This document shows positions 1 through 64,000 of a stretch of 64,000 nucleotides of DNA, piece by piece. The stretch comes from Anaerolineaceae bacterium (GTDB lineage Bacteria; Chloroflexota; Anaerolineae; Anaerolineales; Anaerolineaceae). The translations under genes were made by a program, and so were the position numbers. The DNA lies in contig JBAQLH010000021.1 of assembly GCA_049301715.1 (NCBI GenBank), positions 1 to 64,000 on the forward strand, written 5' to 3'. Numbering within the stretch: position 1 is the stretch's first letter; every line of letters starts with the position of its first letter. The notes under the pieces are model-generated. The model was not told the origin of the DNA. It saw nothing but the letters and a program-made list of their open reading frames with translations, and made no database searches.

Positions 1-478
1 CCTGCAGTGTGAGATTATGCAGAGCCTCATATTTAAGGTGCATATATTTGTCAATGGTTGATTATATGGCATCAATCTCTCCGGAATCAACTTGTTGAGC
101 TTGCACTGGCGAAGCAGCCATGGGTGAACAGAAAGTTGCAATAACCAATTGCAAACAAACTCAGACAAACTAAATACAATCTTAGTGTTTTCATGTCATC
201 CTTTCCTGGAAATACTGATTTTCTCAATGAACAGGTACGACAGGTCACAAAATCTGATTTTTTGAGCTAAAAGGTTTTTTTATATTGCTCCCTTCTCATT
301 ACTCTGATCTTTTTTATAGTATAGCAAATTAGATGTTAAATCAGCGTTAAGTTGGGGGGTAAACTGTTTTTCTTTTTTTTCAATCAACCCGATTCAACAT
401 TTCTAATGTCGGTCAAAGTAATTTATAATGGAAGTAAGAATATGCTGCTGATCGGTTAACTGGAAATGGAGGATAAGT

Positions 479-1501
479 ATGAAAACTCACAAAAATAAAA
501 AAACCATTTCCATTCCATGGGAACTTGGGAGTTTGTTGAGTGTGGTTTTCACTGTCATTGCGGGTTGGATTTTCTACAGCCGTCGCTATATTGATCATCA
601 TGCCAAAGTACAAGGTGTTTTGGATGCAGAACAGGGATTCTTTGAATCTCCCGCTGCCGGAAAAATTCACTACTACGGAGATCTAAGTGGCAATGGGCAC
701 CCCATTCTGATTTTGCACAGTCTGCACGCAGCCGCAGGGGTACATGATATTGCCCCAATCTTTCAAGCCTTCTCCAACCACCAGCCGGTTTATGCGATTG
801 ATTTACCAGGTTTTGGCGGCTCCGAAAAGACCGATCGGCCTTACCGTCCCAGCATGTATCAAGCTGCCATCACAGATTTTATCCGGGAAATAATTGGCAA
901 GCCCTGTGATGTGGTGACCTTGGGGTTATCGGGCGAGTTTGCCGCCTTGGCTGCGTTGGATGATCCGGAGTGGATTCATTCCATTATAATGATCGCCCCC
1001 ACTGGTTTTCAAATGCCGCAATCTGGCTACCTAAACGACAAACCGAGCTGGATCAACATCCAGGATGCCCTGTATACGGCCTTGGCAATCCCGCTGTGGA
1101 GTTTACCAATCTTTGACATTTTTGCCAGCAGACCAAAGCTTAATCAATATTACCAGAAACGTTTTCAATACAGCGTCCCGGAGGAACTGGTGAGCGTAGC
1201 TTATGCCTCCGCGCACCAGCCAGGTGCTCATTTTGCACCGATGGTTTATCTGAGCGGCAGGCTGAATACTAAAAGTGTCCGCGAGAAGGTATATGATAAT
1301 CTGACCATACCAGTGTTGGTACTCTACGATAATAATCCTGGAGTGCGTTATGACATGCTGCCCTATATGACGCGTGCGCATGTGAACTGGCAGGCGAAAA
1401 GGATCCGCCAATCCCGTGGAATGCCCCATTACGATAAACCTGGGGATACTTTCTACGCCATGGAAAATTTTTGGAAGCAGCACATCGGAGAGAGGGCTTG
1501 A
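479..1501 (+). CDS. alpha/beta-hydrolase fold protein (esterase/lipase-like)
   Basis: 340-aa ORF. GGAGG Shine-Dalgarno 6 nt upstream of the ATG. N-terminal TM helix. HGxP-like 'ILHSLH' oxyanion region and a G-x-S-x-G nucleophile elbow (GLSGEF). Overall alpha/beta-hydrolase pattern. Confidence 0.75.
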   Translation: MKTHKNKKTISIPWELGSLLSVVFTVIAGWIFYSRRYIDHHAKVQGVLDAEQGFFESPAAGKIHYYGDLSGNGHPILILHSLHAAAGVHDIAPIFQAFSNHQPVYAIDLPGFGGSEKTDRPYRPSMYQAAITDFIREIIGKPCDVVTLGLSGEFAALAALDDPEWIHSIIMIAPTGFQMPQSGYLNDKPSWINIQDALYTALAIPLWSLPIFDIFASRPKLNQYYQKRFQYSVPEELVSVAYASAHQPGAHFAPMVYLSGRLNTKSVREKVYDNLTIPVLVLYDNNPGVRYDMLPYMTRAHVNWQAKRIRQSRGMPHYDKPGDTFYAMENFWKQHIGERA

Positions 1502-1567
1502 ACTTGCCTGATGGATTCCTTCTCACCTGCTCCATTAGATTAATCATAAAATAAAAGTGAGGTTGTC

Positions 1568-2071
1568 ATGGAAAATAAACCTTCACGCTCAAAAATTCAT
1601 CCGCTTTCTATCATTGCTGCGCTCTTTTTGGCGGCAGCCTTATTGGGCTTGGTCTACCTATTACTGCGCCTAGCAGGGAAAACCCCGGATGTCTCAACTG
1701 AACGACCCACCGCTGCCATTACCATTATCCCTGCGCCAACCCACACCCAGGTGGTTGCGTTGCCAACCGTTGTTAATCAGGCAACCCCGACCAGTGTGGT
1801 AGTGCTGCCACCCAATACCATCGGGGTGGGTGTTTACGTCAAGGTTGGCAGAACCGAAGGGATTGGTTTGCGGATGCGCGCGGAACCAGGGACCGACTCA
1901 GAGGTACACTTTATTGCCATGGATGACGAGGTCTTCCTGGTGGTAGGGGGACCAATCGAAATGGACGAGTACACCTGGTGGCAGTTGAAAGCGCCTTATG
2001 ATGAAAACCGGATTGGCTGGTCGGCTGAGTCGTTCTTGGATCTGGTGGTATTTACCACACCAACGCCATAA
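1568..2071 (+). CDS. membrane-anchored protein with C-terminal bacterial SH3 (SH3b)-like domain
   Basis: 167-aa ORF with GAGG SD. N-terminal TM helix (IIAALFLAAALLGLVYLLL). Pro/Thr-rich linker. C-terminal ~65 aa match the SH3_3 pattern (VYVKVGR..GLRMRAEPGTDSEV...WWQLK...GWSAESFL). Confidence 0.5.
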   Translation: MENKPSRSKIHPLSIIAALFLAAALLGLVYLLLRLAGKTPDVSTERPTAAITIIPAPTHTQVVALPTVVNQATPTSVVVLPPNTIGVGVYVKVGRTEGIGLRMRAEPGTDSEVHFIAMDDEVFLVVGGPIEMDEYTWWQLKAPYDENRIGWSAESFLDLVVFTTPTP

Positions 2072-2217
2072 CAGGCTGACTGAAAACCTTGAGCAGAAAA
2101 ACCAGTAGAGGAGTCTTTTTGGTCAATATTTTTGAGCGTAAGAAAGATGGAACACTTCCATTCAAGACAACGTCGAATAGAAAAACACCATGCGATAAAC
2201 CCGATGGCCTGCCAATT

Positions 2218-2979
2218 ATGCAAAGCCAGGTTAGTCAATCGGTTGGCAAGGTTCGCAACCATAATGAGGATGCTGTTTTTTCAGTTATTCATGAAATTCC
2301 GTCACCAGTCAAGCGCCAAACCTTTGGATTGTTCATGATTGCTGACGGAATGGGCGGACATCTTGATGGGGAGGTCGCCAGTAGCCTGGCAGTCAAAATT
2401 GCCTCCAACCACTTGCTTACCTATCTTTATGAACCATTATGCTTGGGTCATCCCCCGTTTACTGATGAGGAAATTGAAGCAGAATTAGATCATGCCATGC
2501 ATGCCGCCCAGGAGGCAGTGGTCACGCAAGTTGCAGGAGGCGGAACCACACTGACCCTAGCATTGGTATTAAATTGCATGTTGTATTTTGCGCATGTTGG
2601 CGATTCGCGCTTGTACTTGATGACTGGTAATGGTCCTCTTCAGGTGCTGACGAAGGATCACTCCCTGGTACGCCGACTGGTAGACCTGGGTCAAATCAGC
2701 CAGCAAGAAGCTGCCAGCCACCCCCAGCGCAACGTGCTGTTCAGGGCAGTAGGGCAAGTAGAAGGATTCAAAGCAGATCTGGGGCACTTGGAACTGACCG
2801 CTAAATCCACCTTATTGCTTTGTTCAGACGGCCTGTGGGGTCTGGTGAATGAGGCAGCGATCACCTCCAAGCTTGAAAAGACTCGCCGTTCAGAAGGAAT
2901 TGCCCAGGAATTGATCAATGCAGCCAACCATGCTGGCGGTACAGATAATATCAGTGTCATTATAGTGACTATCTCATAG
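2218..2979 (+). CDS. PP2C-family Ser/Thr protein phosphatase
   Basis: The six-frame ORF opens at a TTG (2089), but the only in-frame ATG is at 2218. From there the N-terminus (MQSQVSQSVGKVRNHNEDA) has the typical PP2C layout. Metal-binding motifs are present: MIADGMGGH and GGTDNISVIIV. Confidence 0.8.
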   Translation: MQSQVSQSVGKVRNHNEDAVFSVIHEIPSPVKRQTFGLFMIADGMGGHLDGEVASSLAVKIASNHLLTYLYEPLCLGHPPFTDEEIEAELDHAMHAAQEAVVTQVAGGGTTLTLALVLNCMLYFAHVGDSRLYLMTGNGPLQVLTKDHSLVRRLVDLGQISQQEAASHPQRNVLFRAVGQVEGFKADLGHLELTAKSTLLLCSDGLWGLVNEAAITSKLEKTRRSEGIAQELINAANHAGGTDNISVIIVTIS

Positions 2980-2996
2980 ATGAAAGGGTGTAAAGT

Positions 2997-3767
2997 ATGG
3001 AAGCAGCAGTTAAAAAGAATCGGATTCTGGTCGTGGATGATGAAAAAGGCTTAGTGAAGGTCATTCGGCTTAACCTGGAGCAGGATGGTTTTGAGGTAGT
3101 GGAAGCGAATAACGGCGCTCAGGCAATGGATAAACTGAGAGCGACCCTGCCCGATTTGGTGCTATTGGATGTAATGATGCCAGATATGGATGGTTTTGAG
3201 GTCTTGGGGATGATCCGGGAGGTTGGAAATACGCCGGTCATCATGCTGACTGCCAAAGGTGAAGAAAATGATAAAGTGCACGGGCTGGAGTTGGGGGCGG
3301 ATGATTACGTCACCAAGCCTTTCAGCCCTCGAGAATTAACCAGCCGCATCCGTGCGGTTTTGCGCAGAGGCAGTTTTGTTGACGAAACGGATACCGGCAA
3401 GATTGATGTGGATGGGCGCCTGGTAATCGATTTTGACCGGCATGAAGTCTGGGTGGCAGGGGAATTGGTCAAATTGCGCCCAACCGAGTACCGACTTCTG
3501 TACCACCTGGTTAAAAATGCCGGCTGGGTGCTTACACATGACCAGATTCTCACTAAAGTGTGGGGCTATGAGTATGAGAATGAACCTCATTATGTGCGCT
3601 TGTATATCAACTACCTGCGCAAAAAACTGGAAAAAGATCCCACCCACCCAAAGTACATTCTGACAGAACGCGGTGTTGGCTATCGCTTTGTAGATTTCAA
3701 ACGCGAAAAACTGTCTGAACAAAAAAAAGAAGGGAATATTCAGGGGACATCCATAATAAAAACATAA
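2997..3767 (+). CDS. OmpR/PhoB-family response regulator (REC + winged-helix)
   Basis: Receiver domain with phospho-acceptor Asp (LLDVMMPDMDG) and conserved LTAKGE. C-terminal trans_reg_C winged helix (RPTEYRLLYHLV...VWGYEY...RLYINYLRKKLE). Starts 17 nt after the phosphatase. No histidine kinase in the neighbourhood. Confidence 0.85.
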   Translation: MEAAVKKNRILVVDDEKGLVKVIRLNLEQDGFEVVEANNGAQAMDKLRATLPDLVLLDVMMPDMDGFEVLGMIREVGNTPVIMLTAKGEENDKVHGLELGADDYVTKPFSPRELTSRIRAVLRRGSFVDETDTGKIDVDGRLVIDFDRHEVWVAGELVKLRPTEYRLLYHLVKNAGWVLTHDQILTKVWGYEYENEPHYVRLYINYLRKKLEKDPTHPKYILTERGVGYRFVDFKREKLSEQKKEGNIQGTSIIKT

Positions 3768-4044
3768 AATTAATCAGGGCGCTTGGGAAAGCGACCCCAA
3801 AAGAGAAGCAGAACAGATGCCATAGGGCAGGAGCAAAACTCACCTGCCAGATCACATTTCTATTGGTCCTCCAGTTGTAAGCTGCAGGATTGGTTTGATC
3901 TGGAGGTTTCATTTAACTATATTGATTTTGAGTTGCACGATTCACTTTGCTGGGTGAAGGGATGTGGGGGCAGTGACCTTCCCAATCCAAGCAATATTCT
4001 GTAAAAAGTAAAAAATCTGATCTTGGTTTGGCAGTCAAGTTCCC

Positions 4045-4093
4045 TTATCAGACCACTTTACAGGATGTGTTATCAGACCCACCTTGTAGGATG
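4045..4093. repeat. tandem imperfect direct repeat (2 x ~24 bp: TTATCAGACC(A)C(C)TTTACAGGATG)
   Basis: Read directly: ttatcagaccactttacaggatg (4045-4067) followed by ttatcagacccaccttgtaggatg (4070-4093). Lies in the 610-bp intergenic region between the response-regulator gene and PPK2. Confidence 0.5.
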
Positions 4094-4379
4094 ACATCCC
4101 TGGTTGCTTGCGCTTTTCGAGATAACAGATGGCTGATCGGGGATCTACTCGCGATTAATTGGGTGTCATTCTGAAAGGGAAGTGTCACTCTGGACGAACT
4201 GAAGAATCTTGTCTTGCTTCTATAAGGCCCAAAAAGACCGATGATTGAAAATTTGACGATTTTTATTAGTAATTTTGAAAAATAACTGGTTATAATAATG
4301 CTGTCGTTGGGTGTCTTTGGCGCCGGTTGTTCTTTTACGCACCGCATAATTTGTTCCTTTCCAATATAGAGAGGCAAAC

Positions 4380-5281
4380 ATGTCCAAACAAAATGATAAA
4401 GAAAATGAAAAAGACAATTCCAAAAAGTCTCAAAAATCTCAAAAAGAAGAAAATAGCAAGAAAGCTTCGGAAGGACCAACCGGGAAAACCAAATCAACCT
4501 TAACTACCAAAGAATATGAAGCGGAACTAGCAAAGCTTCAAATTGAGTTGGTCAAGCTGCAGGGCTGGATCAAAGAAAAGGGCTTAAAAGTTGTGGTGAT
4601 ATTTGAAGGGCGTGATGCGGCTGGTAAAGGCGGCACGATCAAACGTATCACCGAGACGCTTAATCCCCGAATCGTCCCGTCGTAGCCCTGGCAACCCCGA
4701 CCGAACGCGAAAAAACGCAATGGTACTTCCAGCGCTACGTACAATATCTGCCCGCCGCGGGGGAAATGGTGTTATTTGACCGCTCCTGGTACAATCGGGC
4801 CGGCGTTGAACGCGTAATGGGGTTTTGCACCGAAGAAGAAGTACGCGAGTTCTTCCGTTCCGTTCCAGAATTCGAAAATATGCTGATCCGCTCCGGTATC
4901 ATTCTGATCAAGTACTGGTTTTCAGTAAGCAACGAAGAGCAAGAACGCCGCTTCCAGGCCCGCATGAACGACATCACCCGCCGTTGGAAGCTCAGCCCGA
5001 TAGACTTGGCTTCCCGGACGAAGTGGGTGGAATACTCCAGAGCCAAGGATGAAATGTTCCGTTATACCGACACCAAACTTTCACCTTGGTATGTAGTCAA
5101 TTCGGATGACAAGCAGATGGCTCGATTGAGCTGCATCAGCCACCTGCTAACCAAGATCCCTTATGAGGACCTTACCCCCGTGCCCATGGTGCTTCCTCCA
5201 CGGCAGACCGACGACAGCTACGTGCGCCCGCCCATGGACACGCAGACCTTTGTACCGGGATACAAGCTGACCGAAAAATAG
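4380..5281 (+). pseudogene. ppk2: polyphosphate kinase 2 (PPK2) interrupted by a 1-nt frameshift
   Basis: ORF 4380-4685 carries the PPK2 Walker A ([20 protein letters not shown]) and stops at TAG 4683-4685. ORF 4766-5281 (frame 2) continues with the PPK2 core (VLFDRSWYNRAGVERVMGFCT...KYWFSVS...WKLSP). Frame 2 is already open from 4673 ([22 protein letters not shown]). One extra C in the C-run at 4676-4678 would restore a continuous ~300-aa PPK2. Unusual Lys/Glu-rich N-terminal 40 aa. Confidence 0.7.
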
Positions 5282-5289
5282 GCTGTTTT

Positions 5290-6120
5290 TCAAGATTGAA
5301 CAGGCGGGTTTATCGAGCCTTCTGGTAGATCCAGCGAAAAAAGCGCTGCTGCATTAGCAGTGGTGATTTGACCTATCTCCCGGCTGGTTTTCCCTTGCAA
5401 CTTGGCAATTTCAGCTGCGATCAAGGGGATAAAGGCTGGTTCATTTCGTTTTCCGCGGTGGGGATGAGGAGTGAGGAAAGGGGCATCCGTTTCCAGTAAG
5501 ATTCTTTCCAGGGGCAAGCCGCTTGCCACCTCCCGCCGCTGGTTGGCATTATGAAAGGTAATTGGTCCACCAATTCCAAAGTGAAAGCCCATGTTTGCCA
5601 GAGAAAGAGCTGTATCCAGATCATCGCTATAAGAGTGCATATCGCCGGGATATTGCTTCAGCCGGCTGTTTTGAGGAAGGCCAAAGTACCAATCCGAAAG
5701 AATGGGAACTAGGTCCTTCGAAGCATCCCGGTTATGAATGACTACAGGCAATTCAAGCTGGCTGGCAAGTTCGAGCTGCTCCAGGAAATAACGGCGCTGT
5801 TGGGCGGGTTCACTATAATCCCGGTAGTAATCCAGCCCAATCTCCCCGATCGCCACGACCGCTGATTGCGTTGCCAGGGCGCGCAATTCAGACAAGCTGT
5901 TTTCATTGCAGGCGCAGACATAATTGGGGTGGATACCCACGGTGGCATGGATGAAACCAGGATGAGCCTGAGCTAAGCTTATTGCAGCACGGGAAGATGC
6001 CAGGTCTATGCCTGGATTAATGATAAAAGCGAGCTCAGTCTCTTTCGACCGGTCGATTACCTCCTGGCGGTCAGAGTCGTAAACATCAAAATCAAGATGA
6101 CAATGCGTGTCACAATACAT
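5290..6120 (-). CDS. tatD: TatD-family metal-dependent hydrolase/DNase
   Basis: 276 aa. N-terminal CDTHCHLDF His motif and further conserved His/Asp/Glu residues of the TatD TIM-barrel family. Confidence 0.8.
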   Translation of the reverse strand: MYCDTHCHLDFDVYDSDRQEVIDRSKETELAFIINPGIDLASSRAAISLAQAHPGFIHATVGIHPNYVCACNENSLSELRALATQSAVVAIGEIGLDYYRDYSEPAQQRRYFLEQLELASQLELPVVIHNRDASKDLVPILSDWYFGLPQNSRLKQYPGDMHSYSDDLDTALSLANMGFHFGIGGPITFHNANQRREVASGLPLERILLETDAPFLTPHPHRGKRNEPAFIPLIAAEIAKLQGKTSREIGQITTANAAALFSLDLPEGSINPPVQS

Positions 6121-6230
6121 GGCGATCCTTTCAAGTGCAGATTATACTCAACAAATGCTTCTGCATCGTAATAGTGACAAAACAATCTAGCCTCTTTAGC
6201 CTTTGGTGTCAGAAACGCGAAAGGGAAACC

Positions 6231-6260
6231 GGGCTGTGGGGAGAGCCCTCCCCACAGCCC
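6231..6260. promoter_or_regulatory. perfect 13-bp inverted repeat (GGGCTGTGGGGAG-N4-CTCCCCACAGCCC), hairpin-capable
   Basis: Read directly. Sits in the divergent intergenic region ~110 nt upstream of tatD (minus strand) and ~180 nt upstream of the plus-strand ORF at 6440. On the minus strand it is followed by a U-rich tract (GGUUUCCCUUUCGCGUUUCUG). Confidence 0.4.
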
Positions 6261-6439
6261 TCACAATCAAAGATCTTGCCAACTTCTTAATAATAGTGTT
6301 ATCATTGCCCAGTTTGAAACACCTCTAAGGGATATCACTGCTGGTTAATTTTTCGTCATCTACGATGGTAATTGCTGTCTGGGGAGCACAGAAATCATAC
6401 CAACCATAACCAGTGATAGAGAATTATTAAAGGAAGAAA

Positions 6440-6718
6440 ATGAACGTATCCACATTACTGTTCGGATGGATTTTTGCAACCTTGCTCGGGGCTTTATTTC
6501 ACCTATGGAGGGATGGCGGTTTCTGGAAACTCGTCCTCTATATCGGTTTCAGTTGGCTGGGCTTTTGGCTTGGTCATTTGGCAGCCGTGGCCTGGGGCAT
6601 AAAATTCCTCCAAATTGGTCAATTGCATCTTGGTGGAGGCATCCTCGGTAGTATTTTATTTCTCTTTTTAGGTCACTGGTTAAGCCTGATTGATCTTCAG
6701 CCCGGGAAGAAAGCATGA
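6440..6718 (+). CDS. small integral membrane protein (hypothetical)
   Basis: 92-aa ORF with AGGAAG SD and 2-3 hydrophobic helices. Stop overlaps the next gene's start (ATGA), suggesting translational coupling with trmI. Confidence 0.4.
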   Translation: MNVSTLLFGWIFATLLGALFHLWRDGGFWKLVLYIGFSWLGFWLGHLAAVAWGIKFLQIGQLHLGGGILGSILFLFLGHWLSLIDLQPGKKA

Positions 6719-7530
6719 CAAGCTCCGCCCAGGAAGGGGATCTGGTACAACTCCAAGGAAGCGGTTACAAGAGCCATATTTTACGGCTGAAATCTGGTGA
6801 AGTTCTGCAAACACACCGGGGCGTCATCCCACACGACAATATCATTGGTCAACCCTGGGGCAGCCAATTGCAATCTCACTTGGGGAATCCGTTTTTCTTA
6901 TTCCAACCAGGTTTAGCGGATTTGATCCGTGAAACTAAACGCACTACCCAGATCATATACCCCAAGGACCTCGGTTACATATTGCTGGTAATGGGTATCG
7001 GCCCGGGAAAGCGGGTGCTTGAAGCCGGTACCGGGTCAGGTGGATTGACGACTGCCTTTGCCTATATGGTAGGTGAGACCGGCAGGGTTTTCTCCTATGA
7101 GCGCAAGCCAGAGGTACAAAAACTGGCAGTTGCTAACCTGACTAAACTGGGCTTACAAGATCGGGTAGAGTTTAACTTGGGGGATGCCGCCGATGGCTTT
7201 GCCGAACGCGACCTGGATGCAGTTTTTTTAGACCTGCCCAATCCGTTTGATTATCTGGAGCAGGTCAGACTCAGCCTAAAAGGGGGCGGATATCTTGGTA
7301 TATTAGTTCCCACAGTCAACCAGGTTTCACGCTGCCTGCAGGCGCTTAAGCAATCCGACTTTGCCTTCATTGAGGTATGTGAAATCTTACTGCGTTACTT
7401 CAAGACGGATTTTGACCGTCTGCGCCCGACTGACCGGATGGTCGCACACACCGGCTACTTGCTTTTTGGCCGCTCCGTTACCCAGCTGGGTGAGGGGACC
7501 ACTGACGAAGAGGGGTTTACAGAAGCATGA
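6715..7530 (+). CDS. trmI: tRNA (adenine-N1)-methyltransferase (TrmI/Gcd14 family)
   Basis: SAM-binding motif VLEAGTGSGGLT. TrmI-like N-terminal beta domain and overall length. Confidence 0.7.
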   Translation: MTSSAQEGDLVQLQGSGYKSHILRLKSGEVLQTHRGVIPHDNIIGQPWGSQLQSHLGNPFFLFQPGLADLIRETKRTTQIIYPKDLGYILLVMGIGPGKRVLEAGTGSGGLTTAFAYMVGETGRVFSYERKPEVQKLAVANLTKLGLQDRVEFNLGDAADGFAERDLDAVFLDLPNPFDYLEQVRLSLKGGGYLGILVPTVNQVSRCLQALKQSDFAFIEVCEILLRYFKTDFDRLRPTDRMVAHTGYLLFGRSVTQLGEGTTDEEGFTEA

Positions 7531-8126
7531 AAAAATTTTCGACCCTACCGGGGGACCTGTCAGAACGATTGAGTAGTCAGGATAATACCCCCAGGCTGGA
7601 AATGCTTGAAGAAAACAGCTTTGATCCAACCAGTTACAAACCCGCAGCAGTACTGATGCCCCTTCTTTACCATGATGATGAATGGCATTTGCTATTTACC
7701 AAGCGCAGTAGCAACTTGATCAACCACAAGGGTCAGGTGGCTTACCCGGGCGGTGGTTGGGAAGTCGGAGATGAAGACTTGGTGGCGACCGCATTAAGGG
7801 AAGCCTGGGAAGAAGTAGGCATCCGTCCTGAGGACGTTCGGGTGATGGGAACGATGCCTATGCTGGGTCTGATCTCCAATTATCTGGTAACACCGGTGGT
7901 CGGTATCATTCCATGGCCTTATCATTTGACTATCTTTGCAGGGGAGGTTGCCCGGGCATTTATTGTTCCGCTAAGCTGGCTGTCAGACCCGGAAAATTAT
8001 TACACCAGCACCCATATTTACGAAAATAAATCTTACGAAATCCCCTATTATCAGTTGTTTGATGGTGAAAAAATTTGGGGCGCCACCGCCCATATGACCC
8101 AGCAATTCCTAAAATTGTTAGATTAG
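7527..8126 (+). CDS. NUDIX hydrolase (CoA pyrophosphatase-like)
   Basis: Nudix box GGGWEVGDEDLVATALREAWEEVGI. 4-nt overlap with trmI. Confidence 0.75.
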   Translation: MKKFSTLPGDLSERLSSQDNTPRLEMLEENSFDPTSYKPAAVLMPLLYHDDEWHLLFTKRSSNLINHKGQVAYPGGGWEVGDEDLVATALREAWEEVGIRPEDVRVMGTMPMLGLISNYLVTPVVGIIPWPYHLTIFAGEVARAFIVPLSWLSDPENYYTSTHIYENKSYEIPYYQLFDGEKIWGATAHMTQQFLKLLD

Positions 8127-8168
8127 TCTTTTAAATCAAACGAGGCTGCCAGATATTGGACAGCCTCG
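8126..8168 (-). terminator. hairpin between convergent genes; likely rplY terminator
   Basis: Hairpin CGAGGCTG-N12-CAGCCTCG (8141-8168). On the minus strand it is followed by GUUUGAUUUAAAAGA. Confidence 0.4.
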
Positions 8169-8201
8169 ATCGGACTTGGTATTCCAGTTGAGCCAAAAGC
8201 T

Positions 8202-8843
8202 CTAAGCTTCTTCTTCCTTTTTGCCCTTTTCCAGGATTTCGGGTTCTTCTTCACCGATGACTTCAACGGGTTCTTCTTCCTCCTGGGCGCTATAGCCGAC
8301 AGAAACAATCACTTCCGCCGGGTCGGTTAGAATCGTGATGGCATCACCAAGATTTAGGTCAGCCACAGTGATTACATCATCGACACTGATAATATTGGCT
8401 AAATCCACTTCGATGCGAGAGGGTAACTCACTGGGGAGACATTCGAGCTCGAGCTCGTTCAAACCCTGCATGATAACCACCTCTGCCGTCTTTGAAACAG
8501 GTGCTTCGCCGATCAACTCGATGGAGACACTCGTGCGCAGTTTTTCAGTCAGGGAGACTGCCAGAAAATCCACATGCAAAAGATTCCCGTATATTACGTC
8601 TTTTTGACGATCCCGGACAATAGTGGTGTGCTTCTCTCCAGCCACATCAACGGTTACCAGACTGGATGAGGTTAGCTTGCCAAGTATTAGGGAAGCATCA
8701 TGTGCATTCATTTGGATCGGGAAGGCTTCCAGGTGGCGGCCGTAAACCACACCGGGTAATAAACCAGCCCGCCGTAGGGCGCTAACCTTCTTGCCCTTTA
8801 CAGTTCGTTTTTCTGCGTTAATAATTATTTCTTCGTTTGCCAT
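8202..8843 (-). CDS. rplY: 50S ribosomal protein L25 / general stress protein Ctc
   Basis: N-terminus MANEEIIINAEKRTVKGKKVSALRRAGLLPGVVYG is classic L25. ATG at 8843 with AAGGA SD. C-terminal acidic extension as in Ctc-type L25. Confidence 0.85.
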   Translation of the reverse strand: MANEEIIINAEKRTVKGKKVSALRRAGLLPGVVYGRHLEAFPIQMNAHDASLILGKLTSSSLVTVDVAGEKHTTIVRDRQKDVIYGNLLHVDFLAVSLTEKLRTSVSIELIGEAPVSKTAEVVIMQGLNELELECLPSELPSRIEVDLANIISVDDVITVADLNLGDAITILTDPAEVIVSVGYSAQEEEEPVEVIGEEEPEILEKGKKEEEA

Positions 8844-9473
8844 TTTCTTTTCCTTGGGGGCGCCTCTCACCTGTCTTCAGGTTACCCTCGCCTCATGAAT
8901 TTGCCGGACGGATTTCCGGCGACTGATAATTTTATACGGGATGGAGAAGATAGTCAAGCTGGGGGAGGTGGAAATTAATGGACGATATATTAAGAGTGAA
9001 TCACTTTGATTGATATCTATTTAAGAGTTAAGCACATTTTCTTTATCAACAATGAGCAAACTATGCTGGATTATCGATTTAAAGGGAATTGCCGTGCTGA
9101 CCAGACCGGCATCCGGAGAAACAGCAGAGGGGGTCTGGCAAATGTATCTCGTTATGCTATTTCTACTCCTGTATATCCTTGCCCTAGTGGTATTGGGTAT
9201 AGACGGAGTGCGACTGGTCCGCCGGGTGTTTTCCAAATTACTATGAACTGAACCGCCAAAAATTCCGGAATACCCCGCTGAATTTGGATAAAGTTTCCAC
9301 GATACCGCGATTAAGGTATTGGCTTGGCGCGGACAAATTCGTCCCTATCTTTCCAGCAGGAAGGGTTGACCAGGCAAACGAGACCCTGACCGTTCATTCG
9401 ATGAGTTAGCCAGAATTGGACAGTGTCTGAAGCATGATAGCACAGAATACCCCGCCAGTAGGTCTCATCATCC

Positions 9474-9515
9474 CTCTAAACGAAAACATCTGCCCCTGCA
9501 ATCAGGGGCAGATGT
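9474..9515 (-). terminator. rho-independent terminator of the flotillin gene
   Basis: Perfect 12-bp stem CATCTGCCCCTG / CAGGGGCAGATG with loop CAAT. On the minus strand it is followed by UUUUCGUUUAGAGG. Lies immediately downstream of the CDS ending at 9541. Confidence 0.6.
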
Positions 9516-9540
9516 TGCTCATGTACCGGATGTGTTTTCT

Positions 9541-11538
9541 CTATTTTACCGCTGGTGGTGTGCTTTCACCTGAGGGTGTTTCTTTCTTTTCCTTCAAGCT
9601 CTGAAGGATCTCACTGCGCAGTTTTTCGGTATCTTCCCTGCGTTCCTTCGTTGTTCCATCGCTTACTTCCAAATTTAGTTTGTCCGAGAGCAATAGAGTC
9701 AGCAAGCCTTCCATAACGCCGCTGTTAGAGGCACTGCCTGATTCACCTCCACCGACCACCACCCGTGGCACGACATCTACACGGGATTGCTGCACCGCTT
9801 CGGCAAAGCGATTCATCACTTGTTGGGTCACCTGATACTTTGGTCCGCCATAAGCTGCCACCTGTTCTTCGGTAGCGATAGCCTGCGCAATACCGGTGCG
9901 GGCAATTTTTTCAGCTTCAGCATCAGCCAGGGCACGGATCTGGGCGGCCTGCTGCAGGGCACGCATGTAATCTGCCTTTCCCTGGTTAGAAAGCACCGTA
10001 ATACTCAGTTCTGATTCGGTAATATTGCGCTGCTGCTCGGTGCGTGCCTGAGCCTCGCGCAATTCCCGCTCCTTAGCTGCTGCATCCTGCTGGCGCTGGA
10101 AGGTCTCAATTTGTTCTACGGCAATCTGACGTGAACGCAATTGATTGAGGATAATCTCCATGTTTTTATCTTCGCCACTGGTAGTTGGGGTGCCGATCAA
10201 AACCTCCTCCAACTCCAAGTTGTAGTGCTGGAATTTATCTTTCATTTCCTGGCTTGAAATACGCTGAATATCGTTACGCTCCTGGATCAACTGGATCAAT
10301 GTGCGGGTCTGACCAACATTCTTGAAATAAGCGGATACCATTGGGTCCAGAGTCTGCTCGACCAATTTTTTAACATCCCCAAAACGCTGAACCACCAATG
10401 GGGCTTTCTGATAGTCAATATGGATCACTACCGAGAGCGGCAGAGAGGGCTCAAAGGCGTCCTTGGTGATCAGGGAGACTTCTGAGAGGTTCTCATCCAA
10501 ATTGTGCGATCCGACCTCAGATCTGATCCATTTAAGAATGATATTGGTTGTCGGTACTGGCACTACTTTACCTGCATAAGTATTAAAGGCGTACTTGCCA
10601 GGTAAAAGCGGTTCACTCCAGACACCCCGGCTGCCATTGCTTACCAGTTCCCCATGGCGGTAATCACTTCCAGAAAGATCTTCACCGGTTTTACCGGTAT
10701 AAGAGACAACTACCCCCACGAATCCAACCTCAATAATGGTCTTTTGAATCATCTCAACAGTTGCAAATAGCCGGTTGAGGTAATAGGTACCTTCTACCAA
10801 CACCTGCAACTGCCGCCCTCTCAAACCGTTGGCGTTGATAAAGCGGTCGGGCATCTGGAAATTATTGTGATAGGTTAACGGATCACTAAAATCCTCGCCC
10901 ACGACTGGGGCAATGATTTCACCTGAGGGCAGTGAAGGTCCATCATGGACGGTAACAATACCGATTGAGTCGTCCGAGTCTTTGATCACTACTGGCGTGA
11001 AACCCTTGCGGTTGTTGATCACAGTGGTCATACTCTCAATGACCCCTTGATCGTCCTTGCTAAGGGGTAGGTAATAAACACGCTCTTCGGTAATAACCAC
11101 AAACTGCGCCAGGTTGATGGCATAGGTGCCTTCCCGCAGAATCTGGCGTTGTGGACCGCGCTGACCACCATGACTGAGGAAGTGAGTCACATCCTGAAAA
11201 TCATTGGCAGTCGTGTTGGATGCCAAGACTTGCATTGCACTTAAAGGCTCACCATCTCGGGCGAAGATGTAGCCAATTTTACCCTGGGCAATGGTTACCA
11301 GAGGTTCAATGTGGACACGGTATTGAACCGGTATCAGGAAATGCAGACCACCGCGCAAAACATCCGGCTGGTAGCCCGCTTCGCCATGCAAGGCAATAAA
11401 ACCGCCTTTGACCGAACGACGCCCAAAGCGTTTTTCCACAATGCCGATCCGGTTATTGGGAATAAAACGAATCCCTGATAACAGGCTTAGCAGTAAAAGT
11501 ACTGCCACTATGATCAAAATGATAGTACGAGTTTCCAT
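9541..11538 (-). CDS. flotillin-like SPFH/Band-7 membrane protein (YqiK/FloT type)
   Basis: Start taken at ATG 11538 (AGGAG SD) rather than the ORF-track start. N-terminal TM helix, then GIRFIPNNRIGIVEKRFG and the SPFH core. Long Ala/Glu/Gln-rich coiled-coil flotillin region (EAEKIARTGIAQAIATEEQVAAYGG). Confidence 0.7.
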   Translation of the reverse strand: METRTIILIIVAVLLLLSLLSGIRFIPNNRIGIVEKRFGRRSVKGGFIALHGEAGYQPDVLRGGLHFLIPVQYRVHIEPLVTIAQGKIGYIFARDGEPLSAMQVLASNTTANDFQDVTHFLSHGGQRGPQRQILREGTYAINLAQFVVITEERVYYLPLSKDDQGVIESMTTVINNRKGFTPVVIKDSDDSIGIVTVHDGPSLPSGEIIAPVVGEDFSDPLTYHNNFQMPDRFINANGLRGRQLQVLVEGTYYLNRLFATVEMIQKTIIEVGFVGVVVSYTGKTGEDLSGSDYRHGELVSNGSRGVWSEPLLPGKYAFNTYAGKVVPVPTTNIILKWIRSEVGSHNLDENLSEVSLITKDAFEPSLPLSVVIHIDYQKAPLVVQRFGDVKKLVEQTLDPMVSAYFKNVGQTRTLIQLIQERNDIQRISSQEMKDKFQHYNLELEEVLIGTPTTSGEDKNMEIILNQLRSRQIAVEQIETFQRQQDAAAKERELREAQARTEQQRNITESELSITVLSNQGKADYMRALQQAAQIRALADAEAEKIARTGIAQAIATEEQVAAYGGPKYQVTQQVMNRFAEAVQQSRVDVVPRVVVGGGESGSASNSGVMEGLLTLLLSDKLNLEVSDGTTKERREDTEKLRSEILQSLKEKKETPSGESTPPAVK

Positions 11539-11786
11539 ATATTCTCCTTTGATTTTTTGAAGGGAAACTATGAATAAGTATACTCTCACCAATGGCTTAG
11601 ATACAATAGATAATATAGGCTTTCCTGGGTAGAAAAAATATTTTGGGCTATTTTGTGGAGAAAAAGGTGTAAGTGAATCATAAATATCTTCCGTAATGAG
11701 GATGACTAACATATGAAGATTAGCCGACGTTAAGCAAACGGGACTGTTTGACTTGAACAAGCCCTTGTGATACACTCCTGCCAATC

Positions 11787-11893
11787 TACTCATCCAGAGA
11801 GGTGGAGGGACCGGCCCAATGAAACCTCGGCAACCTGCAACTAAGGTAGGTGCCAATTCCGGCAGAATTAAGCCAAATTCTGGAAGATGAGGC
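11787..11893 (+). promoter_or_regulatory. SAM-I riboswitch (S-box leader) aptamer
   Basis: The S-box core is read directly: P1 CTCATCC...GGAAGATGAG enclosing AGAGAGGTGGAGGGACCGGCCCAATGAAACCTCGGCAACC...GTGCCAATTCCGGCAGA. Lies ~75 nt upstream of metH. Confidence 0.8.
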
Positions 11894-11911
11894 AAAACTT
11901 GCAACAGCAAT

Positions 11912-11938
11912 AGTGCCTCTGATAAAGAGGCATTTTTT
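11912..11938 (+). terminator. intrinsic terminator of the S-box expression platform
   Basis: GTGCCTCT-GATAA-AGAGGCA followed by TTTTTT, between the aptamer and the metH start codon. Confidence 0.55.
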
Positions 11939-11967
11939 AACTATAATATCTGCAAGCGAGGTGCTTA

Positions 11968-14900
11968 ATGCAAAAACAACCCCTCATCAAGAAAACGGCC
12001 TACCTGGAGGCTCTTAACCAGCGTGTCCTAATTTTTGACGGCGCTATGGGCACCAATCTGCAAGCCATGAACCTGACCGAAGTTGATTTTGGTGGCAAGC
12101 AGTTGGTAGGCTGCAACGACTGTTTGGTTCTCTCCTCTCCCGAAAGTGTTGCCAAAGTGCACCGCTCCTTTATGGAAGCCGGCGCAGACGTGCTCGAAAC
12201 CGACACCTTTCGTGCCAACCGTCTGACTCTGGCAGACTATGGTATGGCTGACCGCACAATCGAACTGAACCGGAAAGCTGCCCGATTGGCGCGCGGAGTG
12301 GCAGATATCTACAGCACCCCCGATAAACCGCGCTTTGTTGCCGGCTCAATCGGACCTTCCGGCAAGCTGATCTCCACTGATGACCCGCAGATGTCTGATA
12401 TCACCTTTGACGAATTGGCAGATGTCTTCCGCGAGCAAGCCAGCGGGCTGATCCAGGGAGGGGTGGATTTGCTGCTGATAGAAACTCAGCAAGATATTCT
12501 GGAGGTTAAAGCCATCGTGGAAGGCATTCGGCAGGCTTTCCAAGAAGAGGGTATGATACTGCCCATTCAGGCCCAGGTTACCCTGGATGTGAATGGCAAA
12601 ATGCTGCTAGGCACGGAAATCTCGGCTGCTCTCGCTATCCTGGACGGATTGGGTGTAGACGTGGTTGGTTTAAACTGCTCCACCGGGCCCGAACACATGC
12701 GCGCTTCAATCGAGTACCTGAGTGAACATAGCAACATACCCATTTCGTGTATTCCCAATGCCGGTTTGCCAATGAACGTCAATGGCGAAGCGGTTTATCC
12801 CATGCAGCCCGAGCCTTTCTCTGATCTCCTTTCGGACTACGTCAGTAAATATGGCGTGCGGGTAGTCGGGGGTTGCTGCGGCACCACTCCCGAGCACATC
12901 CGCAATCTGGCGGCAAAGATTGGGGAGGTGCGCGCAGCCCCACTCAATGCTGTACCTCAGGCAGCGCTGGCTTCACCTGTGCAGGCTGTTCCGGTCGAAC
13001 AGGAACCCGTTCCTTTCCTGATCGGAGAGCGCCTCAACGCCCAGGGATCGCGGGCTTTCAAAAAGCTTCTTCTGGCTGAGGACTTTGACGGCATGCTTCA
13101 GATCGCGCGGGACCAGGTGGAAACTGGTGCGCACGGTCTGGACGTGAGTGTGGCAGTGACTGAACGTACAGACGAGCTTGAAATGATGACCAAGCTGGTC
13201 AAACGGCTTTCATTAGAAGTGCCAGTGCCACTGATCATTGATACCACCGAACCGGATGTGGTTGAATCGGCTCTGAAAACTTTCCCCGGGCGTTGTCTGA
13301 TCAACTCCACCAACCTGGAATCAGGAGAAATCAAACCTCGCAGGATTTTTTCGTTAGTAAAAAAATATAGTTCGATGGTATTAATGCTGACAATCGATGA
13401 AGCTGGCATGGCCAAGACGGCTGAACGCAAGCTGGAAATTGCCCAGCGTTTGTACCGCCTGGCGGTGGACGAATTCGCGCTAAGACCGCAGGACCTGATA
13501 TTTGACGACTTGACCTTTACCTTGGCAACCGGCGAGGAAGTCTACCGCAGTTCCGCCATTGAGACTCTCCGGGGTTTGACCCTGATCAAGCAGCATCTTC
13601 CCGGTGTGCACACCTCGCTGGGTATCAGCAATGTTTCTTTTGGGCTTTCACCTGCCTCCCGCAAGGTAGTCAACAGTGTTTTCCTATACCACGCTGTCAA
13701 AGCCGGCTTGGATATGGCTATCGTTAACCCAGCCCAGATCAAACCCTATGCTGAAATTCCGGAAAACGAACGCGCTCTGGCTGAAGCACTGATCTTCAAC
13801 CGCAATGAAAAAGCTCTGGCTGATCTGATTGCTTACTTTGATGCCAACCCGGAAACTGGTAGTGAGGAGCCAGGGAAAGCCTCTCCTTTTGATGGCTTAA
13901 ATCCCAGGGAAAGGCTCAAAGCCCGCATTTTATTGCGGCAAAAGGTCGGGGTGGAACAGGATGTCGATGACATTCTAACCCTTGATCCTGACCTTCCAGC
14001 CAGCGAGAAAGCTGTCGCACTCTTGAACGAAGTGCTTTTGCCTGCCATGAAGGAGGTTGGCGATAAATTCGGTGCCGGAGAACTGATCTTGCCCTTTGTA
14101 CTACAGTCGGCTGAAGTGATGAAAAAAGCAGTGGCTTACCTGGAAAATTACCTCGAAAAGAAGGAAAATCCCAGCAAGGGAAAACTTGTTCTGGCTACCG
14201 TATATGGAGATGTGCACGATATCGGTAAAAACCTGGTCAAGACGATCCTTTCCAACAACGGTTATGAGGTGATTGACCTGGGCAAGCAGGTGCCAGCCGA
14301 GACCATAATTCAGGCTGCTATCGATGAAAATGCCACGGCAATCGGATTGAGCGCCTTGTTGGTTTCTACGAGCAAACAGATGCCTTTGATTGTCAACGAA
14401 TTACAGCGCCGCAAGCTCAATTTCCCGGTCCTGATCGGAGGAGCTGCCATCAATCCCCGTTTTGGATGGCGCATTTTCAAGAGTGAGGATGGTAGTTTCT
14501 ATGAACCGGGCGTTTTTTACTGCAAGGATGCCTTTGAAGGCTTGGCAGTTATGGACGCCCTGGCAGACCCCGCCAAGCGCCAGACTTTACTGGTAGACAC
14601 CCGCCGGAAGGCAGAATACGAATTTGCTGCTCCCCATGCCCACATAGAGAAAGGCAGTGCTTCCGCTCGACCCGCTTCATTAGCACCGGCCGGGTTCATC
14701 CCTTCCATAAAACAATGGGGGCCGCGTGTTGTTGAAAATATGCCCCTGCAGTTGGTGGCAAAACATCTCAACCTTAATGAACTTTACCGACTTTCCTGGG
14801 GAGCCAAGAACACCCACGGTGAGGAATGGCAAAAATTGCAGGCTGAGTTTGACCAGCGCAGAATAGACATGCTGGCAAAGGCAGAAAAAGAAGGCTGGCT

Positions 14901-15489
14901 CAAGCCCAGGGCAGTGTATGGCTACTGGCCGGCTTTGGCAGATGGCAACAGCCTTCTGGTTTTCGATCCGAAGACTTTAAACGACAACAATCCCAAAGTG
15001 CTGGAGCGTTTTGAATTCCCTCGGCAAGCAGGAGGGGAGGGATTGTGTTTGGCAGATTACTTCCTGCCGGTCGGTTCGAATGAATTTGACCTGGTAGCTT
15101 TCCAGGTGGCAACAGTAGGGGCGGAAGCCACCCAGCGCTTTTCCGAGCTGGAACAAAAGGATGCCTATTCCCAAGCATATTACCAGCACGGTCTTTCGGT
15201 GCAGATGGCAGAGGCGACCGCTGATTACCTTCACGACCATATTCGCCAGGAGTTGGGTTTGCTGCGAGGGCAGGGCTTGCGTTATTCCTGGGGCTACCCG
15301 GCCATACCGGAATTGTCAGACCATCGCAAAATCTTTAACCTTTTGCCGGCCGAATCCGCCCTGGGAATGAGCCTAACGTCAGCTTATCAACTGGTTCCGG
15401 AGCAGTCAACGGCCGCGATTATTATCCATCATCCTGCAGCCAAGTATTTTAATGTCGGAGTGAACCGCTTGGAGCAGCTGCTAAATTAA
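11968..15489 (+). CDS. metH: cobalamin-dependent methionine synthase, full length
   Basis: 1173 aa with GAGGTG SD. Homocysteine-binding domain (DGAMGT...GGCCGTTPEHI). Pterin-binding domain. B12-binding domain (GDVHDIGKN). C-terminal AdoMet reactivation domain. Confidence 0.9.
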   Translation: MQKQPLIKKTAYLEALNQRVLIFDGAMGTNLQAMNLTEVDFGGKQLVGCNDCLVLSSPESVAKVHRSFMEAGADVLETDTFRANRLTLADYGMADRTIELNRKAARLARGVADIYSTPDKPRFVAGSIGPSGKLISTDDPQMSDITFDELADVFREQASGLIQGGVDLLLIETQQDILEVKAIVEGIRQAFQEEGMILPIQAQVTLDVNGKMLLGTEISAALAILDGLGVDVVGLNCSTGPEHMRASIEYLSEHSNIPISCIPNAGLPMNVNGEAVYPMQPEPFSDLLSDYVSKYGVRVVGGCCGTTPEHIRNLAAKIGEVRAAPLNAVPQAALASPVQAVPVEQEPVPFLIGERLNAQGSRAFKKLLLAEDFDGMLQIARDQVETGAHGLDVSVAVTERTDELEMMTKLVKRLSLEVPVPLIIDTTEPDVVESALKTFPGRCLINSTNLESGEIKPRRIFSLVKKYSSMVLMLTIDEAGMAKTAERKLEIAQRLYRLAVDEFALRPQDLIFDDLTFTLATGEEVYRSSAIETLRGLTLIKQHLPGVHTSLGISNVSFGLSPASRKVVNSVFLYHAVKAGLDMAIVNPAQIKPYAEIPENERALAEALIFNRNEKALADLIAYFDANPETGSEEPGKASPFDGLNPRERLKARILLRQKVGVEQDVDDILTLDPDLPASEKAVALLNEVLLPAMKEVGDKFGAGELILPFVLQSAEVMKKAVAYLENYLEKKENPSKGKLVLATVYGDVHDIGKNLVKTILSNNGYEVIDLGKQVPAETIIQAAIDENATAIGLSALLVSTSKQMPLIVNELQRRKLNFPVLIGGAAINPRFGWRIFKSEDGSFYEPGVFYCKDAFEGLAVMDALADPAKRQTLLVDTRRKAEYEFAAPHAHIEKGSASARPASLAPAGFIPSIKQWGPRVVENMPLQLVAKHLNLNELYRLSWGAKNTHGEEWQKLQAEFDQRRIDMLAKAEKEGWLKPRAVYGYWPALADGNSLLVFDPKTLNDNNPKVLERFEFPRQAGGEGLCLADYFLPVGSNEFDLVAFQVATVGAEATQRFSELEQKDAYSQAYYQHGLSVQMAEATADYLHDHIRQELGLLRGQGLRYSWGYPAIPELSDHRKIFNLLPAESALGMSLTSAYQLVPEQSTAAIIIHHPAAKYFNVGVNRLEQLLN

Positions 15490-15511
15490 TTGGAAATATG
15501 TGAGGTCTACA

Positions 15512-17371
15512 ATGAGCAACAAATTCTTGGATCGGCTTGATCAGGATCCCAAACCCTTGGTGGCAGATGGTGCCATGGGCACCCTTCTGCACGAACGGGG
15601 AGTTGAGTTCGATACCAGTTTTGACTTCCTTAATATTCAGAACCCGGCCATAGTGGCAGAGATCCACGGTGAATATATCCAAGCCGGGGCGGAAATGATC
15701 AAGACCAATACTTTCAGCGCCAACCGAATCAAACTAAGCCGCTACAAGATGGAACAAAGCGTCCAGGAAATCAATCGCAAAGCGGTGCAGTTGGCAAGAC
15801 AGGTAGTCGAAGGTTCCTTCAAAGACGTTATGATTGCCGGTGATATTGGCCCATTAGGCGTCCCTTTGGCGCCCTTTGGCAGGGTTCAGCCGGAGGAAGC
15901 CCGCGAAATCTATCGGGAGCAGATGACAGCCCTGGCTAAAGAAGGGGTAGACCTGCTGTTGATTGAAACTTTTTCTGACCTTTACCTGCTGCGCGAAGCC
16001 ATCACAGCCGCCCGCGAAGTAGATCCGACCTTGCCTGTGATTGCCTCTATGACCTTCACCCGGGACAAGCGCACTCTACTTGGGGATGACCCGGTGAAAG
16101 TCGCCAATGCACTGGTAGAATACGGCGCAGATGTGATCGGGGTAAACTGTTCGGGGGGGCCAGTGCAGTTGCTGAATATCATCAAAATCATGCATGCTGC
16201 CCAGCCTAACGCCCGCATCTCGGTCATGCCAAATGCTGGCTTCCCGGAACAAGTCGGCGGGCGTATTATGTACCCAGCCGGACCAGCGTATTTCCGCGAT
16301 TTTGCCATTTCCTTCTGGAAAGCCGGTGCACGCGTGATTGGCGGCTGCTGCGGTACAACACCTAAACATATTGCCGTGATCAGCGAAACTATCCAATCCG
16401 CCAATGTGGAACAAATCCAACATGAAGTATCAATCCAGGAAAAACAGCCTTTAGAAGTTCAAGTTACCGAAGGCGACACCTCCAAACTGCAGGAAAAATT
16501 GGCAGCAGGAAAGTTTGTAAAAGCCGTAGAGATTGACCCGCCCAGGGGATTTTCTACCCACAAACTGATGGCGGGGGCAAGTCTGCTGGCAGATGCCGGG
16601 GCAGATGTGATTGATGTGGCAGATAGCCCCATGGCGCGTATGCGTATGAGCCCATGGGGGGTGTGTCAGTTAATCCAATCCCAGCTTAAGGTCGAAACCA
16701 CTCTACACTTTCCCACTCGCGGGCGCAACCTGCTGAGAGTTCAGGGAGATTTACTGGCAGCGCATGCCCTGGGAATCCGCAATGTGTTTGTCATCATGGG
16801 CGACCCCACTGCCATTGGGGACTATCCCGATGCCATGGATAATTATGACCTGGTTCCTTCCGGTTTGATCAAACTGATCAAACAGGGCTTGAACGCCGGA
16901 TTCGACCATGCAGGCGGCAAGATTGGTCAGCCGACCTCCTTTTTTGTGGGCGGAGCAGTAGACCTGGCTTCTGAAAACCTGGAACGCGAGGTAAAACTGG
17001 TGCACAAGAAAGTGGAAGCCGGAGTAGATTTCTTGTTGAGCCAGCCAGTCTTTGAGCCAGTCAAAATCAGCGAATTTCATAAAGCCTATGAAAAAGAATA
17101 TGGGACGTTTGACCTGCCCATCCTGGTCGGAATTCTGCCGCTGGCATCTGACAGGCATGCCCGTTTCCTGCATAACGAAGTGCCGGGGATCAGCATCCCC
17201 GAAACCATTCAAATCAGGATGGAAAAGGCAAGCGACCAGGGAGCACAGCAAGGCGTGCTTATTGCCAGGACTTTAATTGAAGAAATCCGCCCGCTGGCAC
17301 AGGGAGTCTACTTCATGCCTCAGTTCAGCCGTTACGACCTGGTTGCTGAGATCATCGCTGAGATGCAGTAA
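15512..17371 (+). CDS. yitJ: bifunctional homocysteine S-methyltransferase / 5,10-methylenetetrahydrofolate reductase (YitJ-like)
   Basis: ATG at 15512 with GTGAGGT SD; the ORF-track start at 15500 is a GTG. N-terminal HMT domain (DGAMGT...GGCCGTTPKHI) fused to a C-terminal MTHFR domain. Second gene of the S-box operon. Confidence 0.85.
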   Translation: MSNKFLDRLDQDPKPLVADGAMGTLLHERGVEFDTSFDFLNIQNPAIVAEIHGEYIQAGAEMIKTNTFSANRIKLSRYKMEQSVQEINRKAVQLARQVVEGSFKDVMIAGDIGPLGVPLAPFGRVQPEEAREIYREQMTALAKEGVDLLLIETFSDLYLLREAITAAREVDPTLPVIASMTFTRDKRTLLGDDPVKVANALVEYGADVIGVNCSGGPVQLLNIIKIMHAAQPNARISVMPNAGFPEQVGGRIMYPAGPAYFRDFAISFWKAGARVIGGCCGTTPKHIAVISETIQSANVEQIQHEVSIQEKQPLEVQVTEGDTSKLQEKLAAGKFVKAVEIDPPRGFSTHKLMAGASLLADAGADVIDVADSPMARMRMSPWGVCQLIQSQLKVETTLHFPTRGRNLLRVQGDLLAAHALGIRNVFVIMGDPTAIGDYPDAMDNYDLVPSGLIKLIKQGLNAGFDHAGGKIGQPTSFFVGGAVDLASENLEREVKLVHKKVEAGVDFLLSQPVFEPVKISEFHKAYEKEYGTFDLPILVGILPLASDRHARFLHNEVPGISIPETIQIRMEKASDQGAQQGVLIARTLIEEIRPLAQGVYFMPQFSRYDLVAEIIAEMQ

Positions 17372-17442
17372 GCAGGTGACTTGACCGCAAAAAAGCCTTG
17401 TCCGCGAAATGGAGTAAAATAACAGGTAACACGGAGGTACGT

Positions 17443-18648
17443 ATGAAAAAGACTCATCTTTTCCTTCTGCCGATCATTGCTATCGTCCTGCTGGTCACAG
17501 CCTGTGAAGGCGGAGTTGCCACCGCGACCTTGAGTTCTGACCAGGCTACCGCAGTTGCTCAGACCCTGACTGCCCTGACACCAACCAAATCTCCAACTTC
17601 TGAAAACACCCCGACAATTCTGCCGACCAATACCGCCACGGTGGCACCCACAAATACCCCTGTTCCTGTGACAGCCATCGGTCCGGATAATTTTCCGGCT
17701 GATGTAAACCCGCTGACCGGGCTGAAAGTGGAAGACCCGACCTTGCTGGACCGCCGACCGGTTATGATCAAGGTTGCCAATTATCCTGCCATCGGCCGGC
17801 CGCATGCCGGTCTATCCTATGCCGATATTGTCTGGGAATATTACATTGGGGGCGGTTCCAACCGCTTTATGGCGCTCTATTATGGGCAGGATTGTGAAAA
17901 GGTTGGTCCCGTGCGTTCCGGCCGCATGGTAGACCCGGAACTGGTGACCATGTACCAAGGTGTGCTGGCTTTCTCCGGCGCCAATGAGGAAAACGTGCTT
18001 CCGAGGATCAATCAAGTCTTGGGAAATCGAACTATAACAGAAAACGTTTGTCCAGGTCTTTGCCGCGATGATTGGACGGTTACCGGCGTCTTTGGGAATA
18101 CCGCAGATATTACCGACCTGATGCAGACCCGCGGGGTTGATATAACTGACCCAGACCTAACCGGTATGCTGTTTGATACAGTCGTACCCTCCGGCGGCGA
18201 AGAAGCTGAGAAAGCCACCTTGTTCTTCAATTACTACGACAAAGGCGACTGGGTTTACGACCAGGAGAGCGGCAAATACCTGCGCTGGATCGAAGATGGT
18301 TATAACTATGACCTGATGATCCCCCTGGTAGACCGCCTGACCAATGAACAGTTGGCGTTTTCCAATGTAATCATGGTCTATGCTTACTATACCGAAAGAA
18401 CTTCAGTATTACATGAGATTGGCATCTGGGATAATACCGAAGGTCAAAAAGCAGTTGTCTTCCGTGACGGTCAGGCCTTTGATGTGATCTGGAAAACCAC
18501 AAACCAGGAAAGGCCGATGCAATTCTTTGACGAAGAAGGCAACCTCTTTCCTCTGAAGCCAGGTAATACCTGGATTGGATTGATCGGCACAACTTCAACG
18601 GTGCAAGTATCCGATGGGGATTGGACCTTCACGTTTAGCATTCCCTGA
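17443..18648 (+). CDS. secreted lipoprotein, DUF3048 (YerB)-like
   Basis: GGAGGT SD. Signal peptide with lipobox (LLVTAC). Thr/Pro-rich linker. Conserved core (MIKVANYPAIGRPHAGLSYADIVWEYYIGGGSNRFMALYY) resembles DUF3048 lipoproteins, recalled from memory rather than checked. Confidence 0.45.
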   Translation: MKKTHLFLLPIIAIVLLVTACEGGVATATLSSDQATAVAQTLTALTPTKSPTSENTPTILPTNTATVAPTNTPVPVTAIGPDNFPADVNPLTGLKVEDPTLLDRRPVMIKVANYPAIGRPHAGLSYADIVWEYYIGGGSNRFMALYYGQDCEKVGPVRSGRMVDPELVTMYQGVLAFSGANEENVLPRINQVLGNRTITENVCPGLCRDDWTVTGVFGNTADITDLMQTRGVDITDPDLTGMLFDTVVPSGGEEAEKATLFFNYYDKGDWVYDQESGKYLRWIEDGYNYDLMIPLVDRLTNEQLAFSNVIMVYAYYTERTSVLHEIGIWDNTEGQKAVVFRDGQAFDVIWKTTNQERPMQFFDEEGNLFPLKPGNTWIGLIGTTSTVQVSDGDWTFTFSIP

Positions 18649-18653
18649 TCTTT

Positions 18654-19379
18654 GTGCGAACCCTGGTTATTTCTGACATTCATGCCAATGCCACGGCGCT
18701 TGAAGCTGTTTTGGCGGACGCCGGTGCGTTTGAGCGGGTCTGGTGCCTGGGAGATGTGGTTGGCTACGGACCCGATTCCAATGAATGTGTCTCGATATTG
18801 AAGTCTCTTCCGAATCTAGTCTGCATTATGGGCAACCATGATGCGGCTTTACTCGGGCTGATTGACTTGACAGCATTTAACTTTGAAGCACAGGCTGCCT
18901 TACAGGTTCAAGCCCAGCAGCTCAATTTCGAATCAAGAGATTTTCTTGAACTGCTTGAGGTTTCCACTTCAATGGACGGGGTCACCCTGGCGCATGGCAG
19001 CCCCAGAAACCCCATCTGGGAATATATCCTGAATGTTACAATCGCCCGGCAAAACTTCGCTGCCTTCCCTACGCAGATATGTCTGATTGGCCACTCCCAC
19101 ATTCCCTCTATTTTTGTGGAAGAGCCGGATAGGGAGATTACCGTGCTGCTGCCTCATTCCGGAGATATGTGGAGGAGCAAGAAACGCTTTATCCTCAACC
19201 CGGGGTCGGTTGGTCAGCCACGCGACCGGGATCCAAGAGCATCTTATGTTATCTGGGATGACCAGGAAGCGATCTGGCAATATCACAGGGTGAAATATAA
19301 CATCCCGCCTGTTCAGAAGAGGATTATAGATCTGGGAATTCCTGCCAGGCACGCTTATCGGCTTTCACAGGGTATTTGA
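18654..19379 (+). CDS. metallophosphoesterase (calcineurin-like phosphoesterase family)
   Basis: GTG start. Metal-ligand motifs DIHAN, GDVVGYGPD and GNHD. Confidence 0.75.
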   Translation: MRTLVISDIHANATALEAVLADAGAFERVWCLGDVVGYGPDSNECVSILKSLPNLVCIMGNHDAALLGLIDLTAFNFEAQAALQVQAQQLNFESRDFLELLEVSTSMDGVTLAHGSPRNPIWEYILNVTIARQNFAAFPTQICLIGHSHIPSIFVEEPDREITVLLPHSGDMWRSKKRFILNPGSVGQPRDRDPRASYVIWDDQEAIWQYHRVKYNIPPVQKRIIDLGIPARHAYRLSQGI

Positions 19380-19491
19380 TTCATTTTCAAACAAAGCCAA
19401 GTTTTTCGTGTTCCAATCAAGGAACAAATCTTCCTCTCGAGCGTCTTAGATACAGAAGCCCTGTACTGAAATAATAGAAAACGGAGAAGAT

Positions 19492-20433
19492 ATGAAAAAG
19501 AAATGGCTCGTCATTAGTTTAGTGTTCATGGTATTGCTGTCTGCCTGCGCCGGCAGTCCAGACAATCAAACCTCTATGGCACTTCCAACCGAAGCACCTG
19601 TTGTAATGGGAGGAGGCGAAAAACAATACGCCGAGTTTTCTGGTATTGAAGAATCTTCCGCTGATTCCGCCAATGAGTCGGTAGACCGCATTGTGATTAA
19701 ACAAGCTTATATCAGCGTATCCGTGGCAGACCCGGCTAAAGCAGTGACCTCCCTTGCCGCCTTTGTCGAAGGAATGGGCGGATACGTGGTCAGTTCAAAT
19801 GTCTGGAACAACTCTGCTTCAGATGGTAGGGAATATGCCCAGAGTTCAATTACTGTCCGCGTTCCGGCTGAAAAGTTGGAAGAAGTGCTTGGAAAAATCC
19901 GGGCAATGGCAGTGGACGCGGAAAATGGGGTTATTTCTGAAAGTGTTACCGGGCAGGACGTCACCTCAGATTATGTCGACTCACAATCACAGTTGCGCAA
20001 CCTGGAGGCTGCCGAAGCCCAACTGGTTGAGCTTCTGGACAACGCCACAGACCTAGAATACACTCTGGACATATTCCGCGAATTGACCAGCATTCGCAGC
20101 CAGATTGAAGTCTTGAAGGGTCACATAAAGTATTTGGAAGAATCCGCTGCACTTTCGTCCGTGTCAGTAGAGTTTGTGGCAGAAGCTTCCATCCAACCCA
20201 TCCAAGTTGGTCCTTGGAAGCCGCAAGGTGTGGCAAAAGAAGCCGTCCAGGCATTAATCAAGGCCGCCCAGGCAGTCGGTACCGGCTTGATTTGGTTTGT
20301 GATCACCTGGCTGCCCTTCCTGATCCCGATTTGGTTGATCGTGCACTTTATCGTCAAAGGCGCTCGTAAACGCAAACTGGCTCGGAAAGCTGAAGAAGCT
20401 GCTGCGGTGCTGGAAAACCAGCCCAAAGCGTAA
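19492..20433 (+). CDS. lipoprotein with coiled-coil and C-terminal TM helices (DUF4349-like)
   Basis: GGAGAAG SD. Signal peptide/lipobox (LLSACAG). Central coiled-coil. Two C-terminal TM helices and a basic tail. The DUF4349 assignment is from recalled family architecture only. Confidence 0.4.
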   Translation: MKKKWLVISLVFMVLLSACAGSPDNQTSMALPTEAPVVMGGGEKQYAEFSGIEESSADSANESVDRIVIKQAYISVSVADPAKAVTSLAAFVEGMGGYVVSSNVWNNSASDGREYAQSSITVRVPAEKLEEVLGKIRAMAVDAENGVISESVTGQDVTSDYVDSQSQLRNLEAAEAQLVELLDNATDLEYTLDIFRELTSIRSQIEVLKGHIKYLEESAALSSVSVEFVAEASIQPIQVGPWKPQGVAKEAVQALIKAAQAVGTGLIWFVITWLPFLIPIWLIVHFIVKGARKRKLARKAEEAAAVLENQPKA

Positions 20434-20453
20434 AGTCAAACGCTGATAATGCC

Positions 20454-20492
20454 AAGAGAGGCTGACCCCAAAAACCAGCCTCTCTTTTGATT
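20454..20492 (+). terminator. rho-independent terminator
   Basis: AGAGAGGCTG-N11-CAGCCTCTCT followed by TTTGATT, between the convergent genes. Confidence 0.65.
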
Positions 20493-20635
20493 CATCAGTC
20501 GTCTGATTGTCTATCTGACCAGGAATAAAGACAGCTTGAGAATCGTGCTCTACTCAAGAGGGAAATGTGTGCCTTGCCATCACCACCAAGTTGCGCAAGT
20601 ATCCTTTCCTCATGCTCTCACAGTTCACAGATTTT

Positions 20636-21586
20636 TTACGGCTGCCACGATGGTGCATAAACCCTTTCCTCATCCGACCGTTTTAATAATTCCTTCAAAT
20701 TCCCTGACTTTACGTCAATAAGAAAAAGACTCCCTCTGGATGAATTGCTTTCAATGACTATTTGCCGCCCATCGGGTGACCAGGAAAAAGAATTATTTTC
20801 GTAATAGATCGGTTCAGACAGTTTCCGAAGCTTTGTGCCGTCTTGATTCACGACATAAAGCGCAAAATTATTATAATTTCCATCCCGTTCAGAGAGGAAA
20901 GCTAATTTTGACCCATCAGGAGACCATTTCGGGGTGATGTTCGCCCAAATATCCTCAGTGAGAGCAATGTCGCTTGAACCATCCAGGTCTTTCACATGAA
21001 TTTGGCTCGAACCATCGTTGCGTTCCCTTTGCTCTTCCAAAGACATGTAGGCAAGGCGTTTTCCATCAGGGGACCAGGCAGGAGTCTGATAGAAAAAATC
21101 ATATGATGGCTCTGTGAATTGAGAAATCTCCTTGTCTTCCAAATTCAAGATTCGCCACCACCAAAGCCCTTCCCCGTCAGAGGTTAGGAAAGCAATTTGA
21201 TCGCCATCAGGGAGCCAAACTGGCAAAATGTTGTTATAGTCAGAGGTCAGTTTTATCGGATTGTTTCCATCCTCATCCATAATGTAGATCTGACTGCTGC
21301 CTGCACGGGTGGAGGCAAAAGCAATTTTCTGCCCATCTGGAGACCAGGAAGGAAGTGAATCATTTGCCAAGTCATTGGTAATGTTAATCAAGTCGCTTCC
21401 GTCTGGACAGACTGTGTAAATGTCCGAATTTGTGTCAGTAGATATGACAAAAGCTATTTTTTTACAGCCTTCTGAATCCAAAGGTGTTTGCGTAACCGAA
21501 TTGCTGGTATTTGCCTGTCCACATCCCGCCAGCACTATCCCCATTACGAACACCCAAACCAGATTATATTTTTGATTGGCTTTCAT
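20636..21586 (-). CDS. TolB-like beta-propeller lipoprotein (PD40/WD40-like repeats)
   Basis: AAGGAG SD. Signal peptide with lipobox (LAGCGQ). Repeated SWSPDG(Q/K/R)xIAF / WSPDGS motifs typical of PD40 repeats. Confidence 0.7.
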   Translation of the reverse strand: MKANQKYNLVWVFVMGIVLAGCGQANTSNSVTQTPLDSEGCKKIAFVISTDTNSDIYTVCPDGSDLINITNDLANDSLPSWSPDGQKIAFASTRAGSSQIYIMDEDGNNPIKLTSDYNNILPVWLPDGDQIAFLTSDGEGLWWWRILNLEDKEISQFTEPSYDFFYQTPAWSPDGKRLAYMSLEEQRERNDGSSQIHVKDLDGSSDIALTEDIWANITPKWSPDGSKLAFLSERDGNYNNFALYVVNQDGTKLRKLSEPIYYENNSFSWSPDGRQIVIESNSSRGSLFLIDVKSGNLKELLKRSDEERVYAPSWQP

Positions 21587-21862
21587 TTTTTCTCCTTTGC
21601 TGTGTTCTAGCCAGGTTTGTCCTAACCTCCCCTTTATTCATCCTGACTCCGTCACCATTATAGGAATAAAAATTAGTCTACCATAAAAGTAATTTGGTTC
21701 AATTCACAGCAAAATGATAGTTCTTGAAAGCTCTTCTTTCGCAACTGCTTTGAAGTCTGGGGAACTTGGTGCGTTTATCACCAGGTCATAACTGGAAAAC
21801 CATTATCTGAAGGTCGGGAACAACTTGCAAAATAAACGGGGAGGCAAAATCTCAATAGAACG

Positions 21863-24205
21863 CTAACTAAATTTAAATTCAAAATTGGTCCTGCCAGAGG
21901 AAACCAGAGGAATCTCAAGAATGCTACCCTCTAGCATGGACCAACACACATCTTTGTCATCCTGCAAAACTTGAATAGGATCCTGCGGGCAGTAAAGGTA
22001 AATCCTTCCCTGCACTTTACGGGTAAAGTCCAGACTGAAGCTCAGCACTTCCGCATTCCTATGCCAAGACTTTACCTCAATGCCCTGAGAAAAATGCAGA
22101 TCGCTCCCCAGGTAAACTGGCTGGGTCCCAAGCGGATGTAATGCCAGCAAACACACCCCGTGGGCAGGCAAGCTGTCAATCTTGATTTCCTCTGCAGCCG
22201 TGTAAATCTTCCCGCTCCAATATTCCCGGGCGATCCAGGCTTGGCTTACACGCAGCCCCCACTCCTCCAGTCTGATCGTCAGGTCAGCGGAGTGGTCTTC
22301 CCAGTTGAAAGCAGCCAGCAGCGGGTATTCACCGGCTGTGTTACTTAATACCTGCTTGACCTGGCTGGGAATGGGACGCTCGAAACGATCCAATACCTGC
22401 GGGTTGGAGGGGATGATCGGAATCAAAGATTGGGCTATGCGCAGTCGCTCCGCCGGCAGTTTGGTCAGATCATCCGAAATCAACAGGGCACCGCTGGTAA
22501 TGCCAATGACGGTTGCCAGGGATTGCACTTCAGCCAGTGTAAGCTGACTATCAGGGCGCATCAACAGGCAGTCGGGGTCATTGCCCCACCAATAGCGGTC
22601 CATCTCAGAACGCGTCAGGATGTTTTGAATCGCATTCCTAGCGCTGGGCATGCTGGGTTCTTCTTTGAACGGTCTGGAAATCCGATTAAATTCCGGTGCC
22701 CAGGTCGGACTGACGTCTTCGCTGATGCGCATTAAGTCCACGATCCCAAGCGCTGATCCCAGTGGGCAGCCGCAACCCAGCAGGGCGGTCTCCTGCCCGG
22801 CTTCCTGGCGGATAATTTCCAAGCCTCTGCGCAGAACCTGCGCCCGGGTTTGTGTAGGGTCGTGGTAGCGCCCTCCCAAAGCGGCCGCATAAAGGAAATC
22901 CAGCTTAAGGTAGGGGAAGCCCCATTCCTGGACGGCAGTCCGAATTACGGTTTGAACATACTCCAGCGCCTCTGGCTGGGTAAGATCCAGAGCTGTGGCA
23001 AGGTTGTTCCAGGCAAACCCGGCATTGACCGGTCTGCCAAATCTGTTGCGTAATAGCCAGTCCGGATGACGCTTAATCATGGGTGATCCCGCTTGGACAA
23101 TAAAAGGCGCCAGCCAGATCCCAGGAGTCAGCCCGGCAGCCTGGATTTCTTTTGCCAGGGGCTGCACTCCTTCGGGAAACTTATCGTTAAACTCCAGCCA
23201 ATTACCCACACTCTGTTCAAAGCCATCATCGATCTGGACAAGGTCTAGGGGCAGCTCAAAGTGCATCTGGTTGACTTTTTCCAGGTTTTGACGGACGTCT
23301 TGAGCGGTAACTTTCTCAAAATAGTAATACCAAGAACACCAGCCCAGCGGTGTTTTTTCAGGCAGGCGCACCCTATTTTCCCGTTTTACAGCCTCAAAGA
23401 AGGTTTGAAAAGGATGAGGGGCACTTAGGCTGATGAAAGCATAGGCTGCCCAGTCTGTTTGCAGGGTCTGACCAGGGCGCAGCTTGGCGTTGTCAGCATC
23501 AGCCCACATAGCCAGAGTTGGCTGCGGGCTAAAGCGGGTTTCGAGCGAGCCAAACTGCTGGTTCTGTGAAAGAAAGCCGGCGACCAAACCTGCCCGCGAA
23601 TCCAAATCACCCAGCAGAGCAAACATATCAGATGCAAAATGGTTCTTTTCTTTTGGCACAGGCGTGCCCGGATTGAGGATCATCGGGTTAGAAAGCGGCC
23701 CCAATCTTGAGCGCTGTTGGCGCTCACCCAAGCGGTAGGCTCTGGAGGGCGACCAGGATTGCCAGCCGTTGGAAAAGAAAACCGGTTGAACCCCCGGATT
23801 CTGGCTCAATTGAATGCCCCCAGCGGGCAGATCACAAAAAGTCAGCCGATCCGGGAAAACTGGCAGATTATCCCGGTTGGTTAATGCCATTTGCTGCAGC
23901 ATCAGCGGTTGTTCCCGCAGCAGCCCCAGGCGCAGGGTCAAGTCGAAGGCACCGGTTCTGTTTTGAAATGTCATTTCGATCAGGTCCAGCAGACCGTGTA
24001 AAGTCTCCGTTGGAATTGGTCCCTGCACCAGGATTAGAGGCAATTCTTCAGTCCACCAAGAAAACCATCGGGAACCAATTCTGATCTTCAAGCCACTGCG
24101 GGCATTCCTGACCCAGGCGAATTCGTTTTCAAGATTGACCAGTGAGAAATACCCCTGTTCCGGTTCGACGACAAGTTTCAGCCAGGGGTTTTCCAGCTCA
24201 ATCAT
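21863..24205 (-). CDS. glycoside hydrolase, GH36-like alpha-galactosidase (clan GH-D)
   Basis: 780 aa. Motifs GWCSWYYYF, LVQIDDGFE and YLKLDFLY match the melibiase/GH36 catalytic TIM barrel. No signal peptide. Confidence 0.6.
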   Translation of the reverse strand: MIELENPWLKLVVEPEQGYFSLVNLENEFAWVRNARSGLKIRIGSRWFSWWTEELPLILVQGPIPTETLHGLLDLIEMTFQNRTGAFDLTLRLGLLREQPLMLQQMALTNRDNLPVFPDRLTFCDLPAGGIQLSQNPGVQPVFFSNGWQSWSPSRAYRLGERQQRSRLGPLSNPMILNPGTPVPKEKNHFASDMFALLGDLDSRAGLVAGFLSQNQQFGSLETRFSPQPTLAMWADADNAKLRPGQTLQTDWAAYAFISLSAPHPFQTFFEAVKRENRVRLPEKTPLGWCSWYYYFEKVTAQDVRQNLEKVNQMHFELPLDLVQIDDGFEQSVGNWLEFNDKFPEGVQPLAKEIQAAGLTPGIWLAPFIVQAGSPMIKRHPDWLLRNRFGRPVNAGFAWNNLATALDLTQPEALEYVQTVIRTAVQEWGFPYLKLDFLYAAALGGRYHDPTQTRAQVLRRGLEIIRQEAGQETALLGCGCPLGSALGIVDLMRISEDVSPTWAPEFNRISRPFKEEPSMPSARNAIQNILTRSEMDRYWWGNDPDCLLMRPDSQLTLAEVQSLATVIGITSGALLISDDLTKLPAERLRIAQSLIPIIPSNPQVLDRFERPIPSQVKQVLSNTAGEYPLLAAFNWEDHSADLTIRLEEWGLRVSQAWIAREYWSGKIYTAAEEIKIDSLPAHGVCLLALHPLGTQPVYLGSDLHFSQGIEVKSWHRNAEVLSFSLDFTRKVQGRIYLYCPQDPIQVLQDDKDVCWSMLEGSILEIPLVSSGRTNFEFKFS

Positions 24206-24852
24206 GGCCGCTCCCAGACTCGTAAAACATCCGCAAAAGCGATGGGACCTTCCCGTAGCAGAACGGGCTTTTCAGCACTGCCATCAATGATGGTTGAAGC
24301 TTGTCCCCCACTCAGTGGCCCACCGTCCAACACCAGGTCCACCCTGCCGGAAAGTTGTTCTATTACCTCAGCAGCAGTCTTGGGGTTGTCTTGCCCGGAT
24401 AAATTGGCGCTGGTGACAGCCAGAGGGCCAAACTCCTGGAGCAAGCTCAGAGCAAAGGGATGCGCCGGCATGCGTACCGCCAAACCGGGATAGGGGGTCA
24501 ATACTTCCGGCAGTTCAGCTTTTTTTGGCAGTACCAGGGTCAAAGCTCCCGGCCAGAAGTGTTCCATCAACGCCCTGGCTGCTGGAGGAACGATCTCGAT
24601 GACCGCGTCCAATTGGGTTGGTGCACCAACCAACACAGGAATGGCTTTGAGTGTTGACCTACCTTTTGCTTTGTAAATCTCCCGCAAAGCGCTTGGATTC
24701 CAAGGATCGCAAGCCACCCCATAGAGTGTGTCGGTGGGAAAGACGATCAACTTGCCATCCTGAAGATACTCACAGGCGGTTCCAATTGCAGAGGAATCAC
24801 ACACCGGCATAAGCAAAGTCTGTTTCTTCTGCATGTCAGCCTTCCAATTCAA
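24202..24852 (-). CDS. tsaC: L-threonylcarbamoyladenylate synthase (TsaC/YrdC)
   Basis: YrdC/Sua5 fold motif VFPTDTLYGVACDP...KGR. 216 aa. 4-nt overlap with the downstream GH36 gene. Confidence 0.8.
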   Translation of the reverse strand: MNWKADMQKKQTLLMPVCDSSAIGTACEYLQDGKLIVFPTDTLYGVACDPWNPSALREIYKAKGRSTLKAIPVLVGAPTQLDAVIEIVPPAARALMEHFWPGALTLVLPKKAELPEVLTPYPGLAVRMPAHPFALSLLQEFGPLAVTSANLSGQDNPKTAAEVIEQLSGRVDLVLDGGPLSGGQASTIIDGSAEKPVLLREGPIAFADVLRVWERP

Positions 24853-25720
24853 TGTGAACCAGCCGATCTCTGTCGGTCAGGTCCTGCATTAGGGTGATCT
24901 TCCCTTCCGGAAAGTACCGCTGCGCCAGGCAATTCGTCTGTCTGCCCAGGGTGGCTTCCGTCTCAAGCAGGATCAAGCCAGGTCGCTGTATAACCTGCAG
25001 GGCTTGCTGTAAGCACCTCCGAATCAACTCCAATCCATCCAGTCCGCCATCCAAGGCGGACACAGGTTCATATGGCAGGCTGTTGACTTCCGCAAGTTTG
25101 TCGGTGGGAATATAGGGCAGGTTGGCGCAAACCAGGTTGCAGGAGGCAATTGAAGGCGGGATCAAATCAGCTTCGACGAAACTGATGTTTTCAGCAACCT
25201 TGTGGGTTTGAGCATTGCGCTTGGCAACAGATAGTGCCTGGGCAGAGTTATCCGTGGCAGTAACACAAAGCCTTGGGCAGTGCACCGCCAGACTGATGGC
25301 AATGCAACCGCTGCCGGTGCCCACATCCAAGGCGGTTTGAGCCACAGGGTGGTCTTTGAGCCACAAAAGCGCCTGTTCCACCAGCAGTTCAGTCTCAGGT
25401 CGGGGGATCAGGACGGTAGGGTCAACCTGGAAATCTAATCCAAAAAATTCCTGCCTGCCGACCAGGTAAGGCAGGGGCTCCCCCGCTAAAAGGCGTTCAG
25501 ACAGTGTGTCTGCCTGATCAAGCTGATCAAAGGCGAGAATTACTTCAGGATGAGACAGAATCCAAGTTTTGGATTGACCCAGAACATAAGCCAGTAAGAC
25601 CAGGGCGGTTTCGTTAGGATGATCCAGACAGGAAGCCAGTTTATCCGAGAGCAGATGTAATTTGCTGGCAAGGCTGACATCAGTCATTGGTCTCAAAATG
25701 TGCCAGTCGGTCTGCTTCAT
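24836..25720 (-). CDS. prmC: release-factor glutamine N5-methyltransferase (PrmC/HemK)
   Basis: SAM motif [10 protein letters not shown] and the N(L)PYI substrate motif. Overlaps prfA. An internal Met at 25687 is an alternative start. Confidence 0.8.
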
Positions 25721-26762
25721 CTGCCAACTGCAGTTCGGTGATGAAGGTATCCAACTCGGTGCCGTTCATCACACCTGCCAGGTTGTACGAAGACAGGTTG
25801 ATGCGGTGGTCGGTCACACGCGACTGTGGGTAATTGTAGGTGCGGATTTTTTCAGAACGCTCCCCTGAGCCAATCTGGGAACGCCGGGTGGCATCCTGCT
25901 CGGATTGCCGCTTTTGTTGTTCCATTTCGTATAAACGCGCCCTCAGAACGCCCATGGCACGCAATCGATTTTGGAGTTGGGAGCGTTCATCCTGGCAAGC
26001 CACTACCAAGCCAGTAGGCAGGTGAGTGATACGCACAGCAGTCATGTTTTTCTGGACGTTCTGCCCGCCAGCCCCGGCTGATTTATATACATCCACCTGG
26101 ATATCCGAGTCAGGAATGTCAATTTCTACTTCTTCCACTTCAGCCAGCACAGCCACGGTCACGGTAGAGGTATGGATGCGGCCTTGTGATTCCGTTTCAG
26201 GTACGCGCTGAACGCGGTGGACCCCCGACTCAAACTTGAGCCGGGAATAAGCCCCTTTACCTTTGACGGAAAAAGTGATTTCCTTTAAGCCGCCAATCCC
26301 CGTCTCGCTGGAAGAAAGAATTTCAGTTTTATAGTGCCGTAAATCGGCGTAACGCATATACATACGGAACAGGTCCGCTACAAACAAACCCGCTTCGTCC
26401 CCACCCGTACCGGCTCGAATTTCCATAATCACATCACGGTTGTCCCGCGGATCTTTAGGAACCAGCAAAGATTTAAGTTCTCGCTCAAGTCGGTCTTGCG
26501 CTGCGGAAAGCTCATCCAATTCCAACTGAGCCATGTCATGAAGCTCTCCCATAGTTGTAGAGATCAGTTCTTTTGTTTCCGCCAGCTTGCTGAGAATGGA
26601 TTTGTATTGGCGAGCCAGCGTTACGACAGGTTCCAGTTCGGAACGTTCCTTGGAAAGTTCCGCCACCAGCTGATAATCCGAACCTGCTTCTGCCAGTCGG
26701 CGATCGAGCTCAGTGAAATGCTCCAAGATTGTATCGAGTTTATCTTGTATTGGTGTATCCAT
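25680..26762 (-). CDS. prfA: peptide chain release factor 1
   Basis: GGQ motif ([11 protein letters not shown]) and PxT-type recognition region. ATG at 26762. Confidence 0.9.
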
Positions 26763-27061
26763 AATGTTGCGGGGGAGATTATACCACCTCAGCGTTCGCA
26801 CTTATTAAGGAATTTATATGGGATGGATTTGCTGGGAAATCCATCGTGTTGAATTAATGCCCGGTAAAGATCAAGTCCAGTTTCATGGGCAAAGTACTGG
26901 GTGATGACAAAGATAAACTCTTTGCGTTGAAGAAGCTCATGAATATTACCTGGTTCAATTATAGTTGGTCAACTTGTCAGCGCATTCAGGGCACGGGCAG
27001 CGCAATTGAGAAAATACCTATTGGCAGATTGACACGCAACCAATTTTTTTGTCAATTTTTT

Positions 27062-27090
27062 TGTTTAAGCTTTGGTTTTTTTGATATAAT
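27062..27090 (+). promoter_or_regulatory. sigma70-like promoter with extended -10 (TGATATAAT) for the EF-G-like gene
   Basis: -35 TGTTTA with a 17-nt spacer, extended -10 TGATATAAT at 27082-27090, in an AT-rich tract. Implies a ~85-nt leader. Confidence 0.4.
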
Positions 27091-27180
27091 ACAGCTTTGG
27101 CATCATTCCAAGCCGTTGCCAGACATCATCATCCGTCAATTGCCAGGGCATTTGGCGATAACATAAGGAAGGTCATATCA

Positions 27181-29247
27181 ATGAAAGAATTCTCGACAAC
27201 CTCTGTACGAAACATTGTGCTTGCGTCTCACAGCAATTCCGGCAAGACCATGCTTGCAGAAGCATTCCTTTATTTCACCGGCGCCACCACCCGTTTGGGA
27301 AAAATCGAAGATGGCACAACCGCATCGGACTATGAAGACGAAGAGCACCGCCGCGGGATTTCCATCTTCACTTCAGTCATCCCAGTGATTTACAAAGACC
27401 TTAAACTTAACTTGCTGGATACACCGGGGTATAGTGATTTTGTCGGGGAAGTTGTCTCCGCCATGCGTGTGGCTGATTGCGCCCTGATATTGGTGGATTC
27501 AGTCGGCGGTCTTGAGGTCGGTACAGAAGTTGCCATGCAATATGCCAGTGAATTCAATATACCCCAGATCATGGTTATCAATAAGATGGATCGTGATAAT
27601 GCCAATTTCCAGAAAGCACTTGCTTCCGTCCAGGAACAGACTGACTTTCGCCTGATCCCAATGCAGCTTCCCTGGGGTGAGAAAGGTGATTTTCAAGGTG
27701 TGATCGACCTGGTCAGTATGAAAGCCTATCAAGCTGAAGGTAAAACTGCCACCGAAATTCCAGCGGAATACCAGGCTGAAGCTGAAGAAGCCCGCTTGAA
27801 ACTAATTGAAGTGGCTGCCGAAGGTGAAGACGCCCTGCTTGAAAAGTACTTTGAAAACGGCGATCTGACCCCGGATGAAACCCTGCAAGGCTTGCACAAA
27901 GCCATCCAAACCAGTAACGTCACCCCTGTTTTGGTCGCTTCGGGCGGTCATATGATTGGGATTGCCCCGCTTCTGGATGCATTGATCGCCCTGGCACCCT
28001 CACCGGCGGAACGGCCTGCTGCAGTTGCCCAATCCCCCAAAGGAGAAGTCAAACTGGAACTTTCCGATTCCGGTCCGCTGGCTGCTTACGTCTGGAAAAC
28101 TACCGCAGACCCCTTCGTCGGGCGTCAGACCTTTTTCCGGGTTTACTCCGGTGCCATGACCTCCGACACCCGTGTCTGGAACGCAACTAAAGGTGAAGAA
28201 GAACGTCTGGCTGGCATGCAGGTGCCTTTTGGCAAAGAAAACCATCCGGTCAACGTCATCCACAGCGGTGATATCGGTACCGTAGCCAAACTCAACCTGA
28301 CCACCACTGGCGACACCCTAACCACCAGGGAACAAAACCTGGTACTGCCGGCACCTGCCTACCCTCACGCGCTCTATCGCGTTGCTCTCAGCCCCAAGAC
28401 CCAATCCGATGCTGCCAAACTGAGCCAGACACTGACCCGTTTATGCGAAGAAGATATGACTCTTTCATGGCGGATGGAATCAGCCACCCACCAGACCCTC
28501 TTGTTCGGAATGGGAGATCAGCATATTGATGTGGCAATCCGCCGCGCTGAATCCAAATTCCAGTTATTTATCACCTTGTTAGAACCCAAGGTGCCTTACG
28601 AGGAGCATATCACCAAGGAAGCCAGTGCCATGTACCGCCATAAAAAGCAGACTGGCGGCTCTGGCCAATTTGGCGAAGTTCACCTGAAAGTCTTCCCAAT
28701 TAAAGACGAGGACTTTTCCTTCTCCAACGACGTTTTTGGAGGTGCCATTTCCAACAACTATATGGCTCCAATCGAAAAAGGCATCCGAGCTGTGATGAAA
28801 GATGGCGTTGTAGCCGGTTACCCGGTGCATAATGTCGGAGTCTCCGTTTTTGACGGCAAGGAACACCCGGTTGACTCAAAACCAATCGCCTTTGAAATTG
28901 CCGGGCGTGAAGCCTTCAAACTGGCATTCAAAGACGCCAATCCGGTCCTGTATGAACCTATTATGAAAGTAACCGTCACCGTACCAGAAGCCAATATGGG
29001 TGATGTTTTAGGCGATATGAATACGCGCCGCGCTCGCGTTCAGGGCATGGATACCGCTAAAGGTCGTTCAGTCGTAACTGCCACGGTTCCCTTGGCTGAA
29101 ATGATGCGCTACACTACCACTCTGCGCTCCATGACCGGTGGCCGTGGTTCCTTCAGCATGGAATCCGACCATTACGACCTGGTTCCGAGTTACCTGACGC
29201 AGGAAATCATCGAAAGCCGCCAGAAGGAACTAAAAGAAGAGGAATAA
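27181..29247 (+). CDS. elongation factor G paralogue (EF-G-like translational GTPase, divergent G-domain)
   Basis: ATG at 27181 with AAGGAAGG SD. All five EF-G domains are present. G1 is SHSNSGKT; G3 is DTPGYSDF, where the canonical catalytic His is replaced by Tyr; G4 is NKMD. Confidence 0.8.
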   Translation: MKEFSTTSVRNIVLASHSNSGKTMLAEAFLYFTGATTRLGKIEDGTTASDYEDEEHRRGISIFTSVIPVIYKDLKLNLLDTPGYSDFVGEVVSAMRVADCALILVDSVGGLEVGTEVAMQYASEFNIPQIMVINKMDRDNANFQKALASVQEQTDFRLIPMQLPWGEKGDFQGVIDLVSMKAYQAEGKTATEIPAEYQAEAEEARLKLIEVAAEGEDALLEKYFENGDLTPDETLQGLHKAIQTSNVTPVLVASGGHMIGIAPLLDALIALAPSPAERPAAVAQSPKGEVKLELSDSGPLAAYVWKTTADPFVGRQTFFRVYSGAMTSDTRVWNATKGEEERLAGMQVPFGKENHPVNVIHSGDIGTVAKLNLTTTGDTLTTREQNLVLPAPAYPHALYRVALSPKTQSDAAKLSQTLTRLCEEDMTLSWRMESATHQTLLFGMGDQHIDVAIRRAESKFQLFITLLEPKVPYEEHITKEASAMYRHKKQTGGSGQFGEVHLKVFPIKDEDFSFSNDVFGGAISNNYMAPIEKGIRAVMKDGVVAGYPVHNVGVSVFDGKEHPVDSKPIAFEIAGREAFKLAFKDANPVLYEPIMKVTVTVPEANMGDVLGDMNTRRARVQGMDTAKGRSVVTATVPLAEMMRYTTTLRSMTGGRGSFSMESDHYDLVPSYLTQEIIESRQKELKEEE

Positions 29248-29269
29248 GCCTTCTTTTTGTACAAGATAA

Positions 29270-29302
29270 ACGACCACCCGAACTGGGTGGTCGTCTTTTT
29301 TA
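29270..29302 (+). terminator. rho-independent terminator
   Basis: ACGACCACCC-GAACT-GGGTGGTCGT followed by CTTTTTTAT. Confidence 0.65.
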
Positions 29303-29428
29303 TGCTGCTTGATAATTCCTGGAATTGGTTCGGGGTTGGGAACAAAAGAGTCTTCCACAGGGTAAAAATTTGCCTGCCAGTGCGATGCCGGTCACAGGCC
29401 GAGCTTCCCAGTTCTGATAAGGTATGGA

Positions 29429-31063
29429 TCAATCCTCCCAACCGACCTGCCTGAATGCAGCCGGCAGACCTGCCAGGGTATCCTCGGGTGCAAGGGCACG
29501 GTAAGTACGATGCTTGCTCTGGATATCCGCAGCCAGTCCGTGCAGGTATACCGCTGATGAAACCGCCTGCTTGAGTGGGAGACCCTGTGCCAGAAGGGCG
29601 CCTAATAAGCCGCCCAAGACGTCCCCAGAGCCGGCTTTTGCCATCCCAACATTGCCGGAGGTGTTGATCCAGGTTTCACCATCGGTAGGAAAAGCCATAA
29701 CCGTGCCGGCTCCTTTCAGCACAACCACACTGTTGGCTAGTTTTGCCAGCAGGCGGGCGGAGCGGATCCGGTCCTGCTCGACCAAATCAGCCGCTTCGGG
29801 GCAGAGTCGGGCAAACTCACCCGGGTGGGGGGTTAAGATGGCTGGCTCCAAGCCGGATTGCGTACGCTTTTGCAAAACTTCGCGGTAGGTTTCTAACTTG
29901 TTGGGGACAGCCAGCAGGTTCAAGGCATCTGCGTCCAAAACCAGGCGCGGAGCTTCCTGGATGGCTGCCAAAATCAGGCTGATCAAATCCGGACGGGCCG
30001 CATCCGGTAAACCCAGACCCGGACCTACCAGTACGGCATCCATGCCCTGCATGCGTTCCCGCCAAAATGCCAACTGCATATCAGAGATTCTTCTTGCGGA
30101 AATGCCGGCGTCTGGTAGGTGTTCTTCAGAAGTGGAATTCGGCAGGGTACTGGTGAGCAAGGAAGGCGCCGCTGCCAGTACGGCCGGGTAAATTTCCGAG
30201 GGAACAGTCAAGTAAACGTAGCCGGTTCCCGTTCTCATAGCCGCCTGCCCGGAAAGAACGGCTGCACCAGCCAGACCAGGGCTGCCTGCCAAGATCGCCA
30301 GGCGCCCAAAATTGCCTTTGTGGCAGTCTGGCGCTCTTTCTGGTTTCCAGGACCGAACGTCACTCTCGGTCAGGGCTGAGGGCGAATGAAGGTTTTTATC
30401 TATCCAGATTTTCTCAAGAAACGAGGCTGGCAATCCCAGATCGCTCACCGTCACTCTCCCAGCAAACTTGCGCCCGGGGTAGCTGACCAGACCAGTCTTG
30501 GGGAGGATAAAGGTGAGGGTCTCATCGGCCGTAATGACAGACTCGGATGCTCGACCGCTGCTGGCTTCAATGCCCGAAGGAAGGTCTACAGACAACACGC
30601 AAGCCTGATAGTATGCCCTGGCGGCATTAACAGCCTTAGCGAGGCTTCGGAATTCCGGGCTCACCAATCGATCGGCTTTAAACCCACTGCCAAAGACTGC
30701 ATCGATAATTAAGCCAGGTCCGGGGGTAAACTCTTGAAGAAGATGTGGGACCATTCCTAATTTCAGGCAAGCCTGCCGGTTGAGGTGTGCATCCCCCTGG
30801 TTGTCAGCGGCAGAAGCTGATTCATACAAGCGCAGCACAGGTGCATGATCCAGCAGTAAACGCGCTGCAGCGTAGCCGTCACCACCGTTATTCCCCGCCC
30901 CGCACAGGATGGATACGCTCGGGTAATTGCCACTGGAGAGAAGTTTTAATGTCAGGTCTGCCACCGCCCGGGCAGCCTGTTCCATCAAAAGCAAGGTCGG
31001 GATACCTGTCTGTGCTGCCTCTGCTTCAATGATCCGTTGTTCTTCGGCGCCTATTGTACGCAT
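29429..31063 (-). CDS. nnr: bifunctional NAD(P)H-hydrate repair enzyme (epimerase + ADP-dependent dehydratase)
   Basis: YjeF-N domain (ILCGAGNNGGDGYAAARLL) fused to a YjeF-C carbohydrate-kinase-like domain. Confidence 0.85.
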   Translation of the reverse strand: MRTIGAEEQRIIEAEAAQTGIPTLLLMEQAARAVADLTLKLLSSGNYPSVSILCGAGNNGGDGYAAARLLLDHAPVLRLYESASAADNQGDAHLNRQACLKLGMVPHLLQEFTPGPGLIIDAVFGSGFKADRLVSPEFRSLAKAVNAARAYYQACVLSVDLPSGIEASSGRASESVITADETLTFILPKTGLVSYPGRKFAGRVTVSDLGLPASFLEKIWIDKNLHSPSALTESDVRSWKPERAPDCHKGNFGRLAILAGSPGLAGAAVLSGQAAMRTGTGYVYLTVPSEIYPAVLAAAPSLLTSTLPNSTSEEHLPDAGISARRISDMQLAFWRERMQGMDAVLVGPGLGLPDAARPDLISLILAAIQEAPRLVLDADALNLLAVPNKLETYREVLQKRTQSGLEPAILTPHPGEFARLCPEAADLVEQDRIRSARLLAKLANSVVVLKGAGTVMAFPTDGETWINTSGNVGMAKAGSGDVLGGLLGALLAQGLPLKQAVSSAVYLHGLAADIQSKHRTYRALAPEDTLAGLPAAFRQVGWED

Positions 31064-31115
31064 GTCTTTTCCTCAGGATGATCTTCTGATTTTTTACGGT
31101 GTAGAGAGAATTAAC

Positions 31116-31988
31116 CTATACGTAACGGTACTCATGATAATCACATACCGGCTTGAAGCCAATCTTTTGGTAGATCGAGTTGCTGATCGGGTTAGCCAGA
31201 TCGGTGAAAAGGTTGACCATGGCATAACCCTGATCCAGAATTTCTTGCGAAAGCCCAGCCACCAAGGCGGTAGCGTAGCCCTTACGCCGCTGTTCTGGCG
31301 GAGTATACACTCCGCTAATGGACATTGCGTGGTGAGTAGGCCGAGTGGTCAGTGCCATGGTCACTGCCCTGCCGTTTACGTCCCAAACATACACGGACTT
31401 GTTTAACACTGCCCTGGTCATTCTTTCCTCGTTCCAGGAGGTGTCATTGGCTTCCTCTATTTCGACGAGCATGGCTTGGATCATTCCCAGGGTTATCGAG
31501 ATGTCTGCCTCGACTGCCAGGCGCATTCCACCTTCCGGCTCAGGGGGGCAGGCTACCTCATGGAGCAAGTAAGACCTCAAACAGCGATCCAGAACGGCCT
31601 GCTTCCCGGTAATGGTACACCACAAGCAGGCAAAGGCGTCGCTGGCTTGCGCCACGCCGTTCGAACCAGGAAGGTTCATACCTTGTTGAAAGAGTTCCTG
31701 CGCCAAAAGATTCAAAGCCCCCTCATTGACCGGGTCACTATGCACCAGTAGGTAATAGGGAGGGGTTCTGACTGCCGAAGATAACACTTGCCTGTTCTGA
31801 TCACGCACCACAGCTAAAAGTGGCTTTTCATTTACTGCTTCCGGTTCGCTTGCTACACGCAGCGCCACCCCAAGCATCAAGGAATGTTTACCTTCCTCGG
31901 CTTCATAAATTTCCAGGGTCCAATCCAAAAACTCCCTGGGATCTTCGAAAAACATCAAGATTTCCGTCATTTCACACCCAACTTCCAA
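31116..31988 (-). CDS. GNAT-family N-acetyltransferase (C-terminal acetyltransferase domain)
   Basis: C-terminal acetyl-CoA-binding motif RRKGYATALVAGL...NPISNSIYQKIGF. Start uncertain; MTEIL 6 codons downstream is possible. Confidence 0.6.
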   Translation of the reverse strand: MEVGCEMTEILMFFEDPREFLDWTLEIYEAEEGKHSLMLGVALRVASEPEAVNEKPLLAVVRDQNRQVLSSAVRTPPYYLLVHSDPVNEGALNLLAQELFQQGMNLPGSNGVAQASDAFACLWCTITGKQAVLDRCLRSYLLHEVACPPEPEGGMRLAVEADISITLGMIQAMLVEIEEANDTSWNEERMTRAVLNKSVYVWDVNGRAVTMALTTRPTHHAMSISGVYTPPEQRRKGYATALVAGLSQEILDQGYAMVNLFTDLANPISNSIYQKIGFKPVCDYHEYRYV

Positions 31989-32073
31989 GCATCACTGCCC
32001 AATACGCCCTATTCCACTCCATCCCATTGGAATTCAATATGCCCTGATGGTAACTTGATCATGTGCGTTATCT

Positions 32074-32418
32074 TTATCCCCACCACTGGTAGGTTTCCAG
32101 ATCAAGCTTGTCATCCTGATCGAAAACAATGCCCTCGTCCTCCAACCGGGCGCGTTGTTCGGCTGATCCGATGCCGTGCAGGCTGATGCGTCCTTTGGCA
32201 TTGATGACCCGCTGCCAGGGCACATCCGGATCGCGCCCGTCCCGCAGGGCTGCCATGGCATAACCAACCATCCTGGCAGAACAGCCGCCTACCATACGGG
32301 CGATCTGCCCGTATGTAGCCACCTTCCCAGCCGGGATAGCCTTTACCTGTTTGTAAATCCGTTGGTATAAAGGCATTTCTTGAGGCTCTCCCTGTTGTAA
32401 TGCGGTCTTGGTTGGCAT
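32074..32418 (-). CDS. alkyltransferase-like protein (ATL; MGMT DNA-binding domain with Cys->Trp)
   Basis: 114 aa with only the MGMT C-terminal winged-helix domain. Active-site motif reads PWQRV instead of PCHRV, the hallmark of non-catalytic ATL damage sensors. Confidence 0.65.
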   Translation of the reverse strand: MPTKTALQQGEPQEMPLYQRIYKQVKAIPAGKVATYGQIARMVGGCSARMVGYAMAALRDGRDPDVPWQRVINAKGRISLHGIGSAEQRARLEDEGIVFDQDDKLDLETYQWWG

Positions 32419-32549
32419 TGGTTCCTCACTTTAATTCATAAAGCAAAGGCTGCGTTGATCGAGATACGTCAACCTGCTTTATCCTTATATTGGCTTTTTT
32501 GTTCTCAAAGTCAGAGAAACTTGAATCTAATTATATTCCTGATTGCATC

Positions 32550-32640
32550 GTTGGGTTTCGAGCGAAACCCAAGAGGATCGGATTGCCTTTTGTAACCGCT
32601 CAACACCAACCTATAGAGTCTGGCAGGTTGAGTCAAGCGG
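32550..32640 (+). repeat. copy A of a conserved intergenic element (GTTGGGTTTCG...AAGAGGATCGG...TTTGT..CCGCTCAACACCAACCTATAG + closing GTTGAG..GCGG)
   Basis: Read directly. Shares ordered blocks with copies at 53465-53665 (+), 45968-46136 and 61283-61349 (-). Lies between the rpoD 3' end and the ATL start. Confidence 0.5.
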
Positions 32641-32732
32641 AGAATCGCAAAGATTATTATGGTTGGATTTGCCCGCTCAACCCGTCCTGCTATCAATATG
32701 CGCGCTATCCCTGCCTGATTCCTCTGCCATAA

Positions 32733-32761
32733 TTAATAACAGCCCGGGTATCCAGGCTGTT
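32733..32761 (-). terminator. candidate rpoD terminator
   Basis: Hairpin AACAGCC-N10-GGCTGTT immediately downstream of the rpoD stop, followed on the minus strand by A/U-rich AUUAAUUAUGG. Weak U-tract. Confidence 0.35.
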
Positions 32762-32771
32762 TCCTATGATT

Positions 32772-34226
32772 TCAAGTGCTTTGGATGTAATCCCTCAGCG
32801 AGTTCATCCGTTTTGGGTCTCTCAGTTTGCGCAGACCTGAGCTTTCAATCTGCCGGATGCGTTCCCGAGTAAGGTCGAAGCGCTCGCTGATTTCTTCCAA
32901 CGAATGGTAGACTCCATCTACCAGACCAAAGCGTAACTCAAGCACTCCTCTTTCTTTTTCCGAGAGAGTATCCAGCGACTCGCGCACAGACTCTCGTAAT
33001 GAGTCCTGCATCACCCCATCCGATGGTTCCAAAGCTTCGGCATCTTCAATGTAATCACCCAAGGTGCTGTTTTCCTCATCGCCTACCGGGCTTTCCAATG
33101 ATACTGGTTCCTCAGCCGTTTTCAGGACCTGCTCAACCTTCTGGGTGGCTTCGTCCCACCGGTGCAGCAAGCCTTGATCAGCCAGTTCGCGGTTCCCCCC
33201 AATTTTCTCAATCATCTGCTGGTCTTCTTCCGATAGGAAACTTGATTGGGCAGCGATCTCAGCAAAGGTCGGATCGCGCCCCAAGCTTTGTAACAGGTTG
33301 TGCTGAATCTTGAACAATTTGCTGAGGGATTCCACTATATGGGCCGGGATGCGAATGGTGCGGGCATTTTCCAAGATATAACGGCTGACAGATTGACGAA
33401 TCCACCAAGTGGCGTAGGTACTAAAGCGGTAACCGCGGGCAGGGTCATACTTCTGGATTGCCCGCAGCAACCCCATATTGCCTTCCTGAATCAAATCCAT
33501 GATGGCAACTCCCCGGCCTGTATAACGCTTGGCAACACTCACCACCAGGCGCAGGTTGAATTCCACCAATGTATAAACAGCCTGCTGGGAGTTGTTTATC
33601 ACCTGATCCATGCTAGCTTGGCAATCTTCACGGCTGGGCAGAGCTATCTTTAGGCGAGTCCACACAGGTAATTTTTGGCGTTTTCCAAACTGACCGATCA
33701 ATTCTTGCACAAAGCTCGGCGGAAGCAGATAGGCATCCAGATAAAACCGGAATAAGTCACGTGCGAGGACTTCCCAAAGCCTGTCTTTCCCCCAGCGTTC
33801 ATCGTTCAGGTAATCAAATACATCGGAAGGTTCGTTCATCTGGCAATTCTGATGCAGCAACATTGCTTCCTGCAAAGTTTTGACTATATCGGGTTGCGCA
33901 ATGCCCAGATTTGAGGAATCCGTTCTCACCAGTGCCCACGTTGAGGTCATATCCTTGTAGATCGATTCAATTTTCAAACAAACTTCAGAATCCTGAAAGA
34001 GTTTGAGTTGATGCTCGGCTTGGACGCAGGTTGCAACATGGAATTCCTTCCGATCATCCAGCAATTTATCCCGGTTGATCTCGTGTAAGTAAAGCTGAAT
34101 GGGATCATCCACTTGCATCGACGATTCAAGGTCTGGAAGATACTCCGAGGGAGAGAGGTCTGATTCTCCAATTTTACCTTCTTCCGATTTTATTTCATCT
34201 TCCGGGTCAATTTCAAAATCATTCAT
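32772..34226 (-). CDS. rpoD: RNA polymerase primary sigma factor (sigma-70)
   Basis: ATG at 34226 with GGAGG SD. Region 2 (DLIQEGNMGLLRAIQKYDPARGYRFSTYATWWIRQ), region 3 and region 4 (LDTLSEKERGVLELRFGL). 8-nt overlap with dnaG, the classic dnaG-rpoD operon. Confidence 0.9.
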   Translation of the reverse strand: MNDFEIDPEDEIKSEEGKIGESDLSPSEYLPDLESSMQVDDPIQLYLHEINRDKLLDDRKEFHVATCVQAEHQLKLFQDSEVCLKIESIYKDMTSTWALVRTDSSNLGIAQPDIVKTLQEAMLLHQNCQMNEPSDVFDYLNDERWGKDRLWEVLARDLFRFYLDAYLLPPSFVQELIGQFGKRQKLPVWTRLKIALPSREDCQASMDQVINNSQQAVYTLVEFNLRLVVSVAKRYTGRGVAIMDLIQEGNMGLLRAIQKYDPARGYRFSTYATWWIRQSVSRYILENARTIRIPAHIVESLSKLFKIQHNLLQSLGRDPTFAEIAAQSSFLSEEDQQMIEKIGGNRELADQGLLHRWDEATQKVEQVLKTAEEPVSLESPVGDEENSTLGDYIEDAEALEPSDGVMQDSLRESVRESLDTLSEKERGVLELRFGLVDGVYHSLEEISERFDLTRERIRQIESSGLRKLRDPKRMNSLRDYIQST

Positions 34227-36186
34227 AATTCCGTTTATCCTTAACTTTCCTCCGATTAACCAATTGTCCTTTTGGGCTGCTACCGCCCACCTGAGGGGAT
34301 TGCAGCGCCACATCAACCAGCCTACGCTGGTTTAATTGCTCCAATAAAAGGAATTGGGCTTCCTCTTCCGTGTAGGTTTTTTCTTCCATCTCAGACTGCA
34401 GGTACAAGATTTCCTGAATGCGGGCTTCGATCAAGTTGCGTCTGATCCGCAAGATGTTACGCACCTGGTCTGCCATGCGCTTCTCATCCGATGGCGGCAG
34501 GCTTTTTTCGATCAAAACCGGAGTTTCACTTTCCTCCAACACCTCCGGCAGATTTTCTGCAACGTAATCCTGAGGGGACATTTCATCCTGTTCCAATGCA
34601 GCTTTTACCAATTTGAAACCAATCACAAAATCACTTTCAGAAAAATCTTTTTCCGAAAGCTGCGGCAGCTCTAAGATGGCCAAGGTGCGGTTAATCCGAT
34701 AGAGTGATTCAGGATCCTTGATCAATTGCTGCAAAGCATGTTGTTCCAGGATGCGGTTACGTTGAGCTGTATCAGAGATTCGGGCAGTTTTACCATTAAT
34801 GCCGCCCATTTCTGGGGACTGACTCGCCTTTGAGCGCCTTGTTTTGCGCGGAATCGGGCTGGAAACCACCAGGACGCGTTCATCCACCCGCAGCAACCTT
34901 GCCAACTGCTGTCGGTAAGCCTCCCTCTCAACCGGATCGGCCACATCTTCGATCAACGGCAGCACCTGACCGGCAATCTCGCGTTTGACCTTGGCATCAT
35001 TGATATCCTGAGAAGCCGCCAAGGTCTCCATCACGTGAACAACCACCGGTTTAGCTTCAGCAAGGATCTTTTGCCAGGCTTGCGGGTCAGAAAGGACAAT
35101 CTCATCCGGGTCCTTGCCTTCCGGGAGGGTAGTCACGCGAATATCCGCTTTTAAGCGCCCTTCCACATGCAAGAGCCCATGTGCGTCAAAACGCATTTCA
35201 GCGTCCTGATCCATGGACTTCCGAGCGGTCTCGAGACCACGTAGGGTGGCTTTTTCCCCCGCGGCGTCCGGATCCAACGCCAAAACAATATTGCGGGAGT
35301 ACTTTTTCAGCAGCTTAAACTGATCTTCCGTCAGAGCGGTGCCCATCGGTGAGACTGCACTATGAAAACCTGCCTGATGCAGACCAATCACATCCATATA
35401 GCCTTCCACAATGACTGCCTGCTCCTCTTTTCGAATTGTCTGGCGCGCCAAATCCAAGCCAAAGAGCATACGCCCTTTGTCAAAAAGGTCTGTCCTTGGT
35501 GAATTCATGTATTTAGGTGCGTCATCAGGGTCAAGAACCCGCCCGCCAAAACCAGCCATTTTCCCGTAGGCATCCCGAATCGGGAACATCAAGCGATTGC
35601 GGAACTTATCGTAGGTTTCTCCGCTTTCCCGTTCGGTCAGCAGTCCAGCCTGCAAGATCAAACTATCATCGTAACCTTTTCGTTTCAGGTGGATGCTCAA
35701 GTCATTCCAGCCAGCCGGGGCAAAGCCTAATCCCCAAATCATGATAGTTTCATCGGTAAGTCCACGCTTGTGCAGGTAAGCCAATGCATCCTGACCGGGT
35801 TTGGTTTCCAGCATTTGTTGACGGTAAAATTGCTGTGCTGATTCCAAAACCCGGCTCAAATTCTCTTTCAAACTGGCACTCTGCTCATTAACCGGGCTGT
35901 AGGGCACCAGGGTCACACCAGCTTTTTCTGCCAAAAAGCGCAAAGCCTCATTGAAATCCCAGCCCTCGCGCTTCATCACATAACTAAAGATATCCCCGCC
36001 CTCATTGCACTGCCCAAAGCAGCGCCAGGTTTGGCTCTCGGGGAAAACCACAAACGCTGGTGTGTGGGTGTTGCTGTGAAAAGGGCAGAAACCAATGTAG
36101 TTCTTGCCGGTCCGACGCAGTTTTACAGTTTGGGAGACAATGTCGACCAAGTCTAATTGCGCCTTTACTTCATCAACAACACTCAT
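34219..36186 (-). CDS. dnaG: DNA primase
   Basis: Zn-ribbon CPFHSNTHTPAF...CFGC. TOPRIM core (EGYMDV, DPD, acidic residues). C-terminal helper domain. Confidence 0.9.
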   Translation of the reverse strand: MSVVDEVKAQLDLVDIVSQTVKLRRTGKNYIGFCPFHSNTHTPAFVVFPESQTWRCFGQCNEGGDIFSYVMKREGWDFNEALRFLAEKAGVTLVPYSPVNEQSASLKENLSRVLESAQQFYRQQMLETKPGQDALAYLHKRGLTDETIMIWGLGFAPAGWNDLSIHLKRKGYDDSLILQAGLLTERESGETYDKFRNRLMFPIRDAYGKMAGFGGRVLDPDDAPKYMNSPRTDLFDKGRMLFGLDLARQTIRKEEQAVIVEGYMDVIGLHQAGFHSAVSPMGTALTEDQFKLLKKYSRNIVLALDPDAAGEKATLRGLETARKSMDQDAEMRFDAHGLLHVEGRLKADIRVTTLPEGKDPDEIVLSDPQAWQKILAEAKPVVVHVMETLAASQDINDAKVKREIAGQVLPLIEDVADPVEREAYRQQLARLLRVDERVLVVSSPIPRKTRRSKASQSPEMGGINGKTARISDTAQRNRILEQHALQQLIKDPESLYRINRTLAILELPQLSEKDFSESDFVIGFKLVKAALEQDEMSPQDYVAENLPEVLEESETPVLIEKSLPPSDEKRMADQVRNILRIRRNLIEARIQEILYLQSEMEEKTYTEEEAQFLLLEQLNQRRLVDVALQSPQVGGSSPKGQLVNRRKVKDKRNYE

Positions 36187-36227
36187 TCAGGTTCCCTAAT
36201 AGCAAAAGTTTTGCTTTATCCCAGTAA

Positions 36228-37232
36228 TTACTGCACATGCTCATTATAGGAGCGCAAGGTGCTGACATAGTTAGCACGCTCGTAAGCAACCGAATTCTCT
36301 ACCTTCTCCAGGCTCAACGCTCCACGCATCTTTTCTACGGAATCATACCCGTTCTGATTCATCCAAGCCTGCAGATCAAAGAGAAGTTTACCAGCACTTT
36401 GGATTCCATTCTGAAGGAATTCCGAAACCACCAGGGTCACCTTGGCACCGGTCATAATGCCTTTGACCATGTCTGGGGCTGTGTGCACTCCCCCGCTTAA
36501 TGCCAAGTCCGCCTTGATCTGGGAAGACATGATCGCAATCCAACGCGCCGGCATCGCCAGGTCCGCACTGGTGCTGAAACGAACTTTCCGGTCAACATCC
36601 AGGGATTCGATATCAAAATCCGGCTGCAAGAAGCGATTGAACAATACAAAACCTTCTGCCCCAGCTTTATACGCCCTTTCCATAAAATTTGGCAGATTGG
36701 TAAAGTAAGGCGAGAGTTTCACCGTGATGGGAATATTAATGGTCTTTCGGACATCTCGGATCAGGTTCAGGTAGTTTTTTTCCACCTGGTCAGGCGGTAA
36801 TTTCTGATCGGTAACCAGGGTATAAATATTAAGCTCCAAGGCATCAGCCCCGGCGGATTCAAGTTCCATGGCTAATTTCACCCAGCCCCCAGCAGTCGTG
36901 CCGTTCAGGCTTGCGATCACAGGAATATCAACAGCTTCCTTGATCTTTCGCAATTGTTCCAGGTAGCGCTCGGCAGCACCTTCAATAGTATCCGGTTCCA
37001 CCAGATAGGTCTGTGCTTCCGGCTGGGTTTCAGTGCCTTTATTGAGGAAATAATCCAGCTCCAAACTTTCGTGGGTGATCTCTTCCTCAAACAAGCTGTA
37101 CATAACCAGGGCACTGACACCTTCGTCCTCAAGCTGTTTTACCACGGGTAATTTTCGTGTTAATGGTGAAGCACCGACAACCAAGGGATTTTTCAGGGAT
37201 AGACCCAAGTAATTTGTTCTTAAGTCGGTCAA
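36228..37232 (-). CDS. dihydroorotate dehydrogenase-family TIM-barrel flavoprotein (PyrD/PreA-like)
   Basis: 334 aa. N-terminal LGLSLKNPLVVGASPLT and overall DHOD class-1-like pattern. Exact substrate not assignable. Confidence 0.55.
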   Translation of the reverse strand: MTDLRTNYLGLSLKNPLVVGASPLTRKLPVVKQLEDEGVSALVMYSLFEEEITHESLELDYFLNKGTETQPEAQTYLVEPDTIEGAAERYLEQLRKIKEAVDIPVIASLNGTTAGGWVKLAMELESAGADALELNIYTLVTDQKLPPDQVEKNYLNLIRDVRKTINIPITVKLSPYFTNLPNFMERAYKAGAEGFVLFNRFLQPDFDIESLDVDRKVRFSTSADLAMPARWIAIMSSQIKADLALSGGVHTAPDMVKGIMTGAKVTLVVSEFLQNGIQSAGKLLFDLQAWMNQNGYDSVEKMRGALSLEKVENSVAYERANYVSTLRSYNEHVQ

Positions 37233-37248
37233 AATTCCTCCAATCGTA

Positions 37249-37290
37249 TGTACAAAAAGAAAACGGTGACGAACAGATTCGTCACCGTTA
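37249..37290 (-). terminator. rho-independent terminator of the PFOR gene
   Basis: On the minus strand: AACGGTGACGAA-TCTG-TTCGTCACCGTT followed by TTCTTTTTGTAC. Confidence 0.65.
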
Positions 37291-37408
37291 TTCTACCTTA
37301 GTTCAATGCCCCTCTTCAAGGGATGAGGCTCTACGCGGCAGCTTTTAAGTGATAATCAAATTTCCGCACGATCTGCTATTCTGAAGCCGAACCGTCACAC
37401 CCAGCGGT

Positions 37409-40400
37409 TTACTCCGTCGCCTTTGGAGCGTTCGCATCTGGTGTTTCTTTGGTCGAGTAGTCCATGGCAGCCATCTGTTCAAGAAGCGACCAGCGCCGGT
37501 CGGCGTCCTCCTGAGCTTCATTCATGAGCATTTCCGCCCGTTCCTCATCCGATTGGAGCAGCATACGATAACGAGTTTCATTGTAGGCATATTCCGAAAC
37601 CTTTATCGACGGAGCCTTGGAGTCCAACTGGAGCGGATTTTTACCTACAGTAGCCAGGCGAGGATCGTAACGGTATAGCGTCCAGGCACCTGACGCGACT
37701 GCCAATTTTTGTTGGTTCAAGCCCATCTTCATGTCAACACCGTGGGCAATACAATGGCTGTAAGCAATAATCAGAGATGGCCCTTCGTAAGCATCAGCTT
37801 CCACAAAGGCTTTCAGGGTCTGGTTATCGTTTGCGCCCATGGCAACCCGGGCAACATAAATATTTCCGTAGGTCATGGAGATCCTACCCAAATCTTTCTT
37901 GGGTTTGTCCTTTCCATTGGAAGCAAACTTGGCAACAGCACCGCGCGGGGTGGACTTGGAGGACTGGCCGCCGGTGTTCGAATAGACTTCGGTATCCAGG
38001 ACAAGGACGTTTACATCCCGACCGGAGGCGAGGACATGATCCAAACCGCCATAGCCAATATCATAAGCCCAGCCATCACCGCCAATGATCCAAACGCTCT
38101 TGCGCACCAGGTAATCAGCCAGAGAAAGCAGGTTCTTCAGCTCTTCTGCTGGTTGGTCCTTCAGAACTTCCTTCAACTGGGCGACCCGCAGGCGTTGTGC
38201 CTGAATTTCGGCTTCAGTCTTTTGAGTGGCTGTTAATATTCCATTAGCCAGATCTCCACCAACCTCAGCAGTATGCTTGGTCAGCAGTTCACGGGCATAT
38301 TCCGAAAGCTTATCAATTGTCAGACGCATCCCCATGCCAAATTCAGCGTTGTCTTCAAACAGTGAGTTGGACCAGGCTGGTCCTCTGCCTTCGGCATTTT
38401 TGGCCCATGGGGTCGTCGGCAGGTTGCCGCCATAGATGGAGGAACAACCTGTAGCGTTGGCAACCACCATGCGGTCGCCAAAAAGCTGAGTCGCCAGTTT
38501 GATGTAAGGTGTCTCCCCACAGCCACCACAAGCACCAGAAAACTCAAACAGCGGTTCAAACAACTGAGAATTTTTGATCAGGTGAGGTGAGATTGTGGCC
38601 CGGTCAATCAGCGGCAAGGAAAGGAAGAAATCCCAGTTCTTGATCTCGGTTTCCCGGATTGGGGGCTGCGGACGCATGTTGATGGCTTTGCGGCTTGGGT
38701 CGGTCTTGTCTTTCCCGGGGCAATTTTCAACACATAAGCCACAGCCAGTGCAGTCTTCCACAGCTACCTGAACCGTCCAGGAATAACCTTCTTTCCAATC
38801 CTTAGCCTTAGAAGCAGTGGACTTGAAAGTCTCGGGGGCGTTTGATAGCAATTCAGTCTTGTAAATCTTGGTACGGATGGAGGCGTGCGGGCAGACAAAC
38901 GAACAACGTCCGCATTGAATACAAATATCGGGTTCCCATACGGGGACTTCCAGGGCAATGTTGCGTTTCTCCCACCTGGTAGTCGCGGTCGGGAAGGTGC
39001 CATCAACGGGCATCTTGCTGACCGGTACCTCGTCGCCATTGCGGTCAATGATCATACCCAAAACTTCACGAACGTATTCAGGGGCATTGGCTGGAACTGG
39101 GTCGCGTCGGGGTATCGCGCTGGTAACCTGGCTGGGAACAGTAACTTTGTGCATGTTGGCAACAGCTTGATCCACCGCTGCGTAGTTTTTCTTGACCACC
39201 GCTTCACCGCGTTTGCCGTAGGTTTTCTTGATCGATTTCTTGATTTGGGCAAGTGCTTCTTCCTTGGGAAGAATTCCACTGATAGCAAAGAAGCAGGTCT
39301 GCATAATGGTATTAATGCGCTGGCCCATGCCAGTTTTTTCCGCCACGTCGTAGGCGTCAATCACATAGAAGTTGATCTTCTTTTCGATCAAGTCCTTCTG
39401 CATGGTCATTGGCAAGGTATCCCAGACTTCATCGGGTCCATAGATGCTGTTCAAAAGGAAAACAGAACCAGGACGGGCAAATTTGAGCATATCAAAACGT
39501 TCCACAAAACTGACCTGGTGACAGCCAATGAAGTTGGCTTCGCCTTGAGAGATGAAGTAGGGCGCCCGAATAGGATCAACGCCGAAACGCAGGTGAGAAA
39601 CCGTCACACCACCCGACTTTTTCGAGTCATATTCGAAATAACCTTGGGCAAAGTTGTCAGTTTCATCACCAATGATCTTAATGGAATTTTTATTGGCGCC
39701 GACAGTGCCGTCTGAGCCCAACCCAAAGAACATGGCTTGGACTACATTGTCGCCTAAGATTTCGAAAGTGTGATCGTAATCCAAGCTGAGGTGGGTCACA
39801 TCATCGATGATGCCAACGGTGAATTGATGCTTGGGATGCTCTTTCTTGAGTTCATCAAAAACGCCCTTGACCATGGCTGGGGTGAAATCCTTTGAAGAAA
39901 GACCGTAACGGCCACCAATGACAACCGGTGCAGTCGTGAATTGGGCAATTCCTTCGTCCATAGCCACCTGAACACCATTGGCAATATCGACATACAGGGG
40001 TTCACCCAGGGCACCGGATTCCTTGGTTCGATCCAGCACAGCAATTTTCTTGACTGTAGCAGGCAGGGCAGCCATCAGATGCTTAATCGAGAATGGTCGG
40101 TACAGATGAACGACCACTACACCAACTTTCTCACCCTGTTTACTCAGGAATTTGGCTGTTTCACCGGCAGTCTCAGCACCAGATCCCATCAACACAATAA
40201 CGCGTTCCGCGTCTGGGGCACCCACATAATCCATAATCTTGTACTGGCGTCCAGTCAGTGCACCGAATCGGTTCATTTCTTCTTCGACGATGCCAACACA
40301 CGCCTCGTAGTACTTGTTGACGGTCTCACGTCCCTGGAAATATACATCCGGGTTTTGGGCAGTACCGCGTAGAACTGGGACATCGGGGCTGAGGGCACGT

Positions 40401-41014
40401 TTGCGATGCTCAATGATCATCTCATCACTCACCATTGCCCTAATCTCTTCATCGCTTATCCGTTCAATCTTGTTGATTTCATGTGAACTGCGAAAACCAT
40501 CAAAAAAGTGAATAAAGGGGATGCGTGAGCGCAGAGTAGCTGCCTGTGCAATCGTAGCGCAGTCCTGGGCTTCCTGCACAGAGTTACTCGCCAGCATGGC
40601 AAAACCAGTCGAGCGGCAAGCCATCACATCTTGATGATCGCCAAAGATGGAAAGCGCCTGGACAGCCAAAGAACGAGCAGAAACATGGAAAACAGTCGGG
40701 GTCAATTCACCTGCAATTTTGTACATATTCGGGATCATCAATAGCAATCCCTGAGAAGCGGTGAAAGTTGTGGAAAGCGCACCAGCCTGCAAAGCGCCGT
40801 GAATAGCACCAGCCGCGCCGCCCTCAGACTGCATTTCAACTACTAGGGGGACTGTCCCCCAAATGTTCGGAATGCGTTCTGTCATCCATTGATCGGCATA
40901 TTCACCCATTGAAGAGGATGGAGTAATGGGATAAATTGCAATCACTTCATTAAGCCGGTAGGCGACATAGGCAGTCGCCTCATTGGCATCGGTCATGACC
41001 ATTTCATGTTTCAT
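37409..41014 (-). CDS. nifJ: pyruvate:ferredoxin (flavodoxin) oxidoreductase, single-polypeptide PFOR
   Basis: 1201 aa. Domains I, II and III. Two 4Fe-4S ferredoxin motifs (CIQCGRCSFVCP, CTGCGLCVENCP). TPP-binding domain (GGDGWAYDIGYGGLDH). Confidence 0.9.
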   Translation of the reverse strand: MKHEMVMTDANEATAYVAYRLNEVIAIYPITPSSSMGEYADQWMTERIPNIWGTVPLVVEMQSEGGAAGAIHGALQAGALSTTFTASQGLLLMIPNMYKIAGELTPTVFHVSARSLAVQALSIFGDHQDVMACRSTGFAMLASNSVQEAQDCATIAQAATLRSRIPFIHFFDGFRSSHEINKIERISDEEIRAMVSDEMIIEHRKRALSPDVPVLRGTAQNPDVYFQGRETVNKYYEACVGIVEEEMNRFGALTGRQYKIMDYVGAPDAERVIVLMGSGAETAGETAKFLSKQGEKVGVVVVHLYRPFSIKHLMAALPATVKKIAVLDRTKESGALGEPLYVDIANGVQVAMDEGIAQFTTAPVVIGGRYGLSSKDFTPAMVKGVFDELKKEHPKHQFTVGIIDDVTHLSLDYDHTFEILGDNVVQAMFFGLGSDGTVGANKNSIKIIGDETDNFAQGYFEYDSKKSGGVTVSHLRFGVDPIRAPYFISQGEANFIGCHQVSFVERFDMLKFARPGSVFLLNSIYGPDEVWDTLPMTMQKDLIEKKINFYVIDAYDVAEKTGMGQRINTIMQTCFFAISGILPKEEALAQIKKSIKKTYGKRGEAVVKKNYAAVDQAVANMHKVTVPSQVTSAIPRRDPVPANAPEYVREVLGMIIDRNGDEVPVSKMPVDGTFPTATTRWEKRNIALEVPVWEPDICIQCGRCSFVCPHASIRTKIYKTELLSNAPETFKSTASKAKDWKEGYSWTVQVAVEDCTGCGLCVENCPGKDKTDPSRKAINMRPQPPIRETEIKNWDFFLSLPLIDRATISPHLIKNSQLFEPLFEFSGACGGCGETPYIKLATQLFGDRMVVANATGCSSIYGGNLPTTPWAKNAEGRGPAWSNSLFEDNAEFGMGMRLTIDKLSEYARELLTKHTAEVGGDLANGILTATQKTEAEIQAQRLRVAQLKEVLKDQPAEELKNLLSLADYLVRKSVWIIGGDGWAYDIGYGGLDHVLASGRDVNVLVLDTEVYSNTGGQSSKSTPRGAVAKFASNGKDKPKKDLGRISMTYGNIYVARVAMGANDNQTLKAFVEADAYEGPSLIIAYSHCIAHGVDMKMGLNQQKLAVASGAWTLYRYDPRLATVGKNPLQLDSKAPSIKVSEYAYNETRYRMLLQSDEERAEMLMNEAQEDADRRWSLLEQMAAMDYSTKETPDANAPKATE

Positions 41015-41056
41015 ACTTTTGCTCCTTTAATCTAATCGGGTAAAACCCCGGATTTG

Positions 41057-41072
41057 TTGTGTATGCACACAA
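41057..41072. promoter_or_regulatory. inverted repeat TTGTGT-ATGC-ACACAA upstream of PFOR
   Basis: Read directly, 43-58 nt upstream of the PFOR start codon. Arms resemble CRP/FNR/Rex-type half-sites, but the spacing is 2 nt shorter than either consensus. Confidence 0.3.
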
Positions 41073-41237
41073 AAAACAACCGCGTAATCTGCGGAAGGAT
41101 TTTATTCCTTATTGTATCTTAAAAAACGAATTTCTGAAGCCAGATACCCAAAATGCTTAGACAGAATCAGAAGCTTGAGCTCGGATAATAAATCTATTAC
41201 CCCTGCCTTAAGGAAGCCAACCTTTTTACGGAAAACA

Positions 41238-41819
41238 TCAACCTGAGAGTTTCCCAGCCAGCTCTGGGAAGCATTTCAGCAGTTCCGGTAGTGCCAACAA
41301 CAAGGTTGCCAGGGTCTTGCTATCCTGGATTTCGCCACTCCAGGCTTTTTGGTATGCCACTTCAAGCGGGTAGCTGGTCAATTCAAGAAATTCATCCTCG
41401 TCCTGTTCCAAAGGAGCAGGGTGCAAACCCAAGGCAAGGTACACGTTCATGTATTCATTGGCATAACCAGGCGACATGTAAAACCCTCCCAAACTAATAA
41501 GGGCATGGCAGTCCATGCCGATTTCTTCACGCAGTTCCCTGCGTGCGGAGGCATCGGGTTCTTCCCCTTCATCCATCACCCCGGCTGGCAGTTCCAACAG
41601 CACAGCCCCAGTTCCTATTCGGTACTGGGAGACGAAATAAACCTGCCCGGTCTGGTCAACAGGTAAAAGGCTGACCGCATCCGCATGATCCACCAGGTCA
41701 TAGATATGTTCGCGCCCATCAGGCAAGTGAAGCTTGACCTTTTGGATGTCAAAGGCACGCGTTTTCAGGATGGTTTCACGATTCAATATCCAAAATTGGT
41801 TCATGTCATTCCATTTCAA
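41238..41819 (-). CDS. NUDIX hydrolase (ADP-ribose pyrophosphatase-like)
   Basis: Nudix box LELPAGVMDEGEEPDASARRELREEIG. Confidence 0.75.
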   Translation of the reverse strand: MKWNDMNQFWILNRETILKTRAFDIQKVKLHLPDGREHIYDLVDHADAVSLLPVDQTGQVYFVSQYRIGTGAVLLELPAGVMDEGEEPDASARRELREEIGMDCHALISLGGFYMSPGYANEYMNVYLALGLHPAPLEQDEDEFLELTSYPLEVAYQKAWSGEIQDSKTLATLLLALPELLKCFPELAGKLSG

Positions 41820-41914
41820 TAGAGAGCGGGCGAATGATCCTATGAATATCAGGCTGCTTAATCAAGCCTGAGGCGTTGAAGCGCCTCAGGCTATAAATTA
41901 TTGTTGACAACGAC

Positions 41915-42571
41915 TTACGGGATCTGCAGAACTTGCCCTGCGGTCAGGTCATAAGGTTCTGTCAGTCCATTTACCGCGATGATCGCTTCAGGATAGACAT
42001 CGCCATATTCACAGGCAATCGAATAGATCGTTTCTCCGGCGCTGACGGTCCAGGTATCCGGATGTGGCAACTGAGACCGGTCTTCGGTTGGCCAACTGCC
42101 GCTGGTGGGAACATCGAGGACGTCACCAACACTAAGCCAGCTGACATAATTATTCAAAGCCAGCATTTCACTCGGATCCACATCATAACGCCTTGCCAGG
42201 CAGTAAATGGTTTCGCCAGCCTGAACGGTATGCTGGAGCGGCTTGGTGACCATCGGGGTGGCAGGCAATGGGGTGGCAGTCGGGTTGGGGGCTGGCGTAT
42301 TGGTAGGCTGCAGAATCGAGGCAGAGGTTGCCACAACCTGGGTGCCTTCGGCGTTGGTCACCACCTGAGTAGGTTGATTGAATTTGTCCCTAATGGCTTG
42401 GGCAGTCATGGTGGCGCTCATGATCTGCTGATCGACCGGCAGGGGCGTATTCAGGCTGTCAATGATCTCGGGGGTGCTGACAGGGGGAGTGGAAGCAGCT
42501 CTCTCACAAGCTGTCAATGACAGCAGAGCCAGCAGTGAAATTGAAAGGGTCAACCAATATTTTTTTGGCAT
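41915..42571 (-). CDS. LysM-domain lipoprotein (two C-terminal LysM repeats)
   Basis: ATG at 42571 with GGAGA SD gives a lipoprotein signal (LLALLSLTAC). Two LysM motifs (HTVQAGETIYCLARRY..., WTVSAGETIYSIACEY...). The ORF-track N-terminal extension is probably untranslated. Confidence 0.75.
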   Translation of the reverse strand: MPKKYWLTLSISLLALLSLTACERAASTPPVSTPEIIDSLNTPLPVDQQIMSATMTAQAIRDKFNQPTQVVTNAEGTQVVATSASILQPTNTPAPNPTATPLPATPMVTKPLQHTVQAGETIYCLARRYDVDPSEMLALNNYVSWLSVGDVLDVPTSGSWPTEDRSQLPHPDTWTVSAGETIYSIACEYGDVYPEAIIAVNGLTEPYDLTAGQVLQIP

Positions 42572-42736
42572 CGTATTTCTCCAATCTTCCAAACAATTAT
42601 TACTGATAACAGTGCAAGTATCATGCCAGCTACAAGAATCAAACAACCCAGCAAATAATAACCTGCCGGGCTGTTTACGATAATAATACTTGCGCTTGCC
42701 TAGCCCCAAAGACCCGACAAGCTTGGAATGAACAGT

Positions 42737-42934
42737 TTACTTTTTCTTCAGAACGGGAAGCCCGGAAGCAAGTTCCACGACTTCTTTGCCGGCGGGAACT
42801 TTTTCAACTTCTTGTCCTTTGCGAATATCGGTGGCAAAGTAATACAGTTCTGTTTCTTTGCCGCTGGCACGAACAACTTTCTTCAGATGCAGAAAATATT
42901 CCTTACCTTTTGAGTTTTTATAGCTATATGCCAT
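42737..42934 (-). CDS. small basic protein of unknown function (65 aa)
   Basis: Strong AAGGAG SD 7 nt upstream of the ATG. Internal duplication (KGKEYFLHLKKV / ETELYYFATDIRKG). Lys-rich tail. Served by a near-consensus promoter. Confidence 0.5.
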   Translation of the reverse strand: MAYSYKNSKGKEYFLHLKKVVRASGKETELYYFATDIRKGQEVEKVPAGKEVVELASGLPVLKKK

Positions 42935-42979
42935 GATTCATTCTCCTTTATAAATGGATTAATTGACTACTCACTAATT

Positions 42980-43008
42980 AGTGTAATAGGAAAAAAATAA
43001 ATTGTCAA
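42980..43008 (-). promoter_or_regulatory. sigma70-type promoter (TTGACA-17-TACACT) for the small basic protein gene
   Basis: On the minus strand: TTGACAATTTATTTTTTTCCTATTACACT, about 40 nt upstream of the SD. Confidence 0.5.
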
Positions 43009-43034
43009 CATGGGTTTAATGCTTGCTTAATGTT

Positions 43035-45833
43035 TCAAGTGCCCAACCACTTGCTGGCATGTTCGGGTAAATTCAGTAAAGATCCCTGGACCACAGTACA
43101 CCTGGGCAGGGACTCCATGAACAACCGTCCATACTGCTTGCTGGTAACACGCTTATCCAAGATTACCACCACGCCACGGTCAGTCTGAGTGCGGATCAGA
43201 CGGCCGAAGCCTTGCCTGAAACGCAGAATTGCTTCAGGCAGCATATATTCATTAAAAGGATCATCGAAACTTTCAGAACGCGCCGCTATGATCGGATCAC
43301 TGGGAACATCAAAAGGCAGCTTCACAATCACCAGCACCGATAATGCTTCCCCCGGCACATCCACACCTTCCCAGAAAGCTCGCGTCCCCAACAGAACTGC
43401 CCGAGGAGTCTCCTTAAAGACATCCAGCAATGTTGAAGCCGACGCCCCCTCTCCCTGTTCGTAAACGGTAATATCCGCCTTGTTCAACGGTCCTTCAATT
43501 GCCCGGGAAGTCTTTTGCAGTTGTGCATATGAGGTAAAAAGCGCCAGCATCCGACCGCCAGTGGCTTTCGCCAGGCGCACCAGGGTCTCTTCTGTGACCT
43601 TTTGGTGCCCATAGCTGTCACTCGGCTCGGGAATGTCCTGCGGCAGGTAGACCAGGGCGGAGTTTTCGTAATCGAATGGCGATCCAACCATCAATTCATT
43701 GGCATCCTCGGCGTTCAGCCGCCGGCGCAGATAGTCAAACTCACCGTGGGTGGTTAGGGTGGCACTGGTCAGAATTACGCTGGATTTTTCATGCCACAGT
43801 TTTTTCTCCATTAACTCGCCAATGTGCAAGGGCGCAACCTGCAGTGTGATCCGGCGCTGCAATGGATCGAGTTCCACCCAGTAGATCAAGTTCTGATCGG
43901 GTGTCATGGTCAGCCCTTCCACCTGCAAGCCAATTTCTACCAGGCTGTTTGTCATTGTGCCAAGGGTGCCCAACAGGTCTTCCACTTCTTCCTCGCCTGA
44001 TTCAGCCAGCCTGCGCAGCCCCTCGCGGACAGAATTGAGCAGACTGACCAAGTTATCCATGCTTTGCTTAGCCTTTTCCCAGGTGATTTCCACCTCCAAC
44101 CAGGCTGGTAATGTGCGGGTGGAGGGCAGAATGCGTGCCTGTTGGGGATAGGTTCCCATCGGTTTGCCTTCCCTGAGTTCCTCCAAGACAAAATCCAACG
44201 CGTTAAAGTAAGCTGTCATTTCAGTATCAAAGCGAAAAGCCTGGTCGGCTGCCTGGTTTACTGCCTGGTTAATGCCTGCCAGTTCAGAGGGAGTTAGCAG
44301 AGCACTGGCAACATTTATCAAGCGCCCCATAACGCCTTGTTCGGCGCTGCCAATCTCGCGAACTAATCGGGTGACGTCCAATGCTCTCAGGCGGAAAGAC
44401 ATGGCATTAGTTGTAGCAGCTTCCAAATGGTGCGCCTCATCCACGACCAGATAGTTGTACTGGGGCAGGATGCGGTTCTGGGTGGCAGCATCCGCAAGAA
44501 GCAGGGCATGATTGACCACCAAAATATGGGCGCTTTCCGCTGCCATGCGGGCTTTGTAAAACGGGCAGCTTCCGCCAGTGCGCTTGAGACAGGTCTCCAG
44601 CTTGCAGCCTTCGTCCTCCGCCGAGAGACGAGACCAGACCATGCGCTCCATTGGTCCATTCAGATTGATTTCATTGCGATCCCCGGAAGTGCTGCTTTGC
44701 AGCCATACCCGCACCTTTGCCAAAACGCGCAGTTCATCGCTGGTTTCAAGCGGGTGACGGCGCATCAGGGTAAGCCGGCGCGGGCAGAGGTAATTATTCC
44801 TCCCTTTGAGGACAGTGGCGTTTATCTCCATGCCGAGGGCTTCCATCATATCCGGGATGTCTTTTTGGATTAATTGGTCTTGAAGAGCAATGGTGTTGGT
44901 AGAAATTACCACTCTTTCGCCGTTTTGGAGAGCCCAGGCAGCCGCCGGAATCAGGTAAGCCAATGATTTACCCGTACCGGTTCCAGCTTCAACCAGCAGA
45001 TGTTGATTATTGGACAGGGCTTCTGCCACAACCCGCAGCATTTCTATCTGCTGGGAGCGGTGTTCAAATTCCGGGAAATGCCTGGCAAATTCACCTCCAG
45101 GTTCCAAGGTTTCTGCCAGTTTGGCAGTATCGAGTGGGGTAATATACTCCTTAGGAGTAAGCGCTTTGGTGCGCTCGGGTTTGACCAGGTCGTAGAGTAG
45201 CCCACTGGCATCCCCGGCTGCCCTTTTGGGACGGATGCCTGCTTGAGACATTTTTTGCAATCCCCAACGGAAAGGCAATTCACCGCCCCAGCCCAATCCT
45301 TCACTCATACGCAGGATTTCTGCCACCAAGTCAATTGGCAGTTCTTGGATTTTTTCTTCCAGTTTAAGGTAAACCGAACTGCAAGCACTGGCATCATCCA
45401 GGGCACGATGAGTGGCAGGTTGCAAAACCCCCAACAGTTGCCCGAGAGAAGACAGGTTGTAACGGCTGGCGGTTGGCAGCAAAACAGCAGCCAATTCATA
45501 GGTGTCGATAGAAGCATTCGTGCGTAAAGCTCCCGCTTTTCTCATGAAACTCAAATCAAAAGCCACATTATGCCCCACCACCACCGCATCGCCAACAAAA
45601 TCCACCAGTTCCGGCAGCACATCCACCAGCAAGGGGGCATTCTGCACCATGCTATTGGAAATGCCAGTCAGGTTGGTAATGAAGGTCGAAATCGGTTTGC
45701 GGGGATTGACCAGCGTGGAATACTCGGATTCCACTCGATTTTCGGTGAATTTCACTGCCCCAATATCTATGATGGAGTCGAGGTTAGGGTCAAGTCCGGT
45801 TGTTTCAAGGTCCAGGGAGACAAGCACAGGCAT
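43035..45833 (-). CDS. dinG: ATP-dependent helicase DinG with N-terminal DnaQ-like 3'-5' exonuclease domain
   Basis: N-terminal DEDD exonuclease motif (VSLDLETTGLD). Rad3/XPD-type helicase Walker A (EAGTGTGKSLAYL). 4-Cys Fe-S insertion. DEAH box (VVDEAHHL). Start taken at ATG 45833; the ORF track extends to 45968. Confidence 0.8.
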   Translation of the reverse strand: MPVLVSLDLETTGLDPNLDSIIDIGAVKFTENRVESEYSTLVNPRKPISTFITNLTGISNSMVQNAPLLVDVLPELVDFVGDAVVVGHNVAFDLSFMRKAGALRTNASIDTYELAAVLLPTASRYNLSSLGQLLGVLQPATHRALDDASACSSVYLKLEEKIQELPIDLVAEILRMSEGLGWGGELPFRWGLQKMSQAGIRPKRAAGDASGLLYDLVKPERTKALTPKEYITPLDTAKLAETLEPGGEFARHFPEFEHRSQQIEMLRVVAEALSNNQHLLVEAGTGTGKSLAYLIPAAAWALQNGERVVISTNTIALQDQLIQKDIPDMMEALGMEINATVLKGRNNYLCPRRLTLMRRHPLETSDELRVLAKVRVWLQSSTSGDRNEINLNGPMERMVWSRLSAEDEGCKLETCLKRTGGSCPFYKARMAAESAHILVVNHALLLADAATQNRILPQYNYLVVDEAHHLEAATTNAMSFRLRALDVTRLVREIGSAEQGVMGRLINVASALLTPSELAGINQAVNQAADQAFRFDTEMTAYFNALDFVLEELREGKPMGTYPQQARILPSTRTLPAWLEVEITWEKAKQSMDNLVSLLNSVREGLRRLAESGEEEVEDLLGTLGTMTNSLVEIGLQVEGLTMTPDQNLIYWVELDPLQRRITLQVAPLHIGELMEKKLWHEKSSVILTSATLTTHGEFDYLRRRLNAEDANELMVGSPFDYENSALVYLPQDIPEPSDSYGHQKVTEETLVRLAKATGGRMLALFTSYAQLQKTSRAIEGPLNKADITVYEQGEGASASTLLDVFKETPRAVLLGTRAFWEGVDVPGEALSVLVIVKLPFDVPSDPIIAARSESFDDPFNEYMLPEAILRFRQGFGRLIRTQTDRGVVVILDKRVTSKQYGRLFMESLPRCTVVQGSLLNLPEHASKWLGT

Positions 45834-45967
45834 GGGAAGGATTATACCGCACCTGAAAGGGGAAACTGTTTGGACGCATTGCCTCACAATTAATCTTGCT
45901 ATCGAAACATCCGATACCTCAAGATTGACCTTACCAATACGCATGAGGAGTATCGCAAAGCCCGGCA

Positions 45968-46136
45968 TAGGTTGGGTTGAGCAAATAAGGATGGCACTTG
46001 TGATTTCCTCCAGTCAGGCGAAACCAAACAAACACCCAGTCGAGGATACCCCTTGAACCCTCATACGATGTTGGGTTTCGGGCAAAGCATCTCTTTTCAC
46101 GAAGCCATATCCCGTCCTCAACCCAAACTTGTATGA
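45968..46136. repeat. copy C (diverged, with inverted 3' block) of the conserved intergenic element
   Basis: ATAGGTTGGGTTGAGC (45968-45983) is the reverse complement of the 3' block. GTTGGGTTTCG lies at 46070-46080. CGTCCTCAACCCAAACTTGTATGA lies at 46113-46136. Confidence 0.4.
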
Positions 46137-46592
46137 TAAAAGCTGGCTTAACATCACATGGCGGGGCGCGACCTCTACTATCTGGATATTTACAGCTCCG
46201 GATAGATCTGGTTATAGGCTTACGCCTGCTCCAATCGCCAACGTAAAGCAGAAGTCTTCCCGGCTTGCCATATACGTTCAGGGCCATAACAATTTGATCG
46301 GTTAGAGCAATTTTGTATGCTTAGGAAAGAGAACTCTGGAGAGAATTCCATGAGTCTATTTGACCATTTTCCCGTTATTTGCATAGCGCTTTTTACAATA
46401 TGTCTGTCTTTTGTAAATTACTTGGTATTACTCTTCTTTTCAGATGGTTTTATCCTCATTCCATTTTCACAAAGCACTGCCTTCACATCAGGGAAAAACC
46501 AATGACCTCCCAGCCCTGCTTGTACGGAATTAATTCTTTTCTTATACCCTTCGATTATTATGGGTATAATACCGATTGAGGAGTACTGCTTT

Positions 46593-47669
46593 ATGTCAAC
46601 TTTTGTGGTTATCTTGCAATTCGTGTTTGTTTTCGGGTTGTTAATCTTTTTTCATGAGCTTGGTCATTTCCTGGCTTCAAAGGCTTTGGGTATAGAAATC
46701 GAAGAGTTCGGTTTTGGCTATCCGCCCCGCCTGGTCAAACTTTTTACCTGGAAAGGCACTGAGGTAACGCTTAACTGGATCCCCTTCGGCGGCTTTGTCC
46801 GGCCCAAAGGGGAAGGCGATGAAAATGTCGAAGGAGGCATGTCCGCTGCCCCAGCCTGGAAGCGTTTGATCATTCTGCTTTCTGGTCCCACGATGAACTT
46901 TATCGTCGGCATTATCGTCCTGATCGTGATGTATGCTGCTGTCGGCACTCCCGTTTCAAACCAGGTCTTGATCACTGATATCGCCCCCAACTCACCCGCC
47001 CAAACCAGCAATTTACAAATTGGGGATGTCATCACCGGCATCAACAAAAAAGAGCTGACTGATATCGACCAAATGCAAACCTTGATCCAGGAAAATCTGG
47101 GCAAAGAAATCAGTCTGACCGTATCGAGGGATGATGAGACCTTGATTGTAGAGCTTACTCCACGCCTCAATCCGCCTGAAGGCGAAGGTTCCGTTGGGAT
47201 TTGGTATACCAACGCTTACGAACCCATGCCCTTTACTAATGCACTTGGTTCTGCTTTCGACACCTTTGGTTACCAGGCAAAGGAAACACTCATGCTGCCG
47301 ATCAACCTGATCAATGGCTCTGTCTCCGGGGAGGAAGCCCGTGTGATTGGTCTTAAGGGCATTTTTGATATCTTCAGCAACGCCAGCGAGATGGATGCAA
47401 GCGGCCCAGTGGCTGCCGCCACACCGTTACCCATCTATCGGCTTTCGGTGATTTCTACCGTTTCAATTGCACTTGGGCTGACCAACCTTTTGCCTATCCC
47501 TGCCCTGGATGGCGGTCAAATCTTTTTAATGCTGCCAGAATTGTTTTTCAAGAAGCGCATTCCTCAGAGTGTACTGAATACAATTAACTCGGTGTTTTTC
47601 TTCCTGTTAATCCTCCTGATGGTCTATATTAATGTGCAAGACTTTGTAAACCCTATTCTCCAGCCTTGA
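46593..47669 (+). CDS. rseP: RIP site-2 zinc metalloprotease (M50 family)
   Basis: ATG at 46593 with GAGGAG SD and a TATAAT just upstream. HELGH zinc motif in TM1. PDZ domain. C-terminal LDGG motif. Confidence 0.85.
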   Translation: MSTFVVILQFVFVFGLLIFFHELGHFLASKALGIEIEEFGFGYPPRLVKLFTWKGTEVTLNWIPFGGFVRPKGEGDENVEGGMSAAPAWKRLIILLSGPTMNFIVGIIVLIVMYAAVGTPVSNQVLITDIAPNSPAQTSNLQIGDVITGINKKELTDIDQMQTLIQENLGKEISLTVSRDDETLIVELTPRLNPPEGEGSVGIWYTNAYEPMPFTNALGSAFDTFGYQAKETLMLPINLINGSVSGEEARVIGLKGIFDIFSNASEMDASGPVAAATPLPIYRLSVISTVSIALGLTNLLPIPALDGGQIFLMLPELFFKKRIPQSVLNTINSVFFFLLILLMVYINVQDFVNPILQP

Positions 47670-47683
47670 ACGAGGAGTTATTA

Positions 47684-48868
47684 ATGGGACAAAACAGCAA
47701 CATCCAAGAGGTTATCAAGCACCTGCTGGATCAGAAAAACCCTTTTCCAGCCACAATGCTTTACCAGCTTTCAGATTTGAGCCGGGAGGACTGCCGTGCC
47801 TTGCGTGGGGTGTGGAATAACCTGCCCCTGACCCGCCGTCGATCTTTAATGGAGGATCTGGTTAACCTCTCCGAGAGCGACCATCTTCTGATGTTCGAGG
47901 AAGTCGGTAAAATCGCCTTGGACGATCCTGATCCGGAGGTGCTGATTTCTGCCATTGACCTGCTTTTTCAGGCAGAAGACGAGCACCTTGTACCTGTTTT
48001 CCTGAAACTGCTCCAGCAGCCTCAACAGAATGACCGGGTTAGGGCGGCCGCAGCCAATGCGCTTGGACCCTATGTTTTTTTAGGTGAGATTGAGGAACTG
48101 CAACCTGAATTACTTCGAACCATCGAAGATGCCCTGCTCAAAGCTTACGCTGAAGATGTTTCAGACCTGGTTCGCCGGCGGGCACTCGAATCACTGGGGT
48201 ATTCCAGCCGAGAGGAAGTCCCTCCTTTGCTGCGCTCTGCCAGTGCCAGCCCTGAAGCTGCCTGGATTGAAAGTGCCATGTTTGCCATGGGCAAATCCGC
48301 AGATGATCAATGGCAGGATCTGGTCTTGGACAACCTGGATCATGAAGACTTGAATGTACGTATTCAAGCGATTCATGCTGCCGGGGAATTATCTTTAAAT
48401 CAAGCCCGCCAAAGTCTTATAAAGGTTTTAAACCAAGAATTGATCGACCAGGATATCCGCCACAAAGCCATCTGGGCGCTTTCCCAGATCGGCGGGGAAG
48501 ATATCGAAAGCCTGTTTGAACGTCTGTTGGAAGAAACAGGTGATGAAGATGAGATGGAGCTACTTGAAGAATCCCTGGATGAACTCAACTTTACCAACGA
48601 TAAAGCCAATTTTGACCTGCTTGACGTAGAATTCCAGGATTTGTATGGCGGTATCGATCATAATCACCATCATGCCGAAGAGGAGGATCTGGATGACGCC
48701 GAAGACCTGGAACAGAATGAAGATGAAACCTTTGACCGCCATTCCAAAGGTTATGACCAGGAGGGATGGCAGCGTTATGTTGATGACGATGACGATAATC
48801 TTGTGGATGATGAAGAATTCGATGACTTCGATGAACAGGATGATTCCGAAGAAGATATCGAATATTGA
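47684..48868 (+). CDS. HEAT-repeat protein with ~90-aa poly-acidic C-terminal tail
   Basis: ATG at 47684 with GAGGAG SD. Repeated HEAT/PBS-lyase-like units (VRxxAxxALG). C-terminus runs HHHAEEEDLDDAEDLEQNEDE...DDDDDNLVDDEEFDDFDEQDDSEEDIEY. Confidence 0.7.
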   Translation: MGQNSNIQEVIKHLLDQKNPFPATMLYQLSDLSREDCRALRGVWNNLPLTRRRSLMEDLVNLSESDHLLMFEEVGKIALDDPDPEVLISAIDLLFQAEDEHLVPVFLKLLQQPQQNDRVRAAAANALGPYVFLGEIEELQPELLRTIEDALLKAYAEDVSDLVRRRALESLGYSSREEVPPLLRSASASPEAAWIESAMFAMGKSADDQWQDLVLDNLDHEDLNVRIQAIHAAGELSLNQARQSLIKVLNQELIDQDIRHKAIWALSQIGGEDIESLFERLLEETGDEDEMELLEESLDELNFTNDKANFDLLDVEFQDLYGGIDHNHHHAEEEDLDDAEDLEQNEDETFDRHSKGYDQEGWQRYVDDDDDNLVDDEEFDDFDEQDDSEEDIEY

Positions 48869-48906
48869 GTGGTCTTTCCAGATATAAACTGCCCTTAAGA
48901 ACACCG

Positions 48907-49206
48907 ATGGAATTCCCCCACGATAAAGTTGAACGCCTGCATGCCCTTATTGAAGGGCACGTACAAGGGGTAGGCTACCGTTATTTTGCGATGGAGCGGG
49001 CACAGAGGCTCAGGCTGACCGGCTGGGTCCGCAATCTTGCTACGGGTGAAGTGGAAGTGGAGGCAGAAGGACCAACCTCAGATTTAGAATTATTTCTCGA
49101 GGAACTTAAACAGGGACCTGCCGGCTCTTCAGTCCGTCAGGTCAGGGAAGAATGGAACCCTGCCACCGCTGAAGACTACACTTTCCGGGTGCGTGTTTAC
49201 GATTAG
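48907..49206 (+). CDS. acyP: acylphosphatase
   Basis: VQGVGYRYF...GWVRNLATGEVEVEAEG signature. ~99 aa from the ATG at 48907. Confidence 0.75.
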   Translation: MEFPHDKVERLHALIEGHVQGVGYRYFAMERAQRLRLTGWVRNLATGEVEVEAEGPTSDLELFLEELKQGPAGSSVRQVREEWNPATAEDYTFRVRVYD

Positions 49207-49209
49207 CGC

Positions 49210-51252
<2,043 letters not shown>

Positions 51253-51585
51253 GGGGTAATTATACCTGTTGGGGAAAGTCAAAAGCCTCTTGGTGAAGAG
51301 ATTATGGGATTCAGTGGTTCTCTTGCACCACTCTTCTGAGTGCCAAGTTCAATGGAAGAGCAAATGCCCTGAATTAACTACCCGCCTTCAATAGAAGGAA
51401 TCAACCCATCGGTATTCATGCCGCTTTTCCTCCCAGCAGAATCACAAATCCCTCATCTTTTGGAACATCATCCCCATTTCTAACACAATTCATAGCATTC
51501 CCACCGTCAGAAGTAAGAAAAACGATTATTATTAGGCGACAGATAAATAATAACCTGTCTTGAGATATAACAATGAAGGAATAAA

Positions 51586-52704
51586 ATGACCAATAACAAG
51601 AAAATCCGTGTGGCAATTATCGGCGTGGGCAATTGCGCCTCCTCCCTCATCCAAGGCGTCCATTATTATAAAGATGTTAAAGAGGACGATCGCGTTCCCG
51701 GCGTGATGCATGTCAATCTGGGCGGCTATCACATCCACGACATTGAATTCTCTGCTGCCTTTGACGTGGTTGACACTAAGGTCGGCAAGGACCTCTCCGA
51801 AGCTATTTACGCTTACCCCAACAACACCTACAAGTTCTGTGATGTTCCCAGGATGAATATCCCAGTGCACCGGGGGATGACCCATGATGGCCTGGGCAAG
51901 TACTTGTCCACCATTCTGAAAAAAGCGCCGGGCCCCACGGATGATATTGTCGGCATTCTCAAGGAAACCAAGACGGACATGATTATTAATTATCTGCCAG
52001 TTGGTTCCGAGATGGCTACCAAATGGTACATGGAACAAGCCATTGAAGCCGGTGTGGGTGTGATCAATTGCATCCCGGTTTTTATTTCCAGCTCAGAGTA
52101 TTGGGCAGAGCGTTTCCGCCAGCATGGGCTTCCAATCATTGGCGATGACATCAAGAGCCAGGTAGGCGCTACCATCACCCACCGAGTGCTGACCAGTCTG
52201 TTTGTGGATCGTGGCGTCAAGCTTGATCATACCTACCAGCTCAACTTCGGCGGCAATACCGACTTCATGAACATGCTGGAACGAGAACGGCTGGAATCCA
52301 AGAAAATCTCCAAAACCGGTGCTGTCACCAGCATGCTGCCTTACAAGATGGATCCAGATGACATCCATGTTGGACCGAGTGATTATGTGCCCTGGCTGAC
52401 TGACCGTAAATTCTGCTACATTCGCATGGAAGGTACCACTTTTGGCGATGTGCCGCTCAACCTGGAATGCAAGTTGGAAGTTTGGGATTCACCCAACTCG
52501 GCTGGTGTGGTCATTGATGCCATCCGCTGCCTAAAGTTGGCGCTGGATCGCGGCATCAGCGGTCCTGTGATCGAGCCGGCTTCCTACTTTATGAAGACCC
52601 CACCCGTACAGTTTAAGGATGACCTGGCACATGAAAAAACTGAAGCCTTCATCCGGGGGGAAGGGTATCCGGAAACAATTCCTGCCAGCGAGAATCCCAA
52701 TTGA
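51586..52704 (+). CDS. ino1: myo-inositol-1-phosphate synthase
   Basis: N-terminal Rossmann motif [16 protein letters not shown] and conserved MIPS core blocks. GAAGGAA SD. Confidence 0.85.
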
Positions 52705-53168
52705 TTGTCAGCACTCCACTGGTGATGGTCATGGATCAACTGCCCAAAGAGAAACAGCAATTTATCAATACTTTCCTGGAGGCTCCCCGCCTTGCCAGGA
52801 TGGCTACGGCGGACTGGCAAAGACAGCCCCATGTGGTCCCAGTCTGGTATGCCTGGGATGGCGAAAGCCTGTGGATCAGTGCCTTTGCCGAGACACGCAA
52901 GATCAAGGACCTGGGGGAAAACCCACTCATTAGCATCGCCATCGATGAGGTTGATGCTAAAGGAAAAACCAACGCGGTCATCCTGGAGGGCAAGGTGGAA
53001 TTACTGAGAGAACCAAAGGAATTTGTCCGAAAACAGTACCTTTGGATTTACACCCGTTATCTTGGTGAAGAGCATGTTTTGGAAAAAACCTACCAGGATT
53101 GGATTGTGGATCCGCTAAATACACTGGTGAAGTTGACCCCCCAGAAGATTTTCACTTGGAGTTGGTAA
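52701..53168 (+). CDS. pyridoxamine 5'-phosphate oxidase-family (FMN-binding split-barrel) protein
   Basis: 155 aa with a PNPOx-like pattern ([31 protein letters not shown]). 4-nt overlap with ino1. Confidence 0.6.
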
Positions 53169-53464
53169 TTCTGCAAAATGCAAGTAACAGGGCAAACTGA
53201 ATCCCGGGTGGCCCTGTTTTAATTTATAGTGGTAATTAATGGGGGAATATAAGCATTTAAGTGTTGTGTACCTGTATTCAAGAAATCCTGGTCAGCATCC
53301 GACCTAAAGGTCATACCTAGAACTCTCGCAGCAATTGATCAACGATCTCTGGTCCAGATGGGTTGGTGTTAAGTGGGTAAGGAAGACCAGAAAGCCCTGT
53401 ATTGACCCCCAGCAAAACCCAAAATATTGTCAGGCAAATTTCACGGTTTGATCCTGACAGAAAT

Positions 53465-53665
53465 AAGAGAGGATCGAATAAAAGAAGTTCGCTAACGACA
53501 GTCTGCATTGAGGCGTCGGGTTTCGCTGAAGATAATGAATTTTGGAAGGCTGCTGAAACCTGAAAGTGTCTACTTATAATGGGTACAGTTTGTGGGGTTT
53601 GACAGGGGGCAAGCCCCGCTCAACACCAACCTATAGTGTCCTGAACAGATTGACCTTGAGCGGGT
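53465..53665 (+). repeat. copy B (expanded) of the conserved intergenic element, candidate sRNA 5' domain
   Basis: AAGAGAGGATCGAAT at 53465. GTCGGGTTTCG at 53515. TTTGTGG at 53589. CCCCGCTCAACACCAACCTATAGTGTC at 53614-53640, closed by TTGAGCGGG at 53655-53663. A strong terminator lies 45 nt downstream. Confidence 0.5.
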
Positions 53666-53707
53666 AAGTACTGGCGAGAGGGAGCTCCTTCGGAACGCAA
53701 ATTTAAA

Positions 53708-53750
53708 CCTGAAGCTGCCCATCCAAATGAGCAGCTTCAGGATATTTTTA
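53708..53750. terminator. strong bidirectional intrinsic terminator
   Basis: CCTGAAGCTGC-N12-GCAGCTTCAGG followed by ATATTTTTA on the plus strand; U/A-rich on the minus strand, downstream of sodA. 540 nt from the nearest upstream plus-strand CDS. Confidence 0.65.
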
Positions 53751-53774
53751 CCTTCTCAAGCAAATCCTGGCAAA

Positions 53775-54407
53775 TTACGCCGGGATATTCTTTAAAGCGA
53801 ACTCCCAATTGATGATCTTATCCAAAACCGCCTCAACATAAGCTTGCCTTTTATTCTGGTAATCCAGATAATAAGCATGCTCCCATACGTCCACAGTCAG
53901 CACTGGCTTACGGCCATCCAGCCAGGGAACCACAGCATTGGAGGTTTTATCGATCACCAATTTGCTGCCATCCCATAACAGCCAAGCCCAACCACTGCCA
54001 AACTGTGCTAAGGCTGCATCGGTGAACTGCTTCTTGAAAGCTTCCACATTCCCGAAGCTTTCTTGAATTAGTCTTTCGAATTCGACTGGCATTTTCGATT
54101 TTGCTGGAGCAGTCAGGCTGTTCCAATAGAAATTGTGGTTCCAAACTTGCGCGGCATTGTTGAAAATGGCAGGTTTCCCCTCTTTATTGGCAGCCGCAAT
54201 GACCATTTCAAGGCAGTGACCTTCCTGTTCAGTTCCTGCAATCAGACTGAGCAGTTTGTCGACATAAGCCTTATGGTGTTTGCCATAATGAAAACTGATC
54301 GTATTCGCTGAAATGACCGGTTCCAAGGCATTGTCAGCAAAGGGTAATGGGGGTAATTCCACCGGCGTACAGGTTCCGAGTGGGTTGGCTGAATCTATTG
54401 GCATCAT
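53775..54407 (-). CDS. sodA: Fe/Mn superoxide dismutase
   Basis: HYGKHHKAYV and DVWEHAYYLDYQNKR signatures. AAGAGGA SD. About 14 extra N-terminal residues relative to the canonical start. Confidence 0.85.
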   Translation of the reverse strand: MMPIDSANPLGTCTPVELPPLPFADNALEPVISANTISFHYGKHHKAYVDKLLSLIAGTEQEGHCLEMVIAAANKEGKPAIFNNAAQVWNHNFYWNSLTAPAKSKMPVEFERLIQESFGNVEAFKKQFTDAALAQFGSGWAWLLWDGSKLVIDKTSNAVVPWLDGRKPVLTVDVWEHAYYLDYQNKRQAYVEAVLDKIINWEFALKNIPA

Positions 54408-54623
54408 ATATCCTCTTTTCTTTGATTTTTTGGTTGCCTGTCCTATGCATTAAACAGGTTCCCTTGAACAACCTTAAAATTTGAAACTTACAGTCTTACT
54501 CAAACTTACTTTAATATTACATTAGCAGCGCCATCTTTCCAAAGCCTGTGTACAACTCCCCCTGAAATCCCTTAACGATGGCGGGATTGTTCACATTCAA
54601 AACTGACGTGTTTCCCTGCCCGT

Positions 54624-55043
54624 TCACTCACCGATAATTTTGATCAACACCCGCTTGGGCCTGCACCCGTCAAATTCGCCATAAAATATTTGCTCCCAGG
54701 TGCCGAAATCCAAGCGACCGGCCGTGATTGCCACCACCACCTCACGCCCCATCACCTGGCGCTTCATGTGGGCATCGGCGTTATCCTCACCGGTGCGGTT
54801 ATGCTGGTATTGACTGGTAGGGGCATGCGGTGCCAGCCGTTCCAGCCAGGCATCGTAATCCTGATGCAAACCGGACTCATCATCGTTGATAAAAACCGAG
54901 GCGGTAATGTGCATGGGGTTGACCAACACCAGCCCCTCCATTACCGCGCTCTCGCGGATTGCTTGCTGGACTTCCCCAGTAATATTTACAAACCCGCGCC
55001 GGGTTGGGACGTTCATGAGAATCTCTTTGCGAAAGCTTTTCAT
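54624..55043 (-). CDS. yjbQ: YjbQ/UPF0047 family protein (secondary thiamine-phosphate synthase-like)
   Basis: 139 aa with the YjbQ conserved pattern ([19 protein letters not shown]...[10 protein letters not shown]...[13 protein letters not shown]). Confidence 0.7.
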
Positions 55044-56491
55044 ACTTGTTCTCCTGCCGGGTCTTTTTGATCAACTGTTTGCTGGGCGTCCAGTTTCATC
55101 TTCTTTTCAGCGTGCATCTGCAAAATGGTTTCCTTGACTTCGGTCAGCCTCTTTCCCTTCAAAGGATACCAGTGCAGCACCACGGCACCGATCAGCATGG
55201 CGATACCTGGAATCAGCCCCACAATGGAGCGGATCCCAAACAGGGCACTGTCAGACTGGTCTAGAAAAATAGCGCCGCCATTGGATTCCCGGGTGACAAA
55301 GCTTGCGGCTGCCAGGATGGCAGCTGTCAGGGTGCCAGCCAGGGATTGAGCAGGCTTGGTAACAAGGGCATTGGCTCCCAGGAATGAACCTTCCCGGCGA
55401 ACCCCTGTACGGACTTCATCTTCATCAATAACCTGCCCTAAGAGCAGGTAAGTCACCACCTGAACACCTGAATAACCAAAACCGACCAAGGCAATACCTA
55501 CCGGGATAAGATTAGCAGGCAGGAAAGCTACCGAAACAAGGCCCAACCCTGTGATTACCAGGTAAATCTGCATGGTAACAACTGCCTCATACTTCTTCAG
55601 CACAATCTGCGTCAGGGGTACGCCAATAGCCAGCGGAATAAATAGTGCCGCCAACAGTTGGATCGTGCCAGTACGGGTAACATAATCTGCCAGGTAAAAA
55701 ATGGATCCCATGCAAATCGAGAACATGAAAGTACACATGAAATTCGCGATCACAAAAACAATGAAGGATTTGCTGGTAAAGGTATATTTCAGAGCTGGCC
55801 ACCAGGGGATAGCTTGATCGACCTGGCTGAATTCCTGGCGTTCCTTTAATTTGTAAGTAGCCAGAATGATCAAGAAGGCTGCGATAATTCCAACAGCGAC
55901 CATGGAAAGACGCAAACTGAACAACGAAGTATCCAGCGCACCTTCCTTTGGTCGAAAGAAGTCCGGGATCAGGAAACCGATCAGGGTTCCCAGCAGCCCA
56001 AACATGCTCGAGGATACAGAAAGCTTCCCACGTTCCACATCCGATTCGCTCAGTTCAGGCAACAAGGCACCATGGACCAGCCCAATAATCGTATAACAAG
56101 TATCATAAAGGAGCATTGTCACAAGCATCCAGGCAAACTTGCTTGCCTCTGGTGCATTTTCTGGGGCTAACCAAACCATTATGAAAGTCAATCCCAAGAA
56201 AGGAGCAGTGAAGCGCAGGTAAGGGATGCGGCGGCCAAGCTTAGTGTGGGTGCGATCAGTGATTTGACCAAATATCGGGTCGTTCAGTGCATTCCAGATG
56301 GCATAAATAAAGAAGGCAATGCTGATCCACCTGGCTCCCAATCCCAGGTAATCCTGGTAGTAAATGGTGAGCATGGCGCTGTAAATGCCTGAAACAGTGG
56401 CTGAGCCCAATGCTGCAAGCCCGTAATAGAATTTGGTGGAAGATGAGAGTTGGACAGGTTGGGGATTTGGTGTATTGCTGAATTCAGTCAT
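55040..56491 (-). CDS. MFS transporter, glycoside-pentoside-hexuronide (GPH):cation symporter family
   Basis: 483 aa with 12 predicted TM helices. GPH-like N-terminal block (YGLAALG...YYQDYLGL). 4-nt overlap with yjbQ. Confidence 0.7.
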
Positions 56492-56917
56492 GCAACCTCC
56501 CGGGAATAATCGATGATAGTTAATTTTACCCGAAACCTGTCTGTTATTTGGAGATATTAGTATTTCCCGAATAAAGTCACTAATTCACTTCCCAAAGTCA
56601 TGTCATAAGCATCCAGACCTGGTTGGCAGGTACTCTTTATGAATGTTTTCCTGGTTGTCCTCCTAAACAAGTCGGTTTTTCTAATTATCCTTTTCTCAGA
56701 GGGCAGCACTCGCTCAATGCTGCCTGAAAGCATATTGCTGCCAACTCTTCATCGACTTCCGTAATATCTGATGTAAATGGCAGCAGCCTACCTCCACCTA
56801 ACAAGCCAGTTTCTAAAGTTATCCACCCTGTTTGGTATGCTAATTGCAGTTTACGTTTGAAGGTATACTTATATAAATATTAGCAAAGCGCTTAAACCTT
56901 TTTGACTAAACAAACGA

Positions 56918-57958
56918 ATGGCTGCCTTCGAAACTCAAACACCACCACCAAAAACGAAGATTTGGCGTTACCTGATCATTATCGTCGTGCTTGGTTTGGC
57001 TGTTTACCTGCTTCTCCCCCAAATATCAGACCTGAAAGAATCCTGGGAGGTGGTCAAGCAGTTAACCTGGTGGATAGTCGGTCTGGCTGTCTTTGCTGAG
57101 GTCATCAGTTATCTGGGATACGGTTACAGCATTCATTCCATTGCAGCACTTCGTAATCAAAAAATTTCCACCCCCAAGGGCACTCTGATTGTTATGTCTG
57201 CTACCAGCCTCGGTTTGGTGGCTGGCGGTTGGTTTACTTCAACCGGGTCGATCATCGGTTCTGTAAAAAAGCAGACAGGTGATGGCAGCACCGCCACCAT
57301 GGCGGGAATATTACCCTCCATGTTTTTGAATGTTGGCATTGGAATAATCGCTGTAGCTGGGATCATTTATTTGAAGGTCCAGGATCAATTAACCTCAAGC
57401 CAGTTGATCCAATACCTGGTCTTTCTACTGATCCTGACATTTAATACCTTCGGATCGTTGATCGCACTGGCATATCCCAAGCAAACTTACAACGTAGTCA
57501 ACTGGGCGCTCTGGCATGTGGCAAAATGGCGCAAAAAACCTTACGATCCTCAAAACACAAAGGAAACCGTCGACGGTTACATCATGGCTTGGAAAGGTCT
57601 GGCAAAGGGAAATTGGCATAAACCCTTGCTGGGAGCATTAATCTATGTCTTCTTTGATATGCTGGCAATGTATTTTCTGTTCCTGGCAGCCGGGTATAAA
57701 GCCTATGCCGGTGTGTTGTTTGCCGGCTATGGGCTGCCCTACCTGATAAGCAAGATCGCCTTTATATTCCCGGGTGGCATTGGCGTGATTGAAGCTTCCA
57801 TGGCAGCCATTTTCACCAGCCTGGGTGTGCCCAATGAGATCAGTGTCGTGGTAATCCTGAGTTACCGCCTGTTATCCTTCTGGATACCGATCGTATTGGG
57901 CTTTGTGTCAATGGGCTATCTGAGCCGGGATAAGACCCTGAAAAAATCGAAGGCCTGA
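56918..57958 (+). CDS. UPF0104 / lysylphosphatidylglycerol-synthase-TM-like (flippase-like) membrane protein
   Basis: 346 aa, about 8 TM helices. N-terminal YLLLPQISDLKESWEVVKQL block typical of this family. Confidence 0.55.
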   Translation: MAAFETQTPPPKTKIWRYLIIIVVLGLAVYLLLPQISDLKESWEVVKQLTWWIVGLAVFAEVISYLGYGYSIHSIAALRNQKISTPKGTLIVMSATSLGLVAGGWFTSTGSIIGSVKKQTGDGSTATMAGILPSMFLNVGIGIIAVAGIIYLKVQDQLTSSQLIQYLVFLLILTFNTFGSLIALAYPKQTYNVVNWALWHVAKWRKKPYDPQNTKETVDGYIMAWKGLAKGNWHKPLLGALIYVFFDMLAMYFLFLAAGYKAYAGVLFAGYGLPYLISKIAFIFPGGIGVIEASMAAIFTSLGVPNEISVVVILSYRLLSFWIPIVLGFVSMGYLSRDKTLKKSKA

Positions 57959-58089
57959 TAACTTTCCCGGGAAAAGATTACTATACGCATGGTTCTTCGC
58001 TTCACTCCCGCCAGACACATCTGCTTGAAAAATCGGCTCAGGTTCCTTCCAAATATCCTGAAACAGTATTCTGACAAGGAGATAGCGGA

Positions 58090-58608
58090 ATGCCATTTAC
58101 TCCTCTTCATCTTGGCCCAGGGATGGCTGTCAAAGCGGTTGGGCAGGGCAAGTTCAGCCTAATCGTATACGGTTGGGCTCAAGTACTGGTGGATATCCAG
58201 CCGTTGGTGGTGATCCTCTCGGGTGAGGGTCAGCTTCACGGCATCACACATACTTTTGCAGGTGGCGCGGTGCTTGGGGCTGCCGCAGCCCTTTCCGGCA
58301 AGTATTTGGCAGAGTCCCTTCTGAATCTCTTCCGCAAAAAATCCCGTCCGCCAGTTCAGGTCAGTTGGCCCGTGGCCTGGTGGAGCGGTTTGCTGGGCGG
58401 TTTAGGGCATGTTTTGATGGATAGCTTGATCTACTCCGACATGAACCCTTTCTGGCCATTTGTAAAAGGCAATCCACTCTGTACCTTGACAGATTCCCAG
58501 ATGCTGGCATTCTGTCTTTACAGCGGAATGGTTGGTCTGATGGTTTATAGTGCGGTGAAGCTGGTGGAGTCCCTCAAAAAGCGCATTTCCGGGCAGGGTT
58601 TGCGGTAG
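58090..58608 (+). CDS. small polytopic membrane protein, DUF4184-like (putative membrane-bound metal-dependent hydrolase)
   Basis: 172 aa. N-terminus PFTPLHLGPG with His-containing hydrophobic helices. Family assignment from memory only. Confidence 0.35.
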   Translation: MPFTPLHLGPGMAVKAVGQGKFSLIVYGWAQVLVDIQPLVVILSGEGQLHGITHTFAGGAVLGAAAALSGKYLAESLLNLFRKKSRPPVQVSWPVAWWSGLLGGLGHVLMDSLIYSDMNPFWPFVKGNPLCTLTDSQMLAFCLYSGMVGLMVYSAVKLVESLKKRISGQGLR

Positions 58609-58715
58609 ATCTGGCAGCATGCTTCCATTAAGTTGTCATCCCTGCTTGTACACCCACTGTTCTTTCTTCTTGTCAAATCATTATAATTAACCAACCCCAC
58701 AAATAGGAGTGAACT

Positions 58716-59555
58716 ATGATCCAGAATTGCAAGATTGCCATCATCGGCCCCGGCGTGATGGGCAGGACGATTACAGACAGCCTAATCCATACCGGCAAGG
58801 TTGATCCAGGGAACATCATGCTGGCTGGACCAACAGCCGCAAGGCTGACACAACTTCAGCAGGAATTTGGAGCCCGGGGGGTGACGGATAACGCCGAAGC
58901 TGCCAGATGGGCCAACGTCTTGATCCTGGCGGTCAAACCACAGCGTCTGACCCAAGTGGCTACGTCCCTGAAAGGAGCGCTTAGGAAAGACACCCTGGTT
59001 ATTTCAATCCTGGCAGGGGTAACAACCACAACCCTACTTGAGAAATTGGACACAACCTGCATCGTACGCGCCATGCCTAACACGCCGGCACAAATTGGTC
59101 TTGGCATTACCGTTTGGACCAAAACTCCCCAGGTAGATTCGGATATGCAGGAATTGACTGCCCAGATCATCCAAACCATGGGTGAGGAAATCTTTGTGGA
59201 AGATGAATCCTATCTGGACATGGCGACAGCCTTATCTGGAACCGGACCGGCTTATGTGTTTCTGTTTATGGAAGCCATGATTGATGCCGGCGTTCACATG
59301 GGCTTTCCCCGCCGGATCGCCGAACAATTGGTAGTCCAAACCCTGAGAGGCAGCACTGAGTTTTACGACCAAAATCATGAGCATCCCGCCCGCCTGCGTA
59401 ACGATGTGACCTCCCCTGGCGGCACTTCCGCTGAGGCGTTATATTATCTCGAAAAGGCAGGCTTTCGCACAGCCATTTCCCGCGCAATTTGGGCCGCCTA
59501 CCAGCGTTCAATTGAGCTGGGGCAGGGTAAGGTCAAACAGAATTTGGAAGGTTGA
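58716..59555 (+). CDS. proC: pyrroline-5-carboxylate reductase
   Basis: NADP Rossmann IAIIGPGVMG, conserved middle and C-terminal P5CR dimerisation domain (GTSAEALYYLEKAGF). GGAG SD. Confidence 0.85.
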   Translation: MIQNCKIAIIGPGVMGRTITDSLIHTGKVDPGNIMLAGPTAARLTQLQQEFGARGVTDNAEAARWANVLILAVKPQRLTQVATSLKGALRKDTLVISILAGVTTTTLLEKLDTTCIVRAMPNTPAQIGLGITVWTKTPQVDSDMQELTAQIIQTMGEEIFVEDESYLDMATALSGTGPAYVFLFMEAMIDAGVHMGFPRRIAEQLVVQTLRGSTEFYDQNHEHPARLRNDVTSPGGTSAEALYYLEKAGFRTAISRAIWAAYQRSIELGQGKVKQNLEG

Positions 59556-59819
59556 TCCATGACTGATCTCTTGTTAGTAGCTCCTCCAAATTTAGCTTAG
59601 TCTGGTTGTCCTATGGAGTTTTTCGTCGATTTCACCAACGCCTCGCTTGGGATGCCGTCGGAACCTACAAGTTTAATGATTCTGCTAAAGATAACTATCT
59701 CCAACAGATGTCCCGGTGACTGGTTACAACTCGCTAAAATCCTAGAGGGTCGTTCAGGATATCATCCCTGGGTTTCGCCCGAAAATGTCTCATCTCATTT
59801 AAAGAGGGAGCATATTATT

Positions 59820-61032
59820 CTACTGAAAAGGAAACGGCATCTTGCAAAGCAGGGTTTCCTGATCATTAGTCATCATATTATTGATTAAACTCCAAACAAC
59901 GAATCCATTCCCTAGTTCAGCGTTTCCTACCCCTCTATCTCCGTCCCCAGGATCATAAATATAAATTTTACGATTCATGACATCGGTAATAGAAAATGTA
60001 AGTGAATTTTTGCCGTGAAGATTAATAATCGTTTGATAGTAAGGGTATTGGTTGAATAATTTGACATCCGAATTAGGCGTGCCAATGAACGGCAAAGAAT
60101 ATGTTTCATGTGATTCAATGTTATAAAAAGTAAGCTTTTGCGGGTTATCAAATCTTAAGTTGTTTTTCCAAACTAAATAGGGGTAATTCAACTGAGGCAT
60201 AGACCCTGGAGCAAAATAGGGTATCTGCTCGAAATGTTGTGATTCTAAGTTCAGAAGTGCTATGTCAATTAACTCAGGCTTGTCTATGTCGTTTGGATCC
60301 CGTTCGATAACAAGATACCGGTTCGAAGCCTGGATGATTGTGTCCAATAGACAATTCCATTTTCAGCCGACACATAGAAATTTAACAGGCTTGTATTTGA
60401 TTTATCACGGTTAGTGACTTCTATCTGATTTCCGTTGGTTATGTTTAAGGCAAGCAATTGCCAATAGCCGTCTGGATTTCCTGTGGGGTTATTTGTATCC
60501 ATGAAAACTAACCAGTTATTTGTCAGATGCATCGGAAAGATATTCAGGAAGCCTTGTTCAAATTGAGATTTATAAATTAACTCTTTTTCCCCAAATTCGA
60601 ATGGCATTTTATATAAATTCATTGGTTCCGTCATAAGTACAAAATAGATGTTCTTCTCATCCAATATGATTCTGCCAATCCTAGTCTTCCCTAAATTCGT
60701 GCAATATTTGGTCTCTTGTTCGACGGGGAGATCAAAAAAAACTTCGATAATTCATCCTCTGTTAGTATTCTTGCTGTCATTTCAGAAACTTCAGTGGTGA
60801 CCGGAAGTACAGTTGCAACGGATGTTTCCTTTGGTGTTACGGCACTAGGCATTTCAATTGCAGACGAAAGTGCTGTTTCTGTTAGATTGGTATTCGAGCT
60901 TAACACATCGGATGTTTTTTTTAGCTGTGGGGTGTTCGTCGGTTTTAGTGCTCCTGGCTGACAGCCGGTTAAAATCGTCATCAGAATACAAATAGATAAT
61001 ACTATTTGAACTTTGGAAAATAATTTCATCAA
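59820..61032 (-). pseudogene. lipoprotein gene disrupted by two frameshifts, in an AT-rich patch
   Basis: Three consecutive minus-strand ORFs in three different frames (60691-61032, 60284-60664, 59820-60347). The first has a lipoprotein signal (ILMTILTGC). The second and third begin with TTG and abut or overlap the preceding one. The sequence reads continuously across both junctions (…ENGIVYW / DTIIQASNRYLV…). Local GC is well below the window average. Confidence 0.45.
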
Positions 61033-61282
61033 AACCTCCGAAATACTCAGCTATCCTCCAAATATAGAGGATGGCTAAGTGCAGTCAATTAACTATTACC
61101 ATGCCTGAGCATTATTTTGACTAACCCGATACCACAGCCAAAACAAATCTACTTTATTAAAGTACGCTCCAGTATACCCTGCTGTTGTTGAGGAAGGCAA
61201 GATGTAATCCTTCGGTCAACACCCGCGCTCGGCACTTCCAAGGGCTTCGCACTCAGACCGGTGCGAACGGAGAAATCGGGTT

Positions 61283-61349
61283 TTATAGGTTGGCGTTGAG
61301 CGATTACCACAAATAAACCGATCCTCTTAGGTCTGAAGCGAAACCCAAC
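61283..61349 (-). repeat. copy E of the conserved intergenic element (minus orientation)
   Basis: The reverse complement reads GTTGGGTTTCGCTTCAGACCTAAGAGGATCGGTTTATTTGTGGTAATCGCTCAACGCCAACCTATAAAAC, nearly block-for-block identical to copy A. Confidence 0.5.
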
Positions 61350-61666
61350 ATGGCAGATAGAGACTTACAATCAGGCAAGGGGGTTCACAACCTTCCGCAT
61401 GACAGAAGAAACATAGAAAACATACCACCAAAGCCCATGCTCGGTCCGGAGACCGTCCTGAAACAAGTATTTATTCCGGCTTATTTCCGACTAACTTTTT
61501 TTATGGTTCAACAACCAATAATCAATCATCAGCAACATTAAACCTTTCTAAACCTCTAACTTGATAACGTTATAATTCGACCTCTCCAGGGCTCTGTTTG
61601 TGATTATAATTATTGGTTGCACATCAATAATAGAACAAATGATTGAATTATTAACCAGGATACCTT

Positions 61667-64000
61667 ATGCCAAATGAAAACCTGCGCGTGGTCGGTGCGC
61701 GTGAACATAATCTTAAAAACATTACCGTCGAAATCCCCCGGGATAAGCTGGTTGTACTGACCGGTTTGTCAGGTTCCGGCAAGTCCTCGCTGGCTTTCGA
61801 TACCATCTTTGCCGAAGGGCAACGCCGCTATGTCGAATCCCTCTCCTCTTATGCCCGTCAGTTCCTCGGCCAGATGGACAAACCGGATGTGGATTCCATT
61901 GAAGGGCTTTCCCCGGCGGTTTCGATTGACCAGAAAGCCACCACACACAACCCACGCTCCACGGTTGGCACGGTCACCGAGATATATGATTATCTCAGGC
62001 TGCTCTTTGCCCGGATTGGCGTTCCGCACTGCCCGATTTGCGGCCGCGTGGTCCAGCGCCAGTCCGCCCAGGAAATCGTTGAGACGATCGAAGCCTTGCC
62101 GGCGGGCAGCCGCCTGCTGATCCTGGCTCCAGTCGTCAGGGAACGAAAAGGCACCTACCAAGCAGTCTTCAGCGAGATCAGCAAGTCTGGCTTCCTGCGC
62201 GTAAGGGTCGATGGTGAAGTGCACAACCTGGACGAAGACATCCCGTTGGACCGCTACAAAAAGCACACCATCGAAGCAGTCGTGGACCGGGTTGTGCTCT
62301 CTCATCCCGAGGCAGAAGATGAAATTCAGGCTGCCCGTTCGCGCCTGACTGACTCAATTGAAACAGCACTCAAGTTCGGGGAGGGTTATGTGACCGTCCA
62401 AAACCTCAGCCTGAACCCTGCTGAGGATATCCAATTCTCGGAAAACCTGGCATGTCCTGAACACGGCTCCATCCTGATTGAGATCGAACCGCGCACCTTC
62501 TCCTTCAACACCCCCCACGGCGCTTGTCCAACCTGCCAGGGGCTGGGCAGCCGGCAAGAGATTGATCCCGACTTGCTTATCCCGGATAAATCCCTTTCCT
62601 TGCGAGAGGGTGCCATCGCTGCCATGGAATGGTCTGGTCCCCGCGAAGACGGCGGATACTACTGGCAGATGATTGAAGCTGTTGCCAAAAACAACCATTT
62701 TGAGCTGGACACTCCGGTCAGTGAATTGGAAAATGAACAACTTCGCCAGATCCTCTATGGCAGCAATGGGCATGAGATTAAGGTGGAATTTACCGGCAGG
62801 AATGGCCGTAAGAGTTCCTTCACTACCACCTTTGAGGGTGTCATCGGCAATATGGAACGCCGCTACCGCGAAACCCAGTCCGAATATATCCGGACGAAAA
62901 TTGCCGAGTTCATGGGGGTTAAACCTTGCCCGACCTGCGGAGGCAAGCGCCTGCGGAAAGAAGCTCTGGCCGTCACCGTGGCAGATAAAAACATAATCGA
63001 AGTCACCGAGTGGCCAGTTAACCGCACGCTTGAATGGGTTGACCAGCTTTCTTCTGAAGGAATACTCAATTCCCGCCAGACGGCTATTTCCGAACGCATT
63101 CTTAAAGAAATTAAGTCCCGGCTCAGCTTTTTGGTGGATGTTGGCTTGGATTATCTCACTCTCCAGCGCTCCGCCAGCACCCTCTCAGGCGGCGAAGCCC
63201 AGCGCATCCGCCTGGCAACGCAGGTGGGTTCCCGGTTGATGGGTGTGCTATACGTTTTGGACGAACCCTCGATCGGCCTGCACCCGCGCGACAACCGCCG
63301 GCTGCTGAATACCCTCGAAGGTCTGCGCGACCTGGGCAATACCGTCCTGGTGGTCGAGCATGATGATGAGACCATCCGCACTGCTGACTGGGTGATTGAT
63401 CTTGGCCCCGGGGCTGGTGAACACGGCGGAGAAATCGTGGCCGAAGGCACCCCCGAGCAAATCCAGGCAGACCCCCAATCAATCACCGGCGCGTACCTCT
63501 CGGGCCGCATGCGCGTCCCGTTGCCGGAAAAACGCCGCCAAGGCAATGGTAAATCTATACGCATCGTTGGTGCTACTGAAAACAACCTGAAACACCTTTC
63601 TGTGGATATCCCGCTGGGCAAGTTTGTCTGCATTACCGGAGTCTCCGGTTCCGGCAAGTCCACCTTGTTGGTGGATGTGCTCTACAACTCGCTGGCGCGG
63701 CAGTTGCACGGCGCCCATACCCAGGCAGGCGCGCATGAGCGCATCGAAGGCACACAATACCTGGACAAAATTATCAATATCGACCAATCCCCCATTGGCC
63801 GCACGCCTCGCTCCAACCCAGCCACCTATACCGGCATCTTCGATGACATTCGTGACCTGTTCACCGAGCTGCCCGACTCTAAAATGCGTGGTTACAAAAA
63901 AGGTCGCTTTTCCTTCAACATCAAGGGCGGGCGCTGTGAAGCCTGCCAGGGTCAGGGGCAGTTAAAAATCGAGATGCAGTTTATGCCGGATGTGTATGTG
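61667..64000 (+). CDS. uvrA: excinuclease ABC subunit A (5' ~778 codons; continues beyond the window)
   Basis: Missing from the ORF track because it has no stop in the window. The frame is open from ATG 61667 to 64000. N-terminus [55 protein letters not shown]. Second ABC module ([10 protein letters not shown]). Ends ...[12 protein letters not shown], matching the UvrA C-terminal Zn-finger region. Confidence 0.9.

Follow-up and report, generated by a model that had tools for sequence, protein, structure and literature searches.

Tagged hairpin repeats between the genes of an Anaerolineaceae bacterium are probably mobile elements of the REP/REPIN type

Results

Seven repeat units lie in four intergenic spacers

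The 64-kb stretch of DNA analysed here (hereafter the window) is core chromosome, which the names of its RpoD and SodA homologues assign to Anaerolineaceae. Four of its intergenic spacers carry a short recurrent element: the spacer from the end of rpoD to the start of an ogt-like gene, that between a divergent pair of dinG-like and rseP genes (the RseP-like protein encoded by the ORF at 46560-47669 has no exact match on record), that between convergent PNPOx-like and sodA genes, and that ahead of uvrA, a gene that starts near 61666 and runs off the end of the window. Seven units were found in total, and at two of the loci they form inverted, head-to-head doublets. As the sequence-only reading had stated, no copy falls inside a CDS: every unit is intergenic, in a window of which 12.7% is intergenic DNA.

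Unit A (32550..32616, plus strand) is composed of GTTGGGTTTCG at 32550-32560, a 37-nt interior and a 3' arm with its tag, GCTCAACACCAACCTATAG, at 32598-32616. Tail-to-tail with it lies a truncated inverted 3' arm, AGGTTGAGTCAAGCGG (32625..32640, minus), which pairs with the 3' arm of A (DNA fold z = -3.29), followed by a degenerate compact unit, A2 (GGTTGGATTTGCCCGCTCAACCCGTCC, 32661..32690, plus), which is conserved in the related locus L016 and to which the second CCCGCTCAACC previously noted at 32672 belongs. Unit E (61283..61349, minus; GTTGGGTTTCG, a 37-nt interior and GCTCAACGCCAACCTATAA) is located about 317 nt upstream of uvrA and is divergent from it. A (32550-32616, plus) and E (61349-61283, minus) form one subfamily: their alignment spans exactly 67 nt, running from GTTGGG to CCTATA(G/A), the similarity begins and ends exactly at the arms and the flanking DNA is unrelated. 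The 10-nt segment in which they differ is as earlier described.

The other two loci are more complex. Between dinG and rseP, unit C1 (45966..46029, minus; GTTTGGTTTCG, a 36-nt interior and GCTCAACCCAACCTATG) is the left half of a doublet whose right half, C2 (46070..46135, plus), reads GTTGGGTTTCG ... CCTCAACCCAAACTTGTATG, the two being separated by a 40-nt spacer (46030-46069). This region had been taken for one diverged copy at 45968-46136; it is indeed repeat sequence, but it consists of two inverted units. C1 lies about 132 nt upstream of the dinG-like start, which comparison with the related locus L032 places near 45834, so that the long ORF reaching into C1 is an artefact. Between the PNPOx-like gene and sodA, a degenerate unit overlooked so far, B' (53357..53423, minus; TTTGGGTTTTG ... 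CTTAACACCAACCCATC), stands head-to-head with B (53515..53636, plus; GTCGGGTTTCG, a 92-nt interior and GCTCAACACCAACCTATAG) at a distance of 91 nt. A truncated inverted 3' arm, AGATTGACCTTGAGCGGG (53647..53664, minus), pairs with the 3' arm of B (z = -3.10) and is kept in L032 with a G.T wobble. B is a genuine unit with extra DNA, but it does not share the block order once ascribed to it because AGAGGATCGA, which resembles AAGAGGATCGG, sits upstream of the 5' block, outside the unit, and depends on a 7-nt indel missing from the relative.

The recurrence of the two terminal blocks, GTTGGGTTTCG at the 5' end and GCTCAAC(N)CCAACCTA at the 3' end, is real and far above chance: with at most one mismatch, GTTGGGTTTCG occurs seven times in the window for 1.3 expected, and the 20-mer CGCTCAACACCAACCTATAG occurs three times (32597, plus; 53617, plus; 61283, minus) for none expected. 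Two further proposed matches are at chance level, namely AAGAGGATCGG, which is found in A and E only, and a fragment near 56529, a 9-mer located in conserved flanking sequence. The additional units (B', the split of C1 from C2, and A2) emerged from a less stringent search and from subfamily profiles; nhmmer with five subfamily profiles recovered zero further copies in the window, and no unit was found in its first 32 kb. None of the nearby terminator sites (a G+C-rich hairpin followed by a T-run) overlaps a unit: those at 32761-32738 (minus) and 53741-53708 (minus), which had been attributed to A and B, terminate the convergent rpoD and sodA genes, a terminator-like site at 53304-53290 also lies outside every unit, and the one proposed for E could not be found.

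The units share a bulged stem and an external tag

Within each unit, GTTGGGTT pairs with AAC(N)CCAAC to form a stem of 8 bp that a single bulged purine divides into 5+3. The 3' arm is then followed by an unpaired CTA(T/C), which the opposite strand reads as an (A/G)TAG tag; on that strand the whole unit is (A/G)TAG-GTTGG(N)GTTGAGC ... CGAAACCCAAC. In every intact unit the tag directly adjoins the stem, and units A, B, E and C1 of the window all carry ATAG. Of the 224 stem cells in 28 units, 202 are Watson-Crick pairs (the others being 11 G.T, 5 A.C and 6 other combinations). When the 22 distinct stem variants are considered, 91.5% of cells pair and compensatory double changes are found in four of the eight stem pairs. 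These measures were reached by only 2-10 of 500 shuffles, and pairing fell to 19-57% in slid registers. That the family is a structured repeat, as first proposed, is thus borne out: the recurrent blocks are the arms of a conserved hairpin with compensatory stem changes.

The interiors behave differently from the arms. They are wholly different between subfamilies and show no excess structure (mean fold z = -0.01, n = 14, against shuffles in which the ends were kept), and whole-unit folds have weak z-scores. Interior length is nonetheless bimodal, 3-5 nt or 35-41 nt, with the exception of the 92 nt of B in the window; the B interior measures 35 nt in the relative, about 56 nt being extra in the window. 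We take the fixed length of otherwise freely varying interiors to be inherited from a long-loop ancestor, with selection at each round of copying acting on the ends only; under descent, substitutions saturate and indels stay rare. A CRISPR-like origin of the interior of about 37 nt was considered and rejected, as identical interiors recur at different loci (A/E and C1/D1, see below), as was a tRNA-derived SINE: ARAGORN finds no tRNA in the window, and the interiors, which would include the T-arm, carry no conserved sequence. In A and B the hairpins that close on CCGCTCAA/TTGAGCGG do exist (DNA-fold z -3.3 and -3.1), but instead of presenting ACCAACCUAUAG in a loop they are better read as the pairing of a 3' arm with a second, inverted and truncated 3' arm in a tail-to-tail REP arrangement.

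In close relatives the units drift, and a doublet has been copied

Syntenic DNA was available from L016 and L017 (RpoD 93% identical) and from L032 (GCA_053578215.1), which is about 92% identical to window positions 43160-64000. Relatives carry A, B', B, C1 and E at orthologous positions, and these insertions are thus old. A has an orthologue, A1', in the same flank of L016, where the 21 nt upstream of A are also identical; on the opposite strand this 21-mer contains a perfect TATAAT facing the ogt-like gene. B' has orthologues in L032 to L034. C1 has one in L032, C2 being missing from that site, and the L032 orthologue of E, E', is 82% identical, has a decayed 3' arm and reads CGCTCAAA-CTAACC. 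Orthologous units are about 82-83% identical (74% for A), the intergenic flank of E, the sole flank measured, is 82% identical and gene-dominated blocks are 90-94% identical. Substitutions fall inside the supposedly conserved arms of the orthologues. The units thus drift like their flank, arms included, and individual copies give no sign of purifying selection.

L032 contains six units in 20.6 kb, including a doublet, D1/D2, located between an MFS transporter gene and an LPG-synthase gene. It is a paralogue of C1/C2: over about 160 nt, spacer included, the two doublets are about 80% identical at non-orthologous loci, and neither related flanks nor a target duplication were found when D was compared with C. 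The presence of a C-type doublet at different loci in two genomes indicates that the inverted doublet is the copied unit.

Structural differences between the close relatives concentrate at the units: all five synteny breaks over these 20 kb affect units or the spacers that contain them, and four of the five occur at a unit or within about 30 nt of one. (i), at C, L032 differs by a segment of about 465 nt, which comprises the spacer, C2 and a hydrophobic ORF of 52 aa and is bordered by a direct repeat of the 5' end of C1. (ii), at B, L032 differs by a 56-nt indel in the unit interior. (iii), at E, a 1.7-kb segment with hypothetical ORFs starts about 28 nt from the tag in the comparison with L032. 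(iv), at A, the single unit of the window corresponds in L016 to two direct units spaced 270 nt apart. At the fifth break, the whole spacer between the MFS transporter and LPG-synthase genes is replaced; the L032 doublet lies there and the window has none.

Related units occur in cyanobacteria and proteobacteria

A genome scan with the 3' arm recovered units in which both arms are directly adjacent, tGTTGGGTTTCGCTTCGCTCAACRCCAACCTATA, in Nodosilinea, a Leptolyngbyaceae MAG, Vacuolonema, a Nitrosomonadales MAG and a Moraxella MAG. These compact units are 28-31 nt long and often stand beside a second unit of the form cGTAG-GTTGGGT-N13-ACCCAAC-a. In Nodosilinea and Leptolyngbyaceae they sit in an element of about 150 nt bounded by inverted CCTGATTGACTGACAAAA, which makes a different mobiliser possible in Leptolyngbya-like cyanobacteria. 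A metagenome scan for the two arms, with a gap of 20-50 nt allowed, found seven true units on six contigs; their gaps were all 35-41 nt, their interiors were unrelated and the tag was GTAG in six of the seven. One of these contigs (L028), from a Leptolyngbya/Adonisia-type cyanobacterium, pairs a long unit and a compact one head-to-head, and there the tag provides a stop codon. Two scans of viral contigs for both arms gave 0 hits, and the element is thus not phage-borne. A BLAST search of plasmids with a cyanobacterial doublet matched only two Kovacikia minuta plasmid records and Pseudoalteromonas, all without useful annotation, and a literature search for the literal sequences matched only primers.

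Discussion

We consider it likely that the units are copies of a REP/REPIN-type repeat, that is, a non-coding, hairpin-forming and non-autonomous mobile DNA element. This reading is supported by several features: (i), a tetranucleotide of the GT[AG]G type, with A in place of the first G in the window, lies at the 0-2 nt distance 5' of the hairpin that is typical of REPs; (ii), the stem of 8 bp plus a bulge falls within the REP range (about 6-13 bp, PMC3733652, or at least 7 bp with an optional bulge of 1-3 nt, PMC6006769); (iii), the head-to-head doublets have spacers of 91 nt (B'/B) and 40 nt (C1/C2), within the 20-100 nt of REP doublets and, (iv), single units (A/E) as well as doublets (C/D) have been copied to unrelated intergenic sites without visible target duplication.

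The kind of repeat is itself a known one. Di Nocera et al. described a GTAG-tagged REP superfamily in Proteobacteria, Cyanobacteria and Chloroflexi, among others, with stems of 6-13 bp and loops that are mostly short, up to 27 nt; these REPs are extragenic and RAYT-associated and preferentially form head-to-head dimers 20-100 bp apart (PMC3733652). Closer in format are the long REPs with GT[AG]G tags that flank RAYTs of subclasses 2.4, 2.7 and 2.8, which Quentin et al. found in cyanobacteria and scattered other phyla (PMC6006769). For instance, a Cyanothece REP of 60 nt consists of GTAG, GGGCGGGTTT, a 36-nt loop and AAACCCGCCC, with a 10-bp stem, another Cyanothece REP, of 64 nt, is ATAG-tagged and has a 37-nt loop, and Arthrospira REPs measure 58 nt (PMC6006769 Table S1). 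The REPs of these cyanobacterial REPtrons (subclass 2.4; Cyanothece ACU99956.1, Arthrospira BAI88150.1) resemble the window units in carrying GTAG or ATAG directly 5' of the hairpin, in the long, poorly paired loop (36-37 nt in Cyanothece) and in overall format, with total lengths of 58-64 nt. They differ in having a basal stem of 9-12 bp, against 8 bp plus a bulge in the window, in its sequence (GGGCGGGTTT or GGGCAGGTTT versus GTTGG(N)GTT) and in flanking a RAYT gene, whereas none was located at the window units. The Anaerolineaceae units are thus probably long-loop REPs of the GTAG/ATAG type, a kind already known in cyanobacteria and proteobacteria.

The sequence of tag and stem points to other REPs. 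GTAGGTTGGATTAGCCGAAGGCGTAATCCGAC of P. stutzeri A1501 (RAYT subclass 2.2) and GTAGGGGTTGGGAAACCCAACCC of Cyanothece (subclass 2.4) (PMC6006769 Table S1) are near-identical in tag and stem start, GTAG-GTTGG, with a loop GC..GAAG..GC, and the former is close to the compact unit read on the opposite strand, TAGGTTGGCGTTGAGCGAAGCGAAACCCAAC. Both are compact (23-32 nt) and fully palindromic, whereas the window units have a 1-nt bulge and interiors of 36-92 nt, and their hosts belong to other phyla than that of the window. As to the doublets, REPINs are inverted pairs of REPs that act as the replicating entity (PMC3116915, PMC3337134). In P. fluorescens SBW25, as in the window, two inverted REPs and a short spacer replicate in extragenic DNA, singletons are decayed remnants and a doublet is found at different loci in related genomes (PMC3116915, PMC3337134), but a REPIN half measures about 25 nt as against 64-122 nt here, where visible copies are also far fewer. 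The bulge and the long interior thus distinguish our units from the compact REPs, and the size of each half from the SBW25 REPINs. The E. coli REP reads GTAG-GCCGGAT...ATCCGGC-A. Together with TnpA_REP, the REP/BIME system of this bacterium has the same format as the window units (GTAG, an arm of 7-8 nt, a variable middle, the complementary arm and A, as PMC3733652 describes for REPs) and forms mixed-orientation clusters as here, but the sequences are unrelated and its loops are short.

By analogy with these systems we infer that the units depend on a RAYT and spread through a single-strand mechanism. The mobile unit is an imperfect palindrome with an unpaired tetranucleotide tag outside the stem and a loop of inherited length and free sequence, present singly or as an inverted head-to-head doublet with the tags outside, the doublet being what gets copied. 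A single-copy HUH/Y1 RAYT (TnpA_REP) encoded elsewhere would recognise tag and hairpin on single-stranded DNA and, by cutting and joining a single strand, would spread copies to intergenic DNA without target duplications. After insertion the copies decay neutrally, and the repeats and hairpins would seed deletions, duplications and insertions. Effects on neighbouring transcripts, such as stabilisation of 3' ends or barriers to read-through, would be secondary. Neither the 64-kb window nor about 300 kb of related loci yielded a RAYT or Y1 transposase gene: tblastn with approximate RAYT and IS608 TnpA queries against the window and related DNA returned nothing, Pfam scans of the window ORFs showed no transposase or integrase, and Pfam revealed no transposase among the ORFs beside the units of the Nodosilinea and Nitrosomonadales loci.

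Besides the lack of a RAYT hit, the gene whose link to the repeat defines REPs, in the DNA searched, and the larger element around the compact units of Leptolyngbya-like cyanobacteria, three observations argue against a REP/REPIN assignment. The visible copies amount to only seven in 64 kb, all in the second half of the window. The window tag is ATAG and not GTAG, and the first G of GTAG is usually the most conserved tag position. Finally, a stem sequence common to several phyla is unusual for REPIN-RAYT systems, which are described as mostly vertically inherited (bioRxiv 10.1101/2022.05.22.493013).

Among the alternatives, we regard it as unlikely that the units belong to a conventional MITE, derived by deletion from an IS that encodes a DDE transposase; in such an element the doublet ends would serve as terminal inverted repeats and generate target-site duplications. 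The doublets, of about 160-280 nt with inverted ends of about 16-20 nt, have suitable dimensions, the compact units of Nodosilinea and Leptolyngbyaceae do reside in a larger element with inverted CCTGATTGACTGACAAAA ends, and the 8-mer CCTGATTG also precedes A and E. However, terminal inverted repeats flanked by a target-site duplication were not found: there is no direct duplication around the C or D doublets, A or E, although decay could hide short ones, and CCTGATTG has no inverted partner near A. In addition, the window holds no transposase gene, single units with sharp boundaries (A and E) also appear to have been copied, and the asymmetry of a tag on a hairpin fits the Y1/REP format.

The concentration of structural differences at or beside units, with a doublet in L032 that the window lacks at the fifth, is the basis for a bolder proposal, which we hold to be quite improbable: rather than passive selfish repeats alone, the units may be working recombination points of a system for exchanging small segments in Anaerolineaceae, at which a RAYT-like enzyme cuts at tag and hairpin and thereby inserts short segments with ORFs into core-genome spacers or removes them, in a REP lineage that would have crossed between Cyanobacteria, Proteobacteria and Chloroflexota. 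Indels arising through recombination or slippage at repeats and hairpins are known REP behaviour (PMC3733652).

The sequence-only reading had proposed an unannotated small-RNA family as one possibility. That the units are genes for small regulatory RNAs, whose transcription would begin shortly before GTTGGG and which would display the 3' block and act in trans or in cis, we judge very unlikely. It is true that G.T is commoner than A.C in the stem on the strand originally read (11 versus 5), that compensatory changes maintain stem pairing, that 21 nt upstream of A are identical in L016 and that transcription, with a possible role as RNA elements, is noted for many REPs (PMC3733652). Yet the TATAAT within that 21-mer faces the ogt-like gene from the opposite strand, the units have neither a promoter nor a terminator of their own, the hairpins with T-tracts being those of rpoD and sodA, and their orientation with respect to neighbouring genes is inconsistent. 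The interiors are unstructured and unrelated between subfamilies, and orthologues drift at a neutral rate, with mutations inside the blocks. In agreement with the earlier statement that no known RNA family could be recognised, Rfam 15, searched at gathering and permissive thresholds, did not match A even at E<=10, returned just noise for B and nothing for eight related loci. The family was correctly spotted and is real, but it was over-interpreted. A mobile repeat in place of an RNA gene, an outcome which that reading had itself envisaged, is essentially what the data show, with no target-site duplication seen.

Still less probable are site-specific recombination sites that would bound small exchangeable segments in an attC-like manner. 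The distribution of the synteny breaks, including the spacer replaced at the L032 doublet, would suit such sites, as would the variable ORF-bearing segments between or beside direct units (270 nt in L016, about 465 nt at C and 1.7 kb at E). Like integron attC sites, which act as folded single strands, the units have imperfect inverted ends with GTTRRRY- and RYYYAAC-like heptamers, a variable centre and an extrahelical, bulged base. However, attC sites have RYYYAAC on the 5' side, GTTRRRY on the 3' side and an integrase nearby, whereas the units start with GTTGGGT and end in ...CCAAC, which is the opposite GTT/AAC polarity, and they are dispersed in core-genome spacers of a window in whose ORFs we found neither an integrase or other recombinase gene nor a cassette array. 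The earlier view that these are not attC sites thus holds. Moreover, only three such events were seen, and homologous recombination or slippage between repeats and hairpins explains the indels equally well. Finally, operator-like protein-binding sites regulating DNA-repair genes are extremely improbable: although three of the four loci lie upstream of repair genes (ogt-like, dinG-like and uvrA) and the arms are dyad-symmetric, the units keep neither a constant distance nor a constant orientation to the genes, none stands upstream of uvrB, the L032 doublet lies between transporter and LPG-synthase genes, the units decay in orthologues, the family spans phyla and many gene contexts, and the window contains no Gram-positive-type LexA box (GAAC-N4-GTTC).

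The REP/REPIN assignment removes the units as a false lead for a new small-RNA family and extends the host range of long GTAG/ATAG-tagged REPs to an Anaerolineaceae genome. For annotation, the units flag indel hot spots in otherwise syntenic core regions, and they can create spurious ORFs and start or stop codons, as illustrated by the long ORF over C1, which starts inside the unit. Beyond this genome, TAG-GTTGG...CCAAC is common to REPs of cyanobacteria, beta- and gamma-proteobacteria and Chloroflexota, and this sharing of tag and stem across phyla bears on whether inheritance of REP-RAYT systems is strictly vertical.

Promoter-like elements at units A and B

Some 110 nt ahead of the ogt-like gene, the minus strand carries a perfect TATAAT (32530-32535), which lies inside a 21-nt stretch (32525-32545, ctaattatattcctgattgca) that is the same at all 21 nt in the window and in its syntenic relative L016, in surroundings of about 78% identity. 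This hexamer is probably the -10 element of the ogt-like gene, in which case the -35 region would fall in unit A (32550-32616, +), a copy of the REP/REPIN-type hairpin repeat. The octamer CCTGATTG, with only 5 occurrences in the window, lies 4 nt ahead of A (32538-32545) and 18 nt ahead of unit E (61375-61368, minus strand). At the L016 counterpart of A (~11500-11235, minus strand), where the window has this single unit, about 270 nt separate two direct units, A1' and A2'; the segment holds a possible 19-aa ORF (MFRLTGVICYFEEYKQRGLK), preceded by GGGGAGG.

A promoter-like match, CTGAAA-16-TATAAT (10/12), occurs at 53553-53580 (+) in the interior of unit B, within about 56 nt that are missing from a second syntenic relative, L032. 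The AAGAGGATCG that the sequence-only reading had reported in B comes from a 7-nt AGAGGAT indel at ~53470.

Segments of the window at the C and E loci

At the C locus, about 465 nt (46030-46486) are specific to the window and are bordered by a direct repeat of ~20 nt of the 5' end of unit C1 (46009-46029 and 46484-46506). An ORF at 46341-46502 (+), preceded by a GGAGAG motif, may encode a 52-aa hydrophobic peptide (MSLFDHFPVICIALFTICLSF...), and a Pfam search with it gave no match. Near E, a 1.7-kb segment (59557-61254), whose start is ~28 nt away from this unit's tag end, is missing from L032 and replaced there by 34 nt. It holds three or four ORFs (59613-59888, +; 59820-60347, -; 60284-60664, -; 60691-61032, -), also without a Pfam match. 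Further on lies uvrA (61666-64000, +), incomplete and missing from the ORF-tool listing because the gene runs past the window end. Three minus-strand ORFs (61769-62305, 62354-62773 and 63151-63663) were rejected as genes, being antisense artefacts within uvrA with no Pfam match.

Features of the first 18 kb

A SAM (S-box) riboswitch (11787-11893, +; 89 bits) directly precedes a 1173-aa ORF (11968-15489), followed by an ORF with homocysteine S-methyltransferase and MTHFR domains (15500-17371). The long minus-strand ORF at 9541-11910 overlaps the riboswitch and its true start must therefore be further downstream. Two near-perfect intergenic palindromes of 30-32 nt (6231-6260 and 9485-9516), detected as self-inverted BLAST matches, are probable terminators, unrelated to the REP family.

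REP units in cyanobacteria

In Leptolyngbya-like cyanobacteria (loci L007, L004/L012, L010 and L013), a REP pair is enclosed in an element of ~150 nt whose ends, CCTGATTGACTGACAAAA...TTTTGTCAGTCAATCAGG, are inverted, and this element looks like a MITE carrying REPs. The 2.5-kb contig SLQN01000221.1, binned as a Rhodobacteraceae MAG, is identical to Nodosilinea sp. P-1105 over the ~240 nt shown (L004 vs L012) and is probably a mis-binned cyanobacterial contig. The ORF at 1-669 of L028, a contig from a Leptolyngbya/Adonisia-type cyanobacterium, appears queC-like from a reading of its C-terminus and terminates at a TAG supplied by the downstream REP tag (660-669). This stop codon within the tag gives an example of how such repeats can overlap gene ends.
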